A stretch of 42,650 nucleotides of DNA from positions 1-42,650 of IMG/VR virus record IMGVR_UViG_3300012942_000017; one strand, 5' to 3'. A program made the position numbers and the translations under genes. Under the pieces are notes generated by a model. The model was not told the DNA's origin, did no database searches, and saw nothing but the letters and a program-made list of their open reading frames with translations. Below are positions 1 to 42,650 of this stretch, in pieces (position 1 is the stretch's first letter; each line of letters begins with the position of its first letter). Source of the DNA: a virus (taxonomy: Duplodnaviria > Caudoviricetes).

Positions 1-123
1 CTTAATGAGCTGATTGATATGATGATGGATAGAACCAAGCGGGATGTCAAGGTCCCGTGCCATGTCATTCATCGTATAGTTATCACCCATTCTATCGGAA
101 ACATATTGCAGGATACGTTCTGA
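1..123. repeat. Terminal direct repeat, left copy (circular assembly overlap)
   Basis: Bases 1-123 are identical to 42528-42650, and an ORF reads through the junction in frame. Confidence 0.97.
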
Positions 124-396
124 TGGTAATTCCGGTGTAGGAGCCGTATTGGTAACATACCACAAGATAGCTCCGTCCTTACGCTCTTCTCCACGCTCAA
201 TCTTTCCCTCACGGCGCAAGGTACTGAGATGAACCCATATGGTCTTGCGTTGCGCGTTAAAGTGGTCAGCTATCTTGATTGATGTCGTCCCAGGATTTTT
301 CTCGATGTATTCGTAGACTACCCCTTTGCTGGTGGTATGCTTACGAATAACACGAGGTTTATTCACGTGGGGACGAGCAATGTTGTAAATCGGCAT
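1..396 (-). CDS. Tandem winged-helix DNA-binding protein, 5' part; continues across the origin to 42303 (206 aa in total)
   Basis: ATG at 396-394 overlaps the upstream stop (TAATG). It translates as MPIYNIARPHVNKPRVIRKHTTSKGVVYEYIEKNPGTTSIKIADHFNAQRKTIWVHLSTLRREGKIERG (wHTH pattern) and joins ORF 42303..42617 in frame. Confidence 0.85.
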   Translation of the reverse strand, partial: MPIYNIARPHVNKPRVIRKHTTSKGVVYEYIEKNPGTTSIKIADHFNAQRKTIWVHLSTLRREGKIERGEERKDGAILWYVTNTAPTPELPSERILQYVSDRMGDNYTMNDMARDLDIPLGSIHHHINQLIK

Positions 397-1310
397 TAAA
401 GTCCTCCTGTAACATCTATCACTTCATGTTGATAATGAGTGATTTTAATATCTAATTTTCCATTTTCGTTAACGGGTACGATGTTGAAGATGTCTAAACC
501 TTCTATTGTCCACCCCTTCCGCTGTAAGATGTACGCGTAGAAACTCAACTGTAGCCAATATGCTCCAAGCGTGGTGTTATCTATCAGTCCCGCAAATGGT
601 GGGAGGATAGTTTCCGGCTTGGCAATATCGGGGTTTGTCTTGTAATCCTGCACGCGTGCAATCTTCTTTTTCTCATCAAGCACAAGTAAACGGTCAATGA
701 AACCACAAAGCCCGCTGTAGGTAACAAATAGTTCATATTCAGCAAACTCTTCCTGACGATTTTCGTAGAACTTTGTTACAACTAAATCGAGGAAGGGGTT
801 TTTATGAATAGCTGCGCTACTATCTCCTTTAGTAATCTTCGCAATATCTCGGTATTTTCCGTACAGTTCTAGGGCAGCATGAATTGCAGTACCCAGACTT
901 GTACTGGCTTCGGCGTTGGTTGCCCACATTGCCAGGATTTCATCCACCGGAACAGCGTGTTTCTTAGCAATAACTTTAGAAACTTGTTCCTTGGGAAATT
1001 CCTTGACAAACTTGTGAGAAAATGTCGAACCAGATAAAAGTCGATTTCCTTGTGAATCTTGATAAGAATGCCGCTCTCTGTCAAAAAGAACCACCTCTCC
1101 ATCCACGTCAATAAGCCGCTCTAAATTCGCTTGGCTTGCGGGATGGACTCTTAGGGGTGATTTCTGAACTCGGTTGGCGACGGCCTCAAGATGACGAAGA
1201 CCCATTGTCAGGGCTTCCTCAAATGTCTCGGCTTCAATCTCAACAGTTGGCTCTACGTTTTCATAATCTCTACCTGTCGGTAGCGTAGCACCAAGTGTTA
1301 ATTTAATCAT
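396..1310 (-). CDS. PD-(D/E)XK (Cas4/RecB-like) exonuclease
   Basis: Motifs GTAIHAALE, AEYEL, GFIDRL, QDYKT and YWLQLSFYAYIL. GAGGGA precedes the ATG at 1310; an alternative start is at 1397. Confidence 0.85.
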   Translation of the reverse strand: MIKLTLGATLPTGRDYENVEPTVEIEAETFEEALTMGLRHLEAVANRVQKSPLRVHPASQANLERLIDVDGEVVLFDRERHSYQDSQGNRLLSGSTFSHKFVKEFPKEQVSKVIAKKHAVPVDEILAMWATNAEASTSLGTAIHAALELYGKYRDIAKITKGDSSAAIHKNPFLDLVVTKFYENRQEEFAEYELFVTYSGLCGFIDRLLVLDEKKKIARVQDYKTNPDIAKPETILPPFAGLIDNTTLGAYWLQLSFYAYILQRKGWTIEGLDIFNIVPVNENGKLDIKITHYQHEVIDVTGGL

Positions 1311-1393
1311 TTTATCCCTCCAAGTTTTTAATTTGCACCTTTGAGTTTTTTGCTCTCTGCTACCACTTATGGTACCACCATAACCAGTTTGAG

Positions 1394-1615
1394 TCAATGC
1401 TTTTTTCGTCTTTTCCCAGAGGTTTTTATCTCTTTCGCCAGACGTCTCATCTCGTTATAAGATATTTGCCTATCAATCTCTAGGGCTCCTGGTGGGATAC
1501 GAACAATCACCACTGCTTCTGTCTTATGCCACTGGACATGGGGGATGTACTTTATACTTGCTCGATAAATATCTCCGAGAAGTGACACCTGATTGTCCAA
1601 TAGCTTTTTCTTCAT
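1394..1615 (-). CDS. Hypothetical protein
   Basis: 73-aa ORF coupled to its neighbours by ATGA overlaps. Confidence 0.6.
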   Translation of the reverse strand: MKKKLLDNQVSLLGDIYRASIKYIPHVQWHKTEAVVIVRIPPGALEIDRQISYNEMRRLAKEIKTSGKRRKKH

Positions 1616-1803
1616 GCAATGTGTTGTTTAATGATTTTTGTTAGCTGTGCTCTTGATATGAGCCTGTATTCGTGGCGACCTTTATATCCATGAAGCGGAC
1701 ACTCCTTGGCGATGATATAACGTTCCTGCTTCTTTCCAAAGCCGTTTTCCGTTGGTGGGCAAATGCAACCCTTTGCCTGTGCTGTAGTGCCACCTGGGAA
1801 CAT
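1612..1803 (-). CDS. Small putative Zn-binding protein
   Basis: GCICP...N..G...ECPLHG Cys/His motif. Confidence 0.65.
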   Translation of the reverse strand: MFPGGTTAQAKGCICPPTENGFGKKQERYIIAKECPLHGYKGRHEYRLISRAQLTKIIKQHIA

Positions 1804-1861
1804 CTAATTTTCCATTTCTGACTTGACAAAAACATTTGAAGTTGTCGTAATATTGTAATCC

Positions 1862-2110
1862 CTATCCCTTTTTCCCATTTCTTTCTCCCTTCTTTGATAG
1901 AATCGCGGCCCACCGTTCGTCAGGACTCATCTGCTTTAATTGCTCCCTGAATACTCGGTTGAGCTCCTTCTGGCTGTAAAAATCCTTCCGCTGGCTCCAA
2001 TCACGATCCATCACGTAAATTTTATATCGTTTATTGTTAATAACAACTCTCTCCCCAGTATCGAATAACTGTAGTTCTGGTGGTAATTCGGGTAGCCCAA
2101 GGCGTGGCAT
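1862..2110 (-). CDS. Hypothetical protein
   Basis: 82-aa ORF with an AAGGAG ribosome-binding site (RBS). Confidence 0.65.
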   Translation of the reverse strand: MPRLGLPELPPELQLFDTGERVVINNKRYKIYVMDRDWSQRKDFYSQKELNRVFREQLKQMSPDERWAAILSKKGERNGKKG

Positions 2111-2153
2111 TGTTTGTCTCCTTTTTGCCCGATTATAACGCTAAAGCTTCGAT

Positions 2154-2459
2154 TTATTCAAGAGTATTTTCTGCTTTATCAATACTTTCGTATAATTCTT
2201 TCAAATATGCCCCAAGAGATTCATGGGTAAGCAAACTATCAGCATACTGTAAGGTTATCTTTGCAAGTAGTAAAGATTCTGCTGCTTGCTTCTGGGAGTT
2301 AATGAGGTCGGTACACTTCTTTTCAAATTCTAAAAATGATTTATAGGCGAATGGATAATGGTCAAGTCCCCGTTTTTCCTTCTGGGTAATTGGGTCTCCA
2401 TATTTTATCTGCCACAACACTTCTCGTAGTTTTTCCCCAGTTAATAGCTTGGCTGTCAT
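2154..2459 (-). CDS. Hypothetical protein
   Basis: 101-aa ORF with an AGGAG RBS. Confidence 0.65.
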   Translation of the reverse strand: MTAKLLTGEKLREVLWQIKYGDPITQKEKRGLDHYPFAYKSFLEFEKKCTDLINSQKQAAESLLLAKITLQYADSLLTHESLGAYLKELYESIDKAENTLE

Positions 2460-2516
2460 GCTCCTATCTCCAAATCTTCCTCGTCCTTTTCTTCGCCTTC
2501 AATAGTTACACTCATC

Positions 2517-2882
2517 TTATTTCTCCCTCACGATTAAATTGATTATCCCAAGTTCGCAATCATGTATATCGTCGATAGCAATATGGGGTTGTTCAATCTT
2601 CGGTTGAAAGTTATAACTACCATCTGAATTTTTACCGACAAGGTTTTTACTCGCAAACTCATCTACATACTGGTTAATACCGATAGCTGTCGCCACCTGC
2701 CTGGCGTAAATTTCTCCACCCCCGCTCCAAACAATAATGTGTACATTCTTGAAGCTTGCAAGCGTGACCAAAAGGCTACGAATACGCTCATTTGCAATAG
2801 GAATGCCACCATCCATATCTCCGTCACTATCGTTTCTTATAAGTGTCCCATCAACATCAAATGCAATTCTTATTGTTTTCAT
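2517..2882 (-). CDS. HAD-superfamily phosphatase (capless)
   Basis: Motif I FDVDGTL, motif II VWSGGG, a conserved Lys and motif IV IDD. The ATG at 2882 overlaps the upstream TGA. Confidence 0.85.
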   Translation of the reverse strand: MKTIRIAFDVDGTLIRNDSDGDMDGGIPIANERIRSLLVTLASFKNVHIIVWSGGGEIYARQVATAIGINQYVDEFASKNLVGKNSDGSYNFQPKIEQPHIAIDDIHDCELGIINLIVREK

Positions 2883-3070
2883 CACTTCCCTTCTTTCCAT
2901 CCATGCTGCTTGAGGATGTCACGTTGTTTATCTCGCAGTGTGTTATTCCATAAAGCTTGGTCCTTGTCTCCAGTATATTCGTAAAGGTCTGCTAATATCT
3001 CATCTAGTCCTTGGGCAGACATACCGACATTGATGTCGCTATCTTGTGTATTGTCTGGTTGGTTAATCAC
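2882..3070 (-). CDS. Hypothetical protein
   Basis: 62-aa ORF overlapping its neighbours at start and stop. Confidence 0.55.
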   Translation of the reverse strand: MINQPDNTQDSDINVGMSAQGLDEILADLYEYTGDKDQALWNNTLRDKQRDILKQHGWKEGK

Positions 3071-3204
3071 AACTTGCCTTCCTTCTTCTTTTGCTTAAAA
3101 ACATGGTATGCGTCTTGTGTCCACTTCCATAACCAAACTGGTTTCCCGTTCTTTATACGATTTTTGACAGTAGAGTTTTTGAATAAAAATTGTCTTTTAC
3201 TCAT
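3067..3204 (-). CDS. Small basic hypothetical protein (45 aa, not in ORF track)
   Basis: MSKRQFLFKNSTVKNRIKNGKPVWLWKWTQDAYHVFKQKKKEGKL; AAGGAG RBS; fills the operon gap exactly. Confidence 0.6.
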   Translation of the reverse strand: MSKRQFLFKNSTVKNRIKNGKPVWLWKWTQDAYHVFKQKKKEGKL

Positions 3205-3544
3205 TATTTTCTCCTTTGTTATGGTGAAGCTCGGCAATATCTTGGTCTATAAATCCAGCAATTTCTTCGCCGAGAATAACGACCCAATCACGAGTTGGAT
3301 TTCTGGCGTCTGACGGTATTTCAGTTCGACGCAACACTCGTGCCTTTGCGCTCTCCATACCCTCTAACCGTGCCTTTTCTACTTCTGAGGAGAGAAGAGC
3401 AGCAGCCTTTTCAGCATATTTCGTATAGATACGCTGTTCCTCACGCGGGTAAACCATTACGTCTGATTTATCGAGCGACTGGTCTTCAATGACAGCCTGA
3501 ATGATAATGCTTCTCATCGCTTCTATTCGTTCAGAAGGTGTCAT
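3197..3544 (-). CDS. Hypothetical protein
   Basis: 115 aa, GAGGAGG RBS, ATGA overlap. Confidence 0.7.
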   Translation of the reverse strand: MTPSERIEAMRSIIIQAVIEDQSLDKSDVMVYPREEQRIYTKYAEKAAALLSSEVEKARLEGMESAKARVLRRTEIPSDARNPTRDWVVILGEEIAGFIDQDIAELHHNKGENNE

Positions 3545-3720
3545 AGTTCCTCCTCATATTCTTTATCCTTCTGTGCTTCTATCCCAAGAACACCGTCCAA
3601 GATGCGATGGCGTTCTTCTTTTCGTTGTTGTTCCATGAGCCTCATCAGATCGTTAATAAATGCCTGACGTGTTGGCATATTGTGCTTTATGAGCAGTTCA
3701 CTGATTTGTTGCCTTGTCAT
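3541..3720 (-). CDS. Hypothetical protein
   Basis: Likely start is the ATG at 3720, after AAGGAAG. Confidence 0.6.
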   Translation of the reverse strand: MTRQQISELLIKHNMPTRQAFINDLMRLMEQQRKEERHRILDGVLGIEAQKDKEYEEEL

Positions 3721-3968
3721 TCTACTTCCTTTCTCCATTAGGGCCACCTTTGTACTCTAATAGTACAATAAGCGGCGATTTATCACTCAAACGTTTTGCA
3801 GTCAGAACTCTACCCCTCACTGTATTCACGTCGGCTGTCCTCTCCTCGTTAGAGCCCCCGTCGTCAGGTGGCCGGACGTTGCGGGGATTTTTGGAAGAGA
3901 CGACCTCCATCCAGTTTTTGTTTTTCTGGCAGGGCTGGGAACCCGCCAATGGGTGAATTGTAATCATA

Positions 3969-4301
3969 TTATTTCACAACTTTTCGCTTTTTAGCAAGAG
4001 CTTTTTCTAGCGATATAATCTTCGCCCTTTGACCGTAGCATCCATAGCCCTTCTTAATATCAGAAATTGCCGTCCTAAGCTCTCCAGTATTCATATCGTT
4101 TATCTTTTTACCATATCCGTTTACATCAATCCATTCATCAAGGAAGGTATAAGAAAATCTCTTGAATTCAAAACTTTTATCTTTCCAGTGTTCTATTCTG
4201 CCAGCAGTAGCATTATCACCGTGCAGGAATTGGCCTCCTGGTCGCCAGTAGTAGGTAGGAGCAACCCACCACCAAGCCTCACTCCTTACTCTTTGTCTCA
4301 T
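3969..4301 (-). CDS. Hypothetical protein, paralog 3 of a tandem family
   Basis: Its C-terminal EWIDVNG..INDMNTGELRTAISDIKKGYGCYGQRAKIISLE is shared with the two upstream ORFs; AAGGAGG RBS. Confidence 0.75.
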   Translation of the reverse strand: MRQRVRSEAWWWVAPTYYWRPGGQFLHGDNATAGRIEHWKDKSFEFKRFSYTFLDEWIDVNGYGKKINDMNTGELRTAISDIKKGYGCYGQRAKIISLEKALAKKRKVVK

Positions 4302-4545
4302 ATAGCCTCCTTAGTGTTACTATTTTTGCGTCTTGGAATAGCCTATCTACATGTTTTTCTAGTACCTCTATTGCCAGTCCTAGGTGTTCGGTAGTCATCT
4401 GATCTATTACCTCAATATAACCATCCGGCCATACCCATAAATAGATGTTTTCTGCTGCTGCTAGACAGTCTATAGGCATGTATGAATCCGCATACGCAAG
4501 ACTGATAATATCCGCCCTCCAATTATTAAATCCGTTATTGGGCAT
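4279..4545 (-). CDS. Hypothetical protein, paralog 2 of a tandem family
   Basis: WVWPDG..IDQMTTEHLGLAI..Q.AKI.TL motif. Confidence 0.7.
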   Translation of the reverse strand: MPNNGFNNWRADIISLAYADSYMPIDCLAAAENIYLWVWPDGYIEVIDQMTTEHLGLAIEVLEKHVDRLFQDAKIVTLRRLYETKSKE

Positions 4546-4987
4546 AAGCTGCTACCCGCTTTTTTAAAACTCGCTCAAGAGAGTTCAGTTTCGCTCGCTG
4601 TCCCCAGCAGAACATTCCGAGCTTTAAATCATTGATAGCAAGTTTCAAATCAGTAATAGAGAGTTCATCAATTCGGTATGTCAGCCTTCTATAATCTGTC
4701 CAGTGGTATATATCATCAAAAGGATACCTGTGATTGAAGCTTCCTTTTTGATATACTTCTTCCAATCTGTTCCGTGGGAGCCACCAGTTTTCTGGATGAT
4801 CTAGGGGGATCGTGTTATCTTCTCGCTCTTCCCACGGAGATGTCAGCACTTGGTATACGTAGGATAGTAAGTCTGCGTCACCTAGATATAACCCTTTATG
4901 ATACCGTTCATCAAACTGATTTATCTTGCCAATTCCACTTGCATCAAGATGCAGAATTACCTGCTCTAGTATCTCGTCACTTTTCAT
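4535..4987 (-). CDS. Hypothetical protein, paralog 1 of a tandem family
   Basis: HWTD..IDELSITDLKLAINDLKLGMFCWGQRAKLNSLE; AAGGAG RBS. Confidence 0.75.
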   Translation of the reverse strand: MKSDEILEQVILHLDASGIGKINQFDERYHKGLYLGDADLLSYVYQVLTSPWEEREDNTIPLDHPENWWLPRNRLEEVYQKGSFNHRYPFDDIYHWTDYRRLTYRIDELSITDLKLAINDLKLGMFCWGQRAKLNSLERVLKKRVAAYAQ

Positions 4988-5003
4988 AATTTTCTCCTTT
5001 GTA

Positions 5004-5141
5004 TTGGAGATGACATTTGACGGCCTCCTGTCATCTCCAACTGTCTGGTATAACCACGGTTTACAAATTCACTTTCGACGGTGTGTTCCAACTACGACAG
5101 TTTTCTGGTTTGTAAACTCCCAACCTCCGCCCAAATGGTTA
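5004..5141. other. Intergenic inverted-repeat structure
   Basis: Perfect 12-bp inverted repeat TTGGAGATGACA/TGTCATCTCCAA (5004-5015, 5029-5040) and a 9-bp one GTTTACAAA/TTTGTAAAC (5059-5067, 5109-5117). Confidence 0.6.
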
Positions 5142-5146
5142 TCTCG

Positions 5147-5671
5147 TTAGAATGTTATTATGGATGAATCCACGTATAGCCCTTGACCAGAATTGGCTCG
5201 ACCTTGTGATCCTGGCTGAAAAAAATTTCTTATCCCCAATGCGTTTTCATAATTGAAATTATCCTCAAGATCAACTGCCTCATCATCGTAGCCACCCTCA
5301 ACGATCACTTCACAGAATTTACTGAGAAGATCAGTTATCTGACGCTGTGCCTCCATGTACTCTTTTTTGAAAAGGTAACGAAGTGCTTTACGATAGATAG
5401 TAACTTTCTTACCAGTGTTATCGGCACGAAGCACCATGACCCAATCACCATCTTTTTTCATGATAATGACCCGACCACGATCTTCTAAACGCTTATGACG
5501 CTCGAAGTGTAGTCCAGTCCTGTCAACTCGTTCCCAAGCTACTTGTGAATTAGTAGGAAGTTCAATGGGTGAGTTGAGAATTGTACCATTTTCATCTCTA
5601 TACTCACGAAGGGGAACAAGCACTTGGTAGTAGAAGATTGCGTGAAAATTAGTTATGGAAGCCGAACTCAT
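5147..5671 (-). CDS. Hypothetical protein in the amidoligase operon
   Basis: 174-aa ORF overlapping the GATase stop. Confidence 0.7.
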   Translation of the reverse strand: MSSASITNFHAIFYYQVLVPLREYRDENGTILNSPIELPTNSQVAWERVDRTGLHFERHKRLEDRGRVIIMKKDGDWVMVLRADNTGKKVTIYRKALRYLFKKEYMEAQRQITDLLSKFCEVIVEGGYDDEAVDLEDNFNYENALGIRNFFQPGSQGRANSGQGLYVDSSIITF

Positions 5672-6779
5672 GCTTTTTTATCCTTTCCTTTACAACTGCT
5701 AAGGCATCTTCTAGTGCATCTGCATAATCGCTACACTTTTCATAGTATTTAAACAGTTCATCAAGAGCAGGGTCTTTATCGTCCAGTAAATTACTGTTCA
5801 TTCTTTCAATTTCAAGATCAACTCCAATAAGGAAGTTACGTATCTCTTGAGCTGCTGCGGCATTATCAAACTCATTGCGAATGAGTGCTCCGCGCGCGAT
5901 AACACTTCCGTTACCTGGCCGGAAATTAACGGAGCCATCTGATAAAAGCCCATACTTTTCCTGTTCGTCATCCGTAGGAAAAAGACTAATGATCGTTTGT
6001 TCAATTTCTTTTTCTTCCTCCTCCTCTGTTTTAGAGAGAATCGGTGGCTGGTAGGTATACGGGGTTGGTGTATAATCAGAAGCCTTTGTAAATGTATAGC
6101 TTGATGGAATTTTCATCGGTTCGCTAGTAATCTCTCCAGTTTCGTAATCAAATGTATGAAGCATCTGTCCCTTTACTGGTTGCCCCTTTCCTTCTGAGCT
6201 AATCATCATCTGCTTTTTGGAACGAAAGAAGTTCAATGATCCCCGGTTAGTGCCAAAGTAAAGCTTATCGGGTTTTCCTTCTGTCAAGCGAATCATGATG
6301 AAAGCGATTGTTCCGTAGCTTTTCATCTCTTCTTTTCTTCCTTCAAGTACTTCTGCAATATCAAAGATCAATGCTTCAGAGTCATTAAAGCGTTTGTCTT
6401 GTTGTTCACTGACATATTTAATGCCCTTTTGGTAATGCTCGTACTTCACGGCATGAGAATTACTTACCATACCATTGTGAACACCAATATACTCATGGTC
6501 AAAGGTATCTTTGGTAGAGAACGGATGACAAGCGCTGCGGACATCAGCTGTTGAGGTAGAAAGGCGGTGATGGAATAGCACCTCGTGATTATTGCCGCGT
6601 GTACGTCGCAATAGCTTCTTGATACGTTGTTCCTTGATGTTATGAACCATCTTATCGAACTCCGGCAGGTAATATCCGAAACTTGTCGTTCCTCGTTGCC
6701 GCTGCTGTTCAAACTGTCGTAAGACTACATCGGTAACATCTTTGTCTTTAAAACTTTTCGTATAAACAATACCACACAT
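5649..6779 (-). CDS. Class II (Ntn) glutamine amidotransferase
   Basis: N-terminal MCGIV (Cys nucleophile), QRG, HHRLST, HPF, HNGMV and DSE motifs, plus an acidic C-terminal extension. Confidence 0.9.
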   Translation of the reverse strand: MCGIVYTKSFKDKDVTDVVLRQFEQQRQRGTTSFGYYLPEFDKMVHNIKEQRIKKLLRRTRGNNHEVLFHHRLSTSTADVRSACHPFSTKDTFDHEYIGVHNGMVSNSHAVKYEHYQKGIKYVSEQQDKRFNDSEALIFDIAEVLEGRKEEMKSYGTIAFIMIRLTEGKPDKLYFGTNRGSLNFFRSKKQMMISSEGKGQPVKGQMLHTFDYETGEITSEPMKIPSSYTFTKASDYTPTPYTYQPPILSKTEEEEEKEIEQTIISLFPTDDEQEKYGLLSDGSVNFRPGNGSVIARGALIRNEFDNAAAAQEIRNFLIGVDLEIERMNSNLLDDKDPALDELFKYYEKCSDYADALEDALAVVKERIKKHEFGFHN

Positions 6780-7855
6780 TATGTGTTAATCGCTTCCTGG
6801 GCTTTCCCCTGTTTAATGTTTGCTTGAAGGTATTTATCGAATGGTCCCGGATCGAGTCGTTGTCCCGTCACTCGTTCGACATACCAAGACTCTGGATGGC
6901 CGGGTTCAGTTAATTTATAGTAATTGATATGATCCATTTGGAACTCGTCCAGAGGAATATTATTAATATTCTTAAAGGCTTTTTTGTGCTCTTCATATGC
7001 CAACCGAATTTCTGCACGTCGTCTTGCTTCTTCTTTCCGTAGGCTAGTAAGAAGAAGTTTGATGCCACGGTTTCCGAGGAACTCTTTGATTGTCATTCCA
7101 TAGGGTACAATATATTTCATCTGTGATTTGATAATCTGAATCTGCTCGGCAACCGAGAAGAAACATTCTTGCATCGTCTTTCCATTGAGAATTTCAAACC
7201 TTTTTCCAAGGGTGGGAGCACGTTTACTTGGATCAGCAAAATATTCTAATGTACGAGCAATGATACCAAAGTACTCTAGCACCATATCAGGATTGTCATA
7301 ACAAGTATCAAAAATACGATACTCCAGCTGTGCTTTTCGTAGGGCATATATAGCGGAATATTTGCTGTTGTCAGCAACAGTAGCATGGCGGTATTCAAGA
7401 GATCGTGTCCAGTTCTTTGCTGCTGCACCAATATAGAGGGCTGGCAATAGCTTTTTTACTTCCCTTTGAAAGTTTTGCCAGCGGTTTTCTGGGAAAGTTC
7501 TTGTAGAAGGATAATATGAATCTTGGAGAACACTAAAGTGCATACCAGCCCCGTGAGTGTCCATTCCCCGGCCATTGCGTTCTGCCAAGGCTTTAAATGC
7601 TTCAATTACTTTTGGTAACATTGCTACATCGTCAGTAGGAATAGTAAAGGTAAACTCACTATCAACGCTGCCATCTCGATAGAATTTACTAAAGACAATT
7701 TTATCTGCATTCTCTCTTCCGATAAATTCAAGAATATATTGCTTACAGGTTTCATCGGCAATCTGACGTCCATTAAAGTGTGCCTCAAGCTCAAGCTTTA
7801 CGAACGGGAAGCCAGCATCCTTTACTGTTTTTATTATTTTCTGTAATTGAATCAT
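6779..7855 (-). CDS. Putative amidoligase (COOH-NH2 ligase, glutamine synthetase/GCS fold)
   Basis: ExE (LELEAH), DGSV..EF, GAGMHFSV, KYSAI and LEYRIFD motifs; adjacent to GATase-II and GGCT genes. Confidence 0.85.
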   Translation of the reverse strand: MIQLQKIIKTVKDAGFPFVKLELEAHFNGRQIADETCKQYILEFIGRENADKIVFSKFYRDGSVDSEFTFTIPTDDVAMLPKVIEAFKALAERNGRGMDTHGAGMHFSVLQDSYYPSTRTFPENRWQNFQREVKKLLPALYIGAAAKNWTRSLEYRHATVADNSKYSAIYALRKAQLEYRIFDTCYDNPDMVLEYFGIIARTLEYFADPSKRAPTLGKRFEILNGKTMQECFFSVAEQIQIIKSQMKYIVPYGMTIKEFLGNRGIKLLLTSLRKEEARRRAEIRLAYEEHKKAFKNINNIPLDEFQMDHINYYKLTEPGHPESWYVERVTGQRLDPGPFDKYLQANIKQGKAQEAINT

Positions 7856-8136
7856 TTTTCCTCCTTTACAAAAACGACTATTGTAAAACCATTCCTAACA
7901 ATGTAGGTTTCATCAAAACCCTCTTTATACCTTTTCACGCGCCGAAGATCGTCATCATCAACTTTGAATACTTTACCAACAACAGTTTCATCATCATTTT
8001 CCTCGATAGTATGTTGATTGGTGAGCTCATAGCCTGTTAATACCATGCCAGCGCCATTGTGTGCCTTGCCAAGGATAGCAAGTTGTGTTTCTTTGGTGAG
8101 TAACTCATCATATACAAACAAATTATGTTTTTTCAC
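7852..8136 (-). CDS. Gamma-glutamylcyclotransferase (AIG2-like), degenerate copy
   Basis: LFVYDELL, VVGKVFKVDDDDL..V..Y. The GTG start at 8136 follows AAGGAGGAG. Confidence 0.75.
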   Translation of the reverse strand: MKKHNLFVYDELLTKETQLAILGKAHNGAGMVLTGYELTNQHTIEENDDETVVGKVFKVDDDDLRRVKRYKEGFDETYIVRNGFTIVVFVKEEK

Positions 8137-8212
8137 TTGCTCCTCCTTTCTTTGTAGCAATGTTAACCATGCAACGTACATGATACCAATGATAAGAATA
8201 TCAAGCAGTATC

Positions 8213-8497
8213 TTATACGGGGTTGGCATACATGTATACTTCTTCGTCAAAGCATGTTTTAACGATAATCCGATCATATCCCTGCTCAAGTTCATCAATC
8301 TTTGGCCAATACTCCGGGTCAACATCAACCACGAGGCCAGTTAGTTCAACACCGGGTTTATTCGTCTTAACGGCTGTGACAATACCATGCCCAACAGTTA
8401 TATAGTTCTTCACGGTGCTATACACTGGGTTGCTCATACCGTATTTTTTTCTTGCCCCTTCTCCTAGGAAGATACCGTATACAAATAATCTATCCAT
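8213..8497 (-). CDS. Gamma-glutamylcyclotransferase (AIG2-like)
   Basis: LFVYG, LTGLVVDV, IDELEQGYDR (catalytic Glu) and VYMY; GAGGAG RBS. Confidence 0.85.
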   Translation of the reverse strand: MDRLFVYGIFLGEGARKKYGMSNPVYSTVKNYITVGHGIVTAVKTNKPGVELTGLVVDVDPEYWPKIDELEQGYDRIIVKTCFDEEVYMYANPV

Positions 8498-8558
8498 GTG
8501 TTACTCCTCTCAAAAATGCGCTAGAAGGCCATTGAGAGGCTCTCTAGCGCGGTTTATA

Positions 8559-8738
8559 TTAAAACAAGCGTAATTGCTTTACTTTTGGCCTTTGCTTGCG
8601 TTTAAAACGAAAACTAAACTTGCTACCATCAATCCAGTAATAGGATTGTTCTAATTGGTGAGCCTTTCGTAGTGCTTCCTTTTTGTCACGTGCAATAGCC
8701 TGAACACGTAGTGTGTTCTTATTAAATACCTCGTACAT
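8559..8738 (-). CDS. Small basic hypothetical protein (59 aa, not in ORF track)
   Basis: MYEVFNKNTLRVQAIARDKKEALRKAHQLEQSYYWIDG...; first ORF after the promoter, with an AGGGG RBS. Confidence 0.6.
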   Translation of the reverse strand: MYEVFNKNTLRVQAIARDKKEALRKAHQLEQSYYWIDGSKFSFRFKRKQRPKVKQLRLF

Positions 8739-8775
8739 CTTTACCCCTATTTGTTAAGATACGTTAATACTCATA

Positions 8776-8804
8776 ATTCTATCACTACTTATGCTATTTT
8801 TCAA
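8776..8804 (-). promoter_or_regulatory. Sigma70-type promoter of the amidoligase operon
   Basis: TTGAAA-17 nt-TAGAAT, with an extended -10 TG. Confidence 0.7.
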
Positions 8805-9204
8805 TACTTGGGATAGGGTTGAGCACCTGCTATAAAGTCATGCTCTTTTATCCGGTAATACTCCGGCCAGGAGTTATCCCCTATCTTTTCCCATATATCA
8901 TGTATTCCTGTAATCGAGAGGTGCCATTCCCACTTACTTTTGAATCACGTTCAATTTTCGTGCTGCTGATACTGGTCGGTACAGGCATGGTATATGGTAC
9001 GGGTGAAAAGTCCCAAAGAACTTTTCAAGCATAAGTTGCCAGCCTCATTCCGCTTGCTGGCACGGCAGTCCACCTCCGTAATACTGCTTCACTCCTATTA
9101 GTCAATTAGATACGCTTTGCCATCAATAATCTGTACCTTCTTTCTTTTTGCATTGGAAAGTTCCCAAATGTCTTTTATCTCTTCGTAAATTTTCACTTTA
9201 ATTG

Positions 9205-9453
9205 TCATAATCCTGCTAATCCTTTTATCGCCCTATTGATTTCATCACGTAGTGTAATGAGCTCTGTGATGGTAGCGTAGTGTAAATATTCCTGTCTTAC
9301 TCCGTTTCCCTCCCCATTAGCGTTTATAGTTGCCGTAATTCTTGTAGGGTCTACCTTTGTATCAATCCACACTTCCGCGGCACTGTGGCCCTCGCTTACA
9401 TCAACAGTTATCTCAAGTGGTTGACCACCAAAACCATCTTTAATTATCGTCAT
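9205..9453 (-). CDS. Hypothetical protein
   Basis: Likely start is the ATG at 9453, after GGGGAG. Confidence 0.65.
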   Translation of the reverse strand: MTIIKDGFGGQPLEITVDVSEGHSAAEVWIDTKVDPTRITATINANGEGNGVRQEYLHYATITELITLRDEINRAIKGLAGL

Positions 9454-9454
9454 A

Positions 9455-9658
9455 CTATTCTCCCCAGAATTGCCATGGAGCACGTTCAAGATCAAGCGTA
9501 GTGTTATCACTTGCATGAATGTACCATGATCGTGCGCTTTGGTATTGTGGGGCTCGTGAGCGTACCCCGTTATAAACTGCGTTCATTGTTGCTACTCCTA
9601 CCAATAGAATGGTAACAAACAGCAATGCGAGCAATCCGAATCGTTTTAATTCCGCCAT
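9455..9658 (-). CDS. Small membrane protein
   Basis: Hydrophobic segment FGLLALLFVTILLVGVA; AAGGAG RBS. Confidence 0.65.
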   Translation of the reverse strand: MAELKRFGLLALLFVTILLVGVATMNAVYNGVRSRAPQYQSARSWYIHASDNTTLDLERAPWQFWGE

Positions 9659-9754
9659 TGTATTGTCTCCTTATTTATAATCGCCGAATATCCAGCGTTT
9701 ACCGTTATTGTCGTATTCCATTATTTGCCCTCCTTATTTGCTTGCGTGATATAA

Positions 9755-10030
9755 TTAGCGACCCATTACAAGGTGATTAAGTTGGTATGATTTGAACTCG
9801 TTAAGCTTAAAATTTGCCCACACTTTTAGCCCGTTCTCAAATGAAAACTCGCTGCTTTTCTCGGTGTTGTCGGCCAGCCAATAGTCAGGTGTAGTCCATT
9901 CATGCTTGCCGCCAAATTCACCCATGACGATACCAAAAGTGATGATGTCGGTATAAAGCTTCGGCGTGCCCTCTTTGTCTAGTTCATAGTGTTCGGCGAT
10001 CCGTTTTGCGGTTGTGGTTAATCGTTGCAT
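9755..10030 (-). CDS. Hypothetical early protein
   Basis: Start ATG at 10030 follows AAGGGG. Confidence 0.65.
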   Translation of the reverse strand: MQRLTTTAKRIAEHYELDKEGTPKLYTDIITFGIVMGEFGGKHEWTTPDYWLADNTEKSSEFSFENGLKVWANFKLNEFKSYQLNHLVMGR

Positions 10031-10047
10031 TTTACATATCCCCTTTA

Positions 10048-10257
10048 TTACCATGGATAATTTCCACGCCCTTTTACATATTCTTCTTCAACTTCTAGCG
10101 TATCATCTTCAAATGATATTGTTTTATATAGTCTTATATTTATACTACCCTCAGCGTCTAGCACTTTTTGCTTATATTCTTCTTCAGATTCTTTTCTAGT
10201 ATTGTACCATTCGTCCCAGTTATCACCGAACAAATGCCATGATATATATTTTTTCAT
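10048..10257 (-). CDS. Hypothetical acidic early protein
   Basis: 69 aa with an AAGGAG RBS. Confidence 0.7.
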   Translation of the reverse strand: MKKYISWHLFGDNWDEWYNTRKESEEEYKQKVLDAEGSINIRLYKTISFEDDTLEVEEEYVKGRGNYPW

Positions 10258-10269
10258 TATCTATCTCCT

Positions 10270-10347
10270 TTAGTAATTGTTCATATCATCGCTGAAACTG
10301 AGCACAATTGCGCCCAATGATAGTACGATAAGTGTAAATAGTAACAT
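10270..10347 (-). CDS. 25-aa single-transmembrane peptide (not in ORF track)
   Basis: MLLFTLIVLSLGAIVLSFSDDMNNY; AAGGA RBS. Confidence 0.5.
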   Translation of the reverse strand: MLLFTLIVLSLGAIVLSFSDDMNNY

Positions 10348-10395
10348 TTGTTTTTTATCCTTTTTATTTCTTATGCTTGAAAATATATTTGTGAC

Positions 10396-10548
10396 TTATT
10401 TTAGATCATCAGGCATTTGCGCCAGTAGGTCTTGATAAAATATTGTGCCGCTAATGTCCTCATGTAACCAGTATTCTGCTTCTTCTTCGTCTCCGACTAG
10501 ATCAATTGGGTCAACGCCAATCTTGTCGGATAACTCTTGTAATGTCAT
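10396..10548 (-). CDS. 50-aa highly acidic first early protein (not in ORF track)
   Basis: MTLQELSDKIGVDPIDLVGDEEEAEYWLHEDISGTIFYQDLLAQMPDDLK; AAGGAGG RBS. Confidence 0.7.
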   Translation of the reverse strand: MTLQELSDKIGVDPIDLVGDEEEAEYWLHEDISGTIFYQDLLAQMPDDLK

Positions 10549-10687
10549 TGCTTCCTCCTTTTAGTAATATAACCTCACCAGTAATGTGATGAGGCTGTTT
10601 TACTAGACAATCATTTGCTACCTTGCTCAGTCCTTCTTGGTGCCTTCGTGAGTCTTACGGGGCGCAATTTCGCGCGGTGATTGTCTG

Positions 10688-10699
10688 ATTGTTAAGGTG
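10688..10699 (-). promoter_or_regulatory. boxA-like antitermination element
   Basis: CACCTTAACAAT in the early leader resembles boxA (GCTCTTTAACAA). Confidence 0.45.
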
Positions 10700-10780
10700 A
10701 AGGATACTCTCTACTAGCGTTTAGCAGTGAGGCTTCTATTTGCTTAATCAACTGTGCTAAGGTTGTATCCTTATGCTTTT

Positions 10781-10809
10781 ATTGTAGCGTAAGTAGAGAA
10801 TGAAGTCAA
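10781..10809 (-). promoter_or_regulatory. Main leftward (early) sigma70 promoter
   Basis: TTGACT-17 nt-TACAAT. Confidence 0.8.
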
Positions 10810-10836
10810 TAGCATAAGTAGATATTATCGGTAGAG

Positions 10837-10845
10837 TTATCCACA
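10837..10845 (+). promoter_or_regulatory. Consensus DnaA box
   Basis: TTATCCACA in the divergent intergenic region. Confidence 0.5.
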
Positions 10846-11107
10846 GCCCAACAGTAGTAGCATTGTAATTTCGCGCCGGTGATTGTCTGGATATGTGTTG
10901 GCTCTAGTAATGTAGTAGTAGCTGAGCGGTTGGGAGCTGGTAGCGATGGTGTGGAGGGCGAGGGGGGTTACGGCTCATCATCTGCTCCCCCACCCCCATT
11001 ATTTCTGTGCGTTGCACAAAATATGGCTACCTTTCACCCCTGTTACCGCAAACTAAAACGCCATTCCAGCTATACAATACAATAACAAGATGTCAAGTCC
11101 CTCTATA

Positions 11108-11137
11108 TTGCATGGGGGGTACAATGGGTGGTATAGT
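11108..11137 (+). promoter_or_regulatory. Rightward promoter for the packaging genes
   Basis: TTGCAT-18 nt-TATAGT, with a TG extension. Confidence 0.5.
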
Positions 11138-11162
11138 AGGGGGTATACATAAGGAAACAAAA

Positions 11163-11483
11163 ATGCCAAAGAAAACAATTTACATACGAGTTGAAGATTT
11201 ACCTCTATGGGAACAGTGCGAAGATAAGGCTTTACTTGTTCATAATGCTCTTCGTGCTTCTATAAAACCAATTGCTAGACCGATAGCACCTATAGCAAAG
11301 ACTGAGCTTATTCAGACAACCATCCGCAGCAAGCATGAGATTATGCAAGATATTAAGGCTCTTGAAACACAGCGTGACGAGGAACTGGAGTATTGTCAGG
11401 ATAGGGAAACGAAGAAACAGATAGAACAAAGCTACCAGGTTGATCTATCAAGCCTTTGGGAAGAGTATCATGCCACGATATAG
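11163..11483 (+). CDS. Putative ribbon-helix-helix DNA-binding protein
   Basis: AAGGA RBS; the N-terminus MPKKTIYIRVEDLPLWEQ..KALLVHNAL fits a beta-strand plus two helices. Confidence 0.55.
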   Translation: MPKKTIYIRVEDLPLWEQCEDKALLVHNALRASIKPIARPIAPIAKTELIQTTIRSKHEIMQDIKALETQRDEELEYCQDRETKKQIEQSYQVDLSSLWEEYHATI

Positions 11484-12111
11484 GGCGAATTGTAAGGTCT
11501 GCCAGATCGCTCAAAAGGATGCCAAGCTCCGTGTGCGGCTTCGTAAAGCTGCGTTTAATCGTGACGAGGGAGGAGAAACGCTAAAGGACATTGCAATTGA
11601 GTATGGTATGACAACAGCGGCAGTGTACAATCACGCCAAGAAGCATATCCAAGATACCTCTGAGGCTAACGAGAAGCGTCATCAGACGTTAATGATTCGT
11701 AAACAAGCGGAGATACAGGCCAAAGCCCAGAAGGAGTTTGAGCTCGCTCTCAAGCCTGATGAGTTTGAATCCACTGAGCCACGGACAACAGAGATCATGG
11801 CACTCGATGATTACATTGCCCAAGGCTATGATGAGATTAAGAAGGGCACATTGAAGATTACGGCTTCATCATTTCTTGCAGCGGTGAAAATTCGTACTGA
11901 CCAACGGGCGAAATCAGCCAATAACAAGATCGAACTAATAAAAACAATCAATGCTTTTAGGAGCAGTAATGGACGAAAACAAACTACAACAAGTGATTCA
12001 GAAGGGACGCCAGAATCCCGTGGTCTTTATCGAGGAACTTCTGGGAATGAAGCTCCATCGGGGACAGAAGAGGTATCTCCAACGAACCCTGAAACTGAAC
12101 CGCAAGATTAA
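11470..12111 (+). CDS. terS: Terminase small subunit (putative)
   Basis: CxxC plus HTH (ETLKDIAIEYGMTTAAVYNHAKKH), directly upstream of and overlapping terL. Confidence 0.65.
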   Translation: MPRYRANCKVCQIAQKDAKLRVRLRKAAFNRDEGGETLKDIAIEYGMTTAAVYNHAKKHIQDTSEANEKRHQTLMIRKQAEIQAKAQKEFELALKPDEFESTEPRTTEIMALDDYIAQGYDEIKKGTLKITASSFLAAVKIRTDQRAKSANNKIELIKTINAFRSSNGRKQTTTSDSEGTPESRGLYRGTSGNEAPSGTEEVSPTNPETEPQD

Positions 12112-13474
12112 CATCCTTACATGCGCCAACCGATGGGGGAAATCAACCCTTATTGCTTGTCTACAGCTTTGGTATTTATTCTATAAGATTGGTATACAGG
12201 AAAGTGATGGAACACCAGCTGGTGATGCAGCCTGGACGAAGTTTGAATACCGTACTGCTAACATTGCTCCTCACTCAGCCAATACTGAGGCAGTGTTTAA
12301 AACGATTCACCAGATTATGACCAGCAGTTTTGTTGCACTCAATCCCGATACAAAGAAAATGGAGAATAATAACTGTGTGATTGAATGGTGGTATTTAAAA
12401 GATAAAACTCTTAATACTCCTCCGTATAAACAATTCTTCGATGGTAACTCTTACATTGAGCACCGTTCACTTGGTGGAGACCAGGGAGATGCGCTCCAGG
12501 GTAAACCATATGGGTTGATTACTTACGACGAAGGGGGACGATCTCACCACCTTGAGCTAGAGGTAACGGGTGGTATTCTTCCACGTCTGTTTGACTGGCA
12601 GTCCCCACTCCATATTCTCTCTACTCCAGACTCGAACTCGAAGAGCTCTATTTATTACTACCGACTCTATCAAGATGGTATTGCAGGACTCCACTCGACA
12701 TTTACTATGAGTGGTAGTTTGCGGGACAACACCTTCTTTACTGAGAAGCAGATTCAAGATCAATACGATCTCTACGCCGATGACCCACTAAGAGATCAGG
12801 TGCTTGAGGGTAAGTTTGTTTTCGGTGGTGATACAATCTTTGATAATGAATCGATCCTTGATGCGCGTGATGAGACGTTAATCGGAGGTGTAGCACGAGA
12901 AGATGGTCATCGCTATGTTATTGGTATTGATACCGCTATTGGTTCTGATGAAATGGTGTACACTGTTCTTGATATTACCACTCGCCCATTTAAACTCGTT
13001 AAAGAGATTGCAGCGAAAGGAAACTCTAAATCTCCTCAGCTGCATCTATCTGACCTTATTGACCTCATTAACGATTACTGGGATAGAAATGGTAATCTAT
13101 TCATTGTTCTGGAGACGTGGAATGGCGAGAGTATCCGGTTTTATCTTGATCTTCCACCGGAGATTCAGTCAATCACGACACCCTATGGGGCGTGGAAGCC
13201 AGAGACGCTCAAGATTAAAAATGATAACCCTGTCAAACCGAAACCGAATGCAGCAAAGAAAGCAGACATCCTTATCTCACTCAAGAAACTCCTTAGTGCT
13301 CGTGAACTCAAGATTCCAGCCAATAACCAGCGATTGATTGACCAACTCTCTATCTATAGGGAAGACGATTCAAAATTACCAACTGACCGCGTAATGGCAC
13401 TTGCTTTGGCGGTACATAAGTCAACCCAGGTAGAACAGGTCGTAAATATTTCCTGGGAAGACTGGACGTGGTAG
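11969..13474 (+). CDS. terL: Terminase large subunit
   Basis: Walker A ANRWGKS, Walker B ITYDEG, coupling motif LSTP, nuclease IGIDTA and DRVMA; AGGAG RBS before 11969. Confidence 0.93.
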   Translation: MDENKLQQVIQKGRQNPVVFIEELLGMKLHRGQKRYLQRTLKLNRKINILTCANRWGKSTLIACLQLWYLFYKIGIQESDGTPAGDAAWTKFEYRTANIAPHSANTEAVFKTIHQIMTSSFVALNPDTKKMENNNCVIEWWYLKDKTLNTPPYKQFFDGNSYIEHRSLGGDQGDALQGKPYGLITYDEGGRSHHLELEVTGGILPRLFDWQSPLHILSTPDSNSKSSIYYYRLYQDGIAGLHSTFTMSGSLRDNTFFTEKQIQDQYDLYADDPLRDQVLEGKFVFGGDTIFDNESILDARDETLIGGVAREDGHRYVIGIDTAIGSDEMVYTVLDITTRPFKLVKEIAAKGNSKSPQLHLSDLIDLINDYWDRNGNLFIVLETWNGESIRFYLDLPPEIQSITTPYGAWKPETLKIKNDNPVKPKPNAAKKADILISLKKLLSARELKIPANNQRLIDQLSIYREDDSKLPTDRVMALALAVHKSTQVEQVVNISWEDWTW

Positions 13475-13518
13475 CAAAAACGTTTTATAGTTAAAAACAG
13501 ATAGACAAAAACAAAAAT

Positions 13519-15576
13519 ATGAACCCAGATACATCTTCATCAGTACCAGCATCAAGCAATGCTCCGGGAACCATCCCGAACTCGACGCAATCGACTATGC
13601 CAACTGATATAAATACTCAGTTTATTCAAGATGTCCGGAGCAAATTCGCCATGCTACAGCCAGAAATTGCAGAACGCAACATGCGAATTGCTCGCAATGA
13701 CCAATTCATTTATGGGGATAAGCTCAAGAAATCACTCAATATCCCCCTAGGACACGATTTAACAGAGGTGAACTGGCTACGTCGAGCTGTTGAGATCCAT
13801 CGCTCTCAGTTTATGGGACGAGGATTTGCTGTTGACTCTTCTTATCAGGCTCTTGATCCGCAAAATGCTGCCGATGACCAAGACAAACAACGCATTCAGA
13901 TTGAGAATGAAAAGGCAAAAGGTTTCGCTGCTATGCGCCGTGAGATTATTGAGAGCATTATTCGTGACAATGATGCTGATTCCTTCTGGGCAAGTGCCGC
14001 TGAGAACGCAAGTGCTGTTGGTGATACAGTCATTAAGGGTTGGTATGACGAAGAAAAGGGCAAATACTGCCTGGAGATAGTCGAATCTATTGAGAACTTC
14101 TACTCTCTCTGGAATAAAGATAACTACCGTCATCACGATGCTGTTGGATACATCTATCAAATCACAAAACAGAATGCTATTGATTGGTATGGAGTATCTC
14201 AAGATGTTCAGCTCAGCCCGCTAGGTAGCCCGCTCAGTGTTTTAGTAGCAGGACAGGTTTTTCAGTATATGTCAATGCAGCCGATGGTCACCATTATGGA
14301 GATTACAGGAAAAATTGAAGGATGGGCAAGCAAAAATGGACGTCTATACCGCGTTAATCCGGGCAAAGAGACGAAAGTAAACGCTATTATCGTTGGTGAT
14401 ACCCTGTATCAGCTCATTGACTCACCAAAATACATGCCACATTACTATATCCTTCCTAATAAACATGCTCGTCGTCGTCCTTGGGGCTTACCAGACATTT
14501 CTGAGGCAGCTATTCAGATCAACTTGACCTATATTGAGGCACTTTCTGACTGGCGTACAGTTGCGAGTAAGGTAAACTTCCCGAAGTTCAAGGGAATTGG
14601 GTTTGCTCCAGGTGTTCAACCGCCGAAACCTCGTTCTCGTACCGTCGAAGTGCTCCCTCTAGCGGACGGCCAGGACATTCAACCTATTTCAATGAGCCAA
14701 TCGGCAGAACTTGCCGCTCCAGATTTCCGAAATCAATTATCAGAGATGGAAAATCAGTTTGTTCGTGAGGTAGGTATTTCTCGCCAGCTATTCGATATGC
14801 CAGATGGCCCAGATAATTCAAATCCGGCTGCTATTACTGCTATGCGTTCTATTTCTGACATTACAGCAGCAAAACGAGCTCTTTGGGAGCCGATTCTTAC
14901 CAAGATGTTTAATGATGCACTCGAAACTTTGGCGTACTGGGATGATAGTATTCGCCAAGTTGTTCGAGACTCTAACCCTTGGCACGTAAAGATCAGCTGG
15001 CCTTCTAACCTCAATGCAGACGATCCTACTTACCAGACAATGAAGCTTAACCAATTCAATACGGGTATTCTTTCGTTACAAACACTCCTTGAGGAGATTG
15101 GTTACGACAAACAAGAACTTGATCGAATCCGTGAGGAGATGAATGACCCAGTACTTGCTTCTATCCATGGTCACATGCTTGGCGCTCTTGCTCAAGCGTT
15201 ACTTACACCGCAGGGGCCAGCCGATCCTAAGGTATCTATTAACCTTCGTGGTGACCTTTCTCCAGAACAAGAAGCAAACCTTGCTTACAGCCGTGGGTTT
15301 AACAACGGTCCGTTCGGTCCGACTGCCGCTCCGCAAGGAAATGCTGGTTTAACCGCTGAAGATAACCTCATGAACCAAGGGTACATTACCGGAAAACAGA
15401 ATAGTGGTGGCATGCCGGTCAATAACACTCCGCAGTCTGCTCCACAGGGCGCACCTCTGATTCAGTCAAATGGTCAATCTGGTTCCCAGGGAATTATGAG
15501 TCAGCCCGGTAGTGGTGCAGCTCCAGTAACACCACAAGGAAGCATCAATCAACAGACTCAACAGCAGGGAGGCTAG
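13519..15576 (+). CDS. Portal protein
   Basis: Follows terL; 685 aa, portal-like helical core (PWGLPDI motif) and a long Q/G/P-rich tail. Confidence 0.8.
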   Translation: MNPDTSSSVPASSNAPGTIPNSTQSTMPTDINTQFIQDVRSKFAMLQPEIAERNMRIARNDQFIYGDKLKKSLNIPLGHDLTEVNWLRRAVEIHRSQFMGRGFAVDSSYQALDPQNAADDQDKQRIQIENEKAKGFAAMRREIIESIIRDNDADSFWASAAENASAVGDTVIKGWYDEEKGKYCLEIVESIENFYSLWNKDNYRHHDAVGYIYQITKQNAIDWYGVSQDVQLSPLGSPLSVLVAGQVFQYMSMQPMVTIMEITGKIEGWASKNGRLYRVNPGKETKVNAIIVGDTLYQLIDSPKYMPHYYILPNKHARRRPWGLPDISEAAIQINLTYIEALSDWRTVASKVNFPKFKGIGFAPGVQPPKPRSRTVEVLPLADGQDIQPISMSQSAELAAPDFRNQLSEMENQFVREVGISRQLFDMPDGPDNSNPAAITAMRSISDITAAKRALWEPILTKMFNDALETLAYWDDSIRQVVRDSNPWHVKISWPSNLNADDPTYQTMKLNQFNTGILSLQTLLEEIGYDKQELDRIREEMNDPVLASIHGHMLGALAQALLTPQGPADPKVSINLRGDLSPEQEANLAYSRGFNNGPFGPTAAPQGNAGLTAEDNLMNQGYITGKQNSGGMPVNNTPQSAPQGAPLIQSNGQSGSQGIMSQPGSGAAPVTPQGSINQQTQQQGG

Positions 15577-15579
15577 CAT

Positions 15580-17739
15580 ATGGTATCACTCGGTGGAAAT
15601 CTCGGTAATGTCAATGCTAGCTCACTGGTCAAGTCTGCTCAATCTCTTTCTACACAGATTGATAACTTTGATGATGCTCAGTGGGCATATCAATGGAATG
15701 TATCTTCTAAGACTGATGCTGACTGGGCACAATACCAGAAGTATTTAAACGATCGTATTACTGCCTTGAATAATTCAGGGAGTATTACGAGTGCTTCTCG
15801 TGCCCTGACGCTTCAAACGACACTTACCTCAGCAAACCGATCTTATATATCGGCTTCTATTGATCGTGTATCGCAGCAGATTATGGAAGGCAACGCAACT
15901 GATATGGATAAGTACAATGCGCTGTATCGTTTCTATCAACAATCTATTGATAATGATGACTATGATGAGGCACAGAGTCTTGTCGGACGTCTTGATAGTC
16001 TGTCTCAGCAAATTCAATACAAACAACAGCAAGCAGCTTCTACGGCTCAAGCTCAGGCAAAAGCAGATGCAGAGGCTCAAGCAAAGGGCTATAGCGGTGC
16101 AATTGCCCAGATTAGTGACCTTGTTGATAAGTTGAATGGTGGTTATCAAACTGGCGGTAAGGGATTGACGGAAAAAGACCTTCAGGATGCTAACAAAACG
16201 TTGTCGTCAATGGGTATCCAAATTCCAACTAATACCCAGGCTGACCTTGGCTCCGTTATTGCAGGAGCTCTTGATGCAATGGGAACACTTTACTACCAAC
16301 GATATACAGTTCTTGATGCGGTAGGTGACTCTAGCGCTGCCAGTGCTTATCAAGAAGCAGCTGACATCTATAATGGAAACAAGACTGTTAGTGTCGGTGG
16401 TATCTCATTTAACTATCAGTCAGCCCAATACTACGCCGAGCACCCGAATATGTACATTCAGAAGACGGGTGGCGTAAAGCCTCAACAGATTGGTACTGAT
16501 GCAAATGGTAAACCGATTATTGAAGATCTCCCAACCTACAACTTGACACCTGCCGGAATTATGGGATACCAATACGATTCGAGCGGTACTCCTCAACCAA
16601 TCTTCTCTGATACAACAACAGGTTCTATCAATGACAATACGGACAAAGCTGGTTACAATCAGACCGTTAAAGACCTTCAGAATGCAGGATTTACTATTGT
16701 CGGTAAAGATACTGGAGCGCATGGTGGTATTCTTGTCCAGGCATCTACAAATGATAAAAACAAATTCTTCAGCTCAGCCGTTTCCCAATATGGTCTTGAT
16801 CCTCAAACATCATACATTGCCTACAAGACAGATAGTGGCTACCAATTCGCACCAGTGGTTGACAACAATGGTAATACTCACCTATTTACTATTTCAAAAG
16901 ATCAAAAGAACAACTACGGTGTATACTCAGAAACATACAACTCTTCAACCAATTCAACCAGTTATAACCTTATCGGTTCGACAGGTAACTTCAACACTAT
17001 TTATAATAACCTTACCTCTCACTCTAATACTCCATTTGAAAGGACTGGCGCTGGAGCTGTTGCTAACCTTCTTGGCTACCGCGATGGTAACAGAATTAAC
17101 GTCGCTCCACCAACTCCTCAGCAGATTAAGGATGTTGCTAACCAATACTTTGGCGGCAATGTTTCTCAGGTGCAAAAAACAATCAATGCAACCAACCAAC
17201 TGGCTTCACATATTGCCAATACTCGCGCGACAGCCTCTCCTACTCAACAGAATGTGGCTAATGCTGTTGGAGTTGCTCAGAAACAGGGTGGTCAAGTTGA
17301 CACTTCACCTACGGCTGGTATTCTTACTCCACTAGTAAAGAATGTCCAGGGTGGAGCACTTGCCCCAGTCAACCTTCTAACGCCTTTCTTGATGCCAAAT
17401 GAAGTACAGGCCATTAAACAGCAGTCAGCTGCCAATAACAGTTCGTTAATTGCACAAGGACAGCAACGATCATTGGCGAACCAAAAAGCCGCCCAAGCAA
17501 AAGCCGCAGCAGCAAAGCCAAAAACTCCACAGACAGTTGCTCAACCTAGGGTGGCAGCTGGCGTGCCACTTGGAATTGGTACAATGGGTGCTCCAGTTGC
17601 ACAAACAGCACCAAAACCAAAACCTCAGGCACCAGCAAAGAAACCATCTCAGAGTAATGACAACATCTTTGAATCAGTTGGTCATGCTATTTCGAGTGCC
17701 ATTGGTAATATTGGTAACTTCTTGAAGGGATTGTTCTAA
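15580..17739 (+). CDS. Large virion protein, putative ejection/internal protein
   Basis: Q/A/S/N-rich, with a C-terminal amphipathic helix NIFESVGHAISSAIGNIGNFLKGLF. Confidence 0.5.
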   Translation: MVSLGGNLGNVNASSLVKSAQSLSTQIDNFDDAQWAYQWNVSSKTDADWAQYQKYLNDRITALNNSGSITSASRALTLQTTLTSANRSYISASIDRVSQQIMEGNATDMDKYNALYRFYQQSIDNDDYDEAQSLVGRLDSLSQQIQYKQQQAASTAQAQAKADAEAQAKGYSGAIAQISDLVDKLNGGYQTGGKGLTEKDLQDANKTLSSMGIQIPTNTQADLGSVIAGALDAMGTLYYQRYTVLDAVGDSSAASAYQEAADIYNGNKTVSVGGISFNYQSAQYYAEHPNMYIQKTGGVKPQQIGTDANGKPIIEDLPTYNLTPAGIMGYQYDSSGTPQPIFSDTTTGSINDNTDKAGYNQTVKDLQNAGFTIVGKDTGAHGGILVQASTNDKNKFFSSAVSQYGLDPQTSYIAYKTDSGYQFAPVVDNNGNTHLFTISKDQKNNYGVYSETYNSSTNSTSYNLIGSTGNFNTIYNNLTSHSNTPFERTGAGAVANLLGYRDGNRINVAPPTPQQIKDVANQYFGGNVSQVQKTINATNQLASHIANTRATASPTQQNVANAVGVAQKQGGQVDTSPTAGILTPLVKNVQGGALAPVNLLTPFLMPNEVQAIKQQSAANNSSLIAQGQQRSLANQKAAQAKAAAAKPKTPQTVAQPRVAAGVPLGIGTMGAPVAQTAPKPKPQAPAKKPSQSNDNIFESVGHAISSAIGNIGNFLKGLF

Positions 17740-20700
17740 TGGATTACCAATCGCTTGATGAATTACGATCAAATGCTGGCAATAGAGTTAGCGGATTGCA
17801 AGAAGCAACGTCTGGTCTTGTACCCCTTGCTCAAACTTTTGTTCCAACGAACAGTGACTTGGACAAACTACCAGCACAGACACTTAATATAGGTGGTTCT
17901 ACTCCTAACAATGCTTTCGATAAGTTCTTCAGTTGGGTGGGTGAAACCGGAAAAGAAATTGGAGGATTAGTAGCGGGAGTTGCAAAGGACTTTGGCGAGG
18001 GAGTGCTTGATACTATTGAGGCACCCTTTAAACTTGGTGCTAATATTGTTCATGAGTTCGAGATTAACAATGACATCAACAACGACAACCAACAGATAAA
18101 AGTTAATCAACAGAAATTCCAACAGCTTCAGAATGATTACAAATCTGGCCGTATTACTCAACAGGAGTACAAGACTGAACTTGTCAATATGGCAAAAGAC
18201 AGTAATGCTCTCGTTAACAAGGCAAATTCAGTAACAAAACAGGCTGTCCAGAACCAACAGGATACAGTAAAGAATGCCATTAGTACGGCCGAGGATGTTA
18301 TCGGTGTTGTATCGGCTGTCGCCAGCGATGGTCTATCTCTTATTGCGACACAAGGGACAAAGAATGTAGCCGACGGATCAGCAGATGCTTTAGTGCAATT
18401 CTTTGGGAAGAAGTTTGCTGCACCTGAGAGTATTACCAAAGCGGCACAGACAATTGACCGTATTACTACACAAACCGTTAATGGAATCAATAAAGTATCA
18501 ACGTTTAATGGTAAGTTCTCCAGCGCAACAATCGCGAAGATTGCCCAAGATGCCGTAGACTCTAGTGCCGCAAGTCTGTCAGCTGGGCAAATTGCTAAGA
18601 ATGTTGCAATTAACTTACTTATCAAAAAGCCCCTTATTTACCAGACCAACATTGACCTTGCTCAAGGTATTTACAATGATATGCTCAAAGGTAATCTTAG
18701 CGGTGCAGCCCTCTCTACTGCTCTTACTGCTACAATGGCACTTTCTGGTGGGCCAGTTGGTGCGGCCTTTGAGTTTCTTGGCAAAGGATTTCAGCGTATT
18801 GGTGAACTTTCGTGGAGCGGTGGCCGTGTAACTGACATTGTGAAACAAGACCTTGAGAAGAATCTCAAGAGTGGTAAAGCACAAGCACAGTTGCAGGAAC
18901 TTCTTTCAACTCAGGCAGGATCAACATTTGCAAAGAGCTCATTTATTGATGCCACAAGTGCTCATATTGGTAATGGTGCAACCTCACAAATACAACTAGA
19001 ACTTGTTGATCGGTTACAAAAAGGAGACGTTGAATCTTATCAGGCGGTGAAGGCAGTAGAACAAATGAACATGTTATTAGCCAATGGTGATAGTGCCCGC
19101 GCAGCAGGGTTATTAGCAGATTGGTTCAACAGTATGGATGGAGGACGTTGGTTGAGGAATGCTACTGCAGCAGATGTTGTAGATAGTATATTAAATTACT
19201 ATAAGTCTAGGATTCTGGCATATAAATCTCTTCTCGGTGTCGGATACAGCGATGAAGTGGCTCGTCGTGTTGTAATCGGCCGCGCCGATCAGTCTGACCT
19301 CAACATGATCTCTGAAATTGTCGCAAAAGCTGACGATAGTATGACTAATGTTAACTTCGATCAAATTACTAATGACCAACTTGATGAACTGGTTAACAAG
19401 CGTCTCAAGATGTTTCAACGTGCCATTGATCGTTATGGTCGTACGGCTGCCTGGGCGAATAGCGATACGTTTGTGAAGCAAATCAAGAATATCATTGGGA
19501 CGAATATATCAACAGCTGATATGCAAAAGGCTATTCAATCTATTAATGTTGGTCGAATGATCGAAGGATTGCCTCGTGGAATTGCCCGCCAGCTTGCCCG
19601 TCGTGGTTATATTGCATTGCTTCCAGATGTCACAAAGACACCATTTGTAAAGTTTGAAGAACTCACTGATAAACGTATTGCAACAAGTGCTGTTAACAAG
19701 GGGACTGAATACGGTGAATACTTCCAGAAAGCCGTAAAGCCAATTCCAGTCCTAACAGGAATTACATCAACACTTACGCGGCTCGGATTATCGCCCTATG
19801 CTTCGCAGGAGCTTGTGCAGACATCCTTCAAGAATAATTTTGCTGACTACATGGCTGACCCATCACTAAAGGATAGCGTTATCGGCAAAATTGGTGGAGA
19901 TGATATTCTTCAAAACCTCTATTCTTACATCCGCAACAGGAATCAATTACCGATTCGTCAAGGTGGATTCATTGCTCCCGTTACTGATCTTCGGCAATTG
20001 AGGGCGGTAGAAATCAAAGATGCACTGTCTACAGCTGGAGAGCGTGCCCTTACCGATAAAGAAGCGAAGATTGTTATGAGTAAACTCAATTCAGCGATGC
20101 TTCACACGAATTATCAGGCTCGTGGAGCAGGAGACAAACTGCTTGATCTTACATCTGCTCTTAGCGGTGGTATCACCCAAAAGTTCTCTCGTATTCAGAA
20201 TACTGCTCGATTTGTCTGGAACCCATTTTTCCGATGGCAGCAATCATACCAGACGGAAATGTTGGCACAGTTTGAGGCCACTGGAAAGTTAGTTCAAGTT
20301 CCTGGGTTAAATGCAGTGAACCGCCTGCTTTTCCCGTCAGTGAAACCAGAGACAGATAGAACGATTCAATATCTTGAACAAAAAGGAATCTTTGGTGACG
20401 GTTTTTCTGGTACAGCTTCGGATGTTGTTATCGGGCACACGGGCTCTCGTGTTCTGAAGAGTGAGAAGATTTCACTTTCGGGCCTTGTTAATCTACAGGC
20501 AAAACGAGCAGGCTACACAGATGTTACTAAATATGTTGATGACCATCTTCCATCAGTTGTGGACACCCTCCAGACAATCACCGTTACGAAGCACACTAAT
20601 GGATTTCTTGATTCTCCATTGACTCGTACTATCAATACTGCTTTTTTCCCATTCCGATACAACCTCAAGATGGCAAGTTTAATTGCAAAAGAGGTTAGTA

Positions 20701-21488
20701 AGCTTAGTTCTCCTACACAGGTGGCTATTATTGCTGGGATGATGAATGCAGCGGATTGGCTGAACAGTGACCAGGGAATAGCATGGCAACAACAATATTC
20801 TAACGCGATTAGTCTGTTTAACTGGCTTTCACCAACATACCCACTTACGTATGTCATTCAGTTGGGACGTGATATATCGGGCGATCCAACGACCAATCCA
20901 TCTATTGGTGATCTTGGGCTTCTTGGTGGTCTCCCTTTTGGGATGATTTCACAGTTCCTAGAGGCAAATGGAGTCATTCAGCAAGCACCATATATTAACC
21001 CGAAGACAGGCGAAGTTTATCCAGATTGGGTACCAACCACTGCTCGCGCAGAAGTGAATGAGGCTATTCAGTCATTACTGGGATCACTATTCACATACCC
21101 AGGAGCGATTATTGGTCTTCCAAGCAAGACATCAATTCTAAAAGACACAACTTCGTGGCTTGTGGGTGGTGATGACTTTGCGACCGTGGATCAATCAGAC
21201 CAATTAAATCAATGGCAACAAAAGCAACAGCAAATTATTCAACAGCAAGCAGCAGCAAATGGTCAACAATCACAGTATTCTGCTCCATCAAGTGGTTATC
21301 CAGATACCTCACAAGTGCAAAGTGGGAGTGTCTCGCTGACTCGTGAACCGCTAAGTCCTGATGATTTAGTCAACAATTTCCAAACCCAAGTACAAGCAGC
21401 ATCAAGTGGTTCTCGAAAGAAGAAAGAATCGGAGTATACCCCTTGGTCGCTACCATCATTACCAAACCAGAGCGTACCAAACTCTTGA
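17739..21488 (+). CDS. 1249-aa virion protein, putative ejection or tape-measure-like protein
   Basis: Largest ORF; helical, with G/A-rich hydrophobic and amphipathic segments; TAATG-coupled to the upstream gene. Confidence 0.5.
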   Translation: MDYQSLDELRSNAGNRVSGLQEATSGLVPLAQTFVPTNSDLDKLPAQTLNIGGSTPNNAFDKFFSWVGETGKEIGGLVAGVAKDFGEGVLDTIEAPFKLGANIVHEFEINNDINNDNQQIKVNQQKFQQLQNDYKSGRITQQEYKTELVNMAKDSNALVNKANSVTKQAVQNQQDTVKNAISTAEDVIGVVSAVASDGLSLIATQGTKNVADGSADALVQFFGKKFAAPESITKAAQTIDRITTQTVNGINKVSTFNGKFSSATIAKIAQDAVDSSAASLSAGQIAKNVAINLLIKKPLIYQTNIDLAQGIYNDMLKGNLSGAALSTALTATMALSGGPVGAAFEFLGKGFQRIGELSWSGGRVTDIVKQDLEKNLKSGKAQAQLQELLSTQAGSTFAKSSFIDATSAHIGNGATSQIQLELVDRLQKGDVESYQAVKAVEQMNMLLANGDSARAAGLLADWFNSMDGGRWLRNATAADVVDSILNYYKSRILAYKSLLGVGYSDEVARRVVIGRADQSDLNMISEIVAKADDSMTNVNFDQITNDQLDELVNKRLKMFQRAIDRYGRTAAWANSDTFVKQIKNIIGTNISTADMQKAIQSINVGRMIEGLPRGIARQLARRGYIALLPDVTKTPFVKFEELTDKRIATSAVNKGTEYGEYFQKAVKPIPVLTGITSTLTRLGLSPYASQELVQTSFKNNFADYMADPSLKDSVIGKIGGDDILQNLYSYIRNRNQLPIRQGGFIAPVTDLRQLRAVEIKDALSTAGERALTDKEAKIVMSKLNSAMLHTNYQARGAGDKLLDLTSALSGGITQKFSRIQNTARFVWNPFFRWQQSYQTEMLAQFEATGKLVQVPGLNAVNRLLFPSVKPETDRTIQYLEQKGIFGDGFSGTASDVVIGHTGSRVLKSEKISLSGLVNLQAKRAGYTDVTKYVDDHLPSVVDTLQTITVTKHTNGFLDSPLTRTINTAFFPFRYNLKMASLIAKEVSKLSSPTQVAIIAGMMNAADWLNSDQGIAWQQQYSNAISLFNWLSPTYPLTYVIQLGRDISGDPTTNPSIGDLGLLGGLPFGMISQFLEANGVIQQAPYINPKTGEVYPDWVPTTARAEVNEAIQSLLGSLFTYPGAIIGLPSKTSILKDTTSWLVGGDDFATVDQSDQLNQWQQKQQQIIQQQAAANGQQSQYSAPSSGYPDTSQVQSGSVSLTREPLSPDDLVNNFQTQVQAASSGSRKKKESEYTPWSLPSLPNQSVPNS

Positions 21489-21579
21489 CAGAACTATGAT
21501 TTTACTTTATAGATAGAAGTATAGGTGACAAAAAACAAAAACACCTCCAAAAATAAAAGCAAGAAAGTGAAAAACAACG

Positions 21580-22239
21580 ATGGAAACAAACGGCACACCG
21601 ACTGGTGAAACGGCATCCACCGAGCAAGTCAAAAACAATGCTCAGACGCCACCAACAACAGTAACTCCTGACGAGCTTGAAGCGCTTAAGAAGGCAAAAG
21701 AGCAAGCAGAAATGCGCGCCCGCCAGCTTGAAAACGAAAAGCAGGCACGGGAAAAGGCTGATGAAGATGCACGTCTAAAACAATTAGAAGAACAGGAAGA
21801 GTACAAGACATTGTACGAACGCACTCAGGCAGACCTTCAACGTCTCCAGGACGAAAGTGCACGTCTCACAAAAGAGACTGCCCTCAAAACGTCTGAAAGT
21901 ACCATCCTTTCCAGTTATGGAGAAGATGTCAAGGAGATTGTTGCGACAACCGGACTCGTCCTTACCGATGATACGGATGAAGCGAAGGAATCGTTCAAGA
22001 AAAAGCTCGATAACTTAGCTGAAAAATTCGGCACCAAGCCCCGCGTTCAAGGTAACAACCGCGCTCCCCAAACTCCACACCAGGATGACGAACAGGAACG
22101 TGCCCAGCGTCTAAACCGTATGCGCTATAGTGGCGACGGTAAAGCAATCGCGGAAAAGGCTCGTTTTGAGGCTATTTCTAGCCTATCATCTATCCAAGCT
22201 ATGCGTGAAGCGGCTGGTCTCACTCCCGAAGAGTTCTAA
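21580..22239 (+). CDS. Capsid scaffolding protein
   Basis: Charged coiled-coil protein directly before the major capsid gene. Confidence 0.75.
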   Translation: METNGTPTGETASTEQVKNNAQTPPTTVTPDELEALKKAKEQAEMRARQLENEKQAREKADEDARLKQLEEQEEYKTLYERTQADLQRLQDESARLTKETALKTSESTILSSYGEDVKEIVATTGLVLTDDTDEAKESFKKKLDNLAEKFGTKPRVQGNNRAPQTPHQDDEQERAQRLNRMRYSGDGKAIAEKARFEAISSLSSIQAMREAAGLTPEEF

Positions 22240-22284
22240 TTGGATTCACCAATAGAATTTAAATAAAAGAAAGAAAACAAACAA

Positions 22285-23178
22285 ATGGCTATCGGTCTCA
22301 TCACTTATGGTGATAATACTCGTCACGAAGACGTAGTGGACTTGGTGACTAACGTTGACTACACGTCTACGCCTTTTGTCAGCCGTATCGGTGAAGGTGT
22401 TGCAATGAACACTTACCACGAATGGTTGACTGACACCCTTGCTGCACCTGCAAGCAATGGTTACGCCGAAGGTTCAGATGCTACTATTGTTGACCTCAAC
22501 CCACCAGTTCGTACGGGTAACATTGTTCAGCTCTTCCGTAAGGTTATTACGGTATCAGATACTGAAATTGCTATCCCCCACTATGGTCAAAACGATCCAT
22601 TCCAATACCAAACTCAGAAGGCACTCAAAGAAGTTGCCCGTGACATGGAACTTGCAGCAGTTGCAGGAACTCGTGCTTCAGGTGCTTCAGGTGTTGCTCG
22701 TTATATGGATGGTGCTATTGCACTCATTACATCGAACAAAACCGCAGTCGCTTCTGGTACAAGCTTTACGGAAGATGTCTTCAACAGCTTGGTTGCTAAC
22801 GTTTACAACGCTGGTACCGACGAAGACGTTGACCTGGTGCTCGTTGGTTCTGCTCTAAAGCGTTCCATCGACAAGTTTGCTACTAACACTACCAAGTATC
22901 TCGACGCTGAAGACTTCAAGCAAGTTCTCCGTGTTGATGTGTACCAGAGTTCGTACGGTCAGCACGAAATTGTGCTTGAGCGTAACATTCCAAATGGTGG
23001 TGTGCTTGGTGTTGACACTTCTAAGTGGCGTCTTGATTGGCTCGTTGGTCGTCGTTTGGCTATTAAGCCACTCGCAAAAACGGGTTCAAGTACTAAGGCT
23101 CTCTTGGAAGGTGAAGCAACACTTGCTGCTCTCAACCAGAAGTCAAGCTTCTACGCTAGCGGATTCTTCTTCGGCTAG
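22285..23178 (+). CDS. Major capsid protein (HK97 fold, DUF5309/SU10-like)
   Basis: EDVVDLV..TPF, HEWLTD, EGSDA, N..Q.FRK...VSDT, ARDMELA and LAKTG motifs; biased codon usage; followed by a terminator. Confidence 0.9.
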   Translation: MAIGLITYGDNTRHEDVVDLVTNVDYTSTPFVSRIGEGVAMNTYHEWLTDTLAAPASNGYAEGSDATIVDLNPPVRTGNIVQLFRKVITVSDTEIAIPHYGQNDPFQYQTQKALKEVARDMELAAVAGTRASGASGVARYMDGAIALITSNKTAVASGTSFTEDVFNSLVANVYNAGTDEDVDLVLVGSALKRSIDKFATNTTKYLDAEDFKQVLRVDVYQSSYGQHEIVLERNIPNGGVLGVDTSKWRLDWLVGRRLAIKPLAKTGSSTKALLEGEATLAALNQKSSFYASGFFFG

Positions 23179-23197
23179 TCGTACCTTGCGTAAAATT

Positions 23198-23221
23198 GAG
23201 CTCCTTCGGGGGCTCTTTTTT
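23198..23221 (+). terminator. Rho-independent terminator after the capsid gene
   Basis: GAGCTCC-TTCG-GGGGCTC followed by T6. Confidence 0.85.
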
Positions 23222-23259
23222 ATTGCTTATTTTAAACACATGCGGTATTATTAGCACAA

Positions 23260-23667
23260 ATGAATGAGGGAAGAAAACCAAAAGCGTACGACAAAAGGTC
23301 ACTTGACCAGCAAATGCCTGATGCAACCGATCGAAAAAACATCGTAGAGATGATTAAAACATATGATACGGCCTTTCCCTATCCTCACCCGCTCTCCATT
23401 GGTAAGGCTATAGAGAGTGCTCTGTCAGAGATTGATAATAGGTTCTCAACGACAAAGATGGCTGGATCAACCCGCAATGAATCGAAGGGAGGTAATGTTC
23501 GTCGAACGTCGTTGCCGTTACCATTTATGGTACTTTTAAAGAAGGCTTATCCTACTATCATTTCTAATGAATCTCATTACCACTGGTTCCTGGGAAACTT
23601 TCCAGCCCTTGATTTATTGCAATATGAATCACACGAGAAGTATCACGGATTGGAGGCGAAGCAATAA
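23260..23667 (+). CDS. Hypothetical protein after the capsid gene
   Basis: 135-aa ORF coupled to the glycosyltransferase by TAATG. Confidence 0.7.
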   Translation: MNEGRKPKAYDKRSLDQQMPDATDRKNIVEMIKTYDTAFPYPHPLSIGKAIESALSEIDNRFSTTKMAGSTRNESKGGNVRRTSLPLPFMVLLKKAYPTIISNESHYHWFLGNFPALDLLQYESHEKYHGLEAKQ

Positions 23668-26090
23668 TGAAACAACCAACGGTCGCTCTTGCGATGATTG
23701 TTAAAGGAGACAAAAGTGAAGCAGATCATTTACGTAATTGTTTGGGTAATATTAGCTCTTTTGTGGATAGCATCTATATTGATTTTAACAGCCCCGATGG
23801 TCACATCGACGCCGAGTTGGTACAGATCGCCCGTGATTACAATTCCGATTACACCGAAAACGTATGGACAGGAGATTTCGCCGGTGCACGAAACACCAAT
23901 TTCAATCGAGTAGATGAAAAATATGATTGGGTGCTCTGGCTTGATGCCGATGATACTGTTGATAAACCAGAAGAAATTAGGAAGATTATTGCCGTCGCTT
24001 CTAAATCAGTGCACGGTATCTTTGTTAAATACGACTATGGTCACGATGAATATGGCAATGTGACAATTTCTCATTATGTTGCCCGCCTGGTTCGCAATGA
24101 TAAAAGTTACGCATGGAAATCGTCTATTAGCGACGGAGAGGTATCGGTTCATGAAACACTCAATGAGATTATTCCTCTGGGTAAGGCAGTATGCGATGAC
24201 TTTGTTATTGTTCATCATGCTGATAGTGAGCGTGCTACTAGTAGTCTTTATCGAAATATTGAGCTTCTTGAAAAAATGTATGAAGAGCAGGTAACCAATA
24301 AAAAGGTTGATCCTCGCACACTCTATTACCTTGCTACCCATTACTATGATGCCTATTTGTTTGGCGACGCAAAGAATCTCCTCCAGCAGTACATGACGAT
24401 GAGTGGATGGAATGAGGAGCGGGCAGGAGCACTCACCTATCTTGGTAAAATTTATGACATGGAGAAGAAGCCAGATCAGGCAAAACATGCGTACTTGCTG
24501 GCACTAGGAGAAAATCAGAACGATCCTCATCCTTACATTGAATTATCGGAATTAGAATATCGTAACGGTCGTTATCAAGACAGTGCTGATTGGTCAGAGA
24601 AAGCTATTGCACTCCCACCACCAAAAACCACCATGGTACTTCGTCCGCTAGAGAATACGTTTCGTGCTTACTTACTTGCAGCGCAAGCCTATACTAACGT
24701 CGGCGGTAAAATGCTCGACAAGGCGCTCCAGAGGGCACAGGATGCGTTAAAACTCCGCCCGCTAGATAATGATGCAAAAAATGCTCAAGACCTCATAGAG
24801 AAGCTTATAGAGCAAAGAGAGAATATTCGCGCGGCAGTTCGTCTTGTCAATATCTTCAAGAATACAAAGCATGAAGAGAATATCATCCCATTGATTGATT
24901 CATTGCCGCGCGAAGTGCAAGACAATCCGTTGATTCTCAACACACGACACCAATACGCAAGGCCACAAGTATGGAAAAAGAATACTATCGCCCTCTTCGT
25001 TGGTCAGGGACCACTTGGTATTTGGGATTCAACTTCTATAGATAGCGGTATTGGAGGTTCTGAGGAGGCTGTCATCCGCCTTAGCCGAGAGCTAAGCGAC
25101 CTTGGTTGGCAAGTAACGATCTTTGGAACTCCGAAAGATGATTATGTTGAGCGAAAGATACACGATAAACGCTTTATTGTTCCTGCATCTGACCCAGATA
25201 TAAAAGACAATGACATTATCTGGAAACAATACTACGAGTTCAATCCAAAGGATACGTATAATGTGCTTATCAGTTGGCGTAATCCTGCTTTCTTTGATTT
25301 TAATTTCAAGGCTCGCAAGAAGTACCTATGGCTTCATGACATCATGGAGAAAGCAGAGTTCACTAAAGAACGGTTAGCGAATCTTGATAAAGTTATCTTT
25401 GTTGGTCAATATCATGCCGAATATTACGAAGGAGTAATTCCGGAAGATAAATGGTTCGTATCTGGCAATGGTATATCTCCAGAAGACTTCGAGGCAATTG
25501 ATAAGAAGAAACTAAAGCGCCAGAAACATCGTCTCATCTACATGAGCGCACATAATCGTGGACTTGAGATTCTCCTCGATAATTGGGAGAAAATTAAAAA
25601 GGAGGTTCCAGATGCCGTACTTGATATTTACTATGGATGGGAAAGCTTTGACGCAGCGCACCGAGATAATCCAGAGAGAATGGCATGGAAGCAGAAAATT
25701 GTTCGGCAAACCAATGAGCTTTCTGATGTCACTGACCACGGCCGAATCTCCCAAGAGAGGATTGTTAAGGAAATTGCGACGGCCGACATTCTCGCTTATC
25801 CTTGCATTTTCCCTGAGGTATACTGCATTACCTACGCAAAGGCATTGGCCGGAGGAGCTTACCCCGTAGCGTCAGATTATGCAGAACTTGGTAACTATAT
25901 AGTTGGTGCTCAGGTACACTATGAAGAAGGAGACATTGACAAATTTGCAGAAGATTATATAAAAGAACTAATTGATATTCTGAAAACTGATTATACTGAC
26001 AGTGTTGACCGTACCACCATTATGCAACAAAGTCGTAGGGCGTTTTCATGGACAAATACAGCAAATGAATGGTCAGAGGAGATGAAATGA
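23667..26090 (+). CDS. Fused glycosyltransferase: GT2 (GT-A) + TPR repeats + GT4-like (GT-B)
   Basis: GT2 motifs DFAGARN, WLDADD (DxD) and VHE; TPR DPRTLYYLA; GT-B motifs GIGGSEEA, LWLHD, RGL and YPCIFPEVYCI. Confidence 0.88.
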   Translation: MKQPTVALAMIVKGDKSEADHLRNCLGNISSFVDSIYIDFNSPDGHIDAELVQIARDYNSDYTENVWTGDFAGARNTNFNRVDEKYDWVLWLDADDTVDKPEEIRKIIAVASKSVHGIFVKYDYGHDEYGNVTISHYVARLVRNDKSYAWKSSISDGEVSVHETLNEIIPLGKAVCDDFVIVHHADSERATSSLYRNIELLEKMYEEQVTNKKVDPRTLYYLATHYYDAYLFGDAKNLLQQYMTMSGWNEERAGALTYLGKIYDMEKKPDQAKHAYLLALGENQNDPHPYIELSELEYRNGRYQDSADWSEKAIALPPPKTTMVLRPLENTFRAYLLAAQAYTNVGGKMLDKALQRAQDALKLRPLDNDAKNAQDLIEKLIEQRENIRAAVRLVNIFKNTKHEENIIPLIDSLPREVQDNPLILNTRHQYARPQVWKKNTIALFVGQGPLGIWDSTSIDSGIGGSEEAVIRLSRELSDLGWQVTIFGTPKDDYVERKIHDKRFIVPASDPDIKDNDIIWKQYYEFNPKDTYNVLISWRNPAFFDFNFKARKKYLWLHDIMEKAEFTKERLANLDKVIFVGQYHAEYYEGVIPEDKWFVSGNGISPEDFEAIDKKKLKRQKHRLIYMSAHNRGLEILLDNWEKIKKEVPDAVLDIYYGWESFDAAHRDNPERMAWKQKIVRQTNELSDVTDHGRISQERIVKEIATADILAYPCIFPEVYCITYAKALAGGAYPVASDYAELGNYIVGAQVHYEEGDIDKFAEDYIKELIDILKTDYTDSVDRTTIMQQSRRAFSWTNTANEWSEEMK

Positions 26091-26224
26091 TACTGTCACC
26101 GCGAATCATGAGAGCACTTGATGAGCTAAAAGATGCTCTGGATAATGAAGGATTTGAACTGAAAGAAATAATTGTCGATGAACTTGAGGTAAAGATTGCT
26201 GAGATTGAAGTAATAACCTTATAA
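26087..26224 (+). CDS. 45-aa acidic hypothetical protein (not in ORF track)
   Basis: MILSPRIMRALDELKDALDNEGFELKEIIVDELEVKIAEIEVITL; GAGGAG RBS and ATGA overlap. Confidence 0.55.
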   Translation: MILSPRIMRALDELKDALDNEGFELKEIIVDELEVKIAEIEVITL

Positions 26225-26239
26225 AGATATACTAAGAAT

Positions 26240-26644
26240 ATGGACGAGAGTTCTATAAAACAAAAACTTGCTGAAACAGTAAAATCATTTGCACCGGAAC
26301 CAACAGTGCAACAGAATGAGGAACCGGTTGCACCGGAGGTATTTCATAATAATCTTCCTCTTGATAATTTTATTCTTCAAAATAATGTAATGGATATTTT
26401 GGGTGTACCACGCATGCAACGATCCTCAACAGAGAGCCAGGATAAGGTAAATGCTATTGTCCGCTGGGCAGCCGATAATTCTCCGAGCAGTGAAATGACT
26501 GATATTATCGAGACCATCATGCGCCAAGAACGTCTCATGGGTATTCATTTACAGGAAGACAGGATTAACCGTCTTTACTCATTTGTTCGCTTGGCTGAAC
26601 AGCGATCCCTAATTGAACTACGAATGAAGGCACTCAATGGCTGA
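26240..26644 (+). CDS. Hypothetical (virion-associated?) protein
   Basis: 134-aa ORF; TATACT lies 6 nt before the ATG. Confidence 0.7.
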   Translation: MDESSIKQKLAETVKSFAPEPTVQQNEEPVAPEVFHNNLPLDNFILQNNVMDILGVPRMQRSSTESQDKVNAIVRWAADNSPSSEMTDIIETIMRQERLMGIHLQEDRINRLYSFVRLAEQRSLIELRMKALNG

Positions 26645-26957
26645 TTATCCTTGGGATGAAGGGTCAGAGAGTGTTATTCGATCGGAACACATTAGCCCGC
26701 TAAAAACTGGAGACAATATCGAGGCAAAAAGGGTTGCTCCGTACGTATGGAATGGAACCGAATGGCAACGATTCGCCCCGCAATCTGCTGGTCTTATTAC
26801 TGAACCATATGACTATATAAAATATACTAATACTAGTTCAACCGTTGATACGTATCAATACTATATCGGCGGTAGTTCTGGAACTTTACAAGCAACGATA
26901 ACAATCACTTTTACTGATGCCACAAAGGGTCAGATCAGTACGGTGGAGAAATCATAA
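26637..26957 (+). CDS. Hypothetical virion protein
   Basis: 106-aa beta-rich ORF coupled to the spike gene. Confidence 0.65.
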   Translation: MADYPWDEGSESVIRSEHISPLKTGDNIEAKRVAPYVWNGTEWQRFAPQSAGLITEPYDYIKYTNTSSTVDTYQYYIGGSSGTLQATITITFTDATKGQISTVEKS

Positions 26958-28549
26958 TGGGCGCAAAATTCGATCCCCTATTAAACCAGTTAAGGACAAC
27001 CGACAATATAGAGACCGCTACCTTTACAACCAATGGTTCAGTAAAGCAACGAGAGTATAACGTTCGTGATTATGGCGCACTAGGAGATGGCTCAACTGAC
27101 GATACCTTAGCATTTAACGATGCAATCAGCGCCGCTACATCAACTGGAGGAACGGTATATGTCCCGCACGGAACGTATATCCTGGATGCCACCAATATAA
27201 GTAATGTGACAGCAAGTATGAACGGTGAGAGTATGAAAGGCACTGTTCTAAAGCTTATTGATTCATATTCTAGTTCACAAAATCTTCTTCGTGTTGTTTC
27301 TACTGATAGCATCATTATTTCTAACCTGACACTGGATGGAAACAAAGACAATGTATCAGATGGTATGCAATACGGCTTATATATATCTACCACCAATAAC
27401 TCTGGAGCAGTAAACGTTACCTCACGTAACTGGACTGGTGTTGGTGTTCACTTCTACAATAATACACGCGCCTTCGGAGACAGATTGTACTCAACAGGTA
27501 ATGGTTACCATGGATTTGAATTTGAACAAAACACATTGGGAACTTTCTCGGATATTCACGGTTACAATAACACACTGCATGGTATTCTTGTCAGTCCTGG
27601 GGAAGTATCTGGTACTGGTTCTAGGGGAAATACTTTTAACAATATTGTTGGTAGTGGCAATTCCCAGTATGGATTGGCCTTTAACGCTGCCAATGGGGAT
27701 GTGAGTGAATTTTTATCTGAGGGTGACGTATTCTCCGACGTCATTTTGACAGATAATGACCAATATGGTCTAAATATATATAAGCAGAACGGACAAACCT
27801 TTAACGGTCTTTATATTTATAATAATGGTTTCTTTGGTATTTACCTCTTTGAGAGTTCCAACAATCGTTTTAACGGCTTTGAGCTCCATAATAATTCACA
27901 AGCATCTGACGGGGGTTACGACGAGATATTGCTGGAAGGATACTCTACCGACTCATCTCACCCAAGCTCATACAACATATTCCAAAATGGCCACATTATT
28001 ATCGACGGGGATACAAAGGCACGCTATGGAATCAATGAGGGCACTTCTAACGATGGAAGTAATACGTATCTCAATGTTTATATTCCAAACAATGGAACAG
28101 CTGGGAAATTCAGTATTCAAAGTACCACAAGCTCTCTCGTGACTCAGGCAACCGGACTTGGAATTGCCTCTAACGCAACACTTAATGGTAACCAGATGGG
28201 AATGGATGCTCCATTTGGAACAGCCGCTCTTCGTATTGTCAATTTCAACCCAGGAGGAAATATACAGTTCGTCGCACCAAATGGTACAACTAACTTCTAC
28301 ATGGGAGGAAATGATGTGATTGATTTCACAAGTGATGGGGTTCATATCAATGATAGTTATAACATCACCCTCGATTCCACCAATGGTACTAGAATAGGAA
28401 CCGCAGCGACCCAAAAGTTGGCCTTTTACGGTGCAACGCCCGTGGTAAAACCAGCAAACATTCCCGCCCCTACTGCTACCGTTGATGGATTACAAACAAC
28501 AGTAAACTCTATTCTGACTCTTTTGCAGTCGCTAGGGTTAATGACATAA
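26957..28549 (+). CDS. Right-handed beta-helix (pectate-lyase-like) spike/depolymerase
   Basis: NVRDYGALGDGSTDDTLAF..AI, VYVPHGTY and repeated N/G-rich beta-helix rungs. Confidence 0.85.
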   Translation: MGAKFDPLLNQLRTTDNIETATFTTNGSVKQREYNVRDYGALGDGSTDDTLAFNDAISAATSTGGTVYVPHGTYILDATNISNVTASMNGESMKGTVLKLIDSYSSSQNLLRVVSTDSIIISNLTLDGNKDNVSDGMQYGLYISTTNNSGAVNVTSRNWTGVGVHFYNNTRAFGDRLYSTGNGYHGFEFEQNTLGTFSDIHGYNNTLHGILVSPGEVSGTGSRGNTFNNIVGSGNSQYGLAFNAANGDVSEFLSEGDVFSDVILTDNDQYGLNIYKQNGQTFNGLYIYNNGFFGIYLFESSNNRFNGFELHNNSQASDGGYDEILLEGYSTDSSHPSSYNIFQNGHIIIDGDTKARYGINEGTSNDGSNTYLNVYIPNNGTAGKFSIQSTTSSLVTQATGLGIASNATLNGNQMGMDAPFGTAALRIVNFNPGGNIQFVAPNGTTNFYMGGNDVIDFTSDGVHINDSYNITLDSTNGTRIGTAATQKLAFYGATPVVKPANIPAPTATVDGLQTTVNSILTLLQSLGLMT

Positions 28550-28558
28550 GGAGAATAA

Positions 28559-28753
28559 ATGTCAGACGTTCCAGTTGCTCGAATGGTTAATGGAAATACG
28601 GGTACACTAGTTGTTGGGTTAACGCTCAACCAAACAGGTACAGCAAATGTTGGTGGGATGATTCCAGCCAATAAGTATGTTCGTGTTCGTACTGCTAATA
28701 CTACAGGCACACCAACATTCACCTTCCGTAGCGGACAAGAGGTACTTGTATAG
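28559..28753 (+). CDS. Small tail-fibre-like fragment
   Basis: 64 aa, AAGGAG RBS, beta-rich T/G composition. Confidence 0.5.
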   Translation: MSDVPVARMVNGNTGTLVVGLTLNQTGTANVGGMIPANKYVRVRTANTTGTPTFTFRSGQEVLV

Positions 28754-28805
28754 CGTATATCAAATGCAAGTGATACAATAAAATCAAAGGTAAAGCAACA
28801 CAAAA

Positions 28806-29396
28806 ATGAATCAAACCCAGGTACAAACAGCGGTAAGCACAATGCTTTCAGATACGCTTTCTCAGATAACGGCTGATGTTCTTCAGAATGCCGTTACTGA
28901 GGCCTGGGGAGATGCTTGGGTTGCTACTCCAGTCTGGAATACTGATCTAACGTTTTCTATCAATCAATATGAATATCCTCTTTCCGATCTTACCCCTCCT
29001 ATTAACACTGTTGAAGCGGTTTATATACAGCGCTCTCCTGAGACACCTGCTTCATTTCCTGAGGAAATTAGTGATGATTATTGGCAAGTAGTTGATGGTA
29101 ATATTATCTTCTCTCGTGGTGCTGGTTATACTATCCCTGATGGGTTTCAATTGCAGCTTCGCGGACGTTATAAACTATCTCCAACCGACGATCTACCAAT
29201 AGATAATTATGCTCTCCAGAATTATGTCATTAACCTTGCGGCCTGGATCGTTCTACGTGCTCTAACCTACAAAAAAGCCCTAGCGTTTCTCAACAATGAT
29301 ACGTCCATGAGTGAGTTACTGTCATTCCGTCAAGCGGTCGAGCATGACATTCAGCGATACCGGGCACAATTACAGCAAGCGTATATAAGCGCGTAG
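28806..29396 (+). CDS. Putative head-tail adaptor
   Basis: Helical N- and C-termini around a beta insert (YEYPL); lies just before the tail genes. Confidence 0.55.
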   Translation: MNQTQVQTAVSTMLSDTLSQITADVLQNAVTEAWGDAWVATPVWNTDLTFSINQYEYPLSDLTPPINTVEAVYIQRSPETPASFPEEISDDYWQVVDGNIIFSRGAGYTIPDGFQLQLRGRYKLSPTDDLPIDNYALQNYVINLAAWIVLRALTYKKALAFLNNDTSMSELLSFRQAVEHDIQRYRAQLQQAYISA

Positions 29397-29406
29397 GGGA
29401 CAGCAG

Positions 29407-30321
29407 ATGTCTATCTATTCGCTTGCAACCATCGGATTCCCAGATAATCAGATAAAGTTCAATGATTATGATTCTGGCGCTGATGTTATTTATCGCAGCC
29501 AAACACGTGCCCCACGTCAATTTCAAGTTCGCCAGGATGACATTCCGGTACCATTTGAAAGTGGTGTCAGTGACTTCAAAACCCTTATTGGGCAGACTAT
29601 CTACACAATTGCCGGAACGATGTACCCAAAGAATGAGCAGTCATACGATGAGGGGTTGGCTGCAATTCGTGCCGTATCGTCGCTGGATATAGAACAACGA
29701 GACCCTTATGGAACCGATGATGGGTATGTTCCCTATACATGGGGAGAAGCAACAGGACAAAAGACCCTCTTCGTGAAAGTGCTTTATGCACAAATCGTAG
29801 AGGATACTCGCCAGGGCTTCGTACAACCATTTCTACTGTATTGTAAGGTGAAAGACCCAACAATATATGGTGCTACGCTTAAAACGGCTTCTACGGCCGA
29901 ATCTGACCCAGAAACAAGCACGGGTGCAGCCATTTATCCTTTCCAATACCCAATTGTTTACGGCTCTACCCTGTACTCAGTAAGCGCCGATGCTAATAAT
30001 GTCGGCAATATTGCTGTTTATCCGTTTGGAATCAATATCTACGGGCCGATCACTAACCCTAAGATCATCAATGAGAAGACAGGTGAGTTTATTCAGGTGA
30101 ACGTGACCCTCAATTCCCAATCCGATCAGTTGGTTATTAACTACGATAAAGATACTCTAGAAGTAACGTTGAATGGAAACTCAGTCATCAATAATGTGAC
30201 AACTGATTCTACTTATTTCAAGATTCAACCAGGTGATAACAATATCGTTCTCCAGGGAGCTACTATTGGAACTGGCGCGGTTGCTAATGTATTTTATCGT
30301 GATGGGTGGCCACTGGCATAA
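29407..30321 (+). CDS. Distal tail protein (Dit)-like
   Basis: KDPTIY, YPFQYP, N.GN...YP...IYGPITNP.I.N and YFKIQPGDN motifs. Confidence 0.75.
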   Translation: MSIYSLATIGFPDNQIKFNDYDSGADVIYRSQTRAPRQFQVRQDDIPVPFESGVSDFKTLIGQTIYTIAGTMYPKNEQSYDEGLAAIRAVSSLDIEQRDPYGTDDGYVPYTWGEATGQKTLFVKVLYAQIVEDTRQGFVQPFLLYCKVKDPTIYGATLKTASTAESDPETSTGAAIYPFQYPIVYGSTLYSVSADANNVGNIAVYPFGINIYGPITNPKIINEKTGEFIQVNVTLNSQSDQLVINYDKDTLEVTLNGNSVINNVTTDSTYFKIQPGDNNIVLQGATIGTGAVANVFYRDGWPLA

Positions 30322-31505
30322 TGAATAATACGCATATTTACATACTTGATAAGGGTCTGACAATCGTTGCTGAACTAAAGTCATTGAAACCTCTTGATAA
30401 TAATGGTAATGTTTTAATTTATTCAAAAGAATTATCTGACTTCGGTAAATGTACTTTTCGTATTTCTGCCTATGATGACATTCTTGATACTGTTGGCGAC
30501 ATATTCACTCCGCATCAATATCATGTACGAATTGTTCGTGGAGGTTACACTGTTTGGCAAGGTGCTATTGTTGATAATCCCCATCGCAATAAAGAATATC
30601 TTGATATTACTGCTTATGAGTATGAATATTACCTCTCTAAGAAATTAGTACATCGTACCTCACCAGACATCAACGGAACTGCTAATATCTATCGTACTTT
30701 TAGCTCTGGATCAATGTCTGATGCAGTTACGGCTATTATGAATGAAACCATTGCTGATTATCATAACTCTACCCATATTTTGAAGAATATGACGCTTGGT
30801 ACTGTGCAGAATCCTAACTTTCCACCAGGGATGACGTCTGGTTTCTTTGGGCAAGCACTAACAGGGCCCTGGGCATTCGGGGATGAATCGCAAGCTCACC
30901 CAGGCCCACAGCTTCAATTTGATTTTCATTCTATCCTCTACGTATTGAAGGCCTTTGGTATTTATTCATACGGAGACTTTACTATTGACCAGAATCTCCA
31001 GTTTACTTTTCAAAGTTTCCTAGGAAAAGATCATAGCAGTCTCGTCTTTAGCTATGGCGATCAAGGGAATATTGTTGACTATAACCTTCCCCGTCTTGGT
31101 GAGCGCATGGTGAATGATTTATGGGGAATTGCAACTGATATCAATGGGGTCATCTTGTCGGTTCACCAATCTGATTCTGCTTCCCAGAGTACCTATGGAG
31201 AGATGGAAGATGTAGCAGCTTATTCAGACGTTAAGACCCAAGGTACCCTGCGCGAACGAGTGAACGTTGAGCTTCCCCTGTTGTCTGTACCAGATGAGAC
31301 TAACGCTATTGTTTATCTTAACGAGACGGGGTATCCTCTTGGTCAGTATGACATTGGTGATCTTATTACGATAAAGGTAAAGAATAAGGGGGTGAACTTT
31401 AATAGTAAACGGCGTATAGTAGGAATAACGGTTATTGTTAATGGTACCGGACGTGAAGAAATTGCTCTTCAAACGAATGTCCCACAGCCGTGGCAACATC
31501 CATAG
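30321..31505 (+). CDS. Baseplate hub / Tal-like minor tail protein
   Basis: Follows Dit; G.CTF, VWQGAI, FSYG..GNI and YDIGDLITI motifs. Confidence 0.7.
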   Translation: MNNTHIYILDKGLTIVAELKSLKPLDNNGNVLIYSKELSDFGKCTFRISAYDDILDTVGDIFTPHQYHVRIVRGGYTVWQGAIVDNPHRNKEYLDITAYEYEYYLSKKLVHRTSPDINGTANIYRTFSSGSMSDAVTAIMNETIADYHNSTHILKNMTLGTVQNPNFPPGMTSGFFGQALTGPWAFGDESQAHPGPQLQFDFHSILYVLKAFGIYSYGDFTIDQNLQFTFQSFLGKDHSSLVFSYGDQGNIVDYNLPRLGERMVNDLWGIATDINGVILSVHQSDSASQSTYGEMEDVAAYSDVKTQGTLRERVNVELPLLSVPDETNAIVYLNETGYPLGQYDIGDLITIKVKNKGVNFNSKRRIVGITVIVNGTGREEIALQTNVPQPWQHP

Positions 31506-31516
31506 GAAAAACAAAA

Positions 31517-31864
31517 ATGAGTCTTGTAGATATTGATAAATCATCACCGCGCCGTACCTCTCCAACTCCTAATTCATCGGATGGTTTGGCACAGCGCATG
31601 GCGCATCAAACAGTTAGTACCTCTTATGCGACGAATGAGTCTCCAGATGAGCGTATTCAGATGTTGAATAATCGCATTCTTTTCTACGGCCCCGGTGGAG
31701 TACTCGTGCAGAACTTTGGTCAGCAAGGAAGCAGTGGAAGCTATGGTATCGTACAAACCGACGCAAATGGTATTCCTCGTATTTATATTGGTCAAGCACC
31801 CTCAGATGGTCGTCTGGGTATTTGGGTATCAGTACCTGGTGTTGACGTAACAACGATTATCTAA
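31517..31864 (+). CDS. Minor tail protein
   Basis: R..IG..P.DG..GIWVS.PG.DV; A-rich leader. Confidence 0.6.
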   Translation: MSLVDIDKSSPRRTSPTPNSSDGLAQRMAHQTVSTSYATNESPDERIQMLNNRILFYGPGGVLVQNFGQQGSSGSYGIVQTDANGIPRIYIGQAPSDGRLGIWVSVPGVDVTTII

Positions 31865-32544
31865 TGGATCTTTCTAATCTATTACTCGATACTGATTATC
31901 CCTTCGATAAGGTAATCTTTAAGAGCCAGGGTTCATTTACGGTAGCAAATGGTGATCTTGGGGATCAGTTCTCTATCCCCCATTCACTCCCATTCACTCC
32001 ATTACCGCGCATATTGTGGTCGAACAGCTCTAACTTTTCCACGGCCTATAGCGTGGGAGATGTGGCATATTACACGAATATAGATGGCACTACTGGGTTA
32101 AATCTCGGACAATCTTACACTGTCACGGCAGACGCTACGAACGTTTACATCAACCGATATAATAACAGTGGTGGAAATAAGACAGTATACTACAGAATAT
32201 TCTGTTTTCAGCCTACAACGGCTTCCGATAGCGCTCTTTCATCCCCCACTTCTGCAAACGATAATAACTTTATTCTTAACAGTGATTACAACTATCTAAA
32301 GCTGTTTAAGCGTGGGCAATTGACGACAGGCTCTCCCTCTTTTACTCATGCGCTTGGGTATATCCCAAAGGTATGGCTATGGTCACAAGTAGGATCATCT
32401 GTAGATTCATTGGTTTATTCCCAAGTAGTATTTCCACCATCCAGTAGTACTATTGAGCAGGGTGTCACAATTGACAATAATAATCTGACATGGGTATCAC
32501 CTGGCACAGCTTATGATAGTGTTCATTATAGGATATATTTGTAA
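31864..32544 (+). CDS. Minor tail protein with an internal duplication
   Basis: Two repeats: LLLDTDYPFDKV..HSLPFTP and FILNSDYNYLKL..HALGYIP. Confidence 0.65.
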   Translation: MDLSNLLLDTDYPFDKVIFKSQGSFTVANGDLGDQFSIPHSLPFTPLPRILWSNSSNFSTAYSVGDVAYYTNIDGTTGLNLGQSYTVTADATNVYINRYNNSGGNKTVYYRIFCFQPTTASDSALSSPTSANDNNFILNSDYNYLKLFKRGQLTTGSPSFTHALGYIPKVWLWSQVGSSVDSLVYSQVVFPPSSSTIEQGVTIDNNNLTWVSPGTAYDSVHYRIYL

Positions 32545-32545
32545 T

Positions 32546-32968
32546 ATGTACGAAGCAGAAAAATTCATCCTCACGACTGATTATTCCACAATGAAAAATG
32601 ATGGTCACGCCACGACATCTTTAACCATTCCTGGAAGCATTAATATTGCAGCGGGAACAACACAAACTTATTCCAGCACCGTTAGTCTCGGTACCAGCGG
32701 TGGAATATATTCTGCAAAAATATATCTCCCTACCGTCAGCGCTTGGTTTCCTGGTGAATTTTTCACATATGCTCTGGTTGGGTCAACGCCCACTATATCA
32801 CCAGCTATATACAGCGTCATCTTAAACGTTTTTCGTTCCTCTTCCACACAAGTTACCTTTCAGGCGTTTATTAACAATCCATACAGCAATACACTGACTA
32901 CCAATGCATCATCGGTGACGCTAAATGCTGATATTACCTCATTTCTTCCACCGTTTGCTGCAATCTAG
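32546..32968 (+). CDS. Minor tail protein, paralogous to the upstream gene
   Basis: N-terminal FILTTDYSTMK repeat. Confidence 0.6.
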   Translation: MYEAEKFILTTDYSTMKNDGHATTSLTIPGSINIAAGTTQTYSSTVSLGTSGGIYSAKIYLPTVSAWFPGEFFTYALVGSTPTISPAIYSVILNVFRSSSTQVTFQAFINNPYSNTLTTNASSVTLNADITSFLPPFAAI

Positions 32969-33010
32969 AATAGATGCTATAGTATTTAAAAAGGGATAAA
33001 ACAAAAAAAC

Positions 33011-34057
33011 ATGGCACAAGCAATCATTACTAGCGTCGTTACGGGCGGATCAAATAACCATGCTACTGTTGCGGAGGAGGCGAATGCATACGCAACTGAC
33101 TTCGTGACGGCGGGAATTGTTGGAGCAATTACCAACACAACAGGAACAGCACCTGCTACTGGTGGATTTGCTGTTAATGCCAACGGCACTCCAGATATGA
33201 CAGTGAGCGTGTCGGCTGGTGTGGCCTATGTAGGAGTAACACCAACCTCTCAAGGCGCACAAGTACTCCGCGCAAGAATGACCGCAACCTATACAGGATA
33301 CGTTATCAACGCGAACTCTAGCGGTGCAACAGTATACGATTGGATTTATCTTCAAGGATCAAGCACAGCAGCCGCTAACCCAGATGCTGCCGCAGATGAT
33401 GTCGTCAACCTCTATACATCTCGTTCTACTTCCAACGCGAACGATACAGGAACACCGCCAACATATGGTATTCTCTTAGCTGTCGTAACAGTAGCTAACG
33501 GTGCCACTTCTATCACGAATGGTAATATTGCGGATAAGCGTACGAATGCTAGCGTGTTTAGTAACTCTACGACGCTTGTAGCTACTCAGGTAGCAAGTGG
33601 TCAACCAGCAATTGTACGAGCAGCGGGGGGTGATACAAATGTTGATCTTGAATTGCTGGCGAAGGGAACAGGAAAGATATTGCTTAATAATTTAAATGTT
33701 GGTAGTGCAGGGGGAACGGTCAGCTCAACTACCAGTACAACGTATGTCGATACAGGATATTCTACTACCGTTACAATTGGTGCATCTGGAGCAGCTCTGA
33801 TTATGATTCATGCTGGATTCTATAACAGTGGGCAATTTAATACAAAAGTTGCTTGGCAAGCATCAGGGGCTAATACTATTGCGGCAGCTGATGCAACCGC
33901 CTGTATGATGTTCGGCCAATCTGCTGTTGCTTACGGAAGGATGTTTTATAGAAATGATCTTTCTCCAGGAAGTACAACCTTTACTCTGATGAAATCTGTC
34001 AACGGTGGGACGGCGTCATACTTTGGTGTCCCATCTATAATTGTAATACCATTATAA
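33011..34057 (+). CDS. Tail fibre / receptor-binding protein
   Basis: PDMTVSVSAGVAYV and LAVVTVANGATSITNGNIADKR baseplate-anchoring-type N-domain; T/G/A-rich. Confidence 0.7.
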   Translation: MAQAIITSVVTGGSNNHATVAEEANAYATDFVTAGIVGAITNTTGTAPATGGFAVNANGTPDMTVSVSAGVAYVGVTPTSQGAQVLRARMTATYTGYVINANSSGATVYDWIYLQGSSTAAANPDAAADDVVNLYTSRSTSNANDTGTPPTYGILLAVVTVANGATSITNGNIADKRTNASVFSNSTTLVATQVASGQPAIVRAAGGDTNVDLELLAKGTGKILLNNLNVGSAGGTVSSTTSTTYVDTGYSTTVTIGASGAALIMIHAGFYNSGQFNTKVAWQASGANTIAAADATACMMFGQSAVAYGRMFYRNDLSPGSTTFTLMKSVNGGTASYFGVPSIIVIPL

Positions 34058-34059
34058 AA

Positions 34060-34068
34060 TGTTATAAT
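34060..34068 (+). promoter_or_regulatory. Extended -10 promoter
   Basis: TGTTATAAT. Confidence 0.6.
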
Positions 34069-34089
34069 ATACCCAGGAACATTGAAAAA

Positions 34090-34308
34090 ATGAAAACACC
34101 AAAAACCGGACAAAAAGTAACTCTCAAGGCGAAGCCAGGACAAAAGAAAATCTCCTTCACAAAAGGTGGTCTTCACGCTTCTACTGGTACACCACAAGGT
34201 CAAAAGATTCCAGCAAGTAAAAAGAAAGCAGCGCTTGCGGGTAAATACGGCCCTAAGGCGAAACGACAAGCAGAGTTCGCCAAGAATGTATTAACAGGAA
34301 AGAAATAA
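34090..34308 (+). CDS. Small lysine-rich protein
   Basis: 72 aa, very basic (KGGLH..G.P.G.KIP..K..A). Confidence 0.75.
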   Translation: MKTPKTGQKVTLKAKPGQKKISFTKGGLHASTGTPQGQKIPASKKKAALAGKYGPKAKRQAEFAKNVLTGKK

Positions 34309-34394
34309 TGAGTACTCTACAAAATTCAATCAATATCGCCAATAAAGGTACAAAACCAGCCCCAAGTATTGACAAGACGGTGGATAAATTCTAA
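34308..34394 (+). CDS. 28-aa peptide (not in ORF track)
   Basis: MSTLQNSINIANKGTKPAPSIDKTVDKF; TAATG-coupled on both sides. Confidence 0.55.
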   Translation: MSTLQNSINIANKGTKPAPSIDKTVDKF

Positions 34395-34471
34395 TGAGTG
34401 GTTTTCCTCCAGCCCGTAAGAAAAAGGGCAAGAAGATTGCACCGAGTCAGTATACTGTTGGCATCAACTAA
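34394..34471 (+). CDS. 25-aa basic peptide (not in ORF track)
   Basis: MSGFPPARKKKGKKIAPSQYTVGIN; TAATG-coupled; a terminator follows the stop. Confidence 0.55.
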   Translation: MSGFPPARKKKGKKIAPSQYTVGIN

Positions 34472-34502
34472 AATAGCCCTCCGAAAGGAGGGTTATTCTT
34501 TT
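34470..34502. terminator. Bidirectional intrinsic terminator
   Basis: AATAGCCCTCC-GAAA-GGAGGGTTATT flanked by A and T runs, between convergent units. Confidence 0.8.
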
Positions 34503-34511
34503 ATCTGACAA

Positions 34512-34715
34512 CATAGTGGCTAGTAACCTGTAAGCGCAAATCCTTAGGCACGCGCACTGCTTTGTCACCGGGAGTCTTACGCGCCTACAGTTATATCAGT
34601 AGACATATTAACTCCTTCTCGTGGGGCATTTGACCCACGATGCTGGTAATAAGACGGCTTTCTCCACTTACTACAGGATTCGAACCTGTCCCGATTTACT
34701 TATTACTAGCACTAT
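34512..34715 (-). ncRNA. Putative structured RNA with a tRNA T-arm
   Basis: ACAGG-TTCGAAT-CCTGT; 14-bp end-to-end stem with a 1-nt bulge; internal stems of 7-13 bp; no long ORF. Confidence 0.55.
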
Positions 34716-34726
34716 GAGCCAAATAA

Positions 34727-35062
34727 CTAATCAGTTTGTAAAAGAACTTGCCCTAAGTTTATCTTAGCGGTTATGATTCTGTCAATACTGTCCAGAAATT
34801 CAACATCTCTTGTTATCTGAGATACAGTAGCATCCAGCTGGGTCTTTCGATCAAACTCAGTACCTCCCGCTTCCTTTGGAATACGTAAACGTTCACGTTC
34901 GTTAAAAAGCTTCTGGTGCCATTCAGCAACCGTACCCGCAACCTCATATCGTAGAGAATCAAGTTTGACAAGCTGAAGTTTTAGTTTTGTAATATCTAAA
35001 GATAATTCTTCTTGGAGAATCTCCGCCACTTGTTCGTAGAGTTCACTTGGTGGTCTATACAT
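34727..35062 (-). CDS. Helical hypothetical protein, counter-oriented and probably leaderless
   Basis: 111 aa; TGCTATCAT lies 6 nt before the ATG. Confidence 0.7.
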   Translation of the reverse strand: MYRPPSELYEQVAEILQEELSLDITKLKLQLVKLDSLRYEVAGTVAEWHQKLFNERERLRIPKEAGGTEFDRKTQLDATVSQITRDVEFLDSIDRIITAKINLGQVLLQTD

Positions 35063-35101
35063 AGTATAATGATAGCATAAGCATTAGGAGGAAAACAAAA
35101 A

Positions 35102-35377
35102 ATGGCATTTACAGAATTACCACCAGAACTTACTCCCCGCGAGTATGAGGAAATGAGGTATCAAGAGGAACAAGAAAAACGTCAAATTGAATACAACCTT
35201 CAAATCAAAAAGCTCGATATAGAAGTGAGAAAAATAGAAGCCCAATGGAAAACGTGGTTCAAAATACCTCTTTATATTCTCAAGCTCCCATTGATTGTTC
35301 TACTAGGGTTAGCGTATATTGTTCATGTATTGATGAAAAGCGAGCCATCTCAAGACTTCTGGAAGTTACTCCACTAG
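35102..35377 (+). CDS. Membrane protein of the lysis region
   Basis: AGGAGG RBS; coiled coil followed by one transmembrane segment. Confidence 0.7.
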   Translation: MAFTELPPELTPREYEEMRYQEEQEKRQIEYNLQIKKLDIEVRKIEAQWKTWFKIPLYILKLPLIVLLGLAYIVHVLMKSEPSQDFWKLLH

Positions 35378-35419
35378 AATGGTAAAATACTATTAGAACA
35401 TTAATTTAAAAATAAATAC

Positions 35420-35689
35420 ATGCCGAACACAAATATGAATCTAAACGACCACGATCTTCTAATCACCGTAAGCGCAAAACTTGATTCGCTTACTGATGAG
35501 GTTCGTAACTATAGTGGTGGAGTCAACGACAAAATCACTGACCATGAAAACCGTCTTCGCTTAGTCGAGAACACCCAACAAACAGAAAAAGGACGCCAAC
35601 AGGAGTCGCAACGACGTCAGGCGGTTGTATCTGTCGTTATGAGTGTCTGTCTAGTTGCTCTGGCACTATTCACATTCATATGGAAATAG
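35420..35689 (+). CDS. Coiled-coil protein with a C-terminal TM anchor (lysis cassette)
   Basis: DHENRLRLVE motif plus a C-terminal hydrophobic helix. Confidence 0.7.
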   Translation: MPNTNMNLNDHDLLITVSAKLDSLTDEVRNYSGGVNDKITDHENRLRLVENTQQTEKGRQQESQRRQAVVSVVMSVCLVALALFTFIWK

Positions 35690-35904
35690 CACACTGGTTC
35701 CTTCATATAACAGGAATAGATACCCAACAAAGCCCTTTCTATGACTTTTGGTCAGGATTTGGCACCCAGATTAGCCCACTTGTTGCCGTATTTATCTGGT
35801 ATCATCATCACACCTGCCATATAAAAGGGTGTTACCGATTTGCAAAATATCACGTAGACGATTATATGGTCTGTAAAAAACATCGAAAACAAAAGGAGAA
35901 ATAA
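35680..35904 (+). CDS. Small membrane protein with a Cys/His cluster
   Basis: YDFWSGFG, a TM segment, then HHHTCHIKGC...CKKH. Confidence 0.65.
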   Translation: MEIAHWFLHITGIDTQQSPFYDFWSGFGTQISPLVAVFIWYHHHTCHIKGCYRFAKYHVDDYMVCKKHRKQKEK

Positions 35905-35906
35905 AC

Positions 35907-36845
35907 ATGACATTACGGGGATTTGACGCATCAAGTAACAATCTAGGCGTACCAGACGGTACGATAAGTGCAGATTTTGTTATTGAAAAGGCAACAGAGG
36001 GAACAGGTTATGTAAATCCTGATTGTAATCCTTCTTACCAAGAAGCAAAGGCAGCTGGGAAGCTTCTTGGGGTATATCACTTTGCTTGCAATAAACTCAA
36101 TTCAGCTATTGATGAGGCCGACTATTTTGTCAGTCAAATCAAAGGATATATTGGTGAAGCTGTTCTATTTCTTGACTACGAGTCGTATAAGAGCAGCGAT
36201 GGAAAACAAACGTATAATGATCCATCCAATGTCAGCTGGGCAAAACAGTGGCTTGATCGGGTATATAGCCTTACTGGAGTAAGACCACTAATTTATCTGA
36301 ATCAGTCTACGGCGAATGCGTATGATTGGTCTTCTATCTGGAATGACTACGCATTGTGGGTCGCGCGCTATTGGGATATGTCGCCCGATTATAATTACGA
36401 TATGACAAATGCTGGGCCTGCTCCTGATGTAAAGTGGCCATATGGATATGCAATGTGGCAATGGACATCAGTAGGACGTCTGGATGGATATAACGGCAAT
36501 CTTGATCTAAACATCTTTTACGGTGATGCTAACGGATGGCGTGCATTTGCTCGTGCCCGTCAAACAACTCCTGTTCCCACTCAGCCCGCTCCTACACAAC
36601 CAAGCGAACCAGACCCAACGCCCACTCCAGAGCCTACAGAGCCAGTGACACCTTCTGATCCAGTAGTTACTGAACCGACAACACCCGATGACCCTACGCC
36701 TGATCCAGCCCCGATTGTCACAGATAAGATTACCACTGACGAGATTCAGATGTTCCTGGATGCTCTTAAGAAAGATAAATCATGGTTTGTCAAGGTCTGG
36801 CAATTTGTTATCAAATGGTGTATAAGTTTGTTCAAGGAGTATTAA
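35907..36845 (+). CDS. Endolysin, GH25 muramidase
   Basis: GFDAS, KATEG, GVYHF, LDYE (DxE), LWVARY, WQWTS and LDLN; P/T linker and C-terminal amphipathic helix. Confidence 0.93.
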   Translation: MTLRGFDASSNNLGVPDGTISADFVIEKATEGTGYVNPDCNPSYQEAKAAGKLLGVYHFACNKLNSAIDEADYFVSQIKGYIGEAVLFLDYESYKSSDGKQTYNDPSNVSWAKQWLDRVYSLTGVRPLIYLNQSTANAYDWSSIWNDYALWVARYWDMSPDYNYDMTNAGPAPDVKWPYGYAMWQWTSVGRLDGYNGNLDLNIFYGDANGWRAFARARQTTPVPTQPAPTQPSEPDPTPTPEPTEPVTPSDPVVTEPTTPDDPTPDPAPIVTDKITTDEIQMFLDALKKDKSWFVKVWQFVIKWCISLFKEY

Positions 36846-36852
36846 CATAAAC

Positions 36853-37104
36853 ATGATAAAATTACTATCAAAAAAGAGTGCCGTCGGCCGAACGGTTCGT
36901 ACTCTTCTACAAGCATTTGTTGGAGCAACTGGTTTTATGATCGTGCTTGTCACATCCCCAGGATTTGTTGACTTTCTCACGCATACGTTTGTTGGCATTC
37001 CACCGCTGCTTTTAGATGGAGGAACGATTGCATTGTTCATTACCATTGTGACAGCTGCCCACAATGCCGTTGAATCACTACTGGCTAAAAGCGGAAACAA
37101 CTAA
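36853..37104 (+). CDS. Holin (putative)
   Basis: RTVRTLLQAFVG plus two TM segments, right after the endolysin. Confidence 0.7.
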   Translation: MIKLLSKKSAVGRTVRTLLQAFVGATGFMIVLVTSPGFVDFLTHTFVGIPPLLLDGGTIALFITIVTAAHNAVESLLAKSGNN

Positions 37105-37105
37105 G

Positions 37106-37495
37106 ATGGATCGCTACCCTACACGCAATGGGGTAGCGATTTCTCCGTATGAATTGTCTTTTTCACCAAGTAGGCTCGACCTATCCAATGAGTACAACTT
37201 CAACCTCCACCATGCAGAATTTACAAGGCGAGAGTTTGGAAGGTTTGCCCTGCTTGATACCTTTAGGAGTCTGTCCTCAAACCAGTATATATTGCCAATC
37301 GACACTCATGCGGAGCTCCACAGGCTGTACAATCCTCCCGACTTGCCAACACCAGAGCAAGCAATGGATAGAATCCAGCAAGCCGTTGATAGCGGAGAAC
37401 CACTACGATATGGGTCGGCACTTCATCCCGAATACCGTCCGATAGGAAAAGAAATACTACGTTTAATAAATAGGGAATATTTGGAGCTAAGATGA
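37106..37495 (+). CDS. Hypothetical protein with an HNH-like His motif
   Basis: NLHH...LP...HAELH. Confidence 0.55.
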   Translation: MDRYPTRNGVAISPYELSFSPSRLDLSNEYNFNLHHAEFTRREFGRFALLDTFRSLSSNQYILPIDTHAELHRLYNPPDLPTPEQAMDRIQQAVDSGEPLRYGSALHPEYRPIGKEILRLINREYLELR

Positions 37496-38745
37496 AAAAA
37501 TGGGTAGGGGAAGATTTAGTAAACCTTGTAACAAAAGGCATTGATGAATTAGCGCGGCTTTATCCTGACCAATCAATAGAAAATCTCAAACGTCGAAAGA
37601 GAGAAAAAAGAGCCGTCATGGAGAAATTTGCTGCTAATCCCGAAGATAAACGACCAGAGTATGAGGCGTTATCAAGAGCATTTGGGGAGCAGGGCATCAG
37701 TTTATCGCCAGAAGATTTGTCTATGGCGACGCGAGCCGGTTTCCATGTCGGCTTTATTCGTAACCAGGATGGAGAAATTGAATACACGAAGCCATTACCT
37801 CACGTTGAATTTGGTAAGCCGAAGTCTGAGTTAACTGTAGAACCTGTTGAGGCAGCCGTAATACACCCTATTGAGGCTTTACCTATCGAACGTGACTATA
37901 AGGTCATCTTTGTGTTTTCAGACGCTCAGATAGGCTACAGACGCCTTGAAGACGAGCTCATGCCGTTACATGATGAAGCAGCAATTAGAGCATCGCAAAT
38001 GTTGGTAGCCGATCTTCAACCAGATGTCTTGGTAGACAATGGTGATACGACTGATTTTGCCGAGTTATCCCGTCATCCTGTTGACTCAGATCACTTCCAG
38101 GGTACTCTTCAACCATCTTTGCAACGAACTCACAACATGCTGGCCGAGTTCACGGCCGTTTCTCCTAATGCATATCGAATCACCGTTGGTTCCAATCATA
38201 TCAAACGCTTAACAGACTATACGCTTCGTAACGCCTTTCCCCTTTACAATATCAAGGCAGCGGATGAGAAATATGCAGCACTATCATATCCGGGGTTATT
38301 GAAGCTTGACCATATTGGCTGGGATTTTGCTGGTGGCTATGACGGTGCAGAATATCAATATAATGATGATTTAGCTTTTATCCATGGAACATTCGCTGTG
38401 AGTGCTGGAAGCACCGCTAGTAAGCTCTCAAGGGCTAATCCTGACCGTAATATCGTCCAGGGGCATGTACACCGCATGGAGAGCCAATATCATACAGATC
38501 GCCGAGGACGTGTCTTTGGTGCCTATACTGTGGGAGCACTTTGTCGTATTGATGGGACTGTACCTAGTTATCACTCCTCCATTGACCAGTTTAATCAACC
38601 TGTGAAACATTATGAGAACTGGCAACAAGGAGTTATGGTCATCTATGATTACGGTGATGGTGTCTACCAGTTCGATCATGTAACAATCCGCGATGGAGTA
38701 ATCCATTACCAGGGTAAAGAATACAACGGAAAGTCATCTGAATAG
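37492..38745 (+). CDS. Calcineurin-like metallophosphoesterase
   Basis: SDAQ, NGDTTD, GSNH, IHG and QGHVHR motifs. Confidence 0.88.
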   Translation: MKKWVGEDLVNLVTKGIDELARLYPDQSIENLKRRKREKRAVMEKFAANPEDKRPEYEALSRAFGEQGISLSPEDLSMATRAGFHVGFIRNQDGEIEYTKPLPHVEFGKPKSELTVEPVEAAVIHPIEALPIERDYKVIFVFSDAQIGYRRLEDELMPLHDEAAIRASQMLVADLQPDVLVDNGDTTDFAELSRHPVDSDHFQGTLQPSLQRTHNMLAEFTAVSPNAYRITVGSNHIKRLTDYTLRNAFPLYNIKAADEKYAALSYPGLLKLDHIGWDFAGGYDGAEYQYNDDLAFIHGTFAVSAGSTASKLSRANPDRNIVQGHVHRMESQYHTDRRGRVFGAYTVGALCRIDGTVPSYHSSIDQFNQPVKHYENWQQGVMVIYDYGDGVYQFDHVTIRDGVIHYQGKEYNGKSSE

Positions 38746-38810
38746 CCAACACACCCAATCTCAACGAGCTATAATAAGGTAAACAACTAAAAACAAAAAG
38801 GAGAAACCGA

Positions 38811-38978
38811 ATGAATGCTTCGGCAATTATTACTGATTCTATGACGCTCGAAGAGAAATTGGCTGCTATTGATACTGCCGTGAAGAAAGCCCAAGAGAGC
38901 TATAACAGAGATAATGGTCGTCCCGTGGACGCGCCAGTTGATCCAGCTGACCTAACGATGTGTGAGGGTTGTCAGTAA
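38811..38978 (+). CDS. 55-aa protein ending in CxxCQ (not in ORF track)
   Basis: MNASAIITDSMTLEEKLAAIDTAVKKAQESYNRDNGRPVDAPVDPADLTMCEGCQ; TATAAT at 38770-38775 and an AAGGAG RBS. Confidence 0.8.
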   Translation: MNASAIITDSMTLEEKLAAIDTAVKKAQESYNRDNGRPVDAPVDPADLTMCEGCQ

Positions 38979-39118
38979 TGGAACGTCTTACCAACGATGA
39001 GATTAACGAACGCCCAGCTACTATTGAGGAACGATTACTAATTGGTAGCAAAGCTATTGAGCAATACATCATCCCCATTGATCCCATGGATGAACTCCAG
39101 TGTGATTCTTGTCAGTAA
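38978..39118 (+). CDS. 46-aa paralog ending in CxxCQ (not in ORF track)
   Basis: MERLTNDEINERPATIEERLLIGSKAIEQYIIPIDPMDELQCDSCQ; TAATG coupling. Confidence 0.75.
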   Translation: MERLTNDEINERPATIEERLLIGSKAIEQYIIPIDPMDELQCDSCQ

Positions 39119-39154
39119 TCCCCACAAATAGCACAAGCTTGTTATAATAAGGAT

Positions 39155-39228
39155 GGTCAGAGATCTCAATGACCGCGCCTTCCTCTACCCCTCCAAACAA
39201 AAAGCCCCCAGAAATGGGGGTTATTTTT
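39155..39228 (+). ncRNA. Putative sRNA of about 75 nt
   Basis: TGTTATAAT at 39140-39148, 5' hairpin GGTCA/TGACC, a C/U-rich middle and a terminator. Confidence 0.45.
39199..39228. terminator. Bidirectional intrinsic terminator
   Basis: AAAAAGCCCCCA-GAAA-TGGGGGTTATTTTT. Confidence 0.8.
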
Positions 39229-39373
39229 GCTCTGGTGTATGGCTCCAGATCATTGAGAACGTACAAGAAGGGACACCTCTCTTGCACAGTTGTAATTAAG
39301 TGAGTGATCCATAAGAAGGTGGGCTACTTATGATACTCTGGAAGGTACGAGATAAGGATTGCTCCTTTTCTAT
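39199..39373 (-). ncRNA. Putative sRNA of about 175 nt
   Basis: TGTTATAAT at 39388-39380; hairpins AAGGA-GCAA-TCCTT, CATAAG/CTTATG and GTGCAAGA/TCTTGTAC; ends at the terminator. Confidence 0.45.
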
Positions 39374-39387
39374 ACTCTTATTATAAC

Positions 39388-39413
39388 AAAAATCCCCCGA
39401 TTTGGGGGAAAAA
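39388..39413. terminator. Intrinsic terminator
   Basis: TCCCCC/GGGGGA stem followed by T5 on the minus strand. Confidence 0.7.
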
Positions 39414-39584
39414 TGTTCCACTATGTTCTCTGGCAGTCCGTTAATCCGTGGCGATTATTGTACTTTAGCCATTAACCGTTGCTACTCTATTGTAGCAGAA
39501 AAGGGGCGACAGATCGAGATTCTTTCCGTGTGACCTTTTTCGGGCGAGATAATCGTCTTACTAAAATTGTTACTCCTGTTAAAT

Positions 39585-39659
39585 TGGCTGGAAGAGTGGG
39601 ACTCGAACCCACAACCATTCGATTAACAGTCGAACGCTCCACCATTGAGCTATCTTCCA
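39585..39659 (-). tRNA. tRNA-Asn (GTT) with encoded CCA
   Basis: Acceptor TGGAAGA/TCTTCCA, D-arm GCTC/GAGC, anticodon arm TTCGA-CTGTTAA-TCGAA, T-arm GTGGG-TTCGAGT-CCCAC, then G-CCA. Confidence 0.95.
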
Positions 39660-39667
39660 GTACCCTC

Positions 39668-39676
39668 ATTATACCA
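39668..39676 (-). promoter_or_regulatory. Extended -10 promoter of the tRNA
   Basis: TGGTATAAT lies 8 nt upstream of the tRNA 5' end. Confidence 0.7.
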
Positions 39677-39968
39677 GGGATCACCACCAGACCAATCAAC
39701 AAAGGTACATAACTAAAACAATTTATCTAATAGAATACTCTGTTACTTTCTGGTGGTGATCCCCAGGCAAGACTGAATAGGAATCTTGCTGGGGGCACCT
39801 ACAGTTTCGGCAATGCAGGTGTCGCATATCCTGCGGGCGTGGTCTCTTACACCACCTGATAGTTAAGTCAGAAACTATTTGGAGAGTTGGGTATCTCCTT
39901 TTGCCTTACAGTGTTTTGTTTTAGCCGAGGGAAACAAGAAGAGTCTCGTTTCCCATGAGCTCAACAAT

Positions 39969-40379
39969 TTACAGCGCATTTGCCAGTTGAACGACAACGC
40001 GTTCTTCACCTTTATCTACTCTCACAAAGGAATGAGCAAAGCCAATGACCCACGCCTGATTGTCGTTGGGGAGTATTTCTGCCTCCACGAGACCATCCTG
40101 AACGAATTTCTGGGCAAAGGCAATGTTGTCTAAATCATGCCGTGAAGATATATACCATGTGTAATCAATAAACTGAGGATAGCGCACGGGTTGAAGGTTC
40201 CTCGCTGAATCAATGACAAGTTGTGTCATGATCTTTTTAATCTTCGCACCTGCGTATCTGTTTGCCCTGTTAGCATTTGTATAATCATTGAGAGTAGTCA
40301 TTTGACCATAGATGACAAATGCCTGGTTGGGCCAGTTAATATCAATATCTTCGGGTAGTATATCTTTCAGTTTCGACAT
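39969..40379 (-). CDS. rusA: RusA-like Holliday junction resolvase
   Basis: TLNDY, HDLDNI..AQKFVQDGL...ILPNDN motif. Confidence 0.8.
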   Translation of the reverse strand: MSKLKDILPEDIDINWPNQAFVIYGQMTTLNDYTNANRANRYAGAKIKKIMTQLVIDSARNLQPVRYPQFIDYTWYISSRHDLDNIAFAQKFVQDGLVEAEILPNDNQAWVIGFAHSFVRVDKGEERVVVQLANAL

Positions 40380-40423
40380 GTTTATTTTCCTTTGTTAAGG
40401 GTGGCTTGAGCTGTACACTTCAA

Positions 40424-40756
40424 TCACTTAGCGGACGGTTTATTATGCCCGTACTCATCCCCTGGAGGATTGCCACCCTCTAAATATTTTAACAGTTCGT
40501 ACTCAGCCTTCGACACCTTTGGAACTATTTTACGAGAACCCTTATCAGAGTTACATTTACCATGAGCTGGTTGAATGTTCGATACATCCAATATCAACTC
40601 TGGGTGAGAACTTCGTGGCAAAATGTGGTCGAGAGTTACGTCACCAACCCAAACGGGCTTCCCGCAAATCCCACATATATAGTAGCCATCATGGTCTGGA
40701 GGATTGTCCTTTAACCATTGATAACGGAACGCCAGCCACTCGTTCTTCGTGACCAT
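40424..40756 (-). CDS. HNH endonuclease
   Basis: CGICG, TLDHILPRS, NIQPAHGKCNSDKG. Confidence 0.9.
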   Translation of the reverse strand: MVTKNEWLAFRYQWLKDNPPDHDGYYICGICGKPVWVGDVTLDHILPRSSHPELILDVSNIQPAHGKCNSDKGSRKIVPKVSKAEYELLKYLEGGNPPGDEYGHNKPSAK

Positions 40757-40760
40757 TTAT

Positions 40761-41336
40761 CTATTCGTCGTCTTCGTCCTTTGAACGCTTGACCTTGTTG
40801 ACCTTCTGTACAAGCGCATAAATCGCTTTTTGAAGATCTTTATCGTTGTCCCACAAGTAGTCTAGCACAACGCGACGACCTTGTTCAGTCAGCGCACCGT
40901 TCTGGAGAATCCCAGCCTCGGTGAGCACTCGCTCTTGCTTAGATTTGGTTGCGTAACGGATAACTTGACGGATACTTTCCACGTTTTCCTCCTTCTTCAC
41001 CTCTGGGGTGAAACATTCTTGATTTAATAATTCGTCGGCCGCAAGAGCAGACGCTAGCTCCTCTTCATCACGTTCAGCAAACGCTTTAGCGATGAGAGTA
41101 GTAACTTGCTCAAGGGTAATTCCGGGCGCTTGGGTAGTTGCTACAGTTTTCGGACGATAGAATTTGATCTCATCAACCGAAAAAGGATGTGGCATTCCAT
41201 CCAAATAATATGGACGCTCAGCGCCTTTTTCGTAGGCAGTAACAACATGTTGCGAGTCGTCGTATGCAAATGATTGTTCAATCACCCAATCACGAATCTG
41301 AACTGCTGTTCCCACTGGATATAGAATTTTTCCCAT
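40761..41336 (-). CDS. Hypothetical protein
   Basis: 191 aa with an AAGGAG RBS. Confidence 0.7.
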   Translation of the reverse strand: MGKILYPVGTAVQIRDWVIEQSFAYDDSQHVVTAYEKGAERPYYLDGMPHPFSVDEIKFYRPKTVATTQAPGITLEQVTTLIAKAFAERDEEELASALAADELLNQECFTPEVKKEENVESIRQVIRYATKSKQERVLTEAGILQNGALTEQGRRVVLDYLWDNDKDLQKAIYALVQKVNKVKRSKDEDDE

Positions 41337-41499
41337 TGTTCTCCTTTCTCTTTTGGCCTCCCTTGCTTCCCAACTCGCGTCGTCTCTCTGGAGTCAGCAA
41401 TGCAAACCCCTTTGGAACTTTCGCCTTACCACCACGAGACGCGATGGCTTTCCGCTGGTCGTCAGGCATATTTGCGAATCCTATTTTACGAGATTCCAT
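41290..41499 (-). CDS. KGG-repeat (stress-induced-like) small protein
   Basis: Two GFA....RR.IASxGG repeats; AGGAG RBS before 41499. Confidence 0.75.
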   Translation of the reverse strand: MESRKIGFANMPDDQRKAIASRGGKAKVPKGFALLTPERRRELGSKGGQKRKENNGKNSISSGNSSSDS

Positions 41500-41902
41500 T
41501 CTCCTGCCTTTCCATTTGCAAGTTGATAAGCCTGCTTTTAATGGCATCTATTAGATCGTGGACGTTGAACGATAACGCCGAAAGCGCACTTTCGACCTCT
41601 TGCGCTTTGATGAAAGCATCATACTCTTTATCTGCTTCAAGGATTTTCAGTTCCTTTGCATCAGTAGCGCTCATCGTTTCGCGTAATCGTTTATAACCAG
41701 AAGCTCGTGCTGTTTGGTAGTTTTTCTCAGCTACCCATACATCACGTTTCGCATCTGCCACATAGCGGCCTAGCCCTGCCTTATAATTTGCTAGTCGAAC
41801 CGCCACCCTTGATAATGTATCGCCAGAATAATCCTCTAATGAATGATCATTGAGTTTCGCAATCTCATTGGTAATGAGCGTGATGATTACTTCGGCTTTC
41901 AT
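41486..41902 (-). CDS. Helical coiled-coil hypothetical protein
   Basis: Follows the SSB-like gene; all-helical pattern. Confidence 0.65.
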   Translation of the reverse strand: MKAEVIITLITNEIAKLNDHSLEDYSGDTLSRVAVRLANYKAGLGRYVADAKRDVWVAEKNYQTARASGYKRLRETMSATDAKELKILEADKEYDAFIKAQEVESALSALSFNVHDLIDAIKSRLINLQMERQENGIS

Positions 41903-41903
41903 A

Positions 41904-42290
41904 TTAAAAAGGGATTTCTGATAAATCAATCGGCTTGTCTTCGATGTCTTCTAGGACAACTTCACGCGGTTGATTCTCCAAAATAGTAATGATGTGATCG
42001 AGCTTCTCGTGCACTTCCTTTAGAGAAGAACTTGCACCGTTGTAGCCTTGATTGTCTTTCATTACTCGTTTGAACTTTGTATAAGTAACGTCTCCGTTCT
42101 CCTGGACGTATGTATGACCATAAATTGTTTCCCCAGCAACAGGTGCCTTTGAATCAATCTTCTGGGTGAGTTGTACCCAACCTTCGACACCATCAAGTTG
42201 AATAGCGTAATCTTGAAAATCACCACCATACTTTTGCGAGTGCCATTTACTGCGGGGTTCAACTTTTAGAATATTATAGTCCTTGTCCAT
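41904..42290 (-). CDS. Putative single-stranded DNA-binding protein
   Basis: Beta-rich OB-like N-domain and an acidic tail ending DLSEIPF; AGGAG RBS. Confidence 0.6.
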   Translation of the reverse strand: MDKDYNILKVEPRSKWHSQKYGGDFQDYAIQLDGVEGWVQLTQKIDSKAPVAGETIYGHTYVQENGDVTYTKFKRVMKDNQGYNGASSSLKEVHEKLDHIITILENQPREVVLEDIEDKPIDLSEIPF

Positions 42291-42302
42291 TGTTATCTCC
42301 TG

Positions 42303-42527
42303 TTACTTATCTTTATTTTTATCCAACCAGTTGACGAAGCCAATCAGAGTAGGATCATCTGTTTCCTTGAGGTACTTCCATGCTAACACGTCAACGACGG
42401 CAGCAATGTTTTCCTCGTTCGTCTTGGTGACAACCGCCATCTTCGTCGAAGAGGAAACTGTCGGCACTTTCGAGCTCTTGGCAATATCCTCTAAGGTACG
42501 ATTGAAACCACGGACTAGAAGTTTGCG
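42303..42527 (-). CDS. Tandem winged-helix protein, 3' part (starts at 396 across the origin)
   Basis: The second wHTH, YTMNDMARDLDIPLGSIHHHINQLIKRKLL, spans the junction. Confidence 0.85.
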   Translation of the reverse strand, partial: RKLLVRGFNRTLEDIAKSSKVPTVSSSTKMAVVTKTNEENIAAVVDVLAWKYLKETDDPTLIGFVNWLDKNKDK

Positions 42528-42650
42528 CTTAATGAGCTGATTGATATGATGATGGATAGAACCAAGCGGGATGTCAAGGTCCCGTGCCATGTCATTCATC
42601 GTATAGTTATCACCCATTCTATCGGAAACATATTGCAGGATACGTTCTGA
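42528..42650. repeat. Terminal direct repeat, right copy
   Basis: Identical to 1-123. Confidence 0.97.

Follow-up and report, generated by a model that had tools for sequence, protein, structure and literature searches.

Two small phage genes that probably encode free-standing cysteine tails of class I ribonucleotide reductase

Introduction

What could two tandem small genes, each ending in a cysteine pair just before the stop codon, be doing in a phage that has no ribonucleotide reductase (RNR) of its own? The question is raised by a locus in a virus sequence of 42,650 nucleotides (hereafter the window, that is, the whole stretch of DNA that was analyzed), where a sequence-only reading had taken the two products for RNR C-terminal tails set free from their enzyme. 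Each RNR turnover leaves a disulfide in the active site, which is reduced by the cysteine pair of the tail, and the tail is then reduced by a redoxin, as described in the accessible parts of PMC11903788 and PMC5704485. In Bacillus subtilis NrdE the tail cysteines are C695 and C698 (PMC11903788, PMC9531940, available text), and CXXC ends are reported for 1737 of 2022 class I RNR sequences in the available part of PMC9531940. In class I RNR, the tethered cysteine tail counts as a fixed feature, and reviews, in their accessible text, describe a split in class II only; the sole separate cysteine-bearing chain named in the available portions of PMC9669993, PMC9531940, PMC5704485, and PMC11903788 is that of class II NrdJa/NrdJb. 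No account of a split class I tail, or of a tail peptide borne by a phage, was found in the full-text literature (subscription journals fall mostly outside it, and supplementary tables or RNRdb may list tail-less alpha subunits).

Results

The Phage Locus

The window corresponds to a complete phage genome of about 42.6 kb with a 123-bp terminal repeat (CheckV completeness 100, direct terminal repeats), and it encodes terminase, portal, capsid, tail, and lysin genes. The earlier impression that this genome holds no recognizable RNR was borne out, given that tblastn with four queries detected neither RNR alpha or beta nor NrdH and that a Pfam profile did not detect an RNR barrel. A redoxin gene is also absent from the phage genome.

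As shown in Table 1, the two ORFs of 55 and 46 aa that had been described from the sequence, with their AAGGAG ribosome-binding site and TAATG coupling, were confirmed (ORFs at 38811-39118). An SD-like motif was also present ahead of 72 of the 75 host homologues and 21 of the 31 viral homologues that were scored. The pair had also been credited with a TATAAT promoter of its own, and here the box itself is present, but a sigma-70 scan returned zero promoter sites at this position, where the -10 box stands without a -35 box, and over the whole genome TATAAT shows no enrichment (31 occurrences vs. 34 expected). The G+C hairpin downstream of ORF2 is likely the end of a two-gene ORF1-ORF2 transcript. 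The pattern DP-x5-CxxC[QE]-stop occurred twice in the window and in none of 300 base shuffles, so the two terminal CxxC motifs are not a product of chance.

Table 1. Features of the peptide locus, with positions in the window.
Feature	Position	Strand	Remarks
Metallophosphoesterase gene, phrog_20266	37492-38745		Upstream neighbour of ORF1
-10-type box TATAAT	38770..38775	+	In the 65-nt gap 3' of the phosphoesterase gene; putative promoter element, without -35 box
Shine-Dalgarno AAGGAG	38798..38803	+	7 nt 5' of the ORF1 start
ORF1	38811..38978	+	55 aa, net charge -5, ends PVDPADLTMCEGCQ before the stop; DP-x5-CxxCQ end with C51 and C54
TAATG overlap	38976-38980	+	Couples ORF1 to ORF2
ORF2	38978..39118	+	46 aa, net charge -7, ends PIDPMDELQCDSCQ before the stop
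G+C hairpin	39203..39222	both	Terminator-like in either direction

Conservation of the Two Peptides

ORF1 has 1356 homologous clusters, and the terminal CxxC, whose conservation had been singled out as decisive for the tail reading, is kept in 119 of the 120 homologues listed, which end in CxxC(x); C51 and C54 are invariant in 98 aligned members. Comparison of ORF1 with six viral homologues gave pN/pS values of 0.21-0.33, and comparison of the last 26 codons of ORF2 with two homologues gave a pS of 0.8-1.0 and a pN of 0.17-0.23. By these substitution patterns, both ORFs are under purifying selection among phage copies. The structure model of ORF1 comprises a predicted helix at residues 13-35 (pLDDT about 90), followed by a linker and a short helix at 45-48, with a mean pLDDT of 82 and a pTM of 0.48. 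The phage copies keep the whole host-type ORF1 sequence, helix included, and identity between ORF1 and host genes reaches about 67%. The motif T(L/I)EE(K/R)L, by which the two products had been thought to be related, did not hold up, since it is not kept in the two full-length homologues of ORF2 and the N-terminal part of ORF2 scored only 4.8 bits on the ORF1 profile.

GenBank phages gave no ORF1 match, and scans of Pfam, NCBIfam, and PHROGs provided no family name for either peptide or its relatives, which appear in the ESM Atlas as hypothetical clusters only. Long proteins that matched the ORF1 profile (such as P0154 and P0188) proved to be helical repeat proteins in which the N-terminal helix alone was matched, and they were judged to be due to chance.

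ORF1 Relatives in the RNR Operon of Saccharibacteria

A scan of GTDB contigs yielded 193 confirmed ORF1 relatives, the best 80 of which were analyzed as loci L001-L080; these 80 come mostly from sequences titled Saccharibacteria, Saccharimonadales, or Patescibacteria. Among the best 80 of the 193, an RNR alpha gene lies upstream of the peptide gene in 75 loci and a beta gene nearby in 74. The five loci where no alpha was seen comprise three phage-like stretches in Saccharibacteria assemblies (L032, L034, and L036), one locus cut at the contig end (L001), and L073, which has no alpha in its 1.3 kb of upstream sequence. None of the 75 alphas (from the best 80 of 193 loci) has a cysteine after the YYLH strand, the last strand of the barrel. 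The three active-site cysteine motifs were present in 71, 70, and 68 of the 71 full-length alphas, respectively, and the tyrosine pair in all 71. All 75 alphas have a basic C-terminal stretch that contains a GFGF-like motif (median charge +5), ORF1 and ORF2 being acidic (-5 and -7).

The host enzyme is a class I RNR, with an alpha barrel carrying three active-site cysteines and the tyrosine pair and an adjacent ferritin-like beta. Its alpha passes the NF005101 (PRK06539) model with 1282 bits against a cut-off of 988, the nearest solved relative being 5im3, which we take to be a Pseudomonas enzyme, and its beta passes NF007186 with 406 bits against a cut-off of 237. The one beta sequence examined has Phe at the position of the radical tyrosine, as in 1syy, and is in this respect class Ic-like. 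Glutaredoxin was present in all five host genomes checked.

The small gene directly follows alpha in 55 loci, with a distribution over the three frames of 22, 20, and 13, and it follows beta in 20 loci. Since it occurs in all three frames and in two gene orders, it must be a gene of its own rather than a frameshifted or recoded extension of nrdA; frameshifting or readthrough from nrdA was thus rejected for Saccharibacteria. Across the 80 loci, the RNR operon often continues with genes for a CTP synthase-like protein (34 loci), a glucose-6-phosphate dehydrogenase (31), and an MntH-like protein (22).

Co-occurrence of Peptide and Tail-less Alpha

Of 301 genomes sampled from the class, 64 fully match the ORF1 profile (E below 1e-5), and exactly these 64 contain an 800-aa tail-less alpha, always on one contig with the match and within 2.8 kb of it; the 237 double negatives include an unpublished genome, G248. 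These genomes are kin, and the 64/64 match therefore represents few independent events. As a control, 20 other RNRs were fetched from peptide-negative genomes, and all 20 keep cysteines of their own (19 have six-cysteine ends of class II type and one a CxxC). When the phylum was sampled, 30 of 31 matching loci were retrieved; five are of the tail-less type, and the alphas of the other 25 all end in a fused CxxC. The test set beforehand, namely whether homologues are found close to nrdA or belong to genomes whose RNR has no terminal cysteines, thus had a positive outcome: homologues reside in an nrdA-nrdB operon, next to an alpha without tail cysteines, with 64/64 co-occurrence.

The ORF2 Type and Its Fused Counterparts

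A direct search with ORF2 returned the self-match alone, and its relatives came through motif scans. The ORF2 end follows the pattern Y-x-[VI]-P-x-DPMD-x-LQC-[DE]-SCQ, and the N-terminal extension is also found in two other phages. The motif scan detected 69 viral loci with ORFs ending like ORF2, mostly of about 21-30 aa when counted from likely starts. The named carriers are the Clavibacter phages CMP1 and CN1A and the Pontimonas phage phiPsal1, and the gene is unannotated in all three; in phage CMP1 (GQ241246.1) it encodes 22 aa and lies directly after the holin gene (L529:1489-1557).

Metagenomes provided 120 ORF2-type loci, one of which (L257) is the window's own contig; it is omitted wherever a count refers to other records. 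In 20 of the 120, from high-GC DNA, the ORF2-type peptide gene immediately follows that of a tail-less alpha belonging to the same family, between nrdA and nrdB. Since 17 of these 20 peptides are in the -1 frame of alpha, a bias for which stop/start overlaps account equally well, the peptide of the high-GC loci could also be a frameshift or readthrough product of alpha. In 22 loci from high-GC contigs (L234-L311), an ORF2-type gene is also located away from nrdAB, immediately ahead of a conserved gene pair, presumably dehydratase-like, and of a gene that we take to be murB-like.

The peptide motif is fused to alpha in two metagenome loci (L254 and L280) and in two loci of the phylum sample (L357 and L360); all four come from assemblies and belong to the same clade, the PRK06539 family, and the alphas of L280 and L360 pass the NF005101 cut-off. 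Profiles made from free peptides only ranked the C-terminal 16-24 residues of the four at the top of 137 alpha frames, with E values of 2e-7 to 0.03 and 2e-5 to 1.5e-4. Because free-peptide profiles pick out the ends of fused alphas of the same clade, ORF1 and ORF2 would descend from an alpha tail, and the identification of both as free-standing RNR C-terminal tails, first made from the sequence alone, gained support from the same motif at these fused ends.

In a quick tree of 52 hand-picked alphas (midpoint-rooted), at least five state changes fell on well-supported branches, which indicates that the split of the tail, or its reversal, took place more than once. Three of the four fused forms lie outside the tail-less groups in this tree, and L254 is sister to the high-GC group. 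A further type of free tail (L366:5014-5130) was seen next to an alpha whose own tail is still fused.

A Second Lineage With PRK07207-Type Alphas

Other genomes of the class carry PRK07207-type alphas, and of 59 ends inspected 34 were tail-less, 24 fused, and one degenerate. A free peptide of 32-43 aa ending in CPIDP-x5-CEACQ, unlinked to RNR, was found in 19 of the 34 tail-less genomes vs. 3 of the 24 fused ones (Fisher p 0.0009, kinship not controlled). Another free tail, resembling the fused tail of a sister genome, was detected in G066 (L442), so that 20 of the 34 tail-less PRK07207-type alphas have some free tail. No free tail was found by pattern and profile in the other 14 genomes (both positive controls were recovered; the assemblies are incomplete and about half of the pattern hits were followed), which include G041, G053, G037, G176, G092, and G125. 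Given these 14 of 34 genomes, six of which form one sequence group, a tail-less alpha may have another route of re-reduction.

The loci L125-L144 and L386-L424, from the class of G001, present this second and independent tail loss together with the unlinked 32-43-aa free peptide. The degenerate end belongs to G098, where the second cysteine of the fused tail is replaced and a free peptide is present; it looks like a transition state.

Viral Context and Host

Intact ORF1- or ORF2-type copies are carried by 106 other viral records, only two of which (L096 and L182) have both types. No RNR barrel was found either in a set of 32 records, made up of the window, L182, and 30 of the 38 ORF1-type records, or in 50 ORF2-type records; 14 and 17 of these, respectively, are at least 90% complete. 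A small redoxin-like CxxC gene, recognized by pattern, lies within 300 nt of the peptide gene in 15 of 38 viral ORF1 loci and in L182, and it is coupled stop-to-start in 11 cases; that of L082 passes the NrdH model TIGR02194. As many of them are near-copies, these redoxin-adjacent loci stand for about four lineages. The viral peptide genes have no fixed neighbour and are found among accessory genes near lysis or integration modules.

The phage-like contig L034, from a Saccharibacteria assembly, contains a tail gene and a phosphoesterase 60% identical to that of the window. From this contig and from the nearest cellular relatives of ORF1, the host of the phage is likely a member of the Saccharibacteria. 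A search without positive control found no relative of the capsid protein in the 301 class genomes. The functional link that had been suspected between the peptides and the adjacent metallophosphoesterase was not sustained, since homologues of the latter were seen in no more than 9 loci besides this one, and no host RNR operon contains one.

Discussion

Saccharibacteria and some high-GC bacteria encode the alpha tail of their class I RNR as a separate small gene. Against this background, comparative sequence evidence indicates that ORF1 and ORF2 are probably phage copies of the alpha tail that carries the cysteine pair in class I RNR, and that they would re-reduce the tail-less host enzyme in trans during infection. 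As the host tail is a separate gene beside a tail-less enzyme, the phage likely supplies extra recharging parts to the host RNR. The free peptide would shuttle electrons in trans between glutaredoxin or NrdH and the alpha active site, and the predicted helix of ORF1, or its acidic surface, likely tethers the peptide to alpha at its basic end with the GFGF motif. Provided that the peptide limits turnover, additional copies of it would increase dNTP output. ORF2 may be a second shuttle of minimal type, perhaps matched to another redoxin or host.

A broader proposal, towards which we lean only slightly, is that class I RNR repeatedly became a three-part enzyme made of alpha, beta, and a diffusible two-cysteine micro-subunit, and that phages without RNR seize host dNTP synthesis by supplying the micro-subunit, often together with a redoxin. 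The phage studied here would then carry two interchangeable versions, one of Saccharibacteria type and one of actinobacterial-phage type, suggesting exchange between viruses of the epibiont and of its actinobacterial partner. Saccharibacteria live as epibionts.

Other explanations of the peptides were also considered. They might act as decoys or regulators: by binding the host alpha or its redoxin they would compete with the host tail peptide, so that dNTP synthesis is damped or redirected, for instance to hinder competing phages or to keep a lysogen quiet. Tail and substrate do compete for the RNR active site (PMC11903788, available text), the peptide genes sit among accessory genes near lysis and integration modules, and ORF2 is not of the host's own type. 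We nevertheless regard this explanation as unlikely, because ORF1 keeps both cysteines and shares up to about 67% identity with host genes, because the coupling of the tail to a redoxin gene in related phages would keep it reduced and active, and because a phage without RNR depends on host dNTPs.

It is quite improbable that the phage peptides have left RNR to become general thiol-redox partners, be it as redoxin substrates, as buffers of oxidative stress, or in disulfide control during lysis or assembly. This would fit the lack of linkage to RNR and of a fixed neighbour in phages, as well as the 22 loci in which high-GC hosts carry the ORF2-type gene away from nrdAB, but the phage copies conserve the whole host-type sequence including the helix, which points to their keeping the same partner.

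The CxxC and the acidic residues could also form a site for a metal or an Fe-S cluster, the peptide then serving the assembly of the beta cofactor rather than the re-reduction of alpha. The motif, however, is homologous to fused alpha ends and always placed at the extreme C-terminus, and in the second lineage the presence of the peptide tracks the loss of the alpha tail (the 19/34 vs. 3/24 association, p 0.0009, kinship not controlled), and we thus consider a metal-binding role very improbable, despite the facts that the gene adjoins beta too, that the host beta looks class Ic-like, that a gene for an MntH-type transporter comes next in 22 of 80 loci, and that a dimer, with one CxxC from each chain, could bind metal. 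The promoter without -35 box would suit recently captured silent remnants, a possibility that is hardly credible in view of the purifying selection among phage copies, the intact SD and coupling, and the 106 other viral records with intact copies.

If the peptides are, as we favor, phage copies of the alpha tail, they resemble that of class I alpha in having a terminal CxxC after an acidic stretch and in being homologous to the four fused ends of the PRK06539 family, and differ from it in being separate, untethered gene products carried by phages without RNR. Unlike the fused tails, ORF1 adds a conserved predicted helix, which gave no score on any fused tail. The C-terminus of yeast R1 is said to act in trans, regenerating the active site of another alpha (reportedly by Zhang et al. 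in 2007, along with Sml1 inhibition); there, however, the tail is part of R1, while here it is a natural free peptide. Phages carry auxiliary nucleotide genes such as whole nrdA/nrdB, nrdH, and glutaredoxin. The likely purpose of the tail genes is the same, that is, more dNTP in the infected cell, and in related phages the tail gene is accompanied by an NrdH-like one; unlike those auxiliary genes, they provide no catalytic or radical subunit but a shuttle peptide only. The split class II enzyme NrdJa/NrdJb of Pseudomonas aeruginosa is comparable in that the cysteine part that mediates turnover comes from a separate gene (PMC5704485, PMC9669993, accessible text). NrdJb is, according to the available part of PMC5704485, a folded, cysteine-rich zinc-finger domain of 150-220 aa that forms part of a B12 enzyme and shares no sequence similarity with class I tails, whereas the part described here has 21-60 aa with a single CxxC and is that of a class I enzyme, which has a beta of its own.

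A natural free tail would make the re-reduction half-cycle titratable, as the concentration, sequence, and redox state of the tail could be varied apart from the enzyme, an independent variation that is hard to achieve with a fused and disordered tail. The tail gene would be among the smallest metabolic genes of phages, missed by gene callers as exemplified by the unannotated 22-aa copy of CMP1, and the proposed function would give a role to an unannotated gene of the RNR operon in many Saccharibacteria, including an oral TM7 taxon (L037). It also raises the question of how the 14 tail-less alphas for which no free tail was found are re-reduced.

Other Features of the Phage Genome

A non-coding stretch on the minus strand (39198-39376) lies between a TATAAT box at 39380-39385 (minus) and the hairpin that it shares with the peptide transcript. 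It contains several predicted hairpins (z -3.39, terminator included) and matched zero Rfam families at gathering score; it is a candidate small RNA that would converge on the peptide transcript. A tRNA-Asn(GTT) gene is located at 39585-39659 on the minus strand, with a TATAAT box just upstream (39668-39673, minus). Inside the virion gene block, an 807-aa double glycosyltransferase is encoded at 23667-26090, which is common to two ORF1-bearing viral loci.
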